Virus record (IMG/VR): IMGVR_UViG_3300009419_001390
Reading direction: 5' to 3' (one strand)
DNA: 64,000 nt
DNA from: a virus
Taxonomy: Duplodnaviria; Heunggongvirae; Uroviricota; Caudoviricetes
Shown here piece by piece: positions 1 to 64,000 of this stretch. The position numbers were made by a program, and so were the translations under genes. The notes beneath the pieces were generated by a model, which ran no database searches, had not been told where the DNA came from, and saw only the letters and a list, made by a program, of their open reading frames with translations. The first letter of the stretch is position 1. Every line of letters begins with the position of its first letter.

Positions 1-1
1 T

Positions 2-1123
2 CTGATTGACACTGCTTGTGCCAAGGCCAAAATCTATCAAACAAACTGGACTGTGAGCAAAAGAAACATTATTGATTGCTTGAGTAAGTTTACCAAAATT
101 CCGGTTGAGCAATTGGCTAGCGAAACCGAAGGTGATCATTCTGCTGTGCAAGGACTTGAAGCTAAAATTAAAGTTAAACTTTACGGTCAAGACTCTGCAA
201 TTGAACAAGTGCTAGAACGTATCTATGTCAGCCGTGCTGGACTCAAAGCATTGAACAAACCCATTGGTAGCTTTTTGTTTACTGGACCAACTGGTGTTGG
301 TAAAACTGAGCTTGCTAAGTTGTTGGCCGAAAATCTTGGGATGAAACTACTAAGATATGATATGAGTGAATACCAAGAGAAGCACAGTGTGGCTAAACTT
401 ATTGGTGCTCCACCCGGATATGTAGGCTACGACGACAGCAACCTTGGCGGTGGCATGTTGATCAGCGAAGTAGAAAAGAATCCTAACTGTGTTATCTTGT
501 TTGATGAAATTGAAAAAGCACACCCAGACGTTAGCAACATCTTGTTGACTGTGATGGACGAAGGTATTATCACAAGTAGCAATGGCAAAAAAGCAGACTG
601 TCGCAACGCTATCTTGATCATGACTTCTAATCTAGGTGCCGCAGATAACGAACGCAACAACATTGGTTTTGGTAGAGATTTACAAAAAGCCGGCGAAGAC
701 GACAAAGCTGTAAAGAACTTTTTCAAACCAGAGTTTCGCAACAGACTAGATGCTATTTGTAAATTTGATAAACTAGAAAAAAGCAATATGAAAATGATTG
801 TTTCCAAGTTTATCAACGACATGAACGAACTGTTGTTGGAAAAAGGCATACGAGTTAAACTCACCGACACTGCAATTGATCATGTGATTGAACAAGGGTT
901 TGATCCTAAAATGGGTGCAAGGCCTTTGCAAAGAAAAATCAATGATTTGATCAAAGTTCCGTTGAGTCGCAAAATTTTATTCGACCGTATGGGTAGCAAC
1001 ACCACTGTACTGGTTGATTATCAAGACGACAAAATTACTTTTGACACCACTGCCACGCAATTGGCACTAACCCCAAGCATAGACAGCAATGGATATATCG
1101 TACTGGACGGGATTAAATCCTAA
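2..1123 (+). CDS. ClpA/ClpB-family AAA+ chaperone, C-terminal part (5' end outside window)
   Basis: Frame is open from base 2 (LIDTACAKAK). Walker A GPTGVGKTE, DMSEYQEKHSVAKLIGAPPGYVG, Walker B ILFDEIEKAH, FKPEFRNRLD, GARPLQR. Confidence 0.92.
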   Translation: MIDTACAKAKIYQTNWTVSKRNIIDCLSKFTKIPVEQLASETEGDHSAVQGLEAKIKVKLYGQDSAIEQVLERIYVSRAGLKALNKPIGSFLFTGPTGVGKTELAKLLAENLGMKLLRYDMSEYQEKHSVAKLIGAPPGYVGYDDSNLGGGMLISEVEKNPNCVILFDEIEKAHPDVSNILLTVMDEGIITSSNGKKADCRNAILIMTSNLGAADNERNNIGFGRDLQKAGEDDKAVKNFFKPEFRNRLDAICKFDKLEKSNMKMIVSKFINDMNELLLEKGIRVKLTDTAIDHVIEQGFDPKMGARPLQRKINDLIKVPLSRKILFDRMGSNTTVLVDYQDDKITFDTTATQLALTPSIDSNGYIVLDGIKS

Positions 1124-1829
1124 TATTCTGCAACAAGAAACTGTAAAGTTAATGCACGGGCATTATCTCTACAGACTTGCGATCCAAGTGGTCGGATGCA
1201 GTATACTTCGAAACAATCAAGACATTGAAGATGCAATCACGTGGCGAAACAACAAACAACGAGATTACAACTGGGCTGGCAGTTGGCGTAAAAAACCAAT
1301 TGGCAATGATGATTCAAATCTATTGAGAATTATTAAAGAACAGTTGATCTATCATGAATCCAGCCCAAAGGTCAACGGACATGAACTGTTGAAAATACGC
1401 ATCGAAGAACCATATATTCAATTCTACAGTTCACAAGAACAGGTGCTAAAAGATCTGGCCAGTCGACTGTTGTATGGAAACAATTTTCATTTTTACAGTA
1501 TCATGTCTCCTGATTCTGCTGAAAAAGAAAAACTTATTCTAGATGGGTTTACATTGCGTAAGAACAAAGTAAAATGGGCCTATCGAATTCTCATGCGAGA
1601 TGGAAAGTACAGTTTGGAAAACAAAGGACAAATTGCGGCCTATTTGAAAAATCTCGGCGATGATATCAAAGTGCCCAATGGCCTTTGGGACCAATTGGAA
1701 AAAGGCAGCTGGATCTGGGGAGGTTATATTTACGTACACGATAAAAATATTGCTACTGTTTTGGGCATGATGGACCCAAGACTGATTGCAAAGATAGAAG
1801 AATTCAAAAGCCTGATTGATGAAGAATAA
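1089..1829 (+). CDS. hypothetical protein
   Basis: 246-aa ORF overlapping the Clp gene end; no motif recognised. Confidence 0.7.
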   Translation: MDISYWTGLNPNILQQETVKLMHGHYLYRLAIQVVGCSILRNNQDIEDAITWRNNKQRDYNWAGSWRKKPIGNDDSNLLRIIKEQLIYHESSPKVNGHELLKIRIEEPYIQFYSSQEQVLKDLASRLLYGNNFHFYSIMSPDSAEKEKLILDGFTLRKNKVKWAYRILMRDGKYSLENKGQIAAYLKNLGDDIKVPNGLWDQLEKGSWIWGGYIYVHDKNIATVLGMMDPRLIAKIEEFKSLIDEE

Positions 1830-1832
1830 ATA
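1826..1832 (+). promoter_or_regulatory. T4-type late promoter core (ATAAATA)
   Basis: The same motif recurs at gene boundaries throughout the window and resembles the T4 TATAAATA late promoter. Confidence 0.55.
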
Positions 1833-1855
1833 CTACTATTATTCCGGAGGCAATT

Positions 1856-2020
1856 ATGGCCAAAATACATGAAGAAGTTGTAGTTATTAAACTCAGCAAA
1901 CTTGTCAAAGACGATGAAACTGTAGATAATATTGCTACCTCAGATATTGTTGCCGCACTTGAACAAGTGGCACAAGAACTCGTTGGTACTGGTGCAGTGG
2001 TTGAAGCTCAACTGGCTTAA
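1856..2020 (+). CDS. small hypothetical protein (54 aa, MAKIHEEVVVIKLSKLVKD...; not in ORF track)
   Basis: GGAGG RBS before ATG 1856; open to TAA at 2018-2020; fills the intergenic gap. Confidence 0.8.
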   Translation: MAKIHEEVVVIKLSKLVKDDETVDNIATSDIVAALEQVAQELVGTGAVVEAQLA

Positions 2021-2044
2021 TTTACTGCCCCAGGCCTGTTAACA

Positions 2045-2051
2045 TTAAATA
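2045..2051 (+). promoter_or_regulatory. late promoter core (TTAAATA)
   Basis: Intergenic, upstream of RBS GAGGA and ATG 2080. Confidence 0.45.
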
Positions 2052-2079
2052 CTTAAACTGATTTTCAAAGAGGATACAC

Positions 2080-3024
2080 ATGTCAGATCAAAACCAACCC
2101 CGCAAGGGCAAAAAAATTGTTATTCCTGGCCCAACAGCCAGTCAACCAACGTTCACGCCAGGTACAAGCGGCCCAAATCAGGCGCCAGTTGGTGCTGCCG
2201 AACAAAGACGTGTGCTGGATGAAATTGCCAAAGTAGCGCAAACTCAAGGTGCCGTTGGTACTGCACCAGGTCAAACTGGCGTACCATTCGACTTCACCAA
2301 ATGTCATTTGCACATTGGTATCCCATGCTACGGTGGCATGGTAAGTGAGCCAACAATGACTTCATTCTTGCGTTTCACATTGCTGGCACAGCAAGTGGGC
2401 TTGAACTGGAGTCTGGACACAATGGTCAATGAATCATTGATTCCACGTGGTCGTAACAACTTGATGGCCAAGATGATGACCAATACTGCATCAACACACT
2501 TTATGTTTATTGATGCTGATATTCGTTTCCAGCCTGAAAGCATTTTGCAAATGATAGCTTATGACAAAGAAGTCATTGGTGGCTTGTATCCCAAAAAAGC
2601 CCTGCCAATCAACTACGTTATTAACTTGAAGCCACAGGTTACTGTGCAAGGCGATATCTACACTGTAGACACCATGGGCACAGGCTTCCTGTTGTTCAAG
2701 CGTAGTGTGTACGAAAAACTAATTGCTTCACATCCAGAAACAAAATACGTTGATGATATTGGTCTTGGCAAACAATATGAACCAATGATGTATGCTATTT
2801 TTGATACAGAAATTGATCATCGCGGACACTACCTAAGTGAAGACTGGACATTCTGCCGTCGCTGGCAAGCAATTGGTGGCGAAATTTGGGCACATAGCAA
2901 AACATTGTTGAACCACATTGGTCACTATGAATTCCAAGGTGATATCAGCAAGCTAGACATTACCACAATGGCTCAGCAAGCTCATGCTTCTGCTAACCCA
3001 ACACCAACAGAACGCAAGGGCTAA
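2080..3024 (+). CDS. GT-A fold glycosyltransferase-like protein
   Basis: HIGIPCYGG start of domain, RGRNNL, DxD motif FMFIDADI, GTGFLLFKR, YLSEDWTFC; low-complexity Pro/Gln N-terminus. Confidence 0.7.
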   Translation: MSDQNQPRKGKKIVIPGPTASQPTFTPGTSGPNQAPVGAAEQRRVLDEIAKVAQTQGAVGTAPGQTGVPFDFTKCHLHIGIPCYGGMVSEPTMTSFLRFTLLAQQVGLNWSLDTMVNESLIPRGRNNLMAKMMTNTASTHFMFIDADIRFQPESILQMIAYDKEVIGGLYPKKALPINYVINLKPQVTVQGDIYTVDTMGTGFLLFKRSVYEKLIASHPETKYVDDIGLGKQYEPMMYAIFDTEIDHRGHYLSEDWTFCRRWQAIGGEIWAHSKTLLNHIGHYEFQGDISKLDITTMAQQAHASANPTPTERKG

Positions 3025-3027
3025 CAC

Positions 3028-3555
3028 ATGCTAACCTCAACTGAGGAATTGCATTTCAAGATAGTACTCAGCGGTACTTACTGGACTAAAAAACCAGAGT
3101 TTGAAATTGTATTTGATAATCAGTTGGTGTTAGGTGGAACAATTAATGCGCCGTCTAGCAGCCGAGGAATTGTGCTACTAGACGGCAATTCTATTCAGAA
3201 TACCCCAGAGTACCAACAAACCACACTAGAGACATTTGAATTTTCTCGCAGTGTAACGCCTGGCGAACATATGCTGGCTATACGACTTAAAAACAAAGCA
3301 CTTGGTGACACACGTGGATTTGTACCCGGTGGATGGACTCGAGATTTATTATTGCATGTGGAAAAAATTACTATAAACGATGTTGATTTACACCAACTTA
3401 TTTACAGCGAAAGCATGTACCAGTTTGATGTGCCACAACAGCTAAATGGTACAACTACGGATAGACTAACAAACTGCACAAGTTTAGGATTTAATGGTAC
3501 CTATCAGCTGCCTATTGCTAGTCCATTCTATATTTGGCTGCTTGAACGTCTGTAA
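3028..3555 (+). CDS. hypothetical protein
   Basis: 175-aa ORF abutting the previous gene. Confidence 0.7.
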   Translation: MLTSTEELHFKIVLSGTYWTKKPEFEIVFDNQLVLGGTINAPSSSRGIVLLDGNSIQNTPEYQQTTLETFEFSRSVTPGEHMLAIRLKNKALGDTRGFVPGGWTRDLLLHVEKITINDVDLHQLIYSESMYQFDVPQQLNGTTTDRLTNCTSLGFNGTYQLPIASPFYIWLLERL

Positions 3556-3573
3556 GCCAAACTATAAAACAGC

Positions 3574-3580
3574 ATAAATA
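3574..3580 (+). promoter_or_regulatory. late promoter core (ATAAATA) followed by a 7-bp hairpin (3582-3601)
   Basis: ATAAATA, then GTGATCT-agggta-AGATCAC, then ATG 3604. Confidence 0.55.
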
Positions 3581-3603
3581 AGTGATCTAGGGTAAGATCA
3601 CAC

Positions 3604-6600
3604 ATGTTTATACAGCAATTATTTGAAGGTGAAATCAAACGGGTAATAGTAATTTATCCAGGACGTTTTCAGCCTTTCCATCTTGGGCACAAAGAGGTAT
3701 TTGAGACATTGCAGGCCAAATTTGGCATGGACAATGTTTACATAGGCACGTCAAACAAAACTGATGCTGTTAAAAGTCCTTTTAATTTCAGCGACAAGTT
3801 ACAGTTGATGACCGCCGCAGGTGTGAACAATCATCATGTGATCGAAGTAACTAGTCCTTACATGCCCGATGACTATATTCGTACAATTGGTTTTGACCCA
3901 AAACAAACTGTGATGATATTTGCAGTGGGTGAGCCGGACCTCAAGAGACTAGAAGTTGATGCCAATTATACTGCACTCACCCCAACAGGAAGACCCAGCA
4001 AGATACCCGACGGTAAATCAGTAGGCGATCCAAAACCATTCAAAACATTCCGAAGCCTACAAGACAGTACAACTGCTGATCAACATCAGTATGTGCTCAT
4101 TGTCAACGAACGTGAAAAAGCAGTTGAAGTAAACGGCAAGAAAATTAATGCCAGTCACGGAACACAAGTACGTGAGTTGTGGAACCAAGTACGCAATGAC
4201 CCCAAAGCCAGTGCTCAAGTACTGCAACAACTGTATGGCCGTGCCACTCCAGAACTAGCACATCTTTTTAACAAAATACCAGATTCCAATGCCGCACCTG
4301 CACCAGCACCAGCTGCCGCACCCAAGCTCAAAGCAGTTAAACAACCCCAACCAGCCGCTGACTTAAATGAATTTGCACCACCCGGCGGAGATGACGGCAA
4401 CGATGGATTCAGCGACGAAACATTAAAACGTCTAGCCGCACAGTGGTGGCAAGGTGACGAGGATCCTCGCGTAGAAAAAACACTTGCAGCCGCAGGTTGG
4501 GAAATTGGCCAAGACGAAGGCTACGACAACGGTGGTGTGTTTGTTGTGCAAGCAGGCGACATCAATGGCAACAGCTACATCAGCTGGCCAGCAGAAGAAC
4601 TAGAAGGCCTGGGCGAAGGTGCTATCATTACCAAAGACCAGTTAGTTGATATCTATATCAAAGGTAAAGGTAAAAACAACATGCCAATTCAAAAGAAAGT
4701 TGGCGCACAGATTCCAAACAGCAAAGTAAATGCTTTCATTGCCGCTGTTGCAGACAAGTACGGACTCAATCCAAAAGCATTTGTATACGGTCCTTCCAAT
4801 GGCATGTCTGAGGCCACAGGCGACGAGAAATTTGACAAGTCGATGAGACAAATGACTGGAAAAATTACTCCAGCTGATGCTGACGAGATGTTTCCAACAC
4901 AAGAATTTGAGCCCTATGATCTTGATCCATCGCGTGTGCCAAACGAGGAAAAATACAAGGCAAAGTTATTTCCATTGGCTTACCAGTACTGGACTGACGG
5001 TGACAATGCAGATGAATTAAGAAAATTAGGATGGGAGCCTGAATACGGCGATGACTATGTTATGGTAGTGCTGTATGGCATTGGGCACGATGGCCATATT
5101 CAATACGACAAATATGATTTTGATGCTGAAGGCAATGACAGTGTCAATGAAGATGCCGCAGGTGTTGGCGTAGTTGCCAGTAAAAAACAAAAGAACGATC
5201 CTCGATACAGCATGAGCTTGACCAAGGATGTACGTCCAGGAGAAGTTGCAAGGAACATGAAAAAATTACATTTAGAAGGCAACCGTGGATACAACCATGG
5301 CTTTGCAAGTCCAACTGCGCCCAGCCTGGGTCGCCGCGGTAGAGAAGATGATGAATACCATGTGCCAGATCCTGCTCCGTCAACTTGGTACATTCGTGCC
5401 AATGGCAAGATCATCAAAGACAAGATGGGCACACCATTTCAATTCCGCGACAAGGAAGCCGCACATAAGTCTGCAATGACCATGATGGCCAAGCCATTCA
5501 ATGCTGGCAAGAAGTTTGTGTTGACTACCCGACCTGAAGATGAGCAAGGTGTAGCGGAAGCAAAACATTTCCGTACTACCTATGGGTGGGCTGGTGGTCG
5601 AAATGAGAAAACTGGAAAGACCTACAAACACCCAGATCAGATCAAAGCCGACAAAGAAGAAAAAAGAAAAGAAAAAGAATTAGAATTAGAAAAAAATAAA
5701 CAACAGACCGTGGCAGAAGACGCAGGGCCAGTTACACATCGTATTGGCGTTACTGTGATTGATCCCAATCACCCTATGGTCAGCAAGCGCAAAGAAGCTA
5801 TTCAAAAATCAATTCGCATCACGCAAACTTCTCGTATTGATAGAGAAGCAGCCATTAACCAAGCTATTGCACACTATCGCCGCAAAGGTTACAAAGTATT
5901 AGATCACCACTACATGGGCACAGTTGATGCAACAGTAGCAGAAGGTGCAGAACTAAAGCAAGCCAAACGCAAGTACAACCAAGCGGCCAAGGATGCTAAC
6001 TTAGACCAAGTGGGCGCAGGCAAGAAGATTGATACAATGAAGAAAAGTCTGCGTCAAAAGGACCTAGACAATAAAAAAGAAATTGAAGAAGGTGCTACAG
6101 GTGCCAAGCCAGGTTGGATGCTGAGACAAGATCCAGCATTGGCCAAGAAAGTCAAAGACTCCAAGGCAGGCCACCAAGCACTGAAGAAGTGGGCAGGCAA
6201 ACCTGTGCCCAAAGATGACAAGCAAGATGTAGCGGAAGCAACTGGTGATCAGAAATTTGACACCATGATGAATAAAATGACCACTGGTGCAATGGATCGT
6301 GAATTTACTCTAGTTACGGAGCTAGGCAAACTAGGCCAACGAATTGTGCAAAATCCCAAACTTTGGGCTAGATACCAAGAAGAAAATGACAGCGGCGATC
6401 CCGATTGGATCATCAGTTTAATAATGGACGGAACTGGTGCCACTTTTGAAGAAGTGTCACATCTCAGCGACCTGTTCGGCGAAATAGGCGGCGGCATGGG
6501 ACGCATTATTGATTTTGCTTGGTCGGTGAAAGAAGGACACTGGGAAGAAGATTTCCTTAACCCATATAGACAACACAGAAGTCAAGGCGTGGCGGAAAGC

Positions 6601-7356
6601 ATGTTTGATATTGATGATAAAATCAAAGGGCAGATTCAAAATATAACTACTGAGATCAGCGACATTCCTGGTTACTGGGATCATCAGCGTGATACATTTA
6701 CACCGTACGGTGTTGAAGCGTTGGAAAAGGCCCTAGGCAATAATAAAAAATATGTAAAGTATGCTCTTAGTCTAACATCAGATGATTATTATGTAGACGA
6801 AAGTGGTCTTGGACTAGATTACAAGCGCAATCGCTTCAAGTCATTGAACATGCGCGAAAACACAGAAGAGCTGAACATAGGCGATCCTGTCATTATCACA
6901 GGGGATGTGCAATTCAAAGGCAAAACTGGTGACATTGACAGCTTTGGTGACATGAAACGTTTTGTTGTCGTTAACTTGTACAACTATGGTAGGCACAGTT
7001 TTCATTCCAGCGATGTCAGCTCCAATGAATATGTGGATCCAAACGAAATTGACGAAGACATGTATCAGTACAATAAAGAAGATCCATACAACAGCGAGTT
7101 TGCACCACGTGCAGGCATGGGCCGCATGACCTTACGTGGGTGGAAGCAACAAATGATCAAACGCACAGCAGAGCTGGCACAACAAATGTCAGACGCTGGG
7201 CAAGACATTGACAAGGCCGCAATATGGGATCATGTGTACAAAAAGCTCAAGAGCATGAACATGGATCCTATTGCACAAGAAATTGAACAAGCACAAGCAG
7301 AGCTAGAAAAAATTCGTCAGCGTGGCGGTGTGCGTAGCAGGGCATTTAACAAATGA
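3604..7356 (+). CDS. large modular protein: N-terminal HIGH-motif nucleotidyltransferase-like domain plus ~12 short cassettes; probable internal head polyprotein
   Basis: YPGRFQPFHLGH motif; recurring [LVIM]-x-E boundaries (LNE, LGE, MSE, VNE, VAE x5, IEE, IDE); duplicated ATGD(E/Q)KFD..M..MT cassette start. Confidence 0.75.
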   Translation: MFIQQLFEGEIKRVIVIYPGRFQPFHLGHKEVFETLQAKFGMDNVYIGTSNKTDAVKSPFNFSDKLQLMTAAGVNNHHVIEVTSPYMPDDYIRTIGFDPKQTVMIFAVGEPDLKRLEVDANYTALTPTGRPSKIPDGKSVGDPKPFKTFRSLQDSTTADQHQYVLIVNEREKAVEVNGKKINASHGTQVRELWNQVRNDPKASAQVLQQLYGRATPELAHLFNKIPDSNAAPAPAPAAAPKLKAVKQPQPAADLNEFAPPGGDDGNDGFSDETLKRLAAQWWQGDEDPRVEKTLAAAGWEIGQDEGYDNGGVFVVQAGDINGNSYISWPAEELEGLGEGAIITKDQLVDIYIKGKGKNNMPIQKKVGAQIPNSKVNAFIAAVADKYGLNPKAFVYGPSNGMSEATGDEKFDKSMRQMTGKITPADADEMFPTQEFEPYDLDPSRVPNEEKYKAKLFPLAYQYWTDGDNADELRKLGWEPEYGDDYVMVVLYGIGHDGHIQYDKYDFDAEGNDSVNEDAAGVGVVASKKQKNDPRYSMSLTKDVRPGEVARNMKKLHLEGNRGYNHGFASPTAPSLGRRGREDDEYHVPDPAPSTWYIRANGKIIKDKMGTPFQFRDKEAAHKSAMTMMAKPFNAGKKFVLTTRPEDEQGVAEAKHFRTTYGWAGGRNEKTGKTYKHPDQIKADKEEKRKEKELELEKNKQQTVAEDAGPVTHRIGVTVIDPNHPMVSKRKEAIQKSIRITQTSRIDREAAINQAIAHYRRKGYKVLDHHYMGTVDATVAEGAELKQAKRKYNQAAKDANLDQVGAGKKIDTMKKSLRQKDLDNKKEIEEGATGAKPGWMLRQDPALAKKVKDSKAGHQALKKWAGKPVPKDDKQDVAEATGDQKFDTMMNKMTTGAMDREFTLVTELGKLGQRIVQNPKLWARYQEENDSGDPDWIISLIMDGTGATFEEVSHLSDLFGEIGGGMGRIIDFAWSVKEGHWEEDFLNPYRQHRSQGVAESMFDIDDKIKGQIQNITTEISDIPGYWDHQRDTFTPYGVEALEKALGNNKKYVKYALSLTSDDYYVDESGLGLDYKRNRFKSLNMRENTEELNIGDPVIITGDVQFKGKTGDIDSFGDMKRFVVVNLYNYGRHSFHSSDVSSNEYVDPNEIDEDMYQYNKEDPYNSEFAPRAGMGRMTLRGWKQQMIKRTAELAQQMSDAGQDIDKAAIWDHVYKKLKSMNMDPIAQEIEQAQAELEKIRQRGGVRSRAFNK
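5545..6597 (+). repeat. dispersed 15-18 bp repeats encoding Q(G/D)VAE cassette junctions
   Basis: caaggtgtagcggaagca 5545-5562; caagatgtagcggaagca 6223-6240; caaggcgtggcggaa 6583-6597; related aaggtgtagcagaa at 7872-7885. Confidence 0.75.
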
Positions 7357-7679
7357 ACAATCAGGTTCGCATTGATTTTCATGTGTCGTGGAATCTCAGC
7401 AGAGAGAAAATGCTCAAGGATCCTCTTGCCAAAGGTTTGAGGAATTTTGGTCGTTATATCCCTGTTCGCATGTATTTAGAACCTTCAGGCGAAATGTTGT
7501 CTGAACGAATGTTTGACATTAGAGATCCTTACAAGATACATGAAACACATTTTGTAGATCTAGGACTAGGTCGTTGGATTGTGCGTGTTGAAGATTTATC
7601 TGGATGGCTTGATCTTCAAATTGAAAATACCAAATTAAACGGAGTCGATCTGTTTGGCAACGAGTTTACTCTGGGCTAA
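7353..7679 (+). CDS. hypothetical protein
   Basis: 108-aa ORF overlapping the upstream stop by 4 nt. Confidence 0.65.
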   Translation: MNNQVRIDFHVSWNLSREKMLKDPLAKGLRNFGRYIPVRMYLEPSGEMLSERMFDIRDPYKIHETHFVDLGLGRWIVRVEDLSGWLDLQIENTKLNGVDLFGNEFTLG

Positions 7680-7682
7680 ATA
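7676..7682 (+). promoter_or_regulatory. late promoter core (CTAAATA)
   Basis: Overlaps the stop codon, 17 nt upstream of ATG 7700. Confidence 0.5.
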
Positions 7683-7699
7683 CGAAAACGGAACATATT

Positions 7700-8017
7700 A
7701 TGAAGATCAGTGAAATCGTTGCAGAAGCTCGTGCCAACACAGACAGTGCAAGAGCAGGCTTGGCCAAACGCAAAGAAACCAAACCGTTGACGCCCAATGA
7801 GCAAATTGCCAAAGACAAAGCCAAGTCTGACAGGTGGCTAGAAAAAGAACGTGCCAAAATGGCAGCTAAAAAAGGTGTAGCAGAAACCACTGGCTCAAGC
7901 AGTATTGGCAGTGCAATGACTGGTGGCAGTAGTCCCAATGTAGGCACGTTGTTTGGCGGTAGTTACAAACCAAAGACACCGTTTACTGCCAAAAAGAAGA
8001 AAGCTGGTAAAAAATGA
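7700..8017 (+). CDS. small basic protein, probable internal head protein
   Basis: N-terminus MKISEIVAE resembles the T4 capsid-targeting sequence; internal GVAE site. Confidence 0.6.
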   Translation: MKISEIVAEARANTDSARAGLAKRKETKPLTPNEQIAKDKAKSDRWLEKERAKMAAKKGVAETTGSSSIGSAMTGGSSPNVGTLFGGSYKPKTPFTAKKKKAGKK

Positions 8018-8616
8018 GTGATATGCGCAAGCTCTTGGAGAGCATGGACAAGTTCGCAGGCGAGCCTGACCAAAAGCCAGGCGATCAGGTACGTGGCACA
8101 GACAACCCAAAGAAGTCTGGAAAGAAACACGGCTTTGGAGATCGACTGGTAGGTGAGGACGTGGAACAGTATGCACAAGAGCTCATGCTTGAATATCATA
8201 AATTTGCTGTGTTGCCAGAAGATGATGTTCCGGGCAATCCCAATAGTCCTGTTGCTAATATAAATCCAGCTGGACAAGGAACACAAGCCAATGCCGCTGC
8301 CAACGTCAGCGCAGGCACTAGCACTGTGCAACCACAAACACCACTGAACCAACAACCAAATCCTGCACAACAGGCAGCAATGAAACAAAAAGAACAAGGC
8401 GATCTTACAAAAAATATTGCCACATTGAAGACCATGGATCCAACACTGAATGTTGGTAAAATACAACAAGCTCTAAGTAAAGACCCTAGCAAAACCAACT
8501 CAATGGATGCCCAACAACTAGGACAACTTGCAAACACTCTAGAGCCAGTGTTTAAGAATCCACAAGCAATGAGTTCCCTAAGGGGTCAAATACAAAAACT
8601 TACGCCAAAGGTATAA
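8014..8616 (+). CDS. hypothetical protein, possible head-core/internal protein
   Basis: MSDMRKLLES start; Q/P/A-rich linker; coupled to neighbours. Confidence 0.6.
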   Translation: MSDMRKLLESMDKFAGEPDQKPGDQVRGTDNPKKSGKKHGFGDRLVGEDVEQYAQELMLEYHKFAVLPEDDVPGNPNSPVANINPAGQGTQANAAANVSAGTSTVQPQTPLNQQPNPAQQAAMKQKEQGDLTKNIATLKTMDPTLNVGKIQQALSKDPSKTNSMDAQQLGQLANTLEPVFKNPQAMSSLRGQIQKLTPKV

Positions 8617-8618
8617 TC

Positions 8619-8882
8619 ATGTTTGTGTATGAATTGTTTAACTCCGATCTTAATCCTGTCAACGAGAACAATGATTCTCGTAATGCAGTACAAAGTGCAA
8701 TCATACGCAGAATTATGACTCAACATAAAGAAGCGTTGGCTGCGCACGGTCCTGTTGTTATCATGCAGGCCGCAGAAGAAGTTGCTGATAATGTTGGCAA
8801 CGTTGACGAAATTGGCAGCAGTGACATAAGTGCATGGACACGCGAAGCATTAGCAATTTGTAAAGAACTAGGACGTACATGA
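8619..8882 (+). CDS. hypothetical protein, possible internal head protein
   Basis: MFVYELF start resembles MFIQQLFE of the 3604 gene. Confidence 0.6.
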   Translation: MFVYELFNSDLNPVNENNDSRNAVQSAIIRRIMTQHKEALAAHGPVVIMQAAEEVADNVGNVDEIGSSDISAWTREALAICKELGRT

Positions 8883-9910
8883 GCGGATCAGAAATTACAT
8901 CTCTTGCATCTACTGATCGCAAGCAGATATTTCCACTACAACAAGGATTCATTAATCCTATTACCGCATACCTATGGGGTGGCGGCGGCGGTGGTGGCGG
9001 CAACGACACAGGCACAGGCGGAAGCGGTGCTGCTGGACAGTTGATCAAAGTCACGTTTAACGCAAACGTTGGTGATATACTTGAGGTAAGTGTTGGCACT
9101 GGTGGTGGTCGCGGCTCAAGTGGAGTTAGAGGAACTGGTGGCGGCACTGCTGGATCTTCTTTTGTTGATGACGCTGGAACTAGATATGGTGGCGGACGCG
9201 GCGGCAACGCAGGTGGATCAGGAACGTCAGGAGGCGGTGGTGGAGGCGGTGGTGCTACTGTGATATCTTTGTTTCGTGTTGCACAAGCTGATAGAGTAGT
9301 TCTTGCAGTAGCAGGTGGTGGTGCAGGCGGTGGTGGTGCAGGTAATCGTGGCTCTCGCAATGGAAAAAATGCCAGTGCAACTGGGTCTGGTGCAAATGCA
9401 TTCCGTACTGGTGGTAACGGACAAGACCATTCTAGTGACGGTGGTGGTGGTGGTGGCGGTGGTGGTGGCTTTTATGGTGGTGCTGGCGGCGCAATCAGTG
9501 GCAGCTACGACGAAGGTGCCAACCCAGGCATAACTGGTAGCAGTTGGGCAAATGCCAGTATCACATTGTCAAATACTGTGTATGCAGGAACTGCTAGTGC
9601 TCCAACCAACATTGATGGATTTGACATTGGCCCTTATGCCAATGGTGGCACGGCCACACAAGCAGGTGGTTCTGGGTTTGCCATTCTTAGATTGATTAAT
9701 GGTCCGCTTCCTTTTATCAAAGTAGGTGGCAGCTGGGCTAAAGTAACCGCTGGATGGGTGAAAGACGGCGGTCAGTGGCGACCAATTACCGGCGCCTATC
9801 ATAAAATCAACAACAAATGGCAAACAATATCAAACGCTGATACTCTTGATTTTACCAACGCAAATGTTGGAATCAACTTTGGCGGTGGCGGAACTAGATC
9901 ATATGCATAA
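8879..9910 (+). CDS. glycine-rich virion/tail-associated protein
   Basis: Multiple GGGGG runs, G.AG....VTF...VGD.LEVSVGTGG pattern, C-terminal KVGGSW.KV..GWVKDGGQW motif. Confidence 0.65.
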   Translation: MSGSEITSLASTDRKQIFPLQQGFINPITAYLWGGGGGGGGNDTGTGGSGAAGQLIKVTFNANVGDILEVSVGTGGGRGSSGVRGTGGGTAGSSFVDDAGTRYGGGRGGNAGGSGTSGGGGGGGGATVISLFRVAQADRVVLAVAGGGAGGGGAGNRGSRNGKNASATGSGANAFRTGGNGQDHSSDGGGGGGGGGGFYGGAGGAISGSYDEGANPGITGSSWANASITLSNTVYAGTASAPTNIDGFDIGPYANGGTATQAGGSGFAILRLINGPLPFIKVGGSWAKVTAGWVKDGGQWRPITGAYHKINNKWQTISNADTLDFTNANVGINFGGGGTRSYA

Positions 9911-9926
9911 CAAGGCAATATAAAAA

Positions 9927-10364
9927 ATGGAACAATTACACAAAGCACTCAAGGTAGCATTTGCAAGCGAATTTAGCTTTTATCTAAAAGCACACAATTT
10001 TCACTGGAATGTGACAGGCCCGTTTTTTAGCCAACTGCATGACTTGTTTGGAAAAATCTACGAAGAAGTGTACGGAAGCATTGATCAGTTTGCAGAAGAA
10101 ATTCGCAGTGCTGGTGCTTTTGTGCCTGCCAGCTACACAAGATTTTCTATGTTGAGTGAGATTGATGATCAAACCAACATACCCGACGACGGAGATATGA
10201 TTGCAATATTGTTAGCAGACAGCGACAAAATGGTCAAAATTCTCAAATACGTGTTTGACATTGCCACAGCACAAGGCGAAGAAGGTCTAGCAGATTTTCT
10301 TGCAGGACGTATGGATGCGCACCGCAAACACTCATGGATGTTGAAGGCTACAATAACAAAATGA
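9927..10364 (+). CDS. dps: Dps/ferritin-like DNA-protecting protein
   Basis: KAHNFHWNVTG.FF..LH.LF..IYEE, D..AE, H.K..WML. Confidence 0.92.
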   Translation: MEQLHKALKVAFASEFSFYLKAHNFHWNVTGPFFSQLHDLFGKIYEEVYGSIDQFAEEIRSAGAFVPASYTRFSMLSEIDDQTNIPDDGDMIAILLADSDKMVKILKYVFDIATAQGEEGLADFLAGRMDAHRKHSWMLKATITK

Positions 10365-10672
10365 AACTTGCTTGCCCTATACAAAAACAATTAAAATGTC
10401 TGCTATGGGAAAAAGCCATATTATTGTTGGTGGTGTTCCTTGCAGTATACGCAACAGTCAGTCACTCGTTTAATCATGCTGGTATCATTGAAGTGATACT
10501 TAGTGTAATTGCCACCGCCAGTGTGTTATGGTGTTTGTGGATAGTAAAAACATTCCGCGACATAATGACCTGGTGGGTCAACATACAACAAAAAGTTGAC
10601 AGTGCATGCAATCTGTTGACAGAAACCAAACAAGAAATTAAAGAACTCAAATTGATCAAACAAGGAAAGTAA
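10361..10672 (+). CDS. small membrane protein (two TM helices plus coiled tail)
   Basis: Two hydrophobic stretches; ATG at 10361 overlaps the dps stop. Confidence 0.55.
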   Translation: MKLACPIQKQLKCLLWEKAILLLVVFLAVYATVSHSFNHAGIIEVILSVIATASVLWCLWIVKTFRDIMTWWVNIQQKVDSACNLLTETKQEIKELKLIKQGK

Positions 10673-11304
10673 TGTCATTCTTAGTTGCGAATCTACCGCC
10701 CGTGAAATGTTTTATTCGTAGAGAATTTCTCTATGATTTTGAAAAAGGACACGGAGAACTTGAACCATGCTGGTGGATCTCAATCAAGTCACAAAGAAGT
10801 CAAGCATTTAGAATTGAAGCGTATTTGAATCAATACGGTGCGTTGTATGACAAACTTCCACTACACGCTTACTGCTGGAAACCCATCGAAGGTGATCCGT
10901 ATCCACTAGACTTCTTACAATTATGGAACAGCATGTCTTATGATATCACTGTGATTAAAAAAGCAATGATAGCAAACATGAGATGTAAAATTAAAATGAA
11001 GGACGGATCTTGGTTAGAAGGCGAGTATCTTTTTACTGTAGATTCTTGTCATCCTGATTTTAATACGCTTGATTGCGGACACGGTGAGGATGTTGAGGAT
11101 CATAAATCTTTTAACTTTATCAAATGCGACAATGGACAATTTGCCGCACAACCAAACAATCGTGTTGTTATTTTGGAACCTGCAAGTAATCCTAAAGAAA
11201 TGAAGATTCCAGATTTTAATGTTGCCACCACCAGATGGAATGTTGAAATGGATCCAAAATGGGATTATGGCCTGCCAGAAAACAAATGGCGAATGAACGA
11301 ATGA
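10672..11304 (+). CDS. conserved hypothetical phage protein
   Basis: 210-aa well-formed ORF (SFLVANLPP...HK..N......NGQFAAQPNNR); function not recognised. Confidence 0.75.
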   Translation: MSFLVANLPPVKCFIRREFLYDFEKGHGELEPCWWISIKSQRSQAFRIEAYLNQYGALYDKLPLHAYCWKPIEGDPYPLDFLQLWNSMSYDITVIKKAMIANMRCKIKMKDGSWLEGEYLFTVDSCHPDFNTLDCGHGEDVEDHKSFNFIKCDNGQFAAQPNNRVVILEPASNPKEMKIPDFNVATTRWNVEMDPKWDYGLPENKWRMNE

Positions 11305-12014
11305 TTGAACTATTATACACACTAGTAGTAACACATATTACTATTGCCTGCGTCACATTATACCTACATCGTAGTCAGGCACATCGTGCAGTGACATTCC
11401 ATCCTGTGGTAGCGCATTTTATGCGTTTTTGGCTATGGTTAACAACAGGTATGGTTACCAAACAATGGGTGGCCATACATCGCAAACATCACAGATACAG
11501 TGACGAGCCGGGTGATCCGCACAGTCCACATGTGTATGGAATCAAACAAGTTTTCTTTAAGGGGGCAGGATTATATCATGCGGCATCAAAAGATAAAGAT
11601 ATGGTTGATTCATATGGTGTTGGTACTCCTGCTGATTGGATGGAGCTTCACGTATACACTCCTCACTCCAGACTTGGCATTGGCATTCTCCTTTTGTTCA
11701 ACATCATTGTCTTTGGTTGGATTGGCGCCTTGATATGGGGCATACAGATGCTCTGGATTCCGTTCTGGGCCGCAGGAGTTATCAATGGTGTTGCACACTG
11801 GTGGGGGTATAGAAATGGCACAACGAGAGATCAATCTAGAAATATTAGTCCATGGGGTATTGTTGTTGGCGGTGAAGAGCTTCACAATAATCATCATCTG
11901 GACCCTGGTAGCGCAAAGCTATCGCTGAAACCTTGGGAGTTTGATATTGGTTGGATGTATATCAAACTTCTTGAAAAGGCTAAATTGGCAAAACTGCGTA
12001 TTGCTAATTCCTAA
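11301..12014 (+). CDS. membrane fatty-acid (delta-9-type) desaturase
   Basis: Three His boxes: HRSQAH, HRKHH, HNNHH; hydrophobic segments; WEFDIGW tail. Confidence 0.92.
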   Translation: MIELLYTLVVTHITIACVTLYLHRSQAHRAVTFHPVVAHFMRFWLWLTTGMVTKQWVAIHRKHHRYSDEPGDPHSPHVYGIKQVFFKGAGLYHAASKDKDMVDSYGVGTPADWMELHVYTPHSRLGIGILLLFNIIVFGWIGALIWGIQMLWIPFWAAGVINGVAHWWGYRNGTTRDQSRNISPWGIVVGGEELHNNHHLDPGSAKLSLKPWEFDIGWMYIKLLEKAKLAKLRIANS

Positions 12015-12029
12015 CACAAACTGTATAAT
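12001..12029 (+). promoter_or_regulatory. sigma70-type promoter
   Basis: TTGCTA-17-TATAAT with TG extension; AAGGAG RBS follows. Confidence 0.65.
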
Positions 12030-12050
12030 CAATCAACTAAGGAGATTTCA

Positions 12051-12311
12051 ATGTCAGCACGTATGTTCGGCTCAGCCGAAAAAGCAAAACTCACTCAACT
12101 GATCAACGAAGGCATGCAAGTCATGCAAGAAGTAGACACACTCAACGAAGGCCTCAATGACACTATCAAGGCCATTGCAGAGGAAATGGAAATCAAACCT
12201 GCTGTGCTAAAAAAGGCCGTGCGTATTGCACACAAAGCCGAACTAGGCAAGCACAATGCAGATCACGAGGAATTGAACACCATCCTTGAAACAGTGGGCA
12301 AAACACTTTGA
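12051..12311 (+). CDS. T4 DsbA/GapR-like dsDNA-binding protein
   Basis: 86 aa helical; IKAIAEEMEIKPAVLKKAVRIAHK pattern. Confidence 0.7.
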   Translation: MSARMFGSAEKAKLTQLINEGMQVMQEVDTLNEGLNDTIKAIAEEMEIKPAVLKKAVRIAHKAELGKHNADHEELNTILETVGKTL

Positions 12312-12604
12312 TCGAAGTATTAAGTGGAACTGCCAATTGGATCAAAGAAGATTACAAAAGCGATCGAGTTCGTTTTTGTTTTGAGGTCCTTGCTTGGGCT
12401 ATATCTATTGGCTGTTCTCTCACTATGGCCCTCACCGTGCCTAATCCACCCCTTCTTTACATGTACCCAGTCTGGATTGCAGGTTGTGCTATATACGCTG
12501 GGTGTGCTTACAGTCGTGGTTCCTTCGGCATGCTGGCTAATTACATTCTTCTTACAACCATCGACACAGTAGGTTTAATTAGAATGATTATGCAATTACA
12601 ATAA
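12308..12604 (+). CDS. small membrane protein
   Basis: TTG start, three hydrophobic helices. Confidence 0.65.
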   Translation: MIEVLSGTANWIKEDYKSDRVRFCFEVLAWAISIGCSLTMALTVPNPPLLYMYPVWIAGCAIYAGCAYSRGSFGMLANYILLTTIDTVGLIRMIMQLQ

Positions 12605-12672
12605 ATATTTTTGTCACGCTGGACACTAAACAGCAAGTAGAGTGTGTGTGAGCTAGAAGTCGCACAAAGGAG
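12601..12672 (+). promoter_or_regulatory. late promoter core plus structured 5' leader of the DNA polymerase gene
   Basis: ATAAATA 12601-12607; GCTG/CAGC stem; ACACT/AGTGT possible pseudoknot; TGTGTGA/TCGCACA hairpin abutting SD AGGAG 12668-12672. Confidence 0.5.
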
Positions 12673-12676
12673 AACT

Positions 12677-15337
12677 ATGAGCTACGTCGACGCATTGTTT
12701 GAACGAGATAAAGATCGTATACACGTGGTAGAACGTGTAGACGGCAAAAGAGAGTACAGAGAGTTTCCAGCAGACTACATCTTTTATTATGATGATCCGC
12801 GAGGCAAACACCGAACCATATACGGCACACCAGTAAGCCGTTTCAACACCCGCAATTCAAAAGAATACCACAAAGAACTAAAAGTCAACTCTGGCAAGCG
12901 CCTGTGGGAAAGTGACATCAATCCTGTTTTTCGTTGTTTGGAAACAAACTATCTAGGTGCCACATCACCCAAACTGCAAACAGCATTCTTTGACATTGAA
13001 GTAGACTTTGATCCACTACGTGGATTCTCAAAACCTGAAGATCCTTTCAACGCTATTACCGCAATCTCTGTGTACTTGGATTGGATGGACAAGATGGTCA
13101 CCTTGGTTGTCCCGCCCAAGAGCATGAGTTGGGAAACTGCACAAGAGATATGTGATCAATTTGATAACTGTTATCTATTTGAGCGTGAAGAAGAACTGTT
13201 AAACACATTTCTAGACTTGATTGAAGATGCTGATATCCTAAGCGGATGGAACAGTGAAGGCTTCGACATCCCTTATACTGTGATGCGTATCACACGTGTG
13301 TTGAGCAAAGACGACACACGCCGTTTCTGCTTGTGGGGACAACTGCCCAAGCAACGTATGTTTGAGCGATTTGGTGCTGAAACACTGACGTTTGACTTGA
13401 TTGGTCGTGTGCATATGGACTATATGCAACTGTATCGCAAGTACACATATGAAGAACGTCACAGCTACAGCCTGGATGCTATTGCAGAATACGAACTGGA
13501 TGAACGTAAGACACAATACGAAGGCACCCTGGATCAATTGTACAACAAAGACTTTCGCGAGTTTATTGTGTACAACCGGCAAGATACCATGCTACTCAAC
13601 AAGCTGGACAAGAAACTTAAATTCTTGGATCTAGCAAACGTACTAGCACATGAAAACACTGTACTGCTACAAACCACAATGGGTGCTGTGGCAGTTACTG
13701 AGCAAGCTATTATCAACGAAGCACATCAACTGGGACTAATTGTTCCCAACAGAAAAGGTAGAGATGATCATGGTGACACACAAGCGGCAGGTGCCTATGT
13801 TGCTTTCCCCAAAGCAGGCATGCACGACTGGGTTGGAGCAATCGACATCAACAGCTTGTATCCTTCTGCGATCCGTGCCTGCAACATGGGCCCAGAAACA
13901 ATCGTTGGACAGATCCGGCCAGTAATGACCGACAAGTATATCAAGGACAAGATGGACTCAGGTAGCAGTTTTGCTGATGCTTGGGAAAACATGTTTGGCA
14001 CTCTTGAATATACTGCTGTGATGGAAAATCGTCCTGGCACCGAACTTACCATTGATTGGGAGTCGGGCGAATCAACTGTACACTCAGCCGCGGAAGTCTG
14101 GCGACTGATCTTTGACAGTCACAAGCCCTGGATCCTTACTGCCAACGGCACTATCATGACATATGAAAAGAAAGGTGTTATCCCTGGCTTGCTGGAACGT
14201 TGGTATCGTGAACGTCAAGAAATGCAGGCCAAGAAGAAGGATGCAGAAACAGATGAAGACAAAGCCTTTTGGGACAAACGACAGCTGGTCAAGAAAATTA
14301 ACTTGAACAGTTTGTACGGTGCTATTCTCAATCCAGGTTGTAGGTTCTTTGACAAGCGTATTGGTCAGTCAACTACACTTACAGGACGAATCATTGCCAG
14401 ACACATGGATGCATACATCAATGAGTGCATCTTTGGAGAATACGATCATGTGGGTAAGGCAATCATCTACGGAGACACTGACTCTGCTTACTTCAGTGCG
14501 TGGCCTGCTGTGAAGGAAGATGTTGAAGCTGGCAGGATGGAGTGGAACAAAAACATCTGTGTGCAACTGTACGACAGCATTGCAGATCAAGTGAACGCCA
14601 GTTTTCCAGCATTCATGGAACGGGCCTGCCACTGTCCACGCAACATGGGCGAACTGATCAAAGGCGGTCGTGAGCTGGTGGCTGAGAAAAGTTTGTTTAT
14701 CAAGAAGAAACGTTATGCACTGTTGATCTATGACCTAGAAGGCAAGCGACAAGACACACACGGCAAACCAGGCAAAGTTAAAGCCATGGGGCTAGACTTG
14801 AAGCGCAGTGATACACCCAAGGTTGTACAAGACTTCTTGAGCGAACTGTTGCTGGATGTGCTAACAGGCGGACAGAAGGAAGGTATCTATGACAAGGTGC
14901 GTGACTTCAAGATTGCATTTCAAGAACGTCCTGCTTGGGAAAAAGGCACACCCAAACGTGTGAACAACTTGACCAAATACACTGCTGAAGAGTCTAGACT
15001 GGGCAAAGCCAACATGCCAGGACATGTACGTGCGGCTATGAACTGGAACAATCTCAAACGCATGCACGGTGACAACTATAGCACCAGCATTGTAGACGGT
15101 ATGAAAACCATTGTGTGTAAACTGAAAGAAAATTCATTGAACTATACTTCAGTTGGATATCCAACTGATGAACTGCACGTTCCGCAATGGTTCAAGGAAC
15201 TACCGTTTGACGATGCACTGATGGAGACAACCATTGTGGATCAAAAGGTAGAAAACTTGTTGGGTGTTCTAAAGTGGAACATTGCAGAAAACACTGACAT
15301 TGCCACCACGTTTGATAGTTTGTTTACATTTGACTGA
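12677..15337 (+). CDS. family B DNA polymerase (gp43-like)
   Basis: Exo motifs FFDIEV, GWNSEGFDIPY, YNRQD; Pol motifs DINSLYPS, KKINLNSLYG, YGDTDS, KKRYAL. Confidence 0.97.
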   Translation: MSYVDALFERDKDRIHVVERVDGKREYREFPADYIFYYDDPRGKHRTIYGTPVSRFNTRNSKEYHKELKVNSGKRLWESDINPVFRCLETNYLGATSPKLQTAFFDIEVDFDPLRGFSKPEDPFNAITAISVYLDWMDKMVTLVVPPKSMSWETAQEICDQFDNCYLFEREEELLNTFLDLIEDADILSGWNSEGFDIPYTVMRITRVLSKDDTRRFCLWGQLPKQRMFERFGAETLTFDLIGRVHMDYMQLYRKYTYEERHSYSLDAIAEYELDERKTQYEGTLDQLYNKDFREFIVYNRQDTMLLNKLDKKLKFLDLANVLAHENTVLLQTTMGAVAVTEQAIINEAHQLGLIVPNRKGRDDHGDTQAAGAYVAFPKAGMHDWVGAIDINSLYPSAIRACNMGPETIVGQIRPVMTDKYIKDKMDSGSSFADAWENMFGTLEYTAVMENRPGTELTIDWESGESTVHSAAEVWRLIFDSHKPWILTANGTIMTYEKKGVIPGLLERWYRERQEMQAKKKDAETDEDKAFWDKRQLVKKINLNSLYGAILNPGCRFFDKRIGQSTTLTGRIIARHMDAYINECIFGEYDHVGKAIIYGDTDSAYFSAWPAVKEDVEAGRMEWNKNICVQLYDSIADQVNASFPAFMERACHCPRNMGELIKGGRELVAEKSLFIKKKRYALLIYDLEGKRQDTHGKPGKVKAMGLDLKRSDTPKVVQDFLSELLLDVLTGGQKEGIYDKVRDFKIAFQERPAWEKGTPKRVNNLTKYTAEESRLGKANMPGHVRAAMNWNNLKRMHGDNYSTSIVDGMKTIVCKLKENSLNYTSVGYPTDELHVPQWFKELPFDDALMETTIVDQKVENLLGVLKWNIAENTDIATTFDSLFTFD

Positions 15338-15338
15338 C

Positions 15339-16316
15339 ATGGATCAAAAGCAAGTAGATCGATTGCCGGGGCTGGTATCTTTAAGAAATCACATGCTACA
15401 CATGCGATCTTGGGATCCTGCTAGTCAAGCACAACAAACTCTATACACAGACCTGTGTGAACTGGTAGGCACTCTAGATGATATTTCTACTTTGGCATCG
15501 CCACAGCTTGATGTTGTGCAAGAACTTGTGCAAAATTTACGGTCAGTGAAACAAAACATTGATCAAATACATGCTCGGGTGCAAACTGAGATTGATGCCA
15601 TTGGAGATGCTGTTTCAACCAAAGAATACTTTTTGCAACATTTGCAAATTACCAACGACACACGCGAAAAGTTTCATGTGTCAGATTACATGCTTAAAGA
15701 AATTGCGGTGGGCACAGGACTTCCTGACATTTGGAAATTTCCTACTTGTATTGTTAATGCACAATTTAGTTACATGGTAGAACAGGTGCTGGCAGGTGAT
15801 GTTGTTTATTTGATTGACGTTGATACTGAGTTGATTCAAAAACAAATATCTAATGTTAACCCAGCAGTACAGGCCAGAATGAGAAGTCATAGGATTGAGA
15901 ACTGGCACGAAATTGAACTTGATCAATATATCACTTTTACTCAACAGCACAATCGATGGGGCTTGCCATTGGGACAAATTGGCATTATTCTAATCAGTGG
16001 AATTTTTGAAAGATTCAATATGGAAATGATTGGTATTGTATTGAATCAACTCAAACCTCTCCTGCGTCCTGGTGGCAAGATATTTTTTACTGTGAACAAT
16101 GCAGACAGTCCTGCAGGTGCTACCAATGTGGCTATTAGAGCAAACGGTTATGCCACTCAATCAAGAATACATAAATTGGTTGAAGAAAACGGATTTGTAT
16201 TCAAACAATGGGAAAGTGTTATCACTCAAACCTTTGCCTTGGTTGAAATTGCCGCGCCGGGTGTGTTACACTCAAGCAAGTATATGGCAAGTAGAACAGC
16301 AAATAAAAAAGCCTAA
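15339..16316 (+). CDS. coiled-coil plus degenerate class I SAM methyltransferase-like domain
   Basis: C-terminal LKPLLRPGGKIFFT motif; canonical motif I is not obvious. Confidence 0.5.
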   Translation: MDQKQVDRLPGLVSLRNHMLHMRSWDPASQAQQTLYTDLCELVGTLDDISTLASPQLDVVQELVQNLRSVKQNIDQIHARVQTEIDAIGDAVSTKEYFLQHLQITNDTREKFHVSDYMLKEIAVGTGLPDIWKFPTCIVNAQFSYMVEQVLAGDVVYLIDVDTELIQKQISNVNPAVQARMRSHRIENWHEIELDQYITFTQQHNRWGLPLGQIGIILISGIFERFNMEMIGIVLNQLKPLLRPGGKIFFTVNNADSPAGATNVAIRANGYATQSRIHKLVEENGFVFKQWESVITQTFALVEIAAPGVLHSSKYMASRTANKKA

Positions 16317-16320
16317 GTCA

Positions 16321-16349
16321 TTGACGATCTAAATAAAATCATATAAACT
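16321..16349 (+). promoter_or_regulatory. sigma70-type promoter with nested late core
   Basis: TTGACG-17-TAAACT; spacer contains CTAAATA. Confidence 0.65.
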
Positions 16350-16372
16350 ATCAACTATCTACAGGAGAACGC

Positions 16373-17104
16373 ATGAAAGATTACTTACAAGACATCGTAC
16401 AACACACACACGCACTGGGTGTGATTGATTTGGTTAAAATTACAGGCACAGATCAAGAAACCACCATTGATTCTATCGCAGAAGATCGTAGTGTGATTGT
16501 ACAGGCCAAGTTCAAGAACCCTGTGCCAGAGTTTGTTGGCACATTTGGCATGCCTAATCTAGGCAAACTAAACACAGTTCTAAACATTCCAGAATACAAA
16601 GAAGACGCTAAACTAAGCATCAGTATGCAACAACGCAATGGTGCAGATGTTCCAGTTGGCATTACCTTTGAAAACAAAGCAGGTGACTTTAAGAATGAAT
16701 ATCGTTTCATGACCAGCGAGATTGTGAACGACAAACTCAAAAGCGTGAAAATGAAAAATGTTAAATGGAGTGTGGAGTTTAATCCCACAGTACAAAACAT
16801 TCAACGTTTGCGATTTCAAGCCAGTGCCAACAGCGACGAAAATACATTTACTGCCAAAACAGAAAACAATCAATTGAAGTTTTTCTTTGGTGACCATAGT
16901 TCACATGCAGGTAACTTTGTGTTTCATGATGGTGCAACTGGTACACTAACCAAAGCATGGGCGTGGCCAGTGACTTCTGTTATTGCCATTCTTGCATTGA
17001 GTGGTGACAAGACTATGAAGATCAGCGACGAAGGTGTCATGCAGATCACTGTGGACAGCGGCATTGCTGAATACAACTATCTATTGCCAGCACAACAAAA
17101 ATGA
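16373..17104 (+). CDS. sliding clamp (gp45-like)
   Basis: 243 aa, GTFGMPNLGKL, beta-rich clamp-like pattern ending YNYLLPAQ; adjacent to the polymerase. Confidence 0.75.
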   Translation: MKDYLQDIVQHTHALGVIDLVKITGTDQETTIDSIAEDRSVIVQAKFKNPVPEFVGTFGMPNLGKLNTVLNIPEYKEDAKLSISMQQRNGADVPVGITFENKAGDFKNEYRFMTSEIVNDKLKSVKMKNVKWSVEFNPTVQNIQRLRFQASANSDENTFTAKTENNQLKFFFGDHSSHAGNFVFHDGATGTLTKAWAWPVTSVIAILALSGDKTMKISDEGVMQITVDSGIAEYNYLLPAQQK

Positions 17105-17454
17105 TCAAAGGTCTAATGGGCAGTCGCGGAGTAGTAGTGGATGGTGGTAACACCAGTGTTCCGTATGTTAACTCAAATGCCAGCAATCCCATACAGGGTA
17201 TGCTCCGTGTCAACGGAACAGACATGCAGGTGTTTGATGGTACAACATGGATCAACATGAGCACCAGTTATGCCACTGTTAGCCTGGATCCTATTACCCA
17301 AGAAGCCATTGATTGGGCACGGCGTAAGATGCAAGAAGAAAAAGACTTGCATGATCGCATGAAGCGGCACCCAGGACTAAAGAGTGCTTGGGAGCAGTTT
17401 CAGATCATGGATGCACTAACACTAGAAGAAAAGAAGCATGGACAAGAAGCCTGA
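17101..17454 (+). CDS. hypothetical protein
   Basis: 117-aa ORF coupled to both neighbours. Confidence 0.7.
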   Translation: MIKGLMGSRGVVVDGGNTSVPYVNSNASNPIQGMLRVNGTDMQVFDGTTWINMSTSYATVSLDPITQEAIDWARRKMQEEKDLHDRMKRHPGLKSAWEQFQIMDALTLEEKKHGQEA

Positions 17455-18808
17455 ACAAGATGATCTAACTAGCAAACAGCTAGACTATGCTGTGTTCTTG
17501 CCAGCTATCAGTGGCTTCTATGCTACCTTCATAGGCAAACAGCGTGTGAACAATGACTACATAGATCCTGCACGTATGCCAGCTGGAATGCCCGACATGG
17601 AACAGATGAACTGGCTTAACAGTCAGAAGGCATTGTTCCCATACAAGTGGAGCCTGTACTCGGGTGGTCATGCCAATCTAGATCTCAACAAAGATGATCC
17701 TAGTGAAGACATGGTTCGCAAGCGTGAGCCAGGTACGTTCATGCTAGGTGACTCTGGTGGATTCCAGATTGCCAAGGGCCTGTGGGAAGGCGACTGGAAG
17801 GCCAATTCAGGTTGTGCCAAAGCTGAAAAGAAACGCAGTTCTGTTCTAAAGTGGTTGGACGAGATTGCCGACTATGGAATGATCTTGGATATTCCAACTT
17901 GGGTTATTCACGACAGGAAAGCTAGCAAGGCTTGTCAGATTACCACACTGGATGAAGCAGTGGCCGCTACCAAATTCAATAACGAATACTTTATGAAACA
18001 TCGTAAAGGAAAAAAGAACGGCGGTGCAAAATTCTTAAATGTTCTACAAGGCGATAATCATACTTCAGCTGAAGAATGGTATCAGACCATGAAGGAATAT
18101 TGTGATCCTGTGAAATATCCTGACACTCACTTTGACGGTTGGTCAATGGGTGGTCAAAACATGTGTGACGTAGATCTAGTGCTACGCAGACTGGTAGCAT
18201 TACGCTACGATAACTTGTTACAAGAGGGAGTTCATGACTGGATGCACTTCTTGGGCACAAGTAAACTAGAGTGGGCAGTCTTGCTCACTGACATTCAACG
18301 TGCAGTTCGCAAATACGTTAACCCTGCATTTACTATCAGCTTTGACTGTGCTAGTCCTTTTCTAGCCACTGCTAATGGACAAATGTATCATCATATTGAT
18401 TTGCCACACAATGATAAATGGTGTTATCGAATGAGTCCAAGTGCAGACGACAAAAAATATGCCGTTGATACACGAATGTTCCGCGATGTAGTACTACAGG
18501 ATGGAATCTTTCCGCATTTTGACGAGAGCCCAATAAGCCAGCATTTACAGATCAAAGATGTATGTATATACAAGCCGGGCGATTTGAACAAGATCGGCAA
18601 AGAGGGCAAGACCAGCTGGGACAGCTTCAGCTATGCACTCATGATGGGACACAACGTGTGGACACACATCGAAGCAGTACAACGTGCCAATCGTGAATAC
18701 GATGCAGGCCGATGGCCTAACATGATGTGGAACGAAGGTACTAAAAAGCGCACAGGTGATCATGCCAAGTTCCGTGACATTGGACGCTATTTTTGCCGCG
18801 CCAACTAA
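17438..18808 (+). CDS. dpdA: TGT-fold 7-deazaguanine DNA transglycosylase (DpdA-like); appears frameshifted near 18782
   Basis: MLGDSGGFQI, MILDIP, FLNVLQG, GWSMGG, HFLG, SFDCASP motifs of the TGT family; located in the Que gene cluster. Confidence 0.8.
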   Translation: MDKKPEQDDLTSKQLDYAVFLPAISGFYATFIGKQRVNNDYIDPARMPAGMPDMEQMNWLNSQKALFPYKWSLYSGGHANLDLNKDDPSEDMVRKREPGTFMLGDSGGFQIAKGLWEGDWKANSGCAKAEKKRSSVLKWLDEIADYGMILDIPTWVIHDRKASKACQITTLDEAVAATKFNNEYFMKHRKGKKNGGAKFLNVLQGDNHTSAEEWYQTMKEYCDPVKYPDTHFDGWSMGGQNMCDVDLVLRRLVALRYDNLLQEGVHDWMHFLGTSKLEWAVLLTDIQRAVRKYVNPAFTISFDCASPFLATANGQMYHHIDLPHNDKWCYRMSPSADDKKYAVDTRMFRDVVLQDGIFPHFDESPISQHLQIKDVCIYKPGDLNKIGKEGKTSWDSFSYALMMGHNVWTHIEAVQRANREYDAGRWPNMMWNEGTKKRTGDHAKFRDIGRYFCRAN

Positions 18809-19034
18809 ACAAGCAAGTTTGGACATTATTGAATATTACAAACGCTATTGGATGGACATCATTGGCACACGTGGATTCAAAGGTGACAAGACTGTTAATC
18901 CACTTACGCAATTTAATGCGCTGTTTGAATATGTAGAAGAAGAAACCGAGGAGACCGAACAAGATGAGGAAATGGCAAAAGATTCAGCAGAGAGTAGACT
19001 TGGAGACATACTTAGACTTGACCACGGAGGGTGA
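18783..19034 (+). pseudogene. probable out-of-frame C-terminal segment of DpdA
   Basis: Overlapping +1 frame without an RBS; reads DAIFAAPTKQASLDIIEYYKRYW...QFNALFE, continuing naturally from ...FRDI. Confidence 0.6.
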
Positions 19035-19038
19035 ACAA

Positions 19039-19224
19039 ATGGGTGATTGGACAAATCGTGTTAAACATTTGGAAGAAGCACACAGAGTGCTTGATCTCAA
19101 ACTCAACGAAATGGAACGTCATCCTCATGTGGACGAATCAAAGGTTGCGGAACTCAAGCGTCAGAAGTTAAAATACAAAGACGAAATCCAAAAATTGCAA
19201 CAGCAACACAAAGGTGAAGTATGA
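19039..19224 (+). CDS. DUF465/YdcH-like small coiled-coil protein
   Basis: GGAGG RBS; LEEAHRVLD...LKRQKLKYKDEI. Confidence 0.75.
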   Translation: MGDWTNRVKHLEEAHRVLDLKLNEMERHPHVDESKVAELKRQKLKYKDEIQKLQQQHKGEV

Positions 19225-19535
19225 ATTGGTTTGATAAATGGATAGCTAAAAAAGTGCGCCGAGCATGGGAGAATTCCCAAGATGAAAAACAAAGTTATAC
19301 TCTAAACTCAATTGGAATTAAAACCGCTGAGTTAGTGTCAAGAGATCGCATGGACAGTAACCCAGACTTGAACTTTCGCATGTTCCGTGCAGAAAATGGA
19401 TATGTAATGGAAGTTCGATACAACGATCGTCGTACCGACCGCACAACCACTAACTTGCATCTTATTTCTGATGATCAAGATCTAGGGCAAAGCATTGCTC
19501 ATATCATAACCGTTGAATCACTAAAGGTATCATAA
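19221..19535 (+). CDS. hypothetical protein
   Basis: 104-aa ORF, coupled. Confidence 0.7.
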   Translation: MNWFDKWIAKKVRRAWENSQDEKQSYTLNSIGIKTAELVSRDRMDSNPDLNFRMFRAENGYVMEVRYNDRRTDRTTTNLHLISDDQDLGQSIAHIITVESLKVS

Positions 19536-20050
19536 TGGATCGTCCAGAGCACGATGGCGCTGACTTCTTTGTTGGAACAGAAGTAGAACACTCACCGGCA
19601 TTTGGCATGCGCACACTGTTTGTTATTGGTGTACAAGATCCTGCACGTATAGTGGGCCTGGCACAAAAAAACAACTGCGAACACATCTACTTTGGTGCCA
19701 ATCAAAGTTTTACCAATCCTGACACAAACAATGGTGATGAATGGCGACGTTGGGAAACCATGATCGGTAACTGTTTGATGCACGGAGTCTGGTGTACACT
19801 AGACGTCGACGTAACAGCCGCAGAAGGTTTGCTTGAAGGCACACTAATTGATCACTCTAGATTTATTCCAATGATCAGTGTAAAATTGCCCTATGCCAAA
19901 CTATACAATTACAACACTACTATCAAGATTGACGACAAAGATTTTGAAGCAACAAATCCAGGCGTATGGTGTCACAGTTTACATGACCTAAAAAATCGTG
20001 CTGTGTTTACAGACTGGTCTAAATATACTCAAGACGAGGTAATAAAATGA
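19535..20050 (+). CDS. conserved hypothetical protein in the Dpd cluster
   Basis: FFVGTEVEHSPAFG..TLFV, HIYFGANQSF, NPGVWCH; translationally coupled to the DpdL-like gene. Confidence 0.75.
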   Translation: MDRPEHDGADFFVGTEVEHSPAFGMRTLFVIGVQDPARIVGLAQKNNCEHIYFGANQSFTNPDTNNGDEWRRWETMIGNCLMHGVWCTLDVDVTAAEGLLEGTLIDHSRFIPMISVKLPYAKLYNYNTTIKIDDKDFEATNPGVWCHSLHDLKNRAVFTDWSKYTQDEVIK

Positions 20051-20490
20051 CATATGATGAAAGAAGACAAACTGAAATCAACAGCGAAGTAGCAGAACGC
20101 ATGATCTGGGTAAAGTTCCAGAAAGAAGGAATTCACAAATATCCCGCTGCCTTGGAGGATCCTAAACTTGCAGACGTATCTTTTCTTGGCTATCCTCATC
20201 GCCATATTTTCCATTTCCGGGTGTCAATCAGTGTCTTCCACAACGACAGGGACATCGAATTTATTCAATTCAAAAGGTGGCTTGAATCACTGTATTCGGG
20301 ACAACCAAATAGTTTGCAACTCGACTATAAGAGTTGCGAAATGATCGCAGATGACTTATATGTCCAAATCAACTCGCGTTATCCTGGCAGACATGTTATA
20401 CTCAGTGTGAGCGAGGACGACGAAAACGGATGTGAGATTGTATACCGCGATCCACGTCAACCCGAGAAAACCTTTTACCATCCCGTCTAA
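20047..20490 (+). CDS. QueD-like T-fold protein, DpdL-like (putative CDG decarboxylase)
   Basis: LGYPHRHIF fits LxxxHRHxF; EFI and SCEM motifs; lacks the QueD CxxxHG motif. Confidence 0.7.
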   Translation: MTYDERRQTEINSEVAERMIWVKFQKEGIHKYPAALEDPKLADVSFLGYPHRHIFHFRVSISVFHNDRDIEFIQFKRWLESLYSGQPNSLQLDYKSCEMIADDLYVQINSRYPGRHVILSVSEDDENGCEIVYRDPRQPEKTFYHPV

Positions 20491-20504
20491 TAGGAGAAAT
20501 CAAG

Positions 20505-20822
20505 ATGGCACAACCTAAATGGCTAGAGAAATATCTTCGCATGAAGCCAGAAGTAGAACAGATCTATGAGGATCTAGAAAAGTACAAAGAGTTCTGTGTA
20601 AGTCACGGCAGACTGTTTAATGAGGCTGCGCTGTACAACGAACGTGACCGTGACTTCATTGACTTCTTGAAGTTCCAAGAACGTGGTTACGCAAAGAACC
20701 AATGGAACTGGGCCAACAAGGATCCCAACGAAGTACGCAAGCCGTACACAGGTCCTCGTCGTGAAGGCGGACAAGGTGGTTATAAAGGCAACAACTTCCG
20801 GAGCAACTACCGCAATGCGTAA
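20505..20822 (+). CDS. hypothetical protein
   Basis: AGGAG RBS; Gly/Arg/Asn-rich tail. Confidence 0.7.
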   Translation: MAQPKWLEKYLRMKPEVEQIYEDLEKYKEFCVSHGRLFNEAALYNERDRDFIDFLKFQERGYAKNQWNWANKDPNEVRKPYTGPRREGGQGGYKGNNFRSNYRNA

Positions 20823-22005
20823 GCTATACTACATGGGCTTGGAGTCTTACAAGGCTCGATATACTCTGCAACTGACAGAGTGGAACAAGCGTGTGTTTGA
20901 TGCACGTGGACTAGATGTAGTCTACGTGCCAGGCTTGACCCTAGACAACAGTCAAAAGATTGTTGTGGGTCAAGTGTTAGATGCACACGGTCGCAGTTAC
21001 TTTGGCATGAGCCAGATGATGAATCTTGTGCGACTCATGCAACAAGGCGAAGTCACCAGTGAAGATGTGATCTACTTTGAAGACATGTTCCAGCCGGGCT
21101 TTGAAAGTCTTGGTTACATTATCAACCAAGTTCCGCAAGAAATGCGTCCACGTATTTTTGTACGCTGTTTGGCGCAGGCAATTGATCCAGATGACTTTGT
21201 TCATGTATGGGGTATGGGCAAGTGGATGATGGACTATGAACGCATGGTCAATGACATTGTGTCTATCTCTGGTGGTGCTGTGTTGGCTACCAATGAAGAG
21301 ATGGTCATGCACATGAAGGTAGCGGGCTGGACTGCTCCCGTCTACAATATTTCAGGCTTGGCATTTGGCAAGAGCGAAGTACGTGAACGTGTGCCAGGTG
21401 AGCTCAAGCCATTTGACAAACGAGCATTCCGTGTGGGCTTTGCCGCACGTTGGGATCAAGAGAAGCAACCAGACTTCTATATGGATCTAATTGAGCTGTG
21501 GGCAGAACGTCATCCAGGTGAGCGCCTGGAGTTTGCGTTGTTTTCTGGTGCCAAACTAAAAAGCAACAACGACAGCTACATGGCTCGTACCAGAGATCTG
21601 CAGGCACGTGGATTGCTTACAATCTACGAGGACCTAGAGAAAAATGATTACTATACTTTGCTTGCTGATACAAGGGTTTTGTTTAATTGTGCATTACAAG
21701 ACTGGGTATCTAACACAGTTTCAGAAGCGGATACTTTGGGTACTAATGTTCTTTACCCTGCTTATAGAAGTTTTCCCGAGACTTTTGCTAACGACCTAGA
21801 ACGTCTTTACATACCCTGGAGTCTGGAAGATGCTATTGGCAAGTTGGAAAAGTTAATTCGTAAGCCGCATGCTAATCAAGGCAAGATTTCAGACTGGACC
21901 AATGGCACAGTTGATCGTATTGTGGACATCCTTGAAGGCAAGGGCGAGCAATGGTTGCGTATGAGCACAGACTACCGCAAGCACACACATGAGTCAAAAT
22001 TTTGA
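20815..22005 (+). CDS. GT-B fold (GT4-like) glycosyltransferase
   Basis: FAARWDQEKQP acceptor/donor motif, FNCALQDWVSNTVSEA (ExxxxxxxE-equivalent position), YRSFPE. Confidence 0.75.
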   Translation: MRKLYYMGLESYKARYTLQLTEWNKRVFDARGLDVVYVPGLTLDNSQKIVVGQVLDAHGRSYFGMSQMMNLVRLMQQGEVTSEDVIYFEDMFQPGFESLGYIINQVPQEMRPRIFVRCLAQAIDPDDFVHVWGMGKWMMDYERMVNDIVSISGGAVLATNEEMVMHMKVAGWTAPVYNISGLAFGKSEVRERVPGELKPFDKRAFRVGFAARWDQEKQPDFYMDLIELWAERHPGERLEFALFSGAKLKSNNDSYMARTRDLQARGLLTIYEDLEKNDYYTLLADTRVLFNCALQDWVSNTVSEADTLGTNVLYPAYRSFPETFANDLERLYIPWSLEDAIGKLEKLIRKPHANQGKISDWTNGTVDRIVDILEGKGEQWLRMSTDYRKHTHESKF

Positions 22006-22213
22006 TTTTGAACTTTGGTACCAAATGCTCACGGAAGAACTTTGGTGGAAAGAAGTTGGTCCAGAATACGCCACCGACGTTTATCAAAACACAGTAAATG
22101 CCTGGGGACATGGTATGAACTACTATGCTCAGGATGGCGTTGGTGGTGCAGTAGACTTGACAAAACTCTACGAACAATGTAAACTAGTATCAATACTCAA
22201 GAAGGAGATTTAA
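21989..22213 (+). CDS. hypothetical protein
   Basis: 74-aa coupled ORF. Confidence 0.55.
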   Translation: MSQNFDFELWYQMLTEELWWKEVGPEYATDVYQNTVNAWGHGMNYYAQDGVGGAVDLTKLYEQCKLVSILKKEI

Positions 22214-22214
22214 T

Positions 22215-22910
22215 ATGTTTGGAGCAAATTATACAGACGGTGGCATAATGAACTATCGTTCTGCAAGCGAAATCAACTCAGCAATGGGTCGTGTATACGG
22301 ACACATGAGTCTGGCTGTGCTTGTGTCAATGTTTGTGAGTTATTTTGTAGGCACCAGTCCAGAGTTGCTACAATTCTTTTTTACAGGTGTGCTAAAGTGG
22401 ATTGTGATCTTTGCACCGCTGGCGGCAATCTTTGGCGTGAGCTATGTTCTGGGTAACAACCCCAGTAAAGGTGTGGCACAACTATGCTTGCATGGCTTTG
22501 CGGCACTTATGGGATTGAGCTTTAGCATGATCTTTGCTGTGTTCAACATGGGGTCAATTGTTAGTGCGTTCATGGGTGCGGCAATCTTGTTTGGGGTGAT
22601 GAGTGGCTATGGCTACTTTACTAAAAAGGATCTAAGCTCAATGGGCCAGATGATGTTTGTGGGCTTGATTGCTATTGTGATTGCCAGCATTGTAAACATC
22701 TTTATTGGTAGTACCGTAATGCAGATGGTTATCAGTGCATTGGCCATTATCATCTTCCTGGGACTAACAGCATACGACACACAACGTATTCGTGAAGAAG
22801 TCAGTGTTGACACCAGTCCAGCCGTGGAAGTAACAGGCGCATTGTCTTTGTACATGAACTTTATCAATTTGTTCCTAAACTTGTTACAGTTGTTTGGCGA
22901 AAGAAAATAA
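22215..22910 (+). CDS. Bax inhibitor-1/YccA family membrane protein
   Basis: Seven hydrophobic helices; YGYFTKKDLS, TAYDTQRI, ALSLYMNFINLF. Confidence 0.92.
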   Translation: MFGANYTDGGIMNYRSASEINSAMGRVYGHMSLAVLVSMFVSYFVGTSPELLQFFFTGVLKWIVIFAPLAAIFGVSYVLGNNPSKGVAQLCLHGFAALMGLSFSMIFAVFNMGSIVSAFMGAAILFGVMSGYGYFTKKDLSSMGQMMFVGLIAIVIASIVNIFIGSTVMQMVISALAIIIFLGLTAYDTQRIREEVSVDTSPAVEVTGALSLYMNFINLFLNLLQLFGERK

Positions 22911-22912
22911 TC

Positions 22913-23887
22913 ATGGCAACAAAGAAACAAACCGAAGCAGAAAAACTTGCAGAACAAGAGCGTCTGATTCAAGTGCTCAAGTTTACACCACGCACCTACA
23001 GCATCTGCATGTGGGGCTACGGTGGCGAGAAAGTCATGGGTACTGTGGATCGCAAGATTTACGATTACTTCAAGCAACGTAGACTAGATGTAAGTGACTT
23101 TGCTTGGGATAGTGACTATGCAGAAGACAACAACATTCCAGAAGACATGTGGCCATTTTCTCCAGGCTCATGGTACGATTGCGACAACATGGGCCATGTG
23201 CATGGTGTTAGCCGCAATGCTGGCACACTGCAAATCTTGGACGAAAACGGTAACGCTGTATTTGAAAAGAGTTTTGATGCCATTGATGGCGGTGGTGAAG
23301 ATGGTCCAGACTGGTCATGTGGTGACGAAGTTTGGATTGGTTCTCAAGCTGACGGTACAGTAGTGTTTCTTGGCAGTAGTAATGAAAAAGGCACATTCTT
23401 TGAAGGAGAGATTGAACTCAAAGAACCTTTTGATATTACCAAACTGTGCTTGGGTTACGACGAAGTTGATGGCGAAGAAATTATCAATACTGTAACCTAC
23501 GACGACGAAGACATTGACAACAACGGTGGCAACACAGATGGTAAGAGTTCAGACTTTGGCATGTACATTGCTGGTTCACAAAAACACAATGATGGCAAGT
23601 GGGAAAAGTACACCAACATGGATGACATTGTGTACACTATGACTGAGTGGTTTCCAAAGAAAGTTCAGCCTGTGCGTGAAGGTGTTTACAATATCAAGAC
23701 TGCTGGTAAGAACAGCTACACACATCAGGCCAAATGGACTGGCTCACGTTGGATTAGTTCTTGGCAAGAAGACGGCAGTGGCACTGAAGAACTCAAAATC
23801 AAAGAGTGGCAGGGTATTGCTTACAATCCTGACGAGCAAGACCTGCGTGACGAACTAGATAAAATTATTCTAGATTCGGAGTGCTAA
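22913..23887 (+). CDS. acidic hypothetical protein
   Basis: 324-aa ORF; C-terminal EWFP..VQPVREGVY module. Confidence 0.75.
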   Translation: MATKKQTEAEKLAEQERLIQVLKFTPRTYSICMWGYGGEKVMGTVDRKIYDYFKQRRLDVSDFAWDSDYAEDNNIPEDMWPFSPGSWYDCDNMGHVHGVSRNAGTLQILDENGNAVFEKSFDAIDGGGEDGPDWSCGDEVWIGSQADGTVVFLGSSNEKGTFFEGEIELKEPFDITKLCLGYDEVDGEEIINTVTYDDEDIDNNGGNTDGKSSDFGMYIAGSQKHNDGKWEKYTNMDDIVYTMTEWFPKKVQPVREGVYNIKTAGKNSYTHQAKWTGSRWISSWQEDGSGTEELKIKEWQGIAYNPDEQDLRDELDKIILDSEC

Positions 23888-24858
23888 TGACAAAAATATT
23901 TGTAACAGGTGCAACAGGCTACATTGGTAGCCATGTGTGCAAACAACTCAAGCAGGACGGCTATGAAGTAGTTGGCCTTGACCGTGTGCATCGTGAACAT
24001 ACTATAAAGCACATGGATCGCTTTATTGAAGCTGACTATCATAGTCCTGTGTGTTTTGATGCACTGGCCTACGAACAACCAGATGCTATCATTCATCTAG
24101 CAGGTACCAGCCTTGTTGGTCCTAGCATGAGTGATCCTGCTGAATACTATACCAACAACGTGGCCAAGACTGCGGCATTGTTGGATGTGGCACGTTGGTT
24201 GGAAAAGATGCCAGTGATTGTGTTTTCTAGTTCAGCCGCTGTGTATGGCAATCCGGATGCCAAGGTCATATACGAGCACACACCATACAGTCCACTGAGC
24301 CCGTATGGTACTAGCAAGGCCATGATTGAAATCATGCTTACTGATTACAATCGTGCATATGGAATGAAAAGTGCAAGTCTACGCTATTTCAATGCCTGCG
24401 GCGCAGATCTTGACAGTGAACTAGGCCAAGAACCTGGTGCCACACACATTATTGCACGACTATTGGAAAGTGTACGTGATAACACAGAATTCACACTGTA
24501 CGGTGATGGCACTCATGTGCGTGACTACGTACACGTGACTGACCTAGCCGCCGCACATGTTATGGCTGTGCAGTATCTCATGAGCGACATGCAGGAATGT
24601 ATGGCATTGAATCTTGGCACAGGTACTGGTGCCAGCAATCAAGAGATCATTGATTTGGTTGCGCAGTTGGTTGGTACCGTGCAACTGACCAAGGCGCCAG
24701 CAAGACCAGGTGATCCAGCACAACTGGTAGCAGGCAATCTAATGGCAAAGACCACGCTGGGCTGGAGTCCTGCACATTCAGACCTCAAGACCATTATTGA
24801 ATCAGCTTGGAAGTGGTATAATAACCTACCACATGTCATTGACAAATCATCTAAATAA
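23887..24858 (+). CDS. galE: UDP-glucose 4-epimerase (extended SDR)
   Basis: GATGYIGSH, HLAG.SLVG.S..DP..YY.NN, SSSAAVYG, YGTSK, LRYFNACGA, RDYVHVTDLA.AH. Confidence 0.9.
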   Translation: MTKIFVTGATGYIGSHVCKQLKQDGYEVVGLDRVHREHTIKHMDRFIEADYHSPVCFDALAYEQPDAIIHLAGTSLVGPSMSDPAEYYTNNVAKTAALLDVARWLEKMPVIVFSSSAAVYGNPDAKVIYEHTPYSPLSPYGTSKAMIEIMLTDYNRAYGMKSASLRYFNACGADLDSELGQEPGATHIIARLLESVRDNTEFTLYGDGTHVRDYVHVTDLAAAHVMAVQYLMSDMQECMALNLGTGTGASNQEIIDLVAQLVGTVQLTKAPARPGDPAQLVAGNLMAKTTLGWSPAHSDLKTIIESAWKWYNNLPHVIDKSSK

Positions 24859-24867
24859 TCTTACAAT
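24839..24867 (+). promoter_or_regulatory. sigma70-type promoter with nested late core
   Basis: TTGACA-17-TACAAT; spacer contains CTAAATA. Confidence 0.7.
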
Positions 24868-24907
24868 ACAAACAAAGTCATCCACGACTATTAACTCGGA
24901 GAACAAA

Positions 24908-25678
24908 TTGACATACAACAAAGTATACATTAGCAACGATCCAGACGAAACAGCACTGGATGCCATGGCAGGCGATGGCGGCTACGAACTAGGTACAGCA
25001 CACAAACAGATCGCATTCAAAATGAACAGAGACAAAAAACGTTTCTGGGCAGGCGACAACATCAGTGACTATGTTGATGACAAAGCCAAAGAGCAATTGA
25101 TTGACGAAGCCACAGCGGCATTTGAACTTGTGTTAGACACGCTACTAATTGATCGACAAACCGATCCCAACAGCCAAGGCACAGCCCGACGCCTGGCCAA
25201 GATGTACTTCAATGAAATAATGGCAGGTAGATATGACACAGCACCAGACGCAACAGCATTTCCTAATGATTCAACAGACCGTTACGAAGGCATGTTGGTT
25301 GTACGCAGTGAATTGCGCAGTATGTGTAGTCATCATCATCAACCAGTTACTGGGGTCGCCTATATTGGAATCATCGCTGCCGAAAAGCTCATTGGTTTAT
25401 CTAAGTATACTCGCATTGCTCAGTGGTGTGCTAGGCGTGGTACTTTACAAGAAGAACTGGCCAATGACATCGCACGAGAAATACAAAAAGCCACAGGAGC
25501 CACAGACCTAGGTGTGTATATTCAAGCCACGCACGGATGCTGTGAGAATCGCGGCATCATGGCACACTCTAGTTTAACACAGACTACTGTGCTTAAAGGT
25601 GCATTCAAGGACGATGGTAATACAAAGAAGGAATTCTTTGACAACATTAAACTACAACAGGAGTTTGCACCAAGATGA
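24908..25678 (+). CDS. folE: GTP cyclohydrolase I
   Basis: SMCSHHHQP, GLSKY.RI, LQEEL, HGCCENRG; TTG start after GGAG. Confidence 0.95.
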   Translation: MTYNKVYISNDPDETALDAMAGDGGYELGTAHKQIAFKMNRDKKRFWAGDNISDYVDDKAKEQLIDEATAAFELVLDTLLIDRQTDPNSQGTARRLAKMYFNEIMAGRYDTAPDATAFPNDSTDRYEGMLVVRSELRSMCSHHHQPVTGVAYIGIIAAEKLIGLSKYTRIAQWCARRGTLQEELANDIAREIQKATGATDLGVYIQATHGCCENRGIMAHSSLTQTTVLKGAFKDDGNTKKEFFDNIKLQQEFAPR

Positions 25679-25905
25679 AAAATGCCGCGGAATTTGCACA
25701 AAACTTAATCGAGAGGGCTCGTAAGATGCAGAAGTTCCGCATCATTAAACCTCAGCCTGAGAGTTTTATCTTTGGTGGAAAAGTGCCATTTGACATTGCA
25801 ATCAAAGACGGAATGATGACATTTACCGTACACGCAGTAGACCTTGCAGAAGCAAATGCAATGGTTGACAAATATCTAGACGACAATTCAGCATCGGAGT
25901 GGTAA
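25675..25905 (+). CDS. hypothetical protein
   Basis: 76-aa coupled ORF. Confidence 0.65.
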   Translation: MKNAAEFAQNLIERARKMQKFRIIKPQPESFIFGGKVPFDIAIKDGMMTFTVHAVDLAEANAMVDKYLDDNSASEW

Positions 25906-25906
25906 C

Positions 25907-26440
25907 ATGAGCCATAGAGAAAAAGATTCGGCAGACTTTGATCTAGAAGCATTCATTGACTTGTTTGATGAAGCACTTACTAGTGATGATCCTAGTGTGC
26001 AAAAGACACTACAGCATCTAATGGTTATTTGTGCGTTGGCTCGTAACCATGCACAACACGATCGACGTAATGGCCCAATGCGCCGTATGTTTGAAGACCA
26101 ACATACAATACTTCGGAGGTTGGAAAGACTTGAGTCGGACCAACAGAACAAGAGGGTCTACCCTGGCGGAGGACTTGGAGGTGGCGGCATGCCGTTTGGC
26201 CCTTATGTACACCCCACCATTGTGCCTAACACAGGTGGAGGCACTGGTTGGCCGCCACAACCTGGAACTTATCCTCCGGGAACCATCTGGGCACAAGGCG
26301 GAACCTCAGACGTAGGATTTGGTGCAGTTCCTCCTGTTACATCAACGGCAACATCAACGGTTGCAGAACGTGTGGAAGATCTGTTAAAATCCAGCTACAA
26401 AGGTTCGTCTGTAGGAACAAAAAATGTTAAAATTACTTGA
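25907..26440 (+). CDS. hypothetical protein with Pro/Gly-rich tail
   Basis: 177-aa ORF. Confidence 0.65.
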   Translation: MSHREKDSADFDLEAFIDLFDEALTSDDPSVQKTLQHLMVICALARNHAQHDRRNGPMRRMFEDQHTILRRLERLESDQQNKRVYPGGGLGGGGMPFGPYVHPTIVPNTGGGTGWPPQPGTYPPGTIWAQGGTSDVGFGAVPPVTSTATSTVAERVEDLLKSSYKGSSVGTKNVKIT

Positions 26441-26894
26441 ACGTCTAGGGCGTAAACGTATCATATATGATCGTATCAACAACGAGCCATACTTGGAACG
26501 CTATTACCTGTTTCTCAAAGAGCGTGAACGTTTTCCGTTCAATGTATTTTTACACAAGTTCTTAAAAGGCGACCCAGATGATGTTCATGATCATCCTTGG
26601 CCGTATGCAACACTGATCTTGAAAGGTGGTTATTATGAATGGATTCCGGAGTTTAACTCAACTGGTATTAAAATTGGAGAAGCTCGTCACTGGCGTGGGC
26701 CCGGACACTTTCGCACTTGCAGTGCTAGCAGTTATCATCGCATCGAACTGGATCCTGGCGTAACTGCCTGGACATTGTTTATGCCTGGACCGCATACTCG
26801 TGAATGGGGATTCTTAACAGGCAAAGATCCAAAAACAAATTGGGAACACAATGAAGATTATCTCACCCGGCGTAGTAGCACTTCGTCCGTTTAA
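26424..26894 (+). CDS. cupin-fold protein
   Basis: LHKF...D.DDVHDHPW, GGYYE, YHRIEL, WTLF..GP..REWGF. Confidence 0.75.
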   Translation: MLKLLERLGRKRIIYDRINNEPYLERYYLFLKERERFPFNVFLHKFLKGDPDDVHDHPWPYATLILKGGYYEWIPEFNSTGIKIGEARHWRGPGHFRTCSASSYHRIELDPGVTAWTLFMPGPHTREWGFLTGKDPKTNWEHNEDYLTRRSSTSSV

Positions 26895-27186
26895 GATTCA
26901 TACCAATGCTCTTTCTCAAGAGATGGTAGACTTCTGGGTCATGATGGGTGCTGAAGCACAGGAAATTAGCGATGAATTCCACACGCACAGAGGCCGGCAT
27001 AGAACTGACAAGCACTATCGCATACGCATGGGCAAGGGTGACTGGAGCCACCAATTCAACGATGGTAGTGGCACCTACATCATTCACTTGCGCGAAGAAT
27101 TTGCACCAGAAGCCAGCCTTTTTATTATGAAGTATATAGACAACATTATCAACCACGACTGTAAGGTACCGGAGCCTCAACTATGA
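26851..27186 (+). CDS. hypothetical protein (start uncertain)
   Basis: Fills the gap on the coding strand; stop overlaps the next ATG. Confidence 0.5.
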   Translation: MKIISPGVVALRPFKIHTNALSQEMVDFWVMMGAEAQEISDEFHTHRGRHRTDKHYRIRMGKGDWSHQFNDGSGTYIIHLREEFAPEASLFIMKYIDNIINHDCKVPEPQL

Positions 27187-27743
27187 AACTGATTCACAAC
27201 AACAAACATCTAAACACCTGGGTGCATAAGATCATTCGAGACATGGCGCAGGATAACTGGCGCCCAGACTACATTGCAGGTATCACACGTGGCGGACTTG
27301 TGCCTGCCACTATGCTGAGTCATTATCTTGATGTGCCCATGCATACCTTGAACATCAGCTTTCGCGACAACGACCTTGGTCCTGAAAGCAATTTGTGGAT
27401 GGCCGAAGATGCGTTTGGTTATGTGCCATATGAAGGTACTGAGTTGCCAGCGCCTGCAGATCGAGTCACAACCGATCCTGCCCTGCGCAAGAAGATTCTT
27501 GTTGTTGACGATATCAATGACTCGGGTCGCACATTGAACTACATCAAACAAGACTGGCCAAGTGGTTGCTTGCCCAAAGATCCAGCCTGGGCAGATATCT
27601 GGCATGATAGTGTGCGCTTTGCTGTGATGGTAGACAATCTATCCAGCGGTTTCCAAGATGTGGACTACTGCGGCACAGAAATTAACAAACAGGAAACACC
27701 ATGTTGGATTGTGTTTCCTTGGGAAAATTGGTGGGAGAACTAA
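27183..27743 (+). CDS. type I phosphoribosyltransferase (Gpt/Hpt-like)
   Basis: GITRGGLVPA, PRPP loop ILVVDDINDSGRT, WIVFPWE. Confidence 0.9.
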   Translation: MKLIHNNKHLNTWVHKIIRDMAQDNWRPDYIAGITRGGLVPATMLSHYLDVPMHTLNISFRDNDLGPESNLWMAEDAFGYVPYEGTELPAPADRVTTDPALRKKILVVDDINDSGRTLNYIKQDWPSGCLPKDPAWADIWHDSVRFAVMVDNLSSGFQDVDYCGTEINKQETPCWIVFPWENWWEN

Positions 27744-27746
27744 AAG

Positions 27747-28235
27747 ATGTTAAACAGTAAGAAAGTTGGCTTCACAGCCTCAACATTTGATTTGCTACAT
27801 GCAGGGCACATTGCCATGCTCAAAGAAGCAAAAGAGCACTGCGAATATTTGATTGCAGGGTTACAAAACGATCCCACATTGGATCGTTCAACAAAAAACA
27901 AACCTATTCAAAGTATTGTAGAACGACAACTACAACTAGAAGGTTGCAAGTTTGTGGATGAAGTTTGGGTCTACAACACAGAAAAAGATCTTGAAGACTT
28001 GTTGCTCACATTACCAATTGATGTACGTATCTTGGGTGTGGAATACGAAGGCAAAGAGTTTACAGGTCGTGAAATTTGTCACAAGCGAGGCATTGAATTG
28101 TATTTCAATGGTCGTGATCACAGTTTCAGTTCTAGCGAACTTCGTCAACGTGTGCATGCCGCAGAAAAGTTCAAAAAGGAACTAGGGCCTGACCCAGTGG
28201 GCGCAGATGATACAGGTGGCCCTAGCCCACGATAA
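27747..28235 (+). CDS. TagD-like cytidylyltransferase
   Basis: TFDLLHAGH (HIGH-type), ERQLQLEGCKFVDEV, RDHSFSSSELR. Confidence 0.88.
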   Translation: MLNSKKVGFTASTFDLLHAGHIAMLKEAKEHCEYLIAGLQNDPTLDRSTKNKPIQSIVERQLQLEGCKFVDEVWVYNTEKDLEDLLLTLPIDVRILGVEYEGKEFTGREICHKRGIELYFNGRDHSFSSSELRQRVHAAEKFKKELGPDPVGADDTGGPSPR

Positions 28236-28238
28236 ATA
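28232..28238 (+). promoter_or_regulatory. late promoter core (ATAAATA)
   Basis: Overlaps the upstream stop and directly precedes the structured queD leader. Confidence 0.55.
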
Positions 28239-28244
28239 CTTGTT

Positions 28245-28316
28245 CCAAGCGGCCTTGGCTTCACCCCGCTATATCAAACTCTGCCAGCCTATGCTACACA
28301 ACATAGGAGAAACAGC
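28245..28316 (+). ncRNA. candidate preQ1-I-like riboswitch (cis-regulatory leader of queD)
   Basis: P1 AGCGG/CCGCT, loop TTGGC complementary to GCCAG, A-rich linker, CCTATG/CATAGG stem occluding SD AGGAG, competing CCAAG/CTTGG hairpin. Confidence 0.55.
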
Positions 28317-28823
28317 ATGTCAGCACTACAACCAGTGGTATACAAATACCAAAGCACCAAAGAGTATCATGACGCATTCCCATGCGCTTATCGTCAATGG
28401 AGGAGTGACAGTCATTGTAATCTAATACATGGCTACTCATTCTCAATGAAGTTCTATTTTGGAACCAATGACCTAGACGTTCGTAACTGGGCCGCAGACT
28501 ATGGCGGACTCAAAGAACTCAAGAAGATCCTGGAAGATCAATTTGATCACACCTTGATCGTAGCACAAGATGATCCAGAAATGGCCACATTCAAACTGCT
28601 ACAAGAAAAGAACATGGCCAAGATTGTGGTGTTACCACGACTAGGATGTGAAGGACTAAGTGACATGCTGTACAAGTATGTGAATGGTGTTTACATTCCG
28701 GACATGTGGGGTCCAAGCGAAGCCGCCCGTTTGTGGTGCTATCGTGTGGAAGTGCGTGAAACCCAAAGCAATATGGCTTTCCGCGAAGGTCATCGCGAAT
28801 GGAATGAAAACTTGCTTGACTAA
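28317..28823 (+). CDS. queD: 6-carboxy-5,6,7,8-tetrahydropterin synthase (QueD), copy 1
   Basis: SHCNLIHGY, DYGGLK, FDHTLIV, LGCEG, RETQSN. Confidence 0.9.
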   Translation: MSALQPVVYKYQSTKEYHDAFPCAYRQWRSDSHCNLIHGYSFSMKFYFGTNDLDVRNWAADYGGLKELKKILEDQFDHTLIVAQDDPEMATFKLLQEKNMAKIVVLPRLGCEGLSDMLYKYVNGVYIPDMWGPSEAARLWCYRVEVRETQSNMAFREGHREWNENLLD

Positions 28824-28844
28824 TACCTAGTTTAATGTTATACT
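28816..28844 (+). promoter_or_regulatory. sigma70-type promoter
   Basis: TTGACT-17-TATACT with TG extension. Confidence 0.7.
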
Positions 28845-28875
28845 ACATTACTTTCAACTACTCTTGGAGTTTTCA

Positions 28876-29421
28876 ATGTCACGTAGATTTAGCACAAAAA
28901 CTTATGGCAACGATCGAGGCCTAAGCTGTACCTTCCGTCAACATGCCGCAACGCATAGTCATTGCAGTCTGTTACATGGATACAGTTTAGGTTTCAAATT
29001 TGTATTCGAAGCAGAACAACTTGATGAACGTAATTGGGTACAAGACTTTGGCGGCCTAGACGAAGTCAAAGAGTTCCTTGAAAAAACATTTGACCATACC
29101 ATGATTGTTGCAGAAGATGACCCACTGCTCAAGCATTTTCAGAAGATGGCTGGGTGGAGTGCAATCAAAGACATGCACGGAAAAGCAGATGAAGTACAGG
29201 TACATCCTGTAGGCAACAAAGGTGTGGCAAAATTGGTAATGATGCCTGCTGTGGGTTGTGAAGCATTTGCTGAGTATGTGTATGCCTGGACTGCTGACTG
29301 GTTGCGCAATGATCCCACAAACAAGTATCAAAATTTACTGGGTGACGAGCATCCACGTGTTAAATTAATCTCTGTTGAAGTATTTGAACACGCAGGCAAT
29401 TCTGCAATCTACGAAGGGTAA
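28876..29421 (+). CDS. queD: QueD, copy 2
   Basis: SHCSLLHGY, DFGGL, FDHTMIV, VGCEA, FEHAGNSA. Confidence 0.9.
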   Translation: MSRRFSTKTYGNDRGLSCTFRQHAATHSHCSLLHGYSLGFKFVFEAEQLDERNWVQDFGGLDEVKEFLEKTFDHTMIVAEDDPLLKHFQKMAGWSAIKDMHGKADEVQVHPVGNKGVAKLVMMPAVGCEAFAEYVYAWTADWLRNDPTNKYQNLLGDEHPRVKLISVEVFEHAGNSAIYEG

Positions 29422-29422
29422 T

Positions 29423-29845
29423 ATGAGACAAGAAATCTTTGAAGATCTTCCAGAAACGATTGAAGAAAGTGAAGCACCTTGGACTGACAGCGTAAGGCAG
29501 GATTTCCATGTGGCAGTGTATCGCGACAGATATCCTGTCACAGACGGCCATCTGTTGTTTGTACCCAAGTACAATGCTGTGGGTGTGCTCAAGGATGCAT
29601 TTGAAGATGCATTCAATTACGGAAAAGAAAAGGTTGATGATGGCGAATGGGACGGTTTCAACATTGGACTTAATTACGGCCAGGCTGCTGGACAAACTGT
29701 GTCTTGGCCTCATATACATCTTATTCCCCGTAAAACGGGCGACGTCGCGGATCCTGTGGGCGGTGTACGACACACGATTCCGGGCAAGGGTAATTATAGA
29801 ACGGCGCCAGAGGGAACGTGGCCACATTTAGATGAGGGAAGATGA
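29423..29845 (+). CDS. HIT family hydrolase
   Basis: YPVTDGHLLFVPK, GFNIGLN.G.AAGQTV, HIHLIPR. Confidence 0.92.
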   Translation: MRQEIFEDLPETIEESEAPWTDSVRQDFHVAVYRDRYPVTDGHLLFVPKYNAVGVLKDAFEDAFNYGKEKVDDGEWDGFNIGLNYGQAAGQTVSWPHIHLIPRKTGDVADPVGGVRHTIPGKGNYRTAPEGTWPHLDEGR

Positions 29846-30708
29846 TAATAGTAACCGGTGACCGTGGCTTTATAGGAAGCGAATTAAAACAACATCTTGT
29901 GGAGCACGGCCACAAGGTACACAGTCTAGATTGGGCTGATAGAGGTCGGACCTGGACTGCTGAAGAACCCATTGAATGGATTTTTCACATGGGTGCCATC
30001 AGCGAAACCAATGTAACTGACTGGTCAGCTTTGGTCAAGAAGAATATTGAAGACACCCAAGCCTGGATCCGGTTTGCACAAGAACACAACTGTGGTATTA
30101 CCTACGCATCAAGTGCCAGTGTGTACGGGCCGTGGTCGGGTAGCCCAGAGTGGGGTCCATTCCAGCCACAGCACTACTACGGTGTGAGCAAGATTGCTAT
30201 TGACATGTGGTGTGCAGAACAAAAATTTACTGTGCCTGTACAAGGTGTGCGTTTCTTTAATGTATATGGACGCAACGAAGGTCACAAGAACCAGCCAAGT
30301 CCAGTCCGCAGATATATTGAGAATGCAATAACCACACGTAAACTTACAGTGTGGCACCACAACAATCGTCTGGGCTCACGAGATTTTATCAGCGTGGATG
30401 ACTGCATCAAGGGCATGCTGGCGCTGAAAGATGCAAGAGTGAGTGGCGTTTACAACCTAGGCACAGGCCAACAGCTGACATTTGAAGACATTGCCAAGCT
30501 GATTCAAAAGCATATGGGCATGGACAATGCTCAAGTATGCATTGCTCCCATGCCTGATCATATGATTGAAAAATATCAGTGGGAGAGTCTAGCGGACCTA
30601 AATAAGCTAAAGTCAGTTGTTCCAAATTGGAATCCACAAACGGTGGATGAATGGCTAGACGACAATTTTGAAACACTGTATAATAAAATCAAAGAGGAAA
30701 TACTATGA
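29842..30708 (+). CDS. ADP-L-glycero-D-manno-heptose 6-epimerase-like SDR
   Basis: TGDRGFIG, FHMGAIS.T, YASSASVYG, YGVSK, RFFNVYG..E.HK, RDFISVDD, YQ....ADL. Confidence 0.8.
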   Translation: MIIVTGDRGFIGSELKQHLVEHGHKVHSLDWADRGRTWTAEEPIEWIFHMGAISETNVTDWSALVKKNIEDTQAWIRFAQEHNCGITYASSASVYGPWSGSPEWGPFQPQHYYGVSKIAIDMWCAEQKFTVPVQGVRFFNVYGRNEGHKNQPSPVRRYIENAITTRKLTVWHHNNRLGSRDFISVDDCIKGMLALKDARVSGVYNLGTGQQLTFEDIAKLIQKHMGMDNAQVCIAPMPDHMIEKYQWESLADLNKLKSVVPNWNPQTVDEWLDDNFETLYNKIKEEIL

Positions 30709-31598
30709 AATTGAAAGTAAGCGAAATGTTCTACAGCCTGCAAGGCGAAGGCAGATACATAGGTGTGCCTAGCGTGTTCTTGCGTACATTTGGTTGTAAT
30801 TTTACCTGTGGTGGATTTGGCATGCCCAAGGGTGAAGTTAGTACAGAACGCGATGCCGTTGATGCAAGCAAATATTCTAAATTTGAACAATTACCATTGG
30901 TACATACTGGCTGTGACAGCTATGCCTCATGGGATCCCAAGTTCAAAGATCTTAGTCCCACAAAAGACATTGACACTATTGTAGACGAATTACTGGCTCT
31001 TACCCCTAATGGCAAATGGCAACAATACATTGGCAACCCTGTGCATCTGGTGATCACAGGCGGTGAGCCATTGTTGGGTTGGCAACGTGTGTATTCTGAA
31101 CTGTTAAGTCATCCAAGAATGATAGATCTTGATTATATTACATTTGAAACCAATGGCACTCAGATGTTGGATGAAAAGTTCAAAGACTATATTCAAGAAT
31201 GGCATACCGAATGGCGTGGCACCACCGAAGCCGACCATCAAGAGTACATTGGTCGTTTCCGTGAAATGCAATTTAGCATTAGTCCTAAACTGAGCAAGAG
31301 TGGCGAGAAGTGGGCTGATGCTATCTGTCCTGAAGTAATTGCTGATTATCAACATGTTGGTGTTACATATCTAAAATTTGTTGTTTCAGATTTTGAAGAC
31401 CTGATGGAAGTAAAAAGTGCGGTAGACGAATACCGTGCCGCAGGGTTTATGGGCCATGTGTATGTGATGCCAGTTGGTGGCACAACAGAACTGTATGATG
31501 TTAACAAAAAGCGCATTGCTGACGAAGCATTGAAACTTGGATATTACTACAGCCCGCGACTGCATGTGGACCTTTGGGGAAATGGCTGGGGCAAGTAA
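30705..31598 (+). CDS. queE: 7-carboxy-7-deazaguanine synthase (radical SAM)
   Basis: EMFYSLQGEG..G.PSVFLR..GCN..C, GCDS, ITGGEPL, ETNGT, SISPK, PRLHVDLW. Confidence 0.92.
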   Translation: MKLKVSEMFYSLQGEGRYIGVPSVFLRTFGCNFTCGGFGMPKGEVSTERDAVDASKYSKFEQLPLVHTGCDSYASWDPKFKDLSPTKDIDTIVDELLALTPNGKWQQYIGNPVHLVITGGEPLLGWQRVYSELLSHPRMIDLDYITFETNGTQMLDEKFKDYIQEWHTEWRGTTEADHQEYIGRFREMQFSISPKLSKSGEKWADAICPEVIADYQHVGVTYLKFVVSDFEDLMEVKSAVDEYRAAGFMGHVYVMPVGGTTELYDVNKKRIADEALKLGYYYSPRLHVDLWGNGWGK

Positions 31599-32008
31599 TG
31601 GTAACCAAAAAGACGCCTGCAAAAAAAGTTGTGGCCAAAAAAGCACCTGCTAAAAAAACCACAACTGCAAAAAAGTCTGTTGAACCAAAACTCAAAGTCA
31701 AAGCCACTGGACCAAAAGAGGCCGCTACCAAACGTGGCGAGCCTTATGTGTCTATTGTTAGCATTGAGTTGGACAAAGATGATGTGGGCAACGGTGCATT
31801 TGAACTAGACTGGAATGATGCTTTCTTGGCCAAATTGGTCAAGGCTGGTTACGAAGGTAAAACGGATGCAGACATTGTGGACCGTTGGTTCCAAACCATT
31901 TGCCGTAATGTCCTGCAGGAAAACTTTGAGCAGTGGGCCGCTAACCAAACTGATCCAAGAGTCATTAGCCGTAAAGACCTAGGTGACGGTAGAACCGAAG
32001 TATCATGA
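31598..32008 (+). CDS. hypothetical protein with Lys/Ala-rich N-terminus
   Basis: KKTPAKKVVAKKAPAKK; conserved-looking ELDWNDAF C-terminal domain. Confidence 0.7.
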   Translation: MVTKKTPAKKVVAKKAPAKKTTTAKKSVEPKLKVKATGPKEAATKRGEPYVSIVSIELDKDDVGNGAFELDWNDAFLAKLVKAGYEGKTDADIVDRWFQTICRNVLQENFEQWAANQTDPRVISRKDLGDGRTEVS

Positions 32009-32250
32009 AACCATTAGAAGCTCCTGCCACTCTAACAATCTACATGCTGTTGAATCAGAGTAGTACCAGCTTCTATTTCAATCCGGCTGCTGTGGCCGGT
32101 ATCACCTCTACCATGGGGTCTGGTTTCTTTGGCACCAGAGACGAAGCCGAAAAAGCTCGTACCCTTGCTATCCTTTCGGACAAATCCAACAACATATTCC
32201 ACGTGTTTGAGTTAGAAGTTCCTAATCCTGCATACCAAAAAACGGGCTAA
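32005..32250 (+). CDS. hypothetical protein
   Basis: 81-aa coupled ORF. Confidence 0.6.
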   Translation: MKPLEAPATLTIYMLLNQSSTSFYFNPAAVAGITSTMGSGFFGTRDEAEKARTLAILSDKSNNIFHVFELEVPNPAYQKTG

Positions 32251-32256
32251 CACCGC

Positions 32257-32285
32257 TTGACACAGAGATAAATATATGCTATTAT
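32257..32285 (+). promoter_or_regulatory. sigma70-type promoter with nested late core
   Basis: TTGACA-17-TATTAT; spacer contains ATAAATA. Confidence 0.7.
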
Positions 32286-32291
32286 ATCTCT

Positions 32292-33311
32292 ATGAACTAT
32301 CTAATTGTAGACACCGCTAATACATTCTTCCGTGCCCGCCATGCCGCGCACCGTGCAAGCTCGCTGGAGGAAAAAGTAGGCTTTGCTATTCACGTGACCC
32401 TTGCTAGTATCTACAAAGCCTGGCGCGATCAAAAGGCAGATCATGTTGTGATCTGCCTCGAAGGTCGTTCGTGGCGCAAGGATTTTTACAAACCCTACAA
32501 AGCCAATCGTGCTGTGGCACGTGCGGCACTGACAGAATCTCAACAAGAAGAAGACACAGCATTTTGGGAAGCCTTTGACGACCTTAAAACATTCTTTGTA
32601 GAAAAAAGCAACTGCACAGTTCTGCGTCACGAAAATCTAGAAGCAGATGATCTTGTGGCAGGTTGGATACAGAGCCATCCGCATGATCACCACACCATCG
32701 TAAGCTCAGACACAGACTTCTATCAGTTGCTGGCAGAAAATGTGAATCAGTACAATGGTATCAGCGATGAACTGCACACACTAAAAGGCATCCTGGACAA
32801 GAAAGGCAAGCTGGTTGTTGACAAGAAGACCAAGGAACCCAAAGTAATTCCTGATCCCAAGTGGATCCTGTTTGAGAAGTGCATGCGTGGCGACTCCACT
32901 GACAATGTGTTTTCAGCCTACCCAGGTGTGCGTACCAAAGGCTCTAGCAAGAAAGTTGGACTAGAGGAAGCATTTGCTGACATGGATCGTAAAGGCTACT
33001 CTTGGAACAATCTCATGCTTCAGCGTTGGGTTGATCACAATGGCGAAGAGCATCGTGTGCTGGATGACTACGAGCGCAATGTAATACTTGTGGATCTTCG
33101 AGCACAGCCTGAACATGTTAAAGGATTTATTGCAGAGACCATTGCCGAAGGCAGTGTGCCAAAAGACATTCCACAAGTTGGTGTGAAGTTCATGAAGTTT
33201 TGCGGCAAACATCAACTGGTCAAGATTGGCGAGCAAGCACAGAACTACGCAGAATTTTTAACAGCACCTTACCCTGAGGTAGAACAAGTAGCAAGGATTT
33301 TAAGAACATGA
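32292..33311 (+). CDS. rnh: T4 RNase H-like 5'-3' exonuclease/flap endonuclease
   Basis: LIVDTAN, WRK..Y..YKANR, EADD, SSDTDFYQL, GDSTDNV. Confidence 0.9.
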   Translation: MNYLIVDTANTFFRARHAAHRASSLEEKVGFAIHVTLASIYKAWRDQKADHVVICLEGRSWRKDFYKPYKANRAVARAALTESQQEEDTAFWEAFDDLKTFFVEKSNCTVLRHENLEADDLVAGWIQSHPHDHHTIVSSDTDFYQLLAENVNQYNGISDELHTLKGILDKKGKLVVDKKTKEPKVIPDPKWILFEKCMRGDSTDNVFSAYPGVRTKGSSKKVGLEEAFADMDRKGYSWNNLMLQRWVDHNGEEHRVLDDYERNVILVDLRAQPEHVKGFIAETIAEGSVPKDIPQVGVKFMKFCGKHQLVKIGEQAQNYAEFLTAPYPEVEQVARILRT

Positions 33312-33511
33312 GTAAAATGAAAAACCCTAAATTTTTTGATATTGCACTAGCAACAGGTGGATCACACTACCCTGGTGTGGGCGGTGAGCTGTTGGAAAAG
33401 TTTGCCACCGAATTGGTCAAGCAATGTGCAGAAATTGCACTACGTGAAGAACATGACCCTAGCGATTGTATCTTAAACCACTTTGGAGTATCACGTGAAC
33501 AAACCACTTAA
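33308..33511 (+). CDS. small hypothetical protein (EKFA.LIV.EC family)
   Basis: LEKFATELVKQCAEIA...ILNHFGV, paralogous to the 34001 and 34240 genes. Confidence 0.65.
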   Translation: MSKMKNPKFFDIALATGGSHYPGVGGELLEKFATELVKQCAEIALREEHDPSDCILNHFGVSREQTT

Positions 33512-33731
33512 AGTAGAATTTGCACCTGGTTGCTTTGACAATTTTGACGGCACTCAGGAAGAGCTGGATGGACTGATGGCAGAAATTCAAAGCACTTTTG
33601 CCAGCATGACGCCAGAGGAACTGGAACGTCAAAGTCGTTTGATTGACCTAGACGAAGCATTAGAAAACGATCCTGAACTGATTGCGGCCATGCAACAGAT
33701 TTCAGGCATGGACAAACGCACACTGCAATGA
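33495..33731 (+). CDS. hypothetical protein
   Basis: GTG start after GGAG; VEFAPGCFDNFDGTQEELD. Confidence 0.6.
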   Translation: MNKPLKVEFAPGCFDNFDGTQEELDGLMAEIQSTFASMTPEELERQSRLIDLDEALENDPELIAAMQQISGMDKRTLQ

Positions 33732-33955
33732 CATACACTGTACACAAAAGCATTGTTCGCACTATACAAGCAGGCGAGCCCGACTTTACCATTGTTGATG
33801 GCTTGGCTGTGTATCCTCGAGCTGAGATTGTGGTCATGCCAGGTGCTCCTGCTAATGTTGCCACAACACTGGACTGGGCAATCGCGCAGGGCTACATTAG
33901 ATGTGCAGCCAATGTCAAAGACTATGAACTAATGATGGATAGGTTATCAGCATGA
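33728..33955 (+). CDS. hypothetical protein
   Basis: 75-aa coupled ORF. Confidence 0.6.
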   Translation: MTYTVHKSIVRTIQAGEPDFTIVDGLAVYPRAEIVVMPGAPANVATTLDWAIAQGYIRCAANVKDYELMMDRLSA

Positions 33956-34000
33956 AGCCAAACACAAGGGAATGGCGAGTATGGATGTTGGAGATCTACT

Positions 34001-34243
34001 ATGAATGAACGAATTGCAGAACTGATGCGGAGTAAAGGTCTACACAAAAATATCAGTGAAGACTGTCAGCATCGCATGGAGATGTTAGCCGAGTTGATTG
34101 TTCTTAAATGTGCTGATATTATCAATCATCGTGCTGACACATGCAGTGATTGGTTAGATAGTGTCAAGGCAAATGAAGCAGTCCGTGAAGGACAAAGAGA
34201 GTGTGCTAAAACGATCAAAGAACATTTCGGAGTTGAAGAATGA
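34001..34243 (+). CDS. small hypothetical protein (MNERI family)
   Basis: MNERIAEL...ELIVLKCA...IKEHFGVEE. Confidence 0.7.
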   Translation: MNERIAELMRSKGLHKNISEDCQHRMEMLAELIVLKCADIINHRADTCSDWLDSVKANEAVREGQRECAKTIKEHFGVEE

Positions 34244-34479
34244 ACGAACGAATTCGAGAACTTTGGACACAGGCTGGAGGTCGCTATGATAGCGGCAATC
34301 AGCACGCTTGGCCCGAGTACACAATTGATGATCCAGAAAAGTTCGCCAAGTTGATTGTTCGAGAATGTATGGTGTGTTCTACTTGGGTTGGCAAGATGAA
34401 TACTAATAGTGTTGAACCAATACACACCGCTCACGCCGTCAATCAGCGTATCAAACAACAGTTTGGAATTGAAGCGTGA
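34240..34479 (+). CDS. small hypothetical protein (MNERI family)
   Basis: MNERIREL...EKFAKLIVREC...IKQQFGIEA. Confidence 0.7.
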   Translation: MNERIRELWTQAGGRYDSGNQHAWPEYTIDDPEKFAKLIVRECMVCSTWVGKMNTNSVEPIHTAHAVNQRIKQQFGIEA

Positions 34480-35009
34480 CTGATATAGCAAAAAGCCCAG
34501 ATCGTGGAACCTTCCAACGTGATGCTTATGTCGAACGCAAGAAAGAAGAAGGCAAGGAAGCCGATGATGCTTTCTTGGACATGATGCTGAACTGGCAAAC
34601 TCAAAAAGCCGAATACGAAGCCACAGAGGAATGGAAAGAAAACAATCTAGAATACGACTTGCGCAGTACTGATTGGATTGTGGCCAAAGCACGTGCCAAC
34701 GACGGATATGCGCAAAACATTTATGCAGCCATGTGCAACATACGTTGGCAAAAGCGTGAAGTATTGCCGGTCCTCAAAGATGAACACTGGTCATGTAGCT
34801 GGCGCTCTGCAGGCGGAATTGTGGCAGATATACTAGGCCAAGGCGACTATATTGATTGGTATTGCTCTGGCATGGGCGAAGGCCTAGGCAACGGTGACAT
34901 AACTGGCGCCAAAGGCTATGTATCAGAAGGCACAGTCACTCAAGAAATTGAAGATGACTTTTATAAACTAGGGTGGGTTCACTCAGAATGGCCAGAGGAT
35001 CAATTATGA
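34476..35009 (+). CDS. hypothetical protein
   Basis: 177-aa ORF, WSCSWRSAGGIVAD...YIDWYCSG. Confidence 0.75.
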   Translation: MTDIAKSPDRGTFQRDAYVERKKEEGKEADDAFLDMMLNWQTQKAEYEATEEWKENNLEYDLRSTDWIVAKARANDGYAQNIYAAMCNIRWQKREVLPVLKDEHWSCSWRSAGGIVADILGQGDYIDWYCSGMGEGLGNGDITGAKGYVSEGTVTQEIEDDFYKLGWVHSEWPEDQL

Positions 35010-35242
35010 GCAAGAAAGACAAAGCACAAGGCCTAACAATTCCTTGGGAAACAGCTGACCAAATCACACTTGAGAGTCTCAAGAATCATAGAGACTATCT
35101 AAAAAGTGAACTCAAACAGTGGCGCAAAAATCCCAAGACTGATACCAACCCTGGTGGCTATTGGTTGCACCCAGAAGACGTGGGCAAAAATGAAATACTG
35201 ATACATCACATGGATGCTATCATCGACTACTACGGAGGCTAA
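35006..35242 (+). CDS. hypothetical protein
   Basis: ATG overlaps the upstream stop; GAGG RBS. Confidence 0.65.
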   Translation: MSKKDKAQGLTIPWETADQITLESLKNHRDYLKSELKQWRKNPKTDTNPGGYWLHPEDVGKNEILIHHMDAIIDYYGG

Positions 35243-35243
35243 C

Positions 35244-35465
35244 ATGGCTACCAAATCCAACAAAAATTTCAAGATAGATTCTTTTGGCGCACCTGAAGAA
35301 AAGGTCATTCACTTGACCCGCAAGCAGATTGAACAAATGCATCAAATGATTGATCACTTCAAAGACGTAGATGATTTTCAACTGCGTATCAGTCATGAAA
35401 GCGGCATAGGTCCTAGCATACGTTTTACATTTGATCTTGATCTAACTGACGTGAGCAAGTGGTAA
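35244..35465 (+). CDS. hypothetical protein
   Basis: GGAGG RBS. Confidence 0.65.
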   Translation: MATKSNKNFKIDSFGAPEEKVIHLTRKQIEQMHQMIDHFKDVDDFQLRISHESGIGPSIRFTFDLDLTDVSKW

Positions 35466-35466
35466 T

Positions 35467-35985
35467 ATGAGACAAGAACTAGACAAACAGTTGTGCGAGA
35501 AGTATCCTGCTATGATGGTCAATCGCAACGGTGCAGTGACTGAGACCTGCATGTGTTGGGGCTTTGAGTGCGGCGACGGTTGGTACAATATCTTGAACCT
35601 GCTGATGAGCAATATCCAACATCACATTGACCATAACAACAAGAACTTTGAAAAAGGTTACAAGCAGTACAAACAAGTGCCGCAGGTGACCTTGGACCAA
35701 GTTAAGGAAAAGTTTGGCACCTTGCGTTTCTACTACACAGGCGGTGATGAATACATTCGCGGTCTGGTTAGCATGGCAGAAAGCATGAGTGCTGTCACTT
35801 GCGAAAGTTGTGGCAATCCAGGCGAGCAAACACGCGGCGGCTGGATTAAAACTATCTGCGAGCCATGTGAGGATAAACGTGCGGCAGAATATGCTAGACA
35901 AACCGCAGAGTACAAAACAAAAAAGGAAAATCAAAATGAAATCAAATATCAATTTATTGGAGAAGACACAGGACATCATGACTGA
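35467..35985 (+). CDS. conserved hypothetical phage protein (possible Zn ribbon)
   Basis: FECGDGW, QVKEKFGTLRFY, CESCG..G....GW.KT.C..C. Confidence 0.75.
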   Translation: MRQELDKQLCEKYPAMMVNRNGAVTETCMCWGFECGDGWYNILNLLMSNIQHHIDHNNKNFEKGYKQYKQVPQVTLDQVKEKFGTLRFYYTGGDEYIRGLVSMAESMSAVTCESCGNPGEQTRGGWIKTICEPCEDKRAAEYARQTAEYKTKKENQNEIKYQFIGEDTGHHD

Positions 35986-36448
35986 ACTCAAAGCTACCCC
36001 TGTTGTTAAGAACAAGTTTTGGATTGTGGAAAAAGACGGCGAAAAGGTTGCCAGTATCTTGGCCGCTGAAGACGGTGTGGTATTTGTCAAAGATGATCAA
36101 AGAGAAAAGTATCCATCCATTACCATGCTCAAGAGTCGTCACAACATTGAATTCCTACGCAACGGCAAAAAGGTATCGGCTGCTCCCAGCAATGAAGTAA
36201 ATGGTTTTCCTGCCAGTGGCAAGCCGCACAATCCCTTGTATGATGTTCGTAAAAAACTACCTATCTATACCAAGGACAGCAAAAGCAAGAGCTTTTATTG
36301 TGCAGGACATTATCTAGTTAGATTGAACAATCACTGGAGCAAGGTCTATTGCCCTAAGTTGATTACACTACAACGATATGAATTTATTGGTCCATTCAAG
36401 GATCCAGAAGAACAAGCACAGGCGCTAAGGCAAAAAAATGGATTATAA
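35978..36448 (+). CDS. hypothetical protein
   Basis: ATG 35978 overlaps the upstream gene; well-formed 156 aa. Confidence 0.7.
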   Translation: MTELKATPVVKNKFWIVEKDGEKVASILAAEDGVVFVKDDQREKYPSITMLKSRHNIEFLRNGKKVSAAPSNEVNGFPASGKPHNPLYDVRKKLPIYTKDSKSKSFYCAGHYLVRLNNHWSKVYCPKLITLQRYEFIGPFKDPEEQAQALRQKNGL

Positions 36449-36659
36449 TCCCACTGTTAATATTCTAGGGTTCAACGATAAAATCAGATTAATGAACCAA
36501 ACACGTGCGCCAGAACTGCGTATGACCTCGATTGAGGCAAACAATCTACAAGCTGATATCACTGCCATGCTGGCAGAAATTGCACGACTTAGTGTTCTCA
36601 ACAATCAACAGAACGAACAAATTGTACAAATTTCCATTGATGGTGGAGGATTCCAATAA
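36438..36659 (+). CDS. hypothetical protein
   Basis: 73-aa coupled ORF. Confidence 0.6.
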   Translation: MDYNPTVNILGFNDKIRLMNQTRAPELRMTSIEANNLQADITAMLAEIARLSVLNNQQNEQIVQISIDGGGFQ

Positions 36660-36676
36660 TATGCCCAGATTAATGC

Positions 36677-36683
36677 ATAAATA
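36677..36683 (+). promoter_or_regulatory. late promoter core (ATAAATA)
   Basis: Intergenic, upstream of GAGGA and ATG 36705. Confidence 0.55.
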
Positions 36684-36704
36684 AATGTAGAGGAAATTTC
36701 AATA

Positions 36705-36992
36705 ATGAGTAGACCCAAGCCAGTAGTGCTTCTTGAGCACGTGAATAAAAACACCTTCAAGAGCGACCAAGTCCTTAACAGCGAAGGAATATGGGCAGTG
36801 TTCTACGACTCAAAACCCATTAACCTAAAAAATCAAAGTATGTTGGTAGCTTACCCAGGTCCCAAATACAAAAAGGTTAGTTTCAGTAATCCTGGCCATG
36901 CCATTAACTTGGCCAAGAAGCTCAATAGTCTTTTCAAGACTGATAAATTTAGTGTGGTAATTCTGACACAAGGTGACAAAATCTATCCGTAA
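36705..36992 (+). CDS. conserved hypothetical phage protein
   Basis: MSRPKP.VLLE, PKYKKVSFSNPGHA.NLAKKLN. Confidence 0.75.
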   Translation: MSRPKPVVLLEHVNKNTFKSDQVLNSEGIWAVFYDSKPINLKNQSMLVAYPGPKYKKVSFSNPGHAINLAKKLNSLFKTDKFSVVILTQGDKIYP

Positions 36993-37326
36993 GCCAGGAC
37001 GGCAACGACAATGGGAACAACAGTTGTTTCCAGAGGCAATCCACCTTCCAGAAGATATTTGGCGCAATATTCTAAATCCCAATAGTCTACGACTCACAGT
37101 CAGCGCACACAAAAAACTTTTACAAAACAAAGATGTAAAGTTTTATCATTTCAAAATACAAGAAATGACCAACCTACAGTTACTACAGTTGGATCATTTG
37201 TTAACATCTCCGTATTATATTCGCAGTCGGCATGCAATTGAACTCATGGGCGAACAGGATGCCATGATGCTTAGTTTGCACGGAAATAACCTTAAACAAT
37301 ATTTGGAAAATCTAAATAACAGTTGA
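36973..37326 (+). CDS. hypothetical protein
   Basis: 117-aa ORF; start uncertain. Confidence 0.6.
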   Translation: MTKSIRKPGRQRQWEQQLFPEAIHLPEDIWRNILNPNSLRLTVSAHKKLLQNKDVKFYHFKIQEMTNLQLLQLDHLLTSPYYIRSRHAIELMGEQDAMMLSLHGNNLKQYLENLNNS

Positions 37327-37351
37327 CACTATTTCAACTTTGTGTTAAACT
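37323..37351 (+). promoter_or_regulatory. sigma70-type promoter
   Basis: TTGACA-17-TAAACT with TG extension. Confidence 0.7.
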
Positions 37352-37374
37352 ATCACTATCTAAGGAGAGTTTAC

Positions 37375-37869
37375 ATGAAAATTGGTTTCAGCTTTGGTCG
37401 GTGTCTTGGTAGCATTGTGCGTGGTGAAGTTGCCTTTGACGATGTGCTATGTCTTATTGCGCGAACACACATGGCATCCGAAGAACATGTGAAATGGGTG
37501 GTTAACGAATACATGCACCGTCGTGGATATTTGTTGGGTCTGGATCAAAAGGAATGTGAACGTGTGGGGCTAGAGTTGTTCAACTCAGGCAAGATCCTGG
37601 AACCTCGTGCCAACGGCATCAGCCCCATGCAGGTGCCGCGTGATTACATCTGGATGGATCTGTTTCCTACTGCACCACATGGTACAGTAAATGAATCTGT
37701 TACTGCGGCGTGGGAACAGTATCGCATGTTGATCACCATGGTTGAGCAACTGCCTGAGGAAGGCTATGTTCCGCAACACAGCGAAAAGATCATTGAAAAA
37801 GAACTCACCGAAGAAGAAAAAGCTGAAGAGAAAAAAGCATTGGATATGTTAATCAAAGCCATGGTATAG
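37375..37869 (+). CDS. hypothetical protein
   Basis: AAGGAG RBS before ATG 37375. Confidence 0.7.
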   Translation: MKIGFSFGRCLGSIVRGEVAFDDVLCLIARTHMASEEHVKWVVNEYMHRRGYLLGLDQKECERVGLELFNSGKILEPRANGISPMQVPRDYIWMDLFPTAPHGTVNESVTAAWEQYRMLITMVEQLPEEGYVPQHSEKIIEKELTEEEKAEEKKALDMLIKAMV

Positions 37870-37877
37870 GAGGTAGT

Positions 37878-38039
37878 ATGACCTTTAGACATTGGTTGCA
37901 GGAAATGTGGATGCAACACAAAGATGAACTTGAACTGTTTAGTCAACAGCGTGACTACGAAATAAAAGATTATTTCAACAGATACAAGTATTGGCTCCGA
38001 CGTGAATACAGGCATCAACATGGCAAAGAAAAAACATAA
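37878..38039 (+). CDS. small hypothetical protein (53 aa, MTFRHWLQEMW...; not in ORF track)
   Basis: AGGAGG RBS; open to TAA at 38037-38039. Confidence 0.7.
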   Translation: MTFRHWLQEMWMQHKDELELFSQQRDYEIKDYFNRYKYWLRREYRHQHGKEKT

Positions 38040-38409
38040 CGTATTTTTACTCAGTTGGGACATGACTGGCTTGGAAACTGTGCTGGACCTAACTACCCTG
38101 GAACGACTACGTAATGAAGAAGAAAAAATCCGCATGATGCAGATACTTTCTGATCCAGAAGCTCGCGACCCTGGAGATCAAACAGGTGCGGCTCTAAATC
38201 GTGCAGTACAAGGTATTTTACTTCGTGCTAGGGTCAACAGTCAGCGTCACTATGAAGTGTATACTATACAAACAGATGCAAGCGTAAGCGAACGTGACAT
38301 GTGGGAATTGTTCAACAGCGATCCCCAACATGCCGCAGAACTGATCCGCGAACGAGGTAATCAACTTTACAGCGATCGCATTCAACAACGAACACAATTG
38401 ATTTACTAA
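38020..38409 (+). CDS. hypothetical protein
   Basis: FLLSWDMTGLE...RARVNSQRHYEVY. Confidence 0.7.
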   Translation: MAKKKHNVFLLSWDMTGLETVLDLTTLERLRNEEEKIRMMQILSDPEARDPGDQTGAALNRAVQGILLRARVNSQRHYEVYTIQTDASVSERDMWELFNSDPQHAAELIRERGNQLYSDRIQQRTQLIY

Positions 38410-38410
38410 C

Positions 38411-38836
38411 ATGGACTTATCTCGATTAAAACGTTTTGACAAAGCAAAACACGAACAACTGCAAGGCTTACTAGAATGGTGCCAACTCATGGGTTTGACT
38501 GGCAAGGATCTAGTGAGTCTGGGCGGCCACATTGATCGTTCGCAAGCGGCCGCTGAAGCCAAAAGAAATCGATCGCTTGCTGATACTATCAAATTTGATG
38601 TAGTTGGTTCAGATACAGAAATGAGCTCTAGATGGAGTTTCAAAACTGCTGAAGGCGTTCGCTATACGTTTGAAAACGCATCCTGGAAACGAGTCAATGT
38701 AACCAGCAACAAAACCAAAGTTCGCAAGGTATTCCATATGGAACATTACGATCTTGGTAGGATCAGTTGGACACGGCGTGACCGCTTGCAATGTGCATTG
38801 AACATCATCAACGGCAACATTGTGTTGAATTTCTAA
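38411..38836 (+). CDS. hypothetical protein
   Basis: 141-aa ORF. Confidence 0.65.
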   Translation: MDLSRLKRFDKAKHEQLQGLLEWCQLMGLTGKDLVSLGGHIDRSQAAAEAKRNRSLADTIKFDVVGSDTEMSSRWSFKTAEGVRYTFENASWKRVNVTSNKTKVRKVFHMEHYDLGRISWTRRDRLQCALNIINGNIVLNF

Positions 38837-38856
38837 TTTACACATGCCCGGCACTG

Positions 38857-38863
38857 ATAAGTA
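38857..38863 (+). promoter_or_regulatory. late promoter variant (ATAAGTA)
   Basis: Sits 5 nt before the first ATG of the GT/radical SAM operon. Confidence 0.4.
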
Positions 38864-38868
38864 AGTGT

Positions 38869-39180
38869 ATGACACTCAATGCACTGGTGCAAGACATACG
38901 TCAAGCAACCGATTATCAAAGAAACAAACTCAAACTAAAGGAACAGATTCAAACGGATCTGCTCCTTCCTTACGAAAATGGCCTATTCAAAGCCACTCCA
39001 GAATTGATGTGTTTTTTAAGTGCATGGGACGAGGACACTGTGTTTGTTGAAGATACCTACGGAAATCCAATACTTTGTAAAAGGTTGGAACTACTGGCTC
39101 AGTGCAAACAACAGTATTCAATGGTAATGAATAGATGGCATCAACAGCATGAACAACTTCAGCGCCAGCGAAAAATCTAG
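38869..39180 (+). CDS. hypothetical protein
   Basis: First gene of the 38.9-50.9 kb operon. Confidence 0.65.
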   Translation: MTLNALVQDIRQATDYQRNKLKLKEQIQTDLLLPYENGLFKATPELMCFLSAWDEDTVFVEDTYGNPILCKRLELLAQCKQQYSMVMNRWHQQHEQLQRQRKI

Positions 39181-39922
39181 GGGCATACTTGCACTAGCAA
39201 ACAACACTAGTTCAATTGATTATCAAGGCATAGCCAAAAAAACTCTAGAACTAGCAAGCCATCATCTGGATATTCCCTGTCAGGTTGTGTCCACACCCAC
39301 ACCCAAACACTGGCTTAATCATCGCAATGATACTGATACACAACAACGTGTGGAATGGTTGAATCACAACAGGTTTCAAGTGTATGATTTGTCACCCTGG
39401 GATGAGACCATAGTAATTGATGCAGACTACTTGGTCACAACAAACAAACTGAATTTGTTGTTTGCTAGCCAGAGCGATCTGGTGTTCTGTCATCACAATC
39501 ACATGTTGCATGACCAATCCTTTCACACCCGCGGGCTACAACCAATCTGGGCCACAGTGTTTTTCTTTCGCAAAGGGCCACGAGCACAGCACTTTTTTGA
39601 TCTTGTGGGTCGCATACAAAAGAACTACAGCTACTATCGACAGATATTTGGCATACTACAATCTAACTTTCGCAATGACATGGCATTTGCCATGGCTGAG
39701 AAAATACTGTATGGATATGCGTTACCGCAACAAACAAGAATGCCATGGGGTATAACCACAGTGGATGCACCTGTACAGTCCATTGATATCAATCAAGACT
39801 GGATGGTGGTGCGCACAGAACATGGTGCAGACATCTTGCCCAGACAGGATCTGCATGTACAAAGCAAGGCCTGGTTGCAGAGCACCAGCTTTGATCAATT
39901 CCTACAACAGGCACGGCAATGA
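39149..39922 (+). CDS. GT8-like glycosyltransferase
   Basis: NRFQVYDLSPWDETIVIDADY (DxD), WATVFFF, FRNDMAFAMA. Confidence 0.7.
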   Translation: MNNFSASEKSRGILALANNTSSIDYQGIAKKTLELASHHLDIPCQVVSTPTPKHWLNHRNDTDTQQRVEWLNHNRFQVYDLSPWDETIVIDADYLVTTNKLNLLFASQSDLVFCHHNHMLHDQSFHTRGLQPIWATVFFFRKGPRAQHFFDLVGRIQKNYSYYRQIFGILQSNFRNDMAFAMAEKILYGYALPQQTRMPWGITTVDAPVQSIDINQDWMVVRTEHGADILPRQDLHVQSKAWLQSTSFDQFLQQARQ

Positions 39923-40767
39923 TTGAAAAAGGCATAGTATGTTTGGCACAAAACAATACCAGCACAGACTATGTGCGGCTGGCCTATTTGCAACGACTTA
40001 GTCTTGCACTGGTAGATCCCGACTTGCCTTATGCACTGATTACAGATCAAGTCAGCTGGGACGCCACAGCGGACCACATACGCAAAGTGTTTGACCATGT
40101 GGTCATACTAGACTTGGATGATGCACAAGATCAAGAATGGAAACAACGCAACAGCTGGCAGTTGGCCAGACTGACTCCGTTTAGAGAAACTATCAAGGTT
40201 GAAGCTGATTTACTGTTTACACGTAGTATTGCGCACTGGTGGAGAGCATTACGTCTTAGAGATGTTGTGATTAGCACAGGCTGTAGAAACTATCTTGGAG
40301 ACGTTTCTGATGTTAGAGCTTATAGAAAAACATTTGATCAAAACGAACTACCTGATGTGTACACTGGACTCATGTACTGGCGCAAAAGTCACACAGCCGT
40401 TGCATTGTTTGAGCATGCAAGACGTGTGTACCAAGATTGGAAATCAGTGAGTGAAAATTTAATAGCCTGTGAAGACCCTGGCAGCAACGACATGGTGTTT
40501 GCAGTTGCCGCAAAGCTGACAGGTGTAGAACTTGTGACTTTACCAGAGTTGAATTTTTTCCAAATGACGCACATGAAGCCAGCTATCAATTATCGAATTC
40601 CTCGCGAGCAATGGATGAAAGAATTGGTTATTGAAACAGTGCCGCCATACATAAGAGTAAGTGCCCAGGATCAACTGCACCCATTTCACTACCATGACAA
40701 ACACTGGGCCACAGATTTATTACTGGAGAAATATGAACATGCCTACCGAATTCGAAAAAGCCATTGA
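39919..40767 (+). CDS. GT8-like glycosyltransferase, paralogue of the preceding gene
   Basis: LTPFRETIKVEADLL, VYTGLMYW, NDMVFAVA, HMKP, HYHDK. Confidence 0.7.
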   Translation: MIEKGIVCLAQNNTSTDYVRLAYLQRLSLALVDPDLPYALITDQVSWDATADHIRKVFDHVVILDLDDAQDQEWKQRNSWQLARLTPFRETIKVEADLLFTRSIAHWWRALRLRDVVISTGCRNYLGDVSDVRAYRKTFDQNELPDVYTGLMYWRKSHTAVALFEHARRVYQDWKSVSENLIACEDPGSNDMVFAVAAKLTGVELVTLPELNFFQMTHMKPAINYRIPREQWMKELVIETVPPYIRVSAQDQLHPFHYHDKHWATDLLLEKYEHAYRIRKSH

Positions 40768-41116
40768 ACTGTTCATGCAAGAGCAGGACAATCTAGCACT
40801 GCACGAAGTTAAAAACAAACGCAGAGCTTACTATAACTCTAGCGGTAAAATAGTTGATATGGTCATGGGTCCACCGTGGTTGGATCTGCCCAATGATTTT
40901 GTTGATATAACTGAAGAACAATGGGATCGCATTGATAGTTTGACCAAAGTAAAAAATGGTGCATTGGTTTTCTTTGACTTACGTGCTAGGTCTGTGCTAC
41001 AATTACAGGAAAGCGACACTGGCGAACATGTGACTGTTAAAGATCACATGAGTTTACATCTGGATCCAAATGAAGAATACGAAAATGTCACAAGGTACAC
41101 AAACAACATTGATTGA
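40733..41116 (+). CDS. hypothetical protein
   Basis: Coupled ORF; start at 40733 or 40739. Confidence 0.6.
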   Translation: MNMPTEFEKAIELFMQEQDNLALHEVKNKRRAYYNSSGKIVDMVMGPPWLDLPNDFVDITEEQWDRIDSLTKVKNGALVFFDLRARSVLQLQESDTGEHVTVKDHMSLHLDPNEEYENVTRYTNNID

Positions 41117-41993
41117 TATTGCAGATTTAGATTGCATATTCTTGACCTATGACGAGCCAAAGAAAGAAGAATTCTGGATACGTATCAAAAACATGGTCCC
41201 ATGGGCCAAGCGTGTGGACGGCGTTAAAGGAAGTGATGCGGCCCACAAGGCTGCTGGCCGTGCCAGTGACACTGATCGTTTTATCATTATTGATGGCGAT
41301 AATATTCCTGATCCTGGTTTTTTCAATCTTCAGTTATCCCTTGATGATACTAATAGGGATTGTGTGTTCCGCTGGAAAGCCCGCAACACAATCAACGGAT
41401 TGATGTATGGCAATGGTGGTCTGAGTTGTTGGACTCAAGATTTTGTTGAGAACATGCGCACACACGAAGCCACAGACGGCACGGCGGCAAATGACGTGGA
41501 ATTTTGTTTTTACCCCAACTACTGGGCCATGCACGATTGTTACTCAACTACCTATCCCAATCAAACACCCCATCAGGCCTGGAGAGCAGGATTTCGTGAA
41601 GGTGTCAAGATGTGCTTGGATCGTGGACAACGTCCTAGCCTTGCTGAATTCAAAGCACGGGTACATGCACGTAACATGGATCATTTGACCATATGGCAAA
41701 GTGTTGGTGCCGACGATGCCAATGGCTTTTGGGCTGTGTATGGAGCTCGCTGTGGCACGTACATGACCATGCTCAATGACTGGGACTACACAAAGGTACA
41801 GGATTTTGACGAGCTACAAAAACTCTGGAACACATATCAACAGCATGACGCAGATGACTGCACTGCTGTAGGAGATGTTCTGCGCAGACAACTAGGGTTG
41901 AACATTGTGGATCTGGACCCAGAGCCTAGTGCATTTTTCAAACATCACTACAAAAGCAATTTTACAAATAAAGGTATAATGACACGTGAGTGA
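41085..41993 (+). CDS. GT-A fold glycosyltransferase-like protein
   Basis: DCIFLTYDEP, FIIIDGDN (DxD), NGLMYGNGG, QAWRAGFREG. Confidence 0.65.
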   Translation: MSQGTQTTLIDIADLDCIFLTYDEPKKEEFWIRIKNMVPWAKRVDGVKGSDAAHKAAGRASDTDRFIIIDGDNIPDPGFFNLQLSLDDTNRDCVFRWKARNTINGLMYGNGGLSCWTQDFVENMRTHEATDGTAANDVEFCFYPNYWAMHDCYSTTYPNQTPHQAWRAGFREGVKMCLDRGQRPSLAEFKARVHARNMDHLTIWQSVGADDANGFWAVYGARCGTYMTMLNDWDYTKVQDFDELQKLWNTYQQHDADDCTAVGDVLRRQLGLNIVDLDPEPSAFFKHHYKSNFTNKGIMTRE

Positions 41994-43347
41994 TTTTATG
42001 CAAGCCGCAGAGGATATGAAGGCCAAACTTGGGCCAGCTCTCTGCTTGGCCAAATGGCAACAAGTTAGTTTGCATTTGGCCACCGGAATGAACAATTCCT
42101 GCTACCATCCACCGTTACACAAAATACCAGCAGAATTATTAAAAGACAACCCAGGTGCATTGCACAACACCCCATACAAAAAACAACAGCGTGTGATCAT
42201 GCTGAAAGATCAACGACCATCAGAGTGCGGCTACTGCTGGTCAGCAGAAGACAACGGACAACTAAGTGACAGACATTATCGTTCTGGTGAGCCGTGGGCC
42301 GCAGAACACCTTAACAGTATTAAAACAAATACAGGAGAAGAAGATGTTATACCTAGTTACGTTGAAGTCAATTTTAATCATGCTTGCAATCTTAAATGCA
42401 GTTATTGTAGTCCACAATTTAGTTCTAGCTGGCAAGCAGAAGTTAATGCCCACGGAGCCTATCCCACTGCTACACCTCATAATAGCCCTGAGCATTTTAC
42501 TGGTAGCCGCCGGCCTATTCCTGCAAGAGATCATAATCCTTATGTTGACGCATTCTGGGATTGGTGGCCTACCTTATATCCAAGATTAAAACATTTTCGT
42601 ATGACTGGCGGAGAACCACTCATGGATCACAATACATATCGTGTGTTTGACTATGTGTTGGCGCTACCGCTTAATGGCCTACACCTGGATGTGACCAGTA
42701 ACTTTAGCGTAGAGCCCAAGCTAATGGACAAATATCTTGGTTATGTGAAACAACTGTGCAACACACAGATAGAACATTTCATGCAGTATGTTAGCCTTGA
42801 CACCGGTATAGCCGCTCAAGCTGAATACATACGCAATGGACTAGACTTTGAACGTTGCCTTGACAATGTAGACAGGTACTTGACAGACATTCCGTATAAG
42901 AATAGCTTAACATTTATCATTACCATGAACAATTTGAATATCACTGGCCTACACGATCTATTGGATTACATACTAGAACTACGTGCTAGACACAGCAAGA
43001 CCTATCAGCGTGTGTGGTTTGATACACCATTGCTACGCACACCTGCCTGGCAAAGCATACAAACCTTGCCAGCAAGTTACAAATACAAACTGGAACAAGT
43101 GATTGGTTTCATGAAAGAAAATCAAATGACGGATGGCTTTGTGGGATTCAAAGACTACGAGATACAGCGTATGGAACGTAATCTAGCATGGATGCACGAA
43201 ACTCCGCCAGCACTGACAACACAACGTGCAGACTTTTATCGTTTCTTTGCAGAGCATGATCGGCGTCGTGGCACAGACTTTTTACAAACATTTCCAGAGA
43301 TGACGGAATTCTGGCAGGAGTGCAAATATCATGCCGAAACTGAATAA
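41986..43347 (+). CDS. radical SAM protein 1 with N-terminal Cys-rich twitch/SPASM-like domain
   Basis: CNLKCSYC, MTGGEPL; N-terminal CLAKW...SCYH...CGYCW. Confidence 0.9.
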   Translation: MSDFMQAAEDMKAKLGPALCLAKWQQVSLHLATGMNNSCYHPPLHKIPAELLKDNPGALHNTPYKKQQRVIMLKDQRPSECGYCWSAEDNGQLSDRHYRSGEPWAAEHLNSIKTNTGEEDVIPSYVEVNFNHACNLKCSYCSPQFSSSWQAEVNAHGAYPTATPHNSPEHFTGSRRPIPARDHNPYVDAFWDWWPTLYPRLKHFRMTGGEPLMDHNTYRVFDYVLALPLNGLHLDVTSNFSVEPKLMDKYLGYVKQLCNTQIEHFMQYVSLDTGIAAQAEYIRNGLDFERCLDNVDRYLTDIPYKNSLTFIITMNNLNITGLHDLLDYILELRARHSKTYQRVWFDTPLLRTPAWQSIQTLPASYKYKLEQVIGFMKENQMTDGFVGFKDYEIQRMERNLAWMHETPPALTTQRADFYRFFAEHDRRRGTDFLQTFPEMTEFWQECKYHAETE

Positions 43348-44668
43348 CGAAACAGATTTGGAATACAAACGCAGAGTTATTGACATCAAGTCAGCCAGCT
43401 TCTGCGGAGCCAAATGGTATAATGCTACCATATGGTTAGGTAGCGGACAAACAACCAGTTGTCATCATCCGTTGCCCCACGCTATTGACTTAGATCAAAT
43501 AAGTCAAAATCCTGCCGCATTGCACAACACCACGCAAAAGAAAAAAGAGCGTGAGCAAATGCAACGTGGTGAACGCCCAGCAGGGTGTGACTACTGCTGG
43601 AAGATCGAAGACATGAACACGGATGCTGTATCTGATCGTGTCTATAAAACTGTGATACATTCCGAGGAGGACCTAAATGTTGCATTCGCCCGACCAAGTT
43701 ATACCGACTTCAACCTTCGCACGTTGGAAATTGCTTTTGACAGAACTTGTCAGTTTGCTTGCTCTTATTGTAACCCTGCTTTTAGTAGTACTTGGGTTAA
43801 TGACATACGTAAAAACGGACCCTACATTAACCTGGTATCAGACGGGCGCGGTCATTTTACTCACACTCATGATCATAGTCAACTTTATAAATTCGGTGAG
43901 ACTAATCCGTATGTGGAGGCTTTTTTCAAATGGTGGGAAACTGACCTCCACCGCACCCTTACAGAGCTCCGCATCACAGGAGGAGAGCCACTCATGTCGG
44001 CCCATACCTGGAAACTCATTGACTGGTTCAAACAAAACCAAGGACGCTCAAACACACGTCTAGCTATCAACACCAACCTTGGCCGAGAAGTAGACGTTGA
44101 TCGACTGCTGGCATCTACGCAAGGCATTGAACTAGACATATATACCAGTTGCGAAACAATAACTGCACAGGCAGAATACATACGTGATGGATTAGACTGG
44201 CCGGCCTGGGTTAAAAATATAGAAAAGATTGCCAACAGTGGCATACGTGGATTGCACATGATGTGTACCATCAACGCATTGTGTTTGCCCGGACTACCAG
44301 CGTTCATTACTACCATGATGATGTTCAAGCAAAGTTACGGCAGAGATTTTCCTAGCATGAGCTTTAACATCTTGCGTTTTCCAAGTTTTCAAAGTGCATA
44401 CGTTCTACCACTTGCACTACGCATGGAATATGCACATGCCATTGAACAAATAGTTGAGCAATATCAAAACAATAGTCTCATGCACGAACACGAAATCAAT
44501 CAATTGACACGGTTAATCAACTACTTGCGAGAACCAGTGACTGGACCAGAATTGCCTAGAATGCAAAACGATTTCAAACAATTTTACGCACAATACGATC
44601 AACGCAGAGGAAAGAACTTTATTACCACTTTCCCTGAACTTAAGGAATTCTATGAGCAAATACCCTAG
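43331..44668 (+). CDS. radical SAM protein 2 with N-terminal twitch-like domain
   Basis: CQFACSYC, ITGGEPL; FCGAKW...SCHH...CDYCW. Confidence 0.9.
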   Translation: MPKLNNETDLEYKRRVIDIKSASFCGAKWYNATIWLGSGQTTSCHHPLPHAIDLDQISQNPAALHNTTQKKKEREQMQRGERPAGCDYCWKIEDMNTDAVSDRVYKTVIHSEEDLNVAFARPSYTDFNLRTLEIAFDRTCQFACSYCNPAFSSTWVNDIRKNGPYINLVSDGRGHFTHTHDHSQLYKFGETNPYVEAFFKWWETDLHRTLTELRITGGEPLMSAHTWKLIDWFKQNQGRSNTRLAINTNLGREVDVDRLLASTQGIELDIYTSCETITAQAEYIRDGLDWPAWVKNIEKIANSGIRGLHMMCTINALCLPGLPAFITTMMMFKQSYGRDFPSMSFNILRFPSFQSAYVLPLALRMEYAHAIEQIVEQYQNNSLMHEHEINQLTRLINYLREPVTGPELPRMQNDFKQFYAQYDQRRGKNFITTFPELKEFYEQIP

Positions 44669-45959
44669 AGACTATACCTACAACAGTCGCAAACCCCTTA
44701 ATGCGGACATAGAAAAAATGCCCCAGTGGCATCAAGACCTGTTGCTAACAGATCCGCATTTTTGTATGTTGCCATGGATACACTTGCATGCTTACCCAGA
44801 TGGTCGTGCATATCCTTGTTGTATCACCGATTACAACATGCCAATTGGCGACCTTAAAAAACAAACAATGAAAGAAGTCTGGAACAGCGAAGGCCTTAAA
44901 GAAATACGGCTTAACATGCTAAACGGACAACCCAGCAAAGAATGCAGTCGTTGTTACGAACAAGAACGTGCAGGATTTGTCAGCATGCGCCATAGTATCA
45001 GTCAAAGTTTTGGACACCATGTTGGACTAGTAGACAATACACTGCCTGATGGTACTGTGGAAGATTTCAAGATACGTTACTATGACATTCGCTTCTCCAA
45101 TGTGTGTAACTTTCGTTGCCGCAGTTGTGGCAGTACCTTTAGCAGTAACTGGTACAATGACGAAGTAAAACTGTGGGGCCCCAAAGAGCAACCGCGAATT
45201 ACCTATGCTGGACGTACCGAAGAAGACATGTGGGAACAGATGCAAGAACACATTCCACATCTTGATCGCATATATTTTGCTGGTGGCGAACCACTTATTA
45301 TGGAAGAACATTATCGTTTGTTAAACGAACTGGTAAAAAGAAAAATGTTTCACGTGAGTCTTGTTTACAATTCAAACTTTAGCAAACTGGCCTACAAAGA
45401 TCAAGACGTGCTAGAACTATGGAAACTCTTTGACTCAGTTAGTATTGGTGCCAGTTTAGATGCCAGTTATGAGCGCGGGGAGTACATGCGTAAAGGTACT
45501 GAGTGGGCAGATATTGTAGAGAATCGAAAACGCATGCAAGCTGTATGCCCAAAAGTAGATTTTTATATAAGTCCAACTGTTAGTATTTTTAATGTGTTGC
45601 ACATTGTTGACTTTCATCGAGAGTGGGTTGAACTAGGGCTCATTGATCCACAAGATATCAATATTAATATTTTACAAAAACCAGACTGGTACAGGATTGA
45701 TATTCTACCCCAAGAAATTAAAGATCAAGTTCGGAAAAAAGTTTTAGCACATATTGAATGGTTAAAGCCGTATGACAAACTTAATCGTGCCACATCTGGA
45801 TTCAATGGAATGCTATCTTTCATGGATGCTATGCAACAACAGCATTTGTTACCAGAATTTTTTTCGCAGACTCGTAAATTAGATAGCTTGCGTCAAGAGG
45901 ATTTGTTCAAAACATTTCCTGAACTAGAAGAATCATTTCGCCATGCTGCCAAACCCTAA
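44652..45959 (+). CDS. radical SAM protein 3 with N-terminal twitch-like domain
   Basis: CNFRCRSC, FAGGEPL; FCMLPW...PCC...CSRCY. Confidence 0.9.
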   Translation: MSKYPRDYTYNSRKPLNADIEKMPQWHQDLLLTDPHFCMLPWIHLHAYPDGRAYPCCITDYNMPIGDLKKQTMKEVWNSEGLKEIRLNMLNGQPSKECSRCYEQERAGFVSMRHSISQSFGHHVGLVDNTLPDGTVEDFKIRYYDIRFSNVCNFRCRSCGSTFSSNWYNDEVKLWGPKEQPRITYAGRTEEDMWEQMQEHIPHLDRIYFAGGEPLIMEEHYRLLNELVKRKMFHVSLVYNSNFSKLAYKDQDVLELWKLFDSVSIGASLDASYERGEYMRKGTEWADIVENRKRMQAVCPKVDFYISPTVSIFNVLHIVDFHREWVELGLIDPQDININILQKPDWYRIDILPQEIKDQVRKKVLAHIEWLKPYDKLNRATSGFNGMLSFMDAMQQQHLLPEFFSQTRKLDSLRQEDLFKTFPELEESFRHAAKP

Positions 45960-47148
45960 GATTTGTGTGTTACCTTGGATTTCACTGGAGGCCACGGCCG
46001 CTGGTACCATGCGTACCTGTTGTCTGGCGCTGGACGAAGTAACTCACAACGGGCGTATGTTAACTGTGGCTGATGGCTTGTCCACAGCATACTACAGTGA
46101 CAGTGTACAAAAACTAAGACAAGACTTTCTAGCAGGCGTTCGTCCCAGTGCCTGTCAACGTTGCTGGTCAGAAGAGGATGCTGGTCGTACCAGCAAACGG
46201 CAATGGAACAATCTCAAATTTGACAAACACATCAAAGACATTAACTGGCACAATCCTTCACATGATCAACTGTGGTTTCTTGATCTCAAACTGGGTAATA
46301 TCTGCAATCTCAAATGCCGCATCTGCGGCACATGGTCAAGTAGCAAGTGGGCACAGGAAGAAATGACTTTTCAAAATCCTGCCAATCCCAAAGCTTCACG
46401 TGCATATCAAGAAATAAAACTAGGCGAATGGCCACGCAAGACTGATGAGTTCTGGAAGGACCTGCAGAGCCTGCTGCCAAATGTCAAGTATTTTGAGTTC
46501 ACGGGCGGCGAGCCTTTTTTGATCAAAGAGCATGTTGACCTACTTAAAATTGCTGTGGATCACGGCTATGCCAAAGACATCAGCATACACTACAACACCA
46601 ATGGCACTGTATGGGATCCAGAACTGGTAAAAATTTGGACCCAGTTCAAGCATGTTGAAATTGCATTCAGCGTGGACAATATCGGCAAACGGTTTGAACT
46701 AGAACGTGCTGGTGCTGTATGGAACGAAGTATGTGACAACATCTCTCGTGCAACACAGTTGCGCACCACATCACAAAACATTTCACTACAGGTTTGTATA
46801 ACAGTAAACATACAAAATGTCTTTTACCTTGAAGAAATATGCGAGTGGGCAGATGCACAAGGATTCAACAGCATATACTTCAACATGTTGCATGACCCTG
46901 TGCGCATGAACATTGGTCGCATGACTGCTTTGGCAAAACAACTGGTGTTGGATCACTTGCGTACTGCAAAGTTTCATGCTAGATTTCACAAAGACATTGC
47001 TGGTATCATTGGCTTTATTGAAAACGGTGCAGGCAGTGATGGTCAAGAGTTTTGTGAGTTTATGGCACGTACAGATGCCAATCGCAAAGAACACTTTGCA
47101 CAAACGCATTCAGAAATAGCAAAGGCCATGGGTTATGAACAAGCCTAG
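45943..47148 (+). CDS. radical SAM protein 4 with N-terminal twitch-like domain
   Basis: CNLKCRIC, FTGGEPF; ICVLPW...TCC...CQRCW. Confidence 0.9.
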   Translation: MLPNPKICVLPWISLEATAAGTMRTCCLALDEVTHNGRMLTVADGLSTAYYSDSVQKLRQDFLAGVRPSACQRCWSEEDAGRTSKRQWNNLKFDKHIKDINWHNPSHDQLWFLDLKLGNICNLKCRICGTWSSSKWAQEEMTFQNPANPKASRAYQEIKLGEWPRKTDEFWKDLQSLLPNVKYFEFTGGEPFLIKEHVDLLKIAVDHGYAKDISIHYNTNGTVWDPELVKIWTQFKHVEIAFSVDNIGKRFELERAGAVWNEVCDNISRATQLRTTSQNISLQVCITVNIQNVFYLEEICEWADAQGFNSIYFNMLHDPVRMNIGRMTALAKQLVLDHLRTAKFHARFHKDIAGIIGFIENGAGSDGQEFCEFMARTDANRKEHFAQTHSEIAKAMGYEQA

Positions 47149-48433
47149 TAATCTTTGCATGGCGCCATGGGTACACACATACCTGAGCCCGCAAACCGAA
47201 CGCAGAATGTGTTGTGCAAGTCGTGAACCTGCACAAAACTTTCAACAGTATATTGACACCAGTGCTGGCACTGGCAAATACATACCTATCACCCTAGACG
47301 AACATTGGAACGGAGAGCACATGCAATCCGTCAGGCGTAGAATGATGTCTGGTGAAACACTGCCTGAGTGCGAAGTGTGCAATGACAAACTGTTGAATAC
47401 ATCTGTATACAGAGACTACTTTAATCAATTGTTTGCACACAAATGGGCAGACGTACAAGCATCAACCACAGTTGATGGCACAACTACCATGTTGCCTGTG
47501 AGTTGGGATTATCGTTTTAGTAACCTATGCAACTTCAAATGCCGCATGTGCGGAGACATGCTGAGCAGTGCATGGGAATCTGAGCAACGACAACATAACA
47601 TGATACAATGGGATAATGCCCAAAATCATTGGATGAAGCCAGAAGTTCGTAGTAAAATAGCAGACTTCCAAGACAGCGTGGTTGAGCAAGAATTTGCACG
47701 TGCTGTTGAAGAACACCGAGTTGAAGAAGTTTATTGGGTGGGCGGCGAACCCTTGATGTACAGCCAACACTGGAAGTACATGCGCCGCATTATTGAATTA
47801 GGAGATGGACCAAATGTTTACGCTAGATACAACACAAACCTTAGTCGCGTTAGTCTACGTGATGTTAACTTATTCACCGATATTCTTGGTCATCTACGCG
47901 ATTGGCAAATATGTGCGAGCTTGGACGGCACAGGAGAAATTGGAGAATACATTCGCACAGGACTTGATTACCAGGCGTGGCTTGTTAACTTTCAACAGGC
48001 ACTTGCGATCCGCAGACACTCAAGGCAATTGAGAATTGATTTCACACTGACCCTGCCAGGTATGTTTGAAGTACTGAATATTGAACGTCTGGCACAAGAG
48101 CTAGACGTAGATGTTCTAGCAAAGGTTGTGTTTAGTTTTAGCCCGGATATAGTTATGTCACCTCTAGCACTACCTCGAGAAATACTGCACCCGTGGGTAG
48201 ACGAAATACTTGACCAGTTAAAGGTTTCTGGCGCCTTACGTGACACTCTAGTGCAATTAAAAACTAGGCCAACCTTTGCTGAACAATGGCCTGACATATA
48301 CAACAAATCTATTGTAAAAGGAAAACAACGTATGTTGCAGTTGGAAAAAATTAGAACGTGTTCAATTGATATGGAAAAAATTCTAAGTCAGCGACCAGCA
48401 GTTGCTGAATGGTGGAGAAGTATAAATGTCTAA
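47135..48433 (+). CDS. radical SAM protein 5 with N-terminal twitch-like domain
   Basis: CNFKCRMC, WVGGEPL; LCMAPW...MCC...CEVC. Confidence 0.9.
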   Translation: MNKPSNLCMAPWVHTYLSPQTERRMCCASREPAQNFQQYIDTSAGTGKYIPITLDEHWNGEHMQSVRRRMMSGETLPECEVCNDKLLNTSVYRDYFNQLFAHKWADVQASTTVDGTTTMLPVSWDYRFSNLCNFKCRMCGDMLSSAWESEQRQHNMIQWDNAQNHWMKPEVRSKIADFQDSVVEQEFARAVEEHRVEEVYWVGGEPLMYSQHWKYMRRIIELGDGPNVYARYNTNLSRVSLRDVNLFTDILGHLRDWQICASLDGTGEIGEYIRTGLDYQAWLVNFQQALAIRRHSRQLRIDFTLTLPGMFEVLNIERLAQELDVDVLAKVVFSFSPDIVMSPLALPREILHPWVDEILDQLKVSGALRDTLVQLKTRPTFAEQWPDIYNKSIVKGKQRMLQLEKIRTCSIDMEKILSQRPAVAEWWRSINV

Positions 48434-49562
48434 ACTTGCAAAACTCTTGCCAAAACTTGTGCCAAAATTTTTACAATTTTTTACAAACAAAAATCCTAAG
48501 ATTGTAAAAATAACACTGAGAAACAAAGAAGGCACAGAATTGTGTTATTTCATAAATGCATATGATCATAAACTAGCCGAAGACTGGATCGCTGAACTAA
48601 AGAAAGTAGTGCGTAGTGGTACACCATTAAACAAAACATTTTGTTTTTTAGGATTTCCGCAAGCTCCTCGTGATTTAGAATATCTTTGTCAGCGACTTAA
48701 TCAAGCTATCTACAGTATCAATACTTACGACTGGGCACAACACGGACTTGAACCTTATGTGATTGAAGAATGGTTCAGTCCCGACGTGGTTAGATTTGGT
48801 AAAGAATATCCTCGTCCTGCACAACTAGAACCTGGCATGATGTACATGACTCTAAAGAATAATGTAATGAACAGACTGCACAATCATTTTGAAAAACTGC
48901 AAGGAACCCTAGACAACGAAAGTGCATATCATCTGCATGCTCCGGCACCTATTAGAAAAAGCATTGGTATACTAAACACTGTGTGTCATGAAATTGAAAG
49001 CCTAGTTATCAGTCAAAGAAAATATGATATGTTGCCTGAGTGGATAAGGCCGTCACAGATTACTACATTTTTCAAGGCGCCAAGAGTGGCACTCAAACCC
49101 GAGCATAAAAAATTATTTCTGCAGAATGGTTATGATAGAGTGCTTGGCGGAGTATACATGCACTGGGCACAAATTGGTAAAACACTGTTTGAAGTGTTCC
49201 GTGACGAAAATGCACCCAAACTTGATGCCACCACGTGCGAAGCAATCACTCATCTCAAATACTATTCAGGAGAATTTGATATTGATTGGGGTAGAGATAT
49301 TGTAAAAGGATTATATCCCTGGCATGATCAACAGATAGAATCGTTCCAGCATTGGTTAGTTGATAACCAATTGGATCCAATGGATGAAAATTTAAGTTTA
49401 GGTTATTTGCCAATTGGACAAGTTGATCTGCAAAAATCTTTTGGCACAACAGATGCTACTGAAATATTGAACATATTGCAAGAATACCTAGATATCTATG
49501 CTATTGATGTTGACGGTGTTCGTTGTGTATATCAATACACCTGGCAAGAACAAGATGTATGA
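48426..49562 (+). CDS. hypothetical protein
   Basis: 378-aa coupled ORF; LHNHFE, YMHWAQIGK motifs. Confidence 0.75.
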   Translation: MSKLAKLLPKLVPKFLQFFTNKNPKIVKITLRNKEGTELCYFINAYDHKLAEDWIAELKKVVRSGTPLNKTFCFLGFPQAPRDLEYLCQRLNQAIYSINTYDWAQHGLEPYVIEEWFSPDVVRFGKEYPRPAQLEPGMMYMTLKNNVMNRLHNHFEKLQGTLDNESAYHLHAPAPIRKSIGILNTVCHEIESLVISQRKYDMLPEWIRPSQITTFFKAPRVALKPEHKKLFLQNGYDRVLGGVYMHWAQIGKTLFEVFRDENAPKLDATTCEAITHLKYYSGEFDIDWGRDIVKGLYPWHDQQIESFQHWLVDNQLDPMDENLSLGYLPIGQVDLQKSFGTTDATEILNILQEYLDIYAIDVDGVRCVYQYTWQEQDV

Positions 49563-50886
49563 CTTGTTTATAATTGATCTTGGCGGACAAGATGTTAACA
49601 TTGCCAGTATCCAACAACAATATCCACATGCACGAGTAACAAGATATTTTCACAGTGTGTTGGATACCGTCACACGATGCGTTAATAAATCTAATACCAG
49701 TCATGTTTGGGTCGTGTTGAGTTGTTCGGACTGTGTGGACTTTGATTTTGATTGGTATCCAGTTCCTTGGGAGTCTGCCCAGATTCATTGCTGGGCCGCG
49801 GGTGTTCAAAAGTTTGGAGACATACTGCTGGTGCCAGTTGCAGAATACAAACGACAAGCACCAGAACAGCTGGAATGGTTTGCTGATGTCAACTATCATG
49901 TGCCTGGACCCAAAAGGGTGGCGTGGCCTGAAGTGTATGTAGGCAACAACGATTTGGTTACCACAATCATGGCAACTGAATTTGAATCCGAGTATCAGTT
50001 GTTCAACTGCAATACATCACTAGCACACGTTGACACTGAACCTAGCTTGTGGGGAGAAAAACACCACCAGCTGATTAGTTTTTCTGCAGATAACAGCGCC
50101 AGCCTTGTGCCTAAGACTGCACAAATGCACCTCAAGACACAGGTTTATGATTACCTGCATCTAGTACGTGTAAACTCTGTAGCCAGTACACCACAAGACA
50201 TTGTGTTTATCAGTTACGATGAACCACAAGCTGATGAGAATTGGGCCACACTGGTTGCTCGCTATCCAAAAGCCAAACGTGTGCATGGTGTAGACGGAAT
50301 GGAAAATGCACTCAAGGCAGCAGCCGCATTGAGCGACACGCCTTGGTTTTATGCTACCTTTGCCAAAACACGATTACATGAAGACTGGGACTTTTCTTTT
50401 GTTCCTGATCGTTGGCAAGCACCCAAGCAGTACATCTTCAATGCACTCAATGCCAGCAATGGTTTGTGTTACGGGCACATGGGTATTATCATGTACCATA
50501 AAGAATCGGTATTGAATTCCAAGCCTTGGGAACAAATTGGCGGTATGGACTTTACCATGAGCTTTGATACAGAGTCAATTCCTTTGATCAGTGTGTATGG
50601 AGAGTTTGCTACCAGTCCGTATCAGGCCTGGCGCACAGCATTCCGTGAAGTAAGCAAACTGTGTCAATGGCAGTTGGACCGGCCTGATGTAGAAACAGAC
50701 TATCGCATCAATGTGTGGCGAACACACGCAACAGGTCCGCATGCAGAATGGGTTCTCAAGGGCGCAAACGATGGCGCGATGTTCTTTGCTGAGAATATCT
50801 CAAACAACAGTGAACTCAAGAAAGCGTTTCGTTGGGAATGGTTACAGGAATACTTTAACCAATTGCATGGTTTGCCTGATCAATAA
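49555..50886 (+). CDS. GT-like protein, paralogue of the 41085 gene with an extra N-terminal domain
   Basis: DIVFISYDEP, AKRVHGVDG, NGLCYGHMG, QAWRTAFRE match the 41085 protein. Confidence 0.65.
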   Translation: MYDLFIIDLGGQDVNIASIQQQYPHARVTRYFHSVLDTVTRCVNKSNTSHVWVVLSCSDCVDFDFDWYPVPWESAQIHCWAAGVQKFGDILLVPVAEYKRQAPEQLEWFADVNYHVPGPKRVAWPEVYVGNNDLVTTIMATEFESEYQLFNCNTSLAHVDTEPSLWGEKHHQLISFSADNSASLVPKTAQMHLKTQVYDYLHLVRVNSVASTPQDIVFISYDEPQADENWATLVARYPKAKRVHGVDGMENALKAAAALSDTPWFYATFAKTRLHEDWDFSFVPDRWQAPKQYIFNALNASNGLCYGHMGIIMYHKESVLNSKPWEQIGGMDFTMSFDTESIPLISVYGEFATSPYQAWRTAFREVSKLCQWQLDRPDVETDYRINVWRTHATGPHAEWVLKGANDGAMFFAENISNNSELKKAFRWEWLQEYFNQLHGLPDQ

Positions 50887-51736
50887 TCAGTGCAATGTCT
50901 AGTGCTTGCTGGGTATCAGTAACCGGTTGCAATCTATTCTGTACACAATCAACCCAGTGTTTTATTTCAACATCCAGTGGGGTCATGTCATGATTGTATT
51001 CAATTGTTACAGGAGCAGGATCTACCACAGCACGACGATTTTGTATTGCATGAGCTGTGACTGTGATTGTGTTTGAATCCTGATCCCATATCAGTTGCCC
51101 TGTAGTACCAACAAATACAGTTTCGCGTGTGCGTACAGGCCAATACCAACTGACGTCAATATCATATGTAACATCTCCAGCAGTGCCAGTGAAGTACACA
51201 CGATCAGGCTGTGTGTTGTTGCTGTAGTTCCAACCGCGAGCAAAGTCAACTGTCATGCGGGCTTGGCACACTTGTTGCACAATGCTCACATCATGTACTG
51301 CTAGGCTCAACAACGGATCTGTTCGTGTTTGATATATGCCCCAGTTCAATCTGCGACTGCTCACATGCTGTAAAGCACCAATTCTGCCTTGTGCAATCAG
51401 CGATTTGATTTCTTGCATTTGCGGATGTAGCACAAAGATGTGTCCTGCCATGACTATTTGATCACCTGTGACCAATCCTGCTAGTTCTGCAATCTTGGGC
51501 GCAGACTCTGCCATGGGCTTTTCAATGTACACATCATGTCCACGCTGTATCAGATACTTGGCTTGTTCATAGTGTTCCCACAGTGGCGTGGCCAGCATCA
51601 CAGGATCTTGAGTGTCAATGTCTTGTATGGTTTGACCATTTTTGATATCAATGATCTTGGCATGCACACCAAATCGTTCAAGACTTTGTAATACCTTGCT
51701 ACCCCAGTAACCTGCACCTACCAGCCACATGATCAT
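50855..51736 (-). CDS. Gfo/Idh/MocA-family NAD-dependent oxidoreductase
   Basis: GAGYWG, LATP..H, DVYIEKPM, LAVHD. Confidence 0.85.
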   Translation of the reverse strand: MIMWLVGAGYWGSKVLQSLERFGVHAKIIDIKNGQTIQDIDTQDPVMLATPLWEHYEQAKYLIQRGHDVYIEKPMAESAPKIAELAGLVTGDQIVMAGHIFVLHPQMQEIKSLIAQGRIGALQHVSSRRLNWGIYQTRTDPLLSLAVHDVSIVQQVCQARMTVDFARGWNYSNNTQPDRVYFTGTAGDVTYDIDVSWYWPVRTRETVFVGTTGQLIWDQDSNTITVTAHAIQNRRAVVDPAPVTIEYNHDMTPLDVEIKHWVDCVQNRLQPVTDTQQALDIALIIDQANHAIG

Positions 51737-52818
51737 TCGAAGAACTCCTTGACACAGTCAACAACATAGTTGACTTGATCGTTAGTCATACTTGGCCAAC
51801 ATGGCAAGCTAAGGATTTCGTTTACTGTGCGTTCTGCTACAGGGCAAGGACGATACCATGGCAAATATGCTGGCTGTTGGTGTGTGGCAGTGGCATAATG
51901 TATATTGGTGCCAATACCCCGGGCTTCTAAAAACTTACGGAGTTCATCACGTTGCGGTGTTTGTATAACATACACATAGTAACTGTGACTGTTACCTTGT
52001 ACTCGTTTGACTGTTTTAACAACATCTCGTAGATGATGATTGTAGTAAGCACAGATATCACGCTTGCGGTTAAGCCATCCATGCAACTTAGGAAGTTTGG
52101 CCAGCACAATGTTGCTTTGCATGTTGTCAACACGTGCGTTGTATCCTACTTCAACAATGTCGTATCGTCCGGTGCGTCCGTGGTCTCTGTACATACGCAC
52201 TTGATCCATCAAGATCTTTTGTCCTACTGCACAGCCAGCATCGCCCATGGCACCCAAGTTCTTCACAGGGTTGAAACTGAAACATGTGATGTCAGCAAAA
52301 CTTCCCACAGTCCGACCCATGAATGTGTTGCCTAGACTGTGTGCGGCATCTTCCACAATGTACAAATCATATTTGTCACGGATAGCACTTAGACGTTGCA
52401 TGTCTGGACACTGTCCGTAAATATCCACAAACAAGATAGCACGAGTGTATGGAGTGATTGCCTGTTCCAATAGTTCTAAATCTATTAGATGTGTGTCTGG
52501 ATCAATGTCCACAAACACAGGTGTAGCACCCACACTAACAATGGCTTCTGTTGTGGCAACAAACGTATGTGGGGTAGTCAGCACTTCGTCACCTTCTCCA
52601 ATGCCCAAGGCTCTCATGGCACACAACAATGCTGTGGTACCTGAACCTGTGCTGGCGCAATCCTCGGCTCCTACGTATTGTGCAAACTCTGTTTCAAACT
52701 TTGTAACATCTGGTCCAGTGATAAAACTGCTACTTGCAATGGTTCTTGCAATGGCTTCGTCAATTTCTATCTTGCAGTCTAGGTACTGCTGATGTAAATT
52801 AGTGAACGGGATCTTCAT
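51733..52818 (-). CDS. DegT/DnrJ/EryC1/StrS PLP aminotransferase
   Basis: SGTTAL, TFVAT.EAI...GA.PVFVD, EDAAH, SFNPVKNLGAMGDAG, LSLP.WP.M. Confidence 0.93.
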   Translation of the reverse strand: MKIPFTNLHQQYLDCKIEIDEAIARTIASSSFITGPDVTKFETEFAQYVGAEDCASTGSGTTALLCAMRALGIGEGDEVLTTPHTFVATTEAIVSVGATPVFVDIDPDTHLIDLELLEQAITPYTRAILFVDIYGQCPDMQRLSAIRDKYDLYIVEDAAHSLGNTFMGRTVGSFADITCFSFNPVKNLGAMGDAGCAVGQKILMDQVRMYRDHGRTGRYDIVEVGYNARVDNMQSNIVLAKLPKLHGWLNRKRDICAYYNHHLRDVVKTVKRVQGNSHSYYVYVIQTPQRDELRKFLEARGIGTNIHYATATHQQPAYLPWYRPCPVAERTVNEILSLPCWPSMTNDQVNYVVDCVKEFFE

Positions 52819-53756
52819 TTCTTAAGCCATTCATGGTAGCGTCGGAATCCTTCCTCAATGTCCACTTGCGGAATAAAACCTAGTTCATCTCTAGCACGAT
52901 CAATCTTGAGACTGGCACGACTTGGATACTCTGCATCTTTGTCCTGTATTTCAATCTCACCTTGACCAACTGTGGCAATGGCCAACTGTGCGGCTTCTAG
53001 CAGGGTGTGACTGGCAGAACGTGTGATATTATAGGTACGATTACTTGCTCTAGGATCTAAGGCAGAGGCAACAATACCTGCCACAGCATCGTCCACATAA
53101 GTAAAGTCCAGCATCTCATTCACGCCTTTGACCTTGAGCTTTTGGCCACGCATGGCCGCAGTAAGAAACTTACTCACCACCCGGTCTTCAATATCACGTG
53201 GACCATACACAGCAGAAGGACGTATAATAGTGTAATCAAAACAACCACGGCGGGCATAATCTTTAACAAGCCATTCTCCTGCAAGCTTCATAATACCATA
53301 CTGTCCAATTGGGTTGCACGGATCGTCTTCTCCAATGTCCTGTGTGAAGTCGCCATATACCATGCTAGACGAGATATACACAAAACGTTTTGTACCATGT
53401 GCTTTGGCAGCTTCGAGCAGGCTCATTGTACCGCCCATCATTACATCAGCACCCCAACGAGGATTTGCACTTACAACTTTCTGTCGTGGAAAACTGGCCA
53501 TGTGTATGATCACATCAGGTTGGTAACGTTTTACCATCCAGTCAACATTACCACTGTTGCTTTCTAAATCTATCCTGTGCAAAGGAGCTTGATACAATTC
53601 TTTGCGCTCTGCATGTAGCGCAGTGATTTCTTCTGCAGGTACAACACCGTAGTCGGTTTGATTGTCTAGGATACTGCATGAGTGTCCTAGTTGTTCTAAT
53701 CTTGCTACCACATTGTGCCCAATGAAGCCGGCACCACCTGTTACTAAAATGTTCAT
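52815..53756 (-). CDS. NAD-dependent nucleotide-sugar epimerase/dehydratase
   Basis: GGAGFIG, ISSSMVYG, YGIMK, RPSAVYGP, DFTYVDD. Confidence 0.9.
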   Translation of the reverse strand: MNILVTGGAGFIGHNVVARLEQLGHSCSILDNQTDYGVVPAEEITALHAERKELYQAPLHRIDLESNSGNVDWMVKRYQPDVIIHMASFPRQKVVSANPRWGADVMMGGTMSLLEAAKAHGTKRFVYISSSMVYGDFTQDIGEDDPCNPIGQYGIMKLAGEWLVKDYARRGCFDYTIIRPSAVYGPRDIEDRVVSKFLTAAMRGQKLKVKGVNEMLDFTYVDDAVAGIVASALDPRASNRTYNITRSASHTLLEAAQLAIATVGQGEIEIQDKDAEYPSRASLKIDRARDELGFIPQVDIEEGFRRYHEWLKK

Positions 53757-53983
53757 GTGTATTTCAACCTATAAATGATTTCGTCTCGTTCTTCTAGCTC
53801 GCCGGTGATGATCACTCGAAAGCCGTATGTTTCAGGGCATGGTCTACAGTGAAACACAATTTCACCTTTTGCATGTGCCATGACCCATTTACCTTTGTCG
53901 GTCTGTTGCCATTCATGGATTGGAAACCCAGCGTACAAGTACGGGTCTTCCACATCCCCCATGCTGAATTCGTGAAGTATCAT
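53753..53983 (-). CDS. hypothetical protein
   Basis: 76-aa coupled ORF. Confidence 0.65.
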   Translation of the reverse strand: MILHEFSMGDVEDPYLYAGFPIHEWQQTDKGKWVMAHAKGEIVFHCRPCPETYGFRVIITGELEERDEIIYRLKYT

Positions 53984-53990
53984 AGCTGTA

Positions 53991-54902
53991 TTATACAGCC
54001 ATTGCGGCAGAAATGCTAGAGTGAGATTGGTAGTTATCTAGCCGAATATCTTCCATGGTAAACTGTGTGATATCAGTTACTTCGGGATTGAGCCAGAGAG
54101 TTGGTTCAGGCAAGGGTTCACGTGTGAGTTGTTCTTTTACCTGGTCCACGTGATTTAGGTAGATGTGTGCATCGCCGAGAACGTGAACGAACTCCCCGAC
54201 CTGGAGGCCGCACACTTGAGCTATCATGGCCGTTAACAGGCTGTAGCTAGCGATATTAAAGGGGACACCTAAAAACATGTCACAACTTCTTTGGTACATC
54301 TGGCATGATAGCTTGCCATCTGCAACATAAAACTGAGCAAAGCAATGACACGGTGGCAGGGCCATGGCTTGTAATTCGCCTGGGTTCCAGCTGGATAATA
54401 TATGTCGTCGTCCGTATGGATCTGCTTTGATTCCGTTGATCAGATCTATAAGTTGATCAACTTCTCTAATAGTAACTCCACCTTCCAGACTGAATGTGTG
54501 CCCAAAGTCGTTGGTAAAGCTGCCACCTTGTATTACTTCTGGAGTACGCCAGTGTCGCCATTGTACACCATACACACGGCCTAGGTCGCCTGGATATTTT
54601 GCCTTGGGTTTCCAATAGGATGCTGTGGCATTGGCAGACCAAATGGTGTCCTTACTGGAATCCCTACTACCATGTAGTATCTCTCGTAGGCGTTTTTCGT
54701 CCCCCGACCCTTCAATGAACCACAGCAACTCGGACACAACACTTCGCCATGCCAACTTCTTTGTGGTCACGGCAGGAAAACCTTTGCTTAAATCGTAACG
54801 TTGTTGCATGCCAAACAAACCAATGGTGCCTGTACCTGTACGATCTGATCGTGTGGTACCTGTTTCTAAAACTTGTTTGAGTGCGTCAAGATACGTTTTC
54901 AT
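53991..54902 (-). CDS. thyA: thymidylate synthase
   Basis: DRTGTGT, ELLWF, GRVYG.QWR, ALPPCH, YQRSCD.FLGVPFNIASY, GDAHIY.NH. Confidence 0.97.
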   Translation of the reverse strand: MKTYLDALKQVLETGTTRSDRTGTGTIGLFGMQQRYDLSKGFPAVTTKKLAWRSVVSELLWFIEGSGDEKRLREILHGSRDSSKDTIWSANATASYWKPKAKYPGDLGRVYGVQWRHWRTPEVIQGGSFTNDFGHTFSLEGGVTIREVDQLIDLINGIKADPYGRRHILSSWNPGELQAMALPPCHCFAQFYVADGKLSCQMYQRSCDMFLGVPFNIASYSLLTAMIAQVCGLQVGEFVHVLGDAHIYLNHVDQVKEQLTREPLPEPTLWLNPEVTDITQFTMEDIRLDNYQSHSSISAAMAV

Positions 54903-55402
54903 AAAGGTCTAAAAATGTCTATGTTTTTGTATGTACACCAGTTGATGGTGCGTTTTTCGTTTGGACAACTGCTGGTAATTCTAGTGCTGTTTAGATATTT
55001 GTACATGTCCATGCGTACATCAGCATAGTATGAACCTTTACGATGTGCAATCCACATTTCATCACAAAAGTCTTTGGTTTGAATCAACAGGTCAACGCCG
55101 CCAATTATCCATATGTCTTTGTGTTTGTAAATTTCTTTTAGTGTTGGAATCACTGTAGCAGGATCACCGTTTACCACATGTGCGTTGGGCAAATAATTTT
55201 GACTGGTGAATACCACGCAGGTGCGGTTGGGCAACGGCTTGGGCATTTTAGGATCGTTCCAGGTGCGCCGGCCCATCACAACCACTTGACCTTCAGTGGC
55301 TTGTTTGAACCATGCCATGTCCTCTGGGTCATTGGCCCAGGGCAGGGAGCCTTTGTTGCCTAGGCCTCCCCGCTGGTCTACGGAAAATATACTACGGATC
55401 AT
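54899..55402 (-). CDS. folA: dihydrofolate reductase
   Basis: GLGNKGSLPW...EDM..FK..T, VVMGRRTW, LPNR, IIGG. Confidence 0.92.
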   Translation of the reverse strand: MIRSIFSVDQRGGLGNKGSLPWANDPEDMAWFKQATEGQVVVMGRRTWNDPKMPKPLPNRTCVVFTSQNYLPNAHVVNGDPATVIPTLKEIYKHKDIWIIGGVDLLIQTKDFCDEMWIAHRKGSYYADVRMDMYKYLNSTRITSSCPNEKRTINWCTYKNIDIFRPL

Positions 55403-55725
55403 GACAGAGATTTTAAGATATCGTCGGTAACAGGTTGCACAGTTTTTGCTACAGTTTCAATACTGATAAAGAAGTCCACATCCTTGATAATCTCATCCAT
55501 CTTTTTAAGACGATCGTTAAGTTCGTCTTTGATATCATCAGGGTGCATGCCTTCTTCCAGTAACTGAAGAATGTCAATTTCAACTTTGCTACCATCTATT
55601 AGATTAACGTGAATCTTTTCAAGTAACGAAACTGGAACTTCATCTTTACTAACTGTTTTTAATATCTGCTTCCAACGATCTCGCGCATCAACATTAATGC
55701 GCTTTGACTTTGGTTTTCGCGACAT
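55399..55725 (-). CDS. hypothetical protein
   Basis: 108-aa coupled ORF. Confidence 0.7.
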   Translation of the reverse strand: MSRKPKSKRINVDARDRWKQILKTVSKDEVPVSLLEKIHVNLIDGSKVEIDILQLLEEGMHPDDIKDELNDRLKKMDEIIKDVDFFISIETVAKTVQPVTDDILKSLS

Positions 55726-56407
55726 TTGTTTTTGTTACCTTCACAGCTGGTTTTGGTGTTAGTGCGACTGCTTCGTTTGTTAATCTTGTTACTTCGGCTA
55801 GCATGCTCACAGCTTGTTGTTTCATGCGTTCTGCTTGTTCCAACAAGTTAGCGGCAATTTGAGTGTCGGATAACACACCAGTGTTCAGTTCAGGAATGTC
55901 GGCTGGCTTGGCTGCGTTTGGTGGTACACCAACTTCGCGACCTTCGTTTTGTCTAGCTTGCTTCTTGGCAGCATTCTTGGCATTTTGCTCAGTTTGTTGT
56001 GCAGGTGTCCAACCAGTTACTTTGGCATCAAGTTCAGCAAGACGTTGTACAGCTTCTTGCCCTGTTGCCATTTCATTGAGAATGCTATTGAGTTCGTCAA
56101 GACGCACACTTGATTTCTGATTGGCTTGAACAATAACTTGGTTACAAGGAACCTTCTGAATCATGCCTTCCACGTGCAAGACCTGAAGTGTATTTTTACC
56201 ATCAGGCATGATGTTGCGGAACAGTGCATCGGCTAGATCGTTTGCTTGTTGACCAACTGGACTTTCAAGAACTTTCATGATCTCGTCATGAATCATTCTA
56301 GGTAACAAATCACTGTACACCAATAGGCACATGTGATCTTCGTTGGGTACTTGCCTGTATAGCAAGGCCGCTTTACGGCTATTGTGTTTTACTACGTGTT
56401 TAAGCAT
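55694..56407 (-). CDS. hypothetical protein
   Basis: 237-aa ORF, coiled C-terminal half. Confidence 0.7.
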   Translation of the reverse strand: MLKHVVKHNSRKAALLYRQVPNEDHMCLLVYSDLLPRMIHDEIMKVLESPVGQQANDLADALFRNIMPDGKNTLQVLHVEGMIQKVPCNQVIVQANQKSSVRLDELNSILNEMATGQEAVQRLAELDAKVTGWTPAQQTEQNAKNAAKKQARQNEGREVGVPPNAAKPADIPELNTGVLSDTQIAANLLEQAERMKQQAVSMLAEVTRLTNEAVALTPKPAVKVTKTNVAKTKVKAH

Positions 56408-56657
56408 TTTGTGTCTCCTCGAGTCCCGATGATGTTTCAGACTCTACGGGCTGGTCTGATTTTTTTACTGCGCCACTTGATTCAAGGAAACTCATAAGGC
56501 GATCGTAAAGATTGCCCACGACGCTCAATTCATCTGGCTTCCACGAAGCTCGTGAAGTGGCTAACTGTATAATTTGAGCCATCAGCACCAAGTCTTGCAA
56601 TCCTAAACTAGGTGCAGATTCAGTTTCGGGTGTTGTAGTGTCCGTTTGGTTTTCCAT
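56400..56657 (-). CDS. hypothetical protein
   Basis: GGAGAG RBS; L.LQDL....QII..A..R. Confidence 0.7.
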   Translation of the reverse strand: MENQTDTTTPETESAPSLGLQDLVLMAQIIQLATSRASWKPDELSVVGNLYDRLMSFLESSGAVKKSDQPVESETSSGLEETQNA

Positions 56658-56688
56658 TGTCTCTCCATGATATAAAATCTACTGCTAT

Positions 56689-56695
56689 TATTTAA
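56689..56695 (-). promoter_or_regulatory. late promoter core (TTAAATA)
   Basis: Intergenic, upstream of the 56657 start. Confidence 0.45.
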
Positions 56696-56724
56696 GAGTC
56701 GGAGAGCACTCGAGTTTTTTTTCG

Positions 56725-57018
56725 TTACCAAAGATTATGTTCGCTGGAATTGATTTGATCTAGAAACAGACCAAAATACGAAGCTTCGCTGTGACGTTCA
56801 AATGCTACTACTTTGCACATGCCGCGTTTGCCGGTATCATCCAGTGTGATTTTATCACCATAGTAAAAACGGCCACTTAGTTTGGTAAAGATCCAATCAC
56901 TTATGGTCTGTTCTTGTGCCTTTAGATCAAAACACACTTGCAAGAAATGCGGTGGGCAATGTTCCACACGCCGCAGTCCATGCACATTCAGGGGATTTAT
57001 TTCTCTATATTGTAGCAT
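56725..57018 (-). CDS. hypothetical protein
   Basis: INPLNVHGLRR..HCPPHF; start chosen at ATG 57018. Confidence 0.65.
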   Translation of the reverse strand: MLQYREINPLNVHGLRRVEHCPPHFLQVCFDLKAQEQTISDWIFTKLSGRFYYGDKITLDDTGKRGMCKVVAFERHSEASYFGLFLDQINSSEHNLW

Positions 57019-57179
57019 GCTTTTTTGAATATTAAACAATCATTGTATATGGTAATTAACTCGTAGCCAGCTTCGCCCAGTGACTGTATCATTTCCAAAT
57101 ACTCAGTTGGGTTGATGTTGACTTCATCACTTTTGGCCATCATGGGCAGTATAGTGTACTTGTAACTAACAGGTGTCAT
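56997..57179 (-). CDS. small hypothetical protein (DUF4177-like)
   Basis: YKY.I...LGEAGYELI......LIFKK pattern. Confidence 0.5.
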   Translation of the reverse strand: MTPVSYKYTILPMMAKSDEVNINPTEYLEMIQSLGEAGYELITIYNDCLIFKKACYNIEK

Positions 57180-57406
57180 TTTTTGTTTAGTTTTTCTTGT
57201 TCAGCTTTGTGTTGCATGTCTTGATCATGTGCATGACGATTCCGACAGGCCTCTTTTACTTTAGGCGGTATGTCTGGATGAAAACTGGCCATGGTACAAT
57301 CGTAGTACACATAGTTATTCCTGTTTCGTACATCGGCCATAAGAAAATACAATGCAATCAATGCCAGTGCAAGTACTATGCCACCTTTGATTAACTCGCT
57401 TTGCAT
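57176..57406 (-). CDS. small membrane-anchored protein
   Basis: N-terminal TM helix; YYDC...HPDIP..VKEACR. Confidence 0.65.
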   Translation of the reverse strand: MQSELIKGGIVLALALIALYFLMADVRNRNNYVYYDCTMASFHPDIPPKVKEACRNRHAHDQDMQHKAEQEKLNKK

Positions 57407-57927
57407 AAATCCTCCCAGGTATCATAGGCGCAATTTTTATTGTACCACCCACCAGCTCGTTCCCCAGTAACTGGGTCAACTGGAATTTTGATTCCAGCCG
57501 CCGGATGTTCGCCTAGTTCGTTTGGCGGAATGGCAAAAAAATTTGGTTTATTGGTTAGCCAGTTCCATCCTATTGCATACACGGTGCCTTGTTTATTTTT
57601 GACACTTGAAATTACAAAACGTCTGTTATCTCCGTCCTTGAGTAAAACTGTTGTTTTCATATCTCCTAGTATTGTGTCTTTGTTGCGTTCGATGGTTACA
57701 AAATCGTAACCATCTCCACTGACTTTTTTAGTAGGTAATCCAAGTACATTTCGCACAGTTACAAACAAATTTTCATACACACCGCTTAACTGTATCTCAC
57801 CGGCATCATACATTGCTATGAATTGTTTTTGGGTAAGATTGTTTGTGCATTTATATTTTTTCTTTAACTTCCATGCATATTCTGCCAATGGCCGTTGCGC
57901 AGTATTCATACGATCACATGTCGACAT
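57391..57927 (-). CDS. putative PD-(D/E)xK nuclease
   Basis: E.L.....GDGYDF...ILGDMK arrangement. Confidence 0.45.
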   Translation of the reverse strand: MSTCDRMNTAQRPLAEYAWKLKKKYKCTNNLTQKQFIAMYDAGEIQLSGVYENLFVTVRNVLGLPTKKVSGDGYDFVTIERNKDTILGDMKTTVLLKDGDNRRFVISSVKNKQGTVYAIGWNWLTNKPNFFAIPPNELGEHPAAGIKIPVDPVTGERAGGWYNKNCAYDTWEDLCKAS

Positions 57928-57928
57928 A

Positions 57929-58483
57929 TTAAACTCCAAAATGCTTGTAATGCTGTTCCAAGGTCCAGTTATGCGGATCTGCAATAACTTTGCCATTGTA
58001 CACGGAAAATGTATTTCCGGTCAAGACATTGTAACGATCAAAGAAATGCCAATAGCTGGGACTTGTGCTAACATGTCCTGCTCGACGCAGTACTTCATCG
58101 TTGGTCTTGCTGATCAAACATGTTGGTGCATTGAGAGCTTGATCAACTGTCAACACACCAGCCAACATCATGTCGCGAATTTTGCTCGCTGGAATGATAT
58201 GTTCGAATATACAGTCACGTGGATTTACGTCCACTTGAACATAGTGTGATCCAATGCCGCCACCAATGGTATATCCATGGTAACGACGGATCCAATGATC
58301 GATACTGTCACGTAGCAGGCGCAGATGTTGCATGCCTCCGCCTGCCTTGTACATCACAACCAAACGATTGATTTCGTTTACTGTGAGTTCTAGAGTTTCA
58401 GCATAGGCAGAATCGTTGCGTGTCACACGCCCATAGTCTGCTTCGCCAAAGCCTTCAATCAAGGTTTTTAGATTATTTGCCAT
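57929..58483 (-). CDS. putative His-Me finger/HNH-like nuclease
   Basis: CIFEHIIP followed by CLISK.ND..L. Confidence 0.4.
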   Translation of the reverse strand: MANNLKTLIEGFGEADYGRVTRNDSAYAETLELTVNEINRLVVMYKAGGGMQHLRLLRDSIDHWIRRYHGYTIGGGIGSHYVQVDVNPRDCIFEHIIPASKIRDMMLAGVLTVDQALNAPTCLISKTNDEVLRRAGHVSTSPSYWHFFDRYNVLTGNTFSVYNGKVIADPHNWTLEQHYKHFGV

Positions 58484-58739
58484 CACGCATGATCTCAACA
58501 ATGCGATCTTGCTCTTTGTTGTAGTCTGCCCAACTGCTCTTGACAGTGTCCCAAACAAACCATTTGAGAAATACCACAGCCATTAACCCAGCAAACAGAT
58601 ACATGTATACCTGTTCGTGGGTACTGCCTTTTTCAGCTGTGATGTAAGCACCTAGCCAGAAACAAGCAAACCACCAGATCTTTTGCCAAGCATCATACTG
58701 ACGCCACTTCCAGGTAATGAAATTAAACACTTTCTTCAT
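58473..58739 (-). CDS. small membrane protein
   Basis: Two aromatic-rich TM helices. Confidence 0.65.
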   Translation of the reverse strand: MKKVFNFITWKWRQYDAWQKIWWFACFWLGAYITAEKGSTHEQVYMYLFAGLMAVVFLKWFVWDTVKSSWADYNKEQDRIVEIMRDGK

Positions 58740-58767
58740 TATTTGCACACTTGAGTATCAGTATTCA

Positions 58768-60060
58768 TCATCGACCTTTCTTGGCTTCTTCATAGTGCGC
58801 CCACACACCAAACTCTGGTTGTGCATCTGGGTTGCCTTTGATGACCCAAACTGTATCACAGTAGGGCTCAACTTCTTTAGGATCCCAACCAAAGAAACAG
58901 TAGTCAGTAAACATGTTCAGCTTTTTAGGCTCAATGTCATTGTCTTTCAAGAACTGCCACACGCACATTGGATCAGTGCCGCCGCCACCTTGTGGCTCGT
59001 ATGACTCAATGTCGCTGAGGTTGTCGCTTGTGAAGATTTGATGATTGTACACTTCAGTATCCCAAGTCACAACATGGATCTTGTACTCATCGTAGCTTTC
59101 CATGATGCCTTTGATTTCACTCAAGAAGTCTTTGATATCACGTTCACTAATAGAGCCTGACGTGTCCATACCAATGAACACATCAATTTGATTACCAGGC
59201 AACATGCCGGGCATGATAGCATCCATGTGCCAACCACGTCGGCTGGTCTTCATCCAAGAGTAATCACTCTTGATGGTGCTTTGGATCTGTTGCTCCAGTA
59301 ACGTGCGCCAGTCAATAACAGGCTCAGTCAAGTCGCTAATCAGACGTTTAACACCAGCAGGCAAGTTGCCTGCGCCTGCTTGTTGTGCGGCATTGAGCAC
59401 AGCCTCACGCAATTCATCCTTGATTGCTTGCTTTTCTTCTTCAGTCAGCTTGGGACGACCGTTGCCTTTTTTGTCACCGTCTTCATCACTTTCGTCATCG
59501 CCGTCGCCGTTGCCATCCAAGTGCTCGTCCAACAGTTGTTCTAGCAGTTGTTCTAGATTGATCTTCTTGACATTTTTCATCAAGTCATCATAGATCTCTT
59601 CTGACATCATGCCGCGATATTTTGGATCGTACAACATACCACATACATTAATGCGCTCGCCAACCTTTTGGTCAATCAAGTCTGCGTTCACAGCATAGTC
59701 GTTGGCAATGTTAAAGATTTGCGGGTCGCGATCACCTCTACGACCCATGTGATCGTATACAGCATGCAGTACTTCGTGACCAACCAAGAATTCCAATTGC
59801 TTGGCAGGAAGCTTCTCAACAAATACAGTATTGTAATAGAAGTTGCGGCCATCTGTAGCCGCAGTAGGGCACCAGTCATCAGCATTGATCAACTGCATGC
59901 GAGTGGCAAGGTTGCCAAAGAAAGGAGCCTTGAGTAGGAGTGCAATACGAGCAGTGATGAGTTTTTCGCGAACAGCATTGTCTCGCTTTTGATCAAACTC
60001 AATTTTAGGCAGTTCTTTTTTACTGACCTTTTTGTTTAGGGTAGTTGTTGCAGTAGACAT
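58768..60060 (-). CDS. HEXXH metallopeptidase-like plus vWA-like protein (DUF2201 type)
   Basis: TAATDG, LVGHEVLH, N.A.DYAVN, MIDAS-like DTSGS, GGGGT. Confidence 0.88.
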   Translation of the reverse strand: MSTATTTLNKKVSKKELPKIEFDQKRDNAVREKLITARIALLLKAPFFGNLATRMQLINADDWCPTAATDGRNFYYNTVFVEKLPAKQLEFLVGHEVLHAVYDHMGRRGDRDPQIFNIANDYAVNADLIDQKVGERINVCGMLYDPKYRGMMSEEIYDDLMKNVKKINLEQLLEQLLDEHLDGNGDGDDESDEDGDKKGNGRPKLTEEEKQAIKDELREAVLNAAQQAGAGNLPAGVKRLISDLTEPVIDWRTLLEQQIQSTIKSDYSWMKTSRRGWHMDAIMPGMLPGNQIDVFIGMDTSGSISERDIKDFLSEIKGIMESYDEYKIHVVTWDTEVYNHQIFTSDNLSDIESYEPQGGGGTDPMCVWQFLKDNDIEPKKLNMFTDYCFFGWDPKEVEPYCDTVWVIKGNPDAQPEFGVWAHYEEAKKGR

Positions 60061-60086
60061 TCGGGCTCCTTGTATGTATGCAAATA

Positions 60087-60115
60087 ATTATACGACAGGG
60101 TGGATTTAGTGTCAA
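60087..60115 (-). promoter_or_regulatory. consensus sigma70 promoter within an 8-bp inverted repeat
   Basis: TTGACA-17-TATAAT; CAGGGTGG (60096-60103) and CCACCCTG (60118-60125) flank the -35. Confidence 0.85.
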
Positions 60116-60132
60116 ACCCACCCTGGGCCACT

Positions 60133-61251
60133 TTACTTCTCTTTGGCACTTGCGGCAAGGATGTACTTGCCAAAACGCTTGTGGAACTCATCAAAGTGCT
60201 TGAGCTTGTTGGGAATCAACGGCAAGTTGTAGGTAGTGAGTGCAACACGCGAACCCATGACCACCAACTCAGTGTTGAAATTGTCCATCATGTATTTGAG
60301 GAAGTTGTCAGCAAACGGATGCCATTTATCCATCTCTGCTTTGTCACCCTTGCAGGCTTGGAAACGTTCTTGCAAGGTGTAGCACAGACTAACTGCAAGC
60401 GAGTATTGTGCAGAAACTTCTTTGGTATCCAGTGTAGTAACCTTGCCGCTCAACACATCCTCAGGCTTGGGCATTTTGCCAGCAACCTTGCGGTGTGCCA
60501 TGAACTTGATGGCAATACCTTCGCCCACAGTGCCTGCAATCAGGTTAGTCAATTCTGCATCAGTCATGTCATCGTCTTCGCAGAACTGGCTTACAAAACT
60601 CCACGAGCGTGGAGTAGCAAATGCACGGCTCACTGAACGAGCGTCAAAGTCAAACAAGTCTTGTTTGGCAAAGCCAACGTAACCAACCACGTCTTTGTGG
60701 ATTTTGTTGTTCACAGCCCATTGCTCCCAGGCGCCGTGATCCACACGGATCTCTTGGTGAACAAAACGGTTTGCCAACGGAGTAGGCATACGGAATGTCA
60801 CACCCTTGTCGCTTTCGCGGTTACCTGCGGCAACCATGACCACGTTCTTGGGCAGGATATACTTGCCCACACGGCGATTCAAAATCAACTGATATGCCGC
60901 ACTTTGTACAGCAGGTGCCGCAGAGTTGAGTTCGTCCAAAAACAGCACAACCACCGGATACTGACTCGCAAGCTCATCATCGGGCAAGTCCACAGGGGCC
61001 GCCCAGTCCATCTTGCCTAGTTCTTTGTTGTAAAAAGGAATACCACGGATGTCAGTGGGTTCCATCTGACCCAGGCGCAAGTCAATCATAAAGCCACCAA
61101 GCTCTTGCGTGATGCCTTCAACTAATTCACTTTTACCAATACCAGGAGGGCCCCAAAGAAAAACTGGGCGTTGTTTTTTGAAACAGCGCAGAATACTTTT
61201 ACGAGCTTCTGTTGCTGTGATTGTGCGATTTTCACTTGTCTTTGCGACCAT
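60133..61251 (-). CDS. MoxR-type AAA+ ATPase
   Basis: GPPGIGKS, DIRGIP, LFLDEL, QLILNRRVG, AAGN, LANRF. Confidence 0.92.
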   Translation of the reverse strand: MVAKTSENRTITATEARKSILRCFKKQRPVFLWGPPGIGKSELVEGITQELGGFMIDLRLGQMEPTDIRGIPFYNKELGKMDWAAPVDLPDDELASQYPVVVLFLDELNSAAPAVQSAAYQLILNRRVGKYILPKNVVMVAAGNRESDKGVTFRMPTPLANRFVHQEIRVDHGAWEQWAVNNKIHKDVVGYVGFAKQDLFDFDARSVSRAFATPRSWSFVSQFCEDDDMTDAELTNLIAGTVGEGIAIKFMAHRKVAGKMPKPEDVLSGKVTTLDTKEVSAQYSLAVSLCYTLQERFQACKGDKAEMDKWHPFADNFLKYMMDNFNTELVVMGSRVALTTYNLPLIPNKLKHFDEFHKRFGKYILAASAKEK

Positions 61252-61285
61252 AAAATACTCCTAAGAAAAATTTGATTACAGGGCT

Positions 61286-61314
61286 AGTATATTGCAGTCG
61301 CAATTTACTGTCAA
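61286..61314 (-). promoter_or_regulatory. sigma70 promoter
   Basis: TTGACA-17-TATACT; AGGAG RBS before ATG 61251. Confidence 0.8.
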
Positions 61315-61325
61315 ACAGTTTTTTG

Positions 61326-61760
61326 TTATTTCGTTTTTTCGCCACACTTGGCACCAAACTCGGCAACCAGGAACTCGCGGCATTGTGCTTCGGTGCGTTT
61401 GGTCACAACGACCTTGCCGCCCATAAAGCCCACAAACAGATTGCGGTGCTCCACAAACTTGATCTCGCCATCGGCACCTGTGTGCTTTTGACGAAGCGGT
61501 GCTTTGGATGGCACCTTTTTGGATGGCACCTTTTTGGTTGCTACCGTGGTTGCCTTTTTGACAGCCTTTGCAGGAGTCGTGGCTTCCGTTTTGGTAGCTG
61601 GCAGGGCAGATGTTGCAAGTGGCTTATGCACATAGCCATGTTTCTTGTCATACTTGGCAATGAATGCTTCATCCTTGCCCCAGGTGTCAATCAGTCGTTT
61701 GACTTCAGTGCCAGGCAGTTGATTCCAGTGAATAATTGAGTCTGTCCAGTTTACCATCAT
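61326..61760 (-). CDS. hypothetical protein with Lys/Ala/Pro-rich linker
   Basis: AAGGAG RBS; KKVPSKKVPSK tandem repeat. Confidence 0.7.
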   Translation of the reverse strand: MMVNWTDSIIHWNQLPGTEVKRLIDTWGKDEAFIAKYDKKHGYVHKPLATSALPATKTEATTPAKAVKKATTVATKKVPSKKVPSKAPLRQKHTGADGEIKFVEHRNLFVGFMGGKVVVTKRTEAQCREFLVAEFGAKCGEKTK

Positions 61761-61789
61761 GGGCTCCTTGTTTGTTTGACTTAGCCTAC

Positions 61790-61818
61790 AGTATAGCAAA
61801 AACGGGACTTTGGGTCAA
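61790..61818 (-). promoter_or_regulatory. sigma70 promoter-stem-loop cassette, copy A
   Basis: TTGACC-17-TATACT; AAAAACGG/CCGTTTTT arms around the -35. Confidence 0.8.
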
Positions 61819-61835
61819 CCGTTTTTTTATTGCAT

Positions 61836-62123
61836 TTACGCAACAGATTGCAATACTAAAAACTTTACTACTTTGGGTTGCATTTTTACAGCAACAGATT
61901 GACTGTTATTTTGCGCACGAAACTCCTCAATTTTTGCTTGTATTACTGCATGAGTAGTGGTGTTGTGAAAAGGCAACTCTGAATAATAGAGTGCTTTGTT
62001 TGCAGGGCACTTGTCAAAATTGTGCGCACTTATGCGAATTGCAACAGGTGAATTTGAGTAAGGTGTTGTTTTAATACTAACGTTTACAAACAGGCAATTA
62101 CTTGCTTTTGTGTTAAATTGCAT
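61836..62123 (-). CDS. hypothetical protein
   Basis: AAAGGAG RBS before ATG 62123. Confidence 0.65.
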   Translation of the reverse strand: MQFNTKASNCLFVNVSIKTTPYSNSPVAIRISAHNFDKCPANKALYYSELPFHNTTTHAVIQAKIEEFRAQNNSQSVAVKMQPKVVKFLVLQSVA

Positions 62124-62152
62124 TTGAGCTCCTTTTTTACTACCGAACACAT

Positions 62153-62181
62153 AGTATAGCAAAAACGGGCTTTTGGGTCAA
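62153..62181 (-). promoter_or_regulatory. sigma70 promoter-stem-loop cassette, copy B
   Basis: TTGACC-17-TATACT; near-identical to copy A over ~37 bp. Confidence 0.8.
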
Positions 62182-62206
62182 CCGTTTTTTGTTGTAAAAA
62201 AGCCAC

Positions 62207-62235
62207 AAAAAAACCCTTGATTTACAAGGGTTTTT
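62207..62235 (-). terminator. intrinsic terminator (potentially bidirectional)
   Basis: 11-bp inverted repeat AAAAACCCTTG/CAAGGGTTTTT, 5-nt loop, T-tract on both strands; lies 15 nt after the stop of the 62250 gene. Confidence 0.85.
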
Positions 62236-62249
62236 GTTAGCAGTGCAGG

Positions 62250-63368
62250 TTAACCTAGCTCTGGGTTTGTCCACGTTTTTGTTAACATGCCACCAGAATA
62301 AGCAGGATCCAATATTTCAAGTTGTACAGAAATAGTAATGTTCAAACCGTCAGTGGCCCAGTTTGGATTCAGACCAGCTGGTCCAGACAAATTGTATCCA
62401 CTGTAGGCAAAAAGACGTACATCAAATTTTGCACCGTTGGAACCTTCGCTTTGATCGCCGCTGAGCTTTACGCTGAGAGTGACATAACTGTCTGAGTATA
62501 CTGCACCTGCCACAGCTGACCTACGGCCTAGTTGTGTGTATCCAGCACCGTTTGAGAATGTCCAGAAACCTTTGCTTTTATCCTCTGTTGCACTTGAGTC
62601 ATTGCCCGAAAATCCTGTGTTGTCATTGTAGCCAATTGTACATGTGCCCAGGCCGTCAATGATAGCGCCCATTTCAAGACTTCTGGCATCACCGCTTGAT
62701 GTGGCACTGACTTTGATTCTTAGTTTGCCGCCGGCATTGAAGAACCATCTGGCCTGATTGCCATCGTTCCATGTGCAGGTACGATCATATGTTCTAGTTT
62801 GCACACTGTAGGTGTTGTTTGCCACAGTCCAGACGTTGGTCCCGGGTGAACCAGTAAGCGCCAGTGTTTGGGTAGATCTAGCTGTCCCTGTACCACCTGC
62901 GGCAGCGTCAATTTTGCTTTGTACAGAATTTATAGCACGTACTGTTCCGCTGAACATTGGTCTAGTTGGCAAAGACAGATTGGCTTGGTTTTGATGATAC
63001 AGCATGCGGTTGATGGTACTGAATAAACCAATCCAGTGACTGGCAGAAATTATTTCAGCGGTATCTCCCGAGCTTGGTCCGTCAACTGGCCTTAGACTAC
63101 CGGATTCATCGCTCCAGGAACTGCCTGTAACAGGGTCTGTTCCAAATGGGCGAAATCTGTTGTTTGGGCTAGATAAATTTGTATTGTCATATGCTTCAAA
63201 TCCAGGCACTGCGGTCATGGGTTGATTCATTCCGCGATTGCCGCTGCCTCGACCCCATATACGATATAGATTATTATTTGAAGTAACCAGTGTGCCGCCG
63301 CTGTCACTACCCCAGACAAACTGGTTGTAGTGCGATGCTAGTGCTTCATCAGATAATTGATATGCCAT
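62250..63368 (-). CDS. virion structural/tail-associated protein
   Basis: MAY start, G/S/T/N-rich beta content, ARWFFNAGGKLRI motif; follows a tail-fibre gene. Confidence 0.6.
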   Translation of the reverse strand: MAYQLSDEALASHYNQFVWGSDSGGTLVTSNNNLYRIWGRGSGNRGMNQPMTAVPGFEAYDNTNLSSPNNRFRPFGTDPVTGSSWSDESGSLRPVDGPSSGDTAEIISASHWIGLFSTINRMLYHQNQANLSLPTRPMFSGTVRAINSVQSKIDAAAGGTGTARSTQTLALTGSPGTNVWTVANNTYSVQTRTYDRTCTWNDGNQARWFFNAGGKLRIKVSATSSGDARSLEMGAIIDGLGTCTIGYNDNTGFSGNDSSATEDKSKGFWTFSNGAGYTQLGRRSAVAGAVYSDSYVTLSVKLSGDQSEGSNGAKFDVRLFAYSGYNLSGPAGLNPNWATDGLNITISVQLEILDPAYSGGMLTKTWTNPELG

Positions 63369-64000
63369 TATAAATTCACTTTCACTACTGCCTCAATCAA
63401 GCCTTCTTCGTGGCCTAATTTATCCTCAAGAGCTCTGCCAATGATTGCACCAGCGCCCACAGGTGATGCAAACTGTGCTGCCATTGCGCAACCATTTCCA
63501 GCACTGACCAAACGATCACCCTTGGAAATAGGACCTGTGCAACGTACAGGTACTCGACCAATCATTGCAACTGGAGGATGTGTGTCGTTGTCACCTGCTT
63601 CACTGTTCATTAGGTGAGCTGGTTTAGAACTTACCACACCCAGTACTTCTGTGCTAGCGGCTTCGTTCTCAATTGTAACTTCTTTTGCACCGCCAATGCG
63701 AACCAGTGTACCTGGCGCATAAACAGCATCTGCTTCATAGCGTTCTGCCAAGTCAGCGTATTTTGCGCTGGTTGCAGTACCACGTAGATCATTGATCCAA
63801 GCTGTGCCAAACTTTCTTCCAGAAGTACCAATGTTCAGTGTGCCATCAGCCGCAGTTCCTGTGCCTGAGGTTTGATATGATATACCACTGCTGTCTAGTA
63901 CCAAATGGCTACTGCTGTAGCCTGCCACATAAGCAACACCAAAACGCATGGCAGCGGTGCCAATATCTGCTTCGCCTGTGGTGCCACCTGAATACCAACG
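63368..64000 (-). CDS. tail fibre C-terminal region (5' end outside window)
   Basis: Frame open to the window edge; GTATSAKYADLAERY.AD..Y.PGT, GVVS..PA..MN, PVA..GRVPV, G..I.KGD.LVS. Confidence 0.75.
   Translation of the reverse strand, partial: RWYSGGTTGEADIGTAAMRFGVAYVAGYSSSHLVLDSSGISYQTSGTGTAADGTLNIGTSGRKFGTAWINDLRGTATSAKYADLAERYEADAVYAPGTLVRIGGAKEVTIENEAASTEVLGVVSSKPAHLMNSEAGDNDTHPPVAMIGRVPVRCTGPISKGDRLVSAGNGCAMAAQFASPVGAGAIIGRALEDKLGHEEGLIEAVVKVNL

Follow-up and report, generated by a model that had tools for sequence, protein, structure and literature searches.

The closest described counterparts of the RNA element reported here are the preQ1-I riboswitches (Rfam RF00522), which have a three-loop architecture and, immediately ahead of the 3' strand of P1, an invariant specificity C that follows a U in type I and an A in types II and III (PMC11625349). 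The 3' strand of P2 in preQ1-I carries Shine-Dalgarno (SD) bases or feeds a terminator, giving an OFF switch. To our knowledge all known preQ1 riboswitches are OFF switches, and biosynthetic genes are seldom under ON switches. Translational ON control by strand competition is found in the add adenine riboswitch of Vibrio vulnificus, in which ligand binding frees the ribosome site. T4-like phages regulate genes 32 and 43 via leader pseudoknots and hairpins, and phage-carried RNAs also include the glutamine (glnA) RNA and the manA and wcaG motifs in cyanophages. Phages use the 7-deazaguanine pathway to modify their DNA against host restriction.

We analysed a 64-kb stretch of phage DNA (the window) in which the 81-nt leader of a queD-like gene (28236-28316) holds a 52-nt conserved element (28245-28296). 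This element is the single match in the whole window (54.0 bits, E 7.5e-17) of R1, a covariance model that we built for the phage element. The features of the leader are as follows:

28232-28238, + strand: ATAAATA, late-promoter-like (NATAAATA type), 9 nt 5' of P1 and overlapping the upstream stop
28245-28296, + strand: conserved RNA element, an aptamer-like pseudoknot plus the start of P3 (R1 match)
28248-28252, + strand: P1 5' strand AGCGG, partner 28266-28270
28253-28256, + strand: L1 CCUU, consensus N-C-U-(U) then a variable insert, roughly 3-10 nt in all
28257-28260, + strand: P2 5' strand GGCU, family-wide register from class table and pair count
28261-28265, + strand: L2 UCACC (consensus UCAYC), with C28265 directly 5' of the P1 3' strand
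28266-28270, + strand: P1 3' strand CCGCU, partner 28248-28252
28271-28284, + strand: L3 AUAUCAAACUCUGC (consensus WUAYAAAYUCYGC), with an A-rich start and an invariant GC end
28286-28289, + strand: P2 3' strand AGCC; C28285 is unpaired, C28288 and C28289 are common to P3
28288-28307, + strand: P3 hairpin CCUAUG (28288-28293) / CAUAGG (28302-28307), in MFE and centroid folds
28305-28309, + strand: Shine-Dalgarno sequence AGGAG, read from the sequence
28317-28823, + strand: regulated gene, PTPS/QueD-like, 168 aa, AUG at 28317 (Pfam PF01242, PHROG 2389)

A first-pass annotation of the window had already singled out this leader, and on recheck of the letters all of its coordinates (ATAAATA, P1, UUGGC/GCCAG, CCUAUG/CAUAGG and the SD) were correct. 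It had also taken the gap before queD to be unusually long, whereas the window contains at least 10 longer gaps. ATAAATA overlaps the TAA (28233-28235) that ends the upstream nucleotidyltransferase gene, P3 occupies A28305-G28307 of the SD, and the L3 of the window has a 1-nt insertion relative to most relatives. Single-sequence folding of the window leader alone is not special, its MFE of -14.8 kcal/mol being no better than that of shuffled sequence (z = +0.81).

The element shares with preQ1-I the H-type pseudoknot, a 5-bp P1 with top G-C pairs, an L2 of 4-6 nt ending in an invariant C, usually with a U before it as in type I, a similar A-rich start of L3 (AUAnAAA...CU), a P2 running from loop to 3' tail, and a position 5' of 7-deazaguanine pathway genes. 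It differs in L1, which is NCUU plus a variable insert in phages and UU(C) in preQ1-I, where 8/8 control aptamers have UUC. The phage L3 (13-14 nt) begins with WUAYAAA, much like AUAAAAAA or AUACCAAAA of true aptamers, but then extends into an invariant YUCYGC that preQ1-I lacks. Further, the phage P2 is a Watson-Crick helix of 4-7 bp placed further 3' than in preQ1-I, its 3' strand is an anti-RBS rather than a carrier of SD bases, and the phage element, unlike preQ1-I, has been found only in viral contigs.

At gathering score, Rfam 15 (4227 covariance models) matched no family anywhere in the window. A search at E<=10 of the window leader and that of one related locus (L019) gave no match to a preQ1 family, only chance-level matches on the opposite strand (STnc40 and emrB-Lactobacillus, both 14.3 bits). 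RF00522, which has a threshold of 39 bits, did not match the element in five phage records (best score anywhere, 15.5 bits), whereas as a positive control it scored genuine aptamers from four Bacillota genomes at 42.9-51.9 bits. Likewise, preQ1-II (RF01054) and preQ1-III (RF02680) had no match in the window at gathering score and none in the two leaders at E<=10. The first-pass annotation had called the leader a variant preQ1-I aptamer and named the Rfam preQ1-I/II/III models as a check: its fold and core stand, but since these models do not recognise the element, it is not a preQ1-I family member by this test. In the other direction, in 5/8 genuine preQ1-I loci the P1-L2-L3 portion of R1 fell on the true aptamer and in the right orientation, at no more than 8.2 bits, each match being individually insignificant; 27 weak matches were found with about 0.2 such coincidences expected. 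We read the element as preQ1-I-like in fold and core and not as a member. It looks new, being missing from Rfam 15 and from the literature searched, where no article described a phage riboswitch ahead of PTPS/queD genes.

Conservation and covariation of P1, P2 and the loops

Two counts on related leaders found P1 to be 99-100% paired and to covary at 3-4 of its 5 pairs, with pair types AU/UA, GC/CG/UA and CG/UA/AU among relatives and the top two G-C pairs (almost) invariant. In a set unselected on the 5' strand of P1, 99.3% of cells were paired and 4/5 pairs had changed on both sides, although here, as for P2 below, cell counts overstate independent events as many of the sequences are closely related. 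None of 500 shuffles was as good, and slid registers of P1 gave 39-62% pairing. The loops are similarly constrained: in alignment A1 the second position of L1 is an invariant C, the third a nearly invariant U, and both L2 and L3 are nearly invariant. All 139 distinct sequences listed have the C that immediately precedes the P1 3' strand, and the base before it is mostly U, with some C and few A, the window having CC.

P1, the A-rich L3 and the SD hairpin of the first-pass annotation are conserved and covarying in relatives. The same is not true of a CCAAG/CUUGG hairpin that it set against P1 as a mutually exclusive fold, for which conservation is lacking: the three bases ahead of P1 on which it depends vary freely. 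Nor is the C at the first loop position a meaningful replacement for U, as had been suggested; that position is merely variable (A/C/U), and the invariant ones are the second and third.

The family-wide register of P2, anchored at L2 and the invariant GC, pairs GGCU (28257-28260) with AGCC (28286-28289). A helix from loop to tail had been proposed before and does covary, but its proposed register, UUGGC x GCCAG, is about 2 nt off and applies to the GCCAGCC class only. As a general register we rejected UUGGC x GCCAG, which needs the invariant GC to be paired and whose partners show no covariation in other classes. In the window's own sequence class two P2 registers are possible. The MAFFT and model-based alignments (A1 and A2) misplace the one-base gap of the short P2 classes and so bring the P2 columns out of line; P2 was therefore counted by an anchored script. 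This gave 78% of cells paired; partners shuffled 2000 times gave 50.5 +/- 2.5% and never more than 58%, and slid registers gave 22-45%. The closing pair varied among UA (64), AU (26), GC (11) and CG (10). Cognate strands had a duplex energy of -6.07 kcal/mol versus -4.51 for non-cognate ones, with 0/5000 permutations as low. P2 is imperfect in some classes, such as GCAAGCC, which has an A x A mismatch.

Distribution among phages and neighbouring pathway genes

We fetched 200 IMG/VR loci, 80 by protein similarity and at least 120 by DNA pattern, which hold at least 139 distinct versions of the element. Nearly all of the 200 loci listed have one element per record, 5' of a gene of the PTPS/QueD family. 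Among the protein-similarity matches listed, the element was found in 77/80 loci. The DNA pattern placed it at 120 loci or more, and 117 of 120 had a PTPS homologue within ~800 nt downstream; of the three exceptions without an adjacent PTPS, two have an extra ORF before the PTPS gene and one lies at a contig end. R1 gave one match per locus at 49-72 bits against a background of at most 14 bits, and five phage records of 208-383 kb each have one strong copy. This recurrence among relatives is far beyond chance. Across this collection of queD-homologue leaders, which the first-pass annotation had put forward as a way to check its fold, the element is conserved and both P1 and P2 covary in the aligned relatives. 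The downstream PTPS proteins are 30-95% identical to that of the window and have four N-terminal types, and at one locus (L164) the element scores 67.9 bits even though the protein is just 31% identical to the window's. The RNA is kept across divergent proteins and in hundreds of uncultured freshwater phage contigs.

An exact-pattern scan of bacterial genomes returned 58 matches, about the chance expectation, and 56 of these were without the rest of the element. The two real matches (L230 and L261), both of them contigs of 6-8 kb binned with Bacteroidota MAGs, are probably of phage origin. These data suggest that the element is apparently virus-only, but as an exact-pattern scan sees one sequence variant only, they do not prove its absence from bacteria. 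Among cultured phages, a blastn search with the best-scoring element had no match, nor did R1 match the QueD leaders of Sinorhizobium phage Phosso and Acidovorax phage ACP17. As a putative cis-regulatory RNA on an auxiliary metabolic gene of aquatic phages, the element is reminiscent of the glnA, manA and wcaG RNAs; however, those are common to bacterial hosts and are in Rfam, whereas the queD element has neither an Rfam match nor a convincing bacterial case.

The queD product matches Pfam PF01242 (E 2.3e-14) and PHROG 2389 'QueD-like' (E 6e-35), and NCBIfam QueD below the cut-off only. FolE is encoded at 24797-25678 and a QueE-like gene lies at 30705-31598; by Pfam, NCBIfam and PHROG scans the pathway genes near the leader are FolE, two QueD-like genes and one QueE-like gene. 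QueC had been noted as absent, and a tblastn search of the window with two bacterial QueC proteins indeed gave no match. In five related jumbo records, Pfam searches for QueC and TGT returned only partial PP-loop matches for QueC and no TGT. The window ORF at 17438-18808 has no Pfam or PHROG match, and no RNA-binding domain was found in the neighbouring genes by Pfam, NCBIfam and PHROG scans.

Expression platform and possible modes of control

Each of the three platform types masks the SD or the AUG in a helix to which the 3' strand of P2 also contributes. The P3 hairpin of type A is conserved in 79 leaders, with variants such as CCUAUA/UAUAGG, UCUAUG/CAUAGG and CCUAUG/UAUAGG. In types B and C, 60/60 leaders have 4-5 of the P2 3' bases within the strand that pairs with the start codon, and the helix (UGYCAUC/GAUGRCA) has 7 bp over the AUG and shows C-G to U-A changes. 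When the platform was folded by itself, at least 4/5 P2 3' bases were paired in 106/139 leaders and at least 3 SD bases in 121/139, the SD sitting 16-40 nt 3' of the P2 3' strand in the competing helix. P2 duplexes are mostly -5 to -8 kcal/mol versus -6 to -14 for the sequestering folds shown. In the platform type of the window P2 and P3 overlap by just 2 nt, and by none in the register of the first-pass annotation.

The idea of an H-type pseudoknot through which the queD leader would control ribosome access is supported by its conservation across relatives and by the competing helix in folds, but the feedback repression of queD that was proposed with it is not. Rather, because the P2 3' strand belongs to the helix that hides the SD or AUG, the architecture predicts activation by an ON switch, a prediction that is weakest for the window sequence, since its P2/P3 overlap is small or nil. 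We propose, with a probability of about 0.6, that the queD leader is a phage-specific H-type pseudoknot acting as a translational switch with a metabolite-locked ON logic. P1 (5 bp), P2 (4-7 bp), the 5-nt L2 ending in the invariant C and the A-rich L3 would form a compact aptamer, and the P2 3' strand would alternate between the pseudoknot and the helix that hides the ribosome site, the two folds being mutually exclusive. On energies alone the sequestering fold should win. A guanine-faced small metabolite of the FolE-QueD-QueE pathway, either a 7-deazaguanine (CDG, preQ0, preQ1) or a pterin (H2NTP, CPH4), may then bind and lock the pseudoknot; the SD or AUG would thereby be released and QueD translation switched ON. 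Sequence comparison establishes the element, its two covarying helices, the competing helix, its exclusive occurrence with PTPS genes and its place outside the Rfam preQ1 families; we infer the binding of a metabolite, the identity of the ligand and the direction of regulation. The add adenine riboswitch likewise has an aptamer helix that shares bases with the SD/AUG-hiding helix, but it is built on a three-way junction instead of an H-type pseudoknot and has another ligand and other hosts. More tentatively, and at somewhat worse than even odds, the element may represent the first virus-confined riboswitch class, one that split off from the preQ1-I fold or converged on it, was rewired ON and senses a 7-deazapurine intermediate or GTP-derived pterin, licensing QueD. 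If this is true, a metabolite would directly control a pathway for DNA hypermodification or nucleotide modification in jumbo and other freshwater phages.

It would seem quite unlikely that the element is a true, divergent preQ1-I riboswitch that binds preQ1 or preQ0 and represses QueD translation. The three-loop pseudoknot, the invariant C, the A-rich L3, the queuosine-pathway gene downstream and the weak alignment of R1 onto true aptamers would all fit; however, RF00522 reports nothing at the element even at E<=10 while genuine aptamers reach ~43-52 bits, L1 reads NCUU... and not UUC, L3 has the extra invariant YUCYGC, and with an anti-RBS as its P2 3' strand the pseudoknot should expose the ribosome site. 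Binding of a phage protein (the PTPS itself or a RegA/gp32-like repressor) to the element as a translational operator, with no small molecule, has its precedent in genes 32 and 43 of T4-like phages, and both the confinement to phages and the invariant loops, which could serve as a protein-binding surface, are consistent with it. The T4 gene 32 leader likewise has a pseudoknot that begins the mRNA of a T4-like phage and acts on translation initiation, but there it is a gp32 nucleation site beside an unstructured AU-rich tract, with neither the conserved competing helix nor the likeness to a metabolite aptamer that the phage queD element has. We consider an operator unlikely, as the core resembles a known metabolite aptamer of the same pathway and no RNA-binding domain was detected in neighbouring genes by Pfam, NCBIfam or PHROG scans. 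Further, the four PTPS subfamilies have 30-55% mutual identity and occur in records of very different size and gene context, so a common protein partner is less parsimonious.

Stable triplex pseudoknots exist without ligands, and they offer a precedent for a ligand-independent element, such as a 5'-end stabiliser against RNase, a thermometer or a kinetic device that briefly permits translation of nascent transcripts; that the inferred transcript begins with the element would agree with this. We nonetheless regard such a function as very unlikely, because a general stabiliser is not expected at one gene family and in a single copy per 200-380 kb genome, and because a sensor is what the near-invariant, unpaired L2 and L3 and the conserved competing helix point to.

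If a metabolite does bind, as the ON-switch reading holds, the pseudoknot would be an additional type of riboswitch with no fewer than 139 distinct natural variants, so far from viral contigs only, and would control the pathway that phages use for DNA modification against host restriction. It would also show the minimal preQ1-I fold converted from an OFF to an ON device by a shift of the P2 3' strand from SD to anti-SD, and the identity of the ligand would hint at the products of QueC-less FolE-QueD-QueE clusters in uncultured jumbo phages. Even if the partner is a protein, the element would still be an abundant and well-defined RNA that regulates an auxiliary metabolic gene in cis.

Promoter motifs and transcript start

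ATAAATA is not enriched in the window (6 found versus 8.4 expected); its six copies are all on the + strand, and each lies in a spacer immediately ahead of a gene. The motif TATAAATA is absent from the window. Read-sized contigs from RNA libraries of two metatranscriptome studies cover 28258-28460 and 28261-28411, with their strand and start unreadable and DNA carry-over possible. Among the 138 related leaders with enough upstream sequence for a promoter scan, 108 have TAA[AG]TA within 45 nt, usually ending 5-11 nt before P1 (peak 8), and 46 have a TATAAT-like -10 that most often ends 7 nt before P1. Given that two promoter types hold a fixed spacing to P1, we infer that transcription starts at or just 5' of P1.

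A conserved RNA element in viral queD leaders

Our searches revealed that the leader of the PTPS/QueD-like gene carries a real, abundant RNA switch with a preQ1-I-like core, found only in viral contigs. Its features in the window are the following.

28232-28238 (+), ATAAATA, enclosing the stop codon TAA (28233-28235) of the upstream nucleotidyltransferase-like gene
28236-28316 (+), 81-nt spacer between the two genes
28245-28296 (+), 52-nt conserved element
28248-28252 and 28266-28270 (+), strands AGCGG and CCGCU of helix P1
28317-28823 (+), PTPS/QueD-like gene, start AUG at 28317

A sequence check found P1, the loop/tail complementarity, the CCUAUG/CAUAGG hairpin and the Shine-Dalgarno (SD) sequence all where the first-pass annotation had placed them. 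Viewed without its relatives this single leader is unremarkable, with a minimum free energy of -14.8 kcal/mol that 161 of 200 shuffles equalled or bettered in single-sequence folding, and the gap had wrongly been called unusually long, as at least 10 gaps in the window exceed 81 nt.

An IMG/VR search with the QueD-like protein returned at least 589 loci, of which 80 (88-97% identity) were kept; their gene contexts were highly varied, with the same upstream gene in few, and 77 of the 80 had the leader element. A DNA pattern, TCAYCCCNNNNTANAAAYTCTGC, built from loop L2, the P1 3' strand and loop L3, retrieved at least 120 further viral loci, and in 117 of 120 a PTPS homologue lay within about 800 nt downstream. 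These homologues are 30% to 95% identical to the window protein and of four N-terminal types. Among the three exceptions, one reaches the contig end, and in two an additional ORF, about 250-300 aa long, separates element and PTPS gene (L143:4408-5160 and L181:4910-5800); we guess that the L181 ORF may be a homing-endonuclease-type insertion.

In covariance-model searches, R1, our model of the element, gave a single match per locus at 49-72 bits (54 bits in the window) and one match in each of five phage records of 208-383 kb, where the next-best match was at most 14 bits; background in other sequences was at most 8.2 bits. The contig shared by loci L080 and L087 also bears a second, degenerate copy (L087:5-56 (+), 30.7 bits) about 1 kb upstream of the canonical one and 5' of an ORF with the SAM-methyltransferase-like motif VLDLGSGTG. 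Its P1 is shifted to ACCAG/CUGGU and UUCGCC replaces UCUGC. This copy may be a duplicate in decay, or else a variant that controls a second gene.

Searches of cultured phages gave no instance of the element, and our literature search found no paper describing it. A scan of 596 Gb of bacterial genomes with one exact pattern gave 58 matches, two of them real and both on small MAG contigs that are probably phage. Window DNA was found in freshwater metagenomes from many studies. The window DNA polymerase is nearest those of the jumbo phages Phosso (51%), Atu_ph07 (46%) and Rak2-like phages (42%). Sinorhizobium phage Phosso, the closest cultured relative by this protein, has a QueD leader (L267:3940-3997) without the element; a different inverted repeat there, ACAGGACACGACGUUGUCUGU, was spotted by eye.

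Covariation and the relation to preQ1-I

The first-pass annotation had proposed covariation among homologous leaders as a check, and we observe it in both P1 and the loop-to-tail pseudoknot helix P2. Among 92 distinct sequences whose loci had been retrieved regardless of the P1 5' strand, 99.3% of P1 cells pair, with changes on both sides at four of the five pairs; this was equalled in none of 500 shuffles, and slid registers reached 39-62%. In a set of 139 sequences, where 100% pairing is by construction because the set was selected for perfect P1, pair types include AU 124/UA 15, GC 128/CG 10/UA 1 and CG 126/UA 7/AU 6.

For P2, the base directly 5' of L2 (UCAYC) pairs with the base directly 3' of an invariant YUCYGC. 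Classes include GGCAU x AUGCC, GACAU x AUGUC, GACGC x GUGUC, GGCA x UGCC, GGCG x CGCC, GGUG x CACC, GGGC x GUCC and GACUU x AAGUC. With the register fixed in this way, pairing holds in 78% of cells, compared with 50.5 +/- 2.5% for shuffled partners (maximum 58% in 2000 shuffles) and 22-45% in slid registers, and the closing pair varies among UA (64), AU (26), GC (11) and CG (10). Register-free duplex energies agree (-6.07 kcal/mol for cognate vs -4.51 for non-cognate partners; 0 of 5000 permutations equally low). P2 is imperfect in some classes, with an A x A mismatch in the GCAAGCC class. In the window's class, GCCAGCC, GGCU x AGCC fits with C28285 unpaired; the register first proposed, UUGGC x GCCAG, is possible there but finds support from no other class. 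Hardly any variation is seen in L2, in L3 or at the first positions of L1.

Known preQ1-I aptamers are H-type pseudoknots with SD bases in P2, an A-rich L3, a UU motif that follows the P1 5' strand, and, ahead of the P1 3' strand, a specificity C whose preceding base is U in type I and A in types II and III (PMC11625349). The phage element shares the H-type fold, an invariant C mostly after U and the A-rich start of L3. It lacks the preQ1-I L1 motif and SD placement and has the additional invariant YUCYGC. Rfam's preQ1-I model RF00522, which scored 43-52 bits on genuine aptamers in four Bacillota genomes, found no match at the phage element. In an unfiltered R1 search of eight genuine preQ1-I loci, five of 27 weak matches fell exactly on the aptamer and on the correct strand (about 0.2 expected), aligning model positions 4-36 (P1, loop and start of L3) at 4.6-8.2 bits. 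These scores point to resemblance rather than membership.

Expression platform and transcript

The leaders fall into three types by the platform 3' of the aptamer. Type A (n = 79, window included) has the CCUAUG/CAUAGG helix over three SD bases, and its P2 3' strand ends with the first two C's of CCUAUG. Types B and C (n = 60) have a 7-bp helix between UGYC plus the following three bases and the first two codons of the gene, as in UGCCAUC x GAUGGCA, with changes of C-G to U-A and among C-G, U-G and U-A; this helix takes in four or five P2 3' bases in each of the 60. Platform-only folds pair at least 4 of 5 P2 3' bases in 106 of 139 leaders and at least three SD bases in 121 of 139. Since P2 3' bases are paired in the platform helix, pseudoknot and sequestering helix are mutually exclusive. 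Most P2 duplexes, at -5 to -8 kcal/mol, are weaker than the sequestering folds displayed (-6 to -14), and opening the ribosome site would therefore need a pseudoknot stabilised by something. This layout is that of a predicted ON switch; types B and C show it best, and the window's type A, with an overlap of only two bases, shows it least.

We consider it most likely, at a probability of roughly 60%, that the element senses a metabolite, a guanine-faced 7-deazapurine or a pterin, as an ON riboswitch, with both ligand and direction putative. The main rivals of this reading are a protein-bound operator and a structural device that needs no ligand.

ATAAATA had been read as a late-promoter core. 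It is not enriched in the window (6 copies vs 8.4 expected; TATAAATA has 0 copies there), although all six copies are on the + strand in spacers immediately 5' of genes, a placement that would be as expected for a NATAAATA late-promoter core. In the stretch 12601-12716, about 100 nt of leader separates another ATAAATA from the SD and AUG that open the DNA polymerase gene. Among relatives a late-type TAA[AG]TA ends mostly 5-11 nt before P1, and in others a TATAAT-like -10 ends mostly 7 nt before it; given the fixed spacing of both promoter types, we infer that transcription starts at or just 5' of P1. Read-sized RNA-library contigs from two studies, which cannot reveal an end, span 28258-28460.

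Pathway genes

The window encodes FolE (24797-25678), two QueD-like proteins, a full-length QueE-like protein (PHROG 2076, E 2e-51), a purine-type phosphoribosyltransferase, an RfaE-like nucleotidyltransferase, a HIT protein and a heptose-epimerase-like protein (SDR), which cluster with queD across 24797-25678 and 27183-31598. Our searches of the window found no QueC, as the first-pass annotation had noted, and Pfam TGT had no match in the five related phage records (208-383 kb), of which three have an estimated completeness of 98% or more. The window ORF 17438-18808 had no Pfam (E <= 1) or PHROG (E <= 0.001) match. In toyocamycin/tubercidin-type nucleotide routes CDG is joined to PRPP, and by its composition the QueC-less gene set may recall these routes and DpdA-type base exchange equally well.

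No copy of the element accompanies the second PTPS paralogue (28864-29421), which is directly preceded, at the end of queD, by a sigma-70-like promoter match (28816-28844; TTGACT-17-TATACT with upstream TG, 10 of 12). The window also encodes a Bax-inhibitor-1 family membrane protein (22215-22910; Pfam PF01027, E 1e-54) and, at 26424-26894, a protein whose PHROG match (E 3e-35) carries the annotation cysteine dioxygenase.
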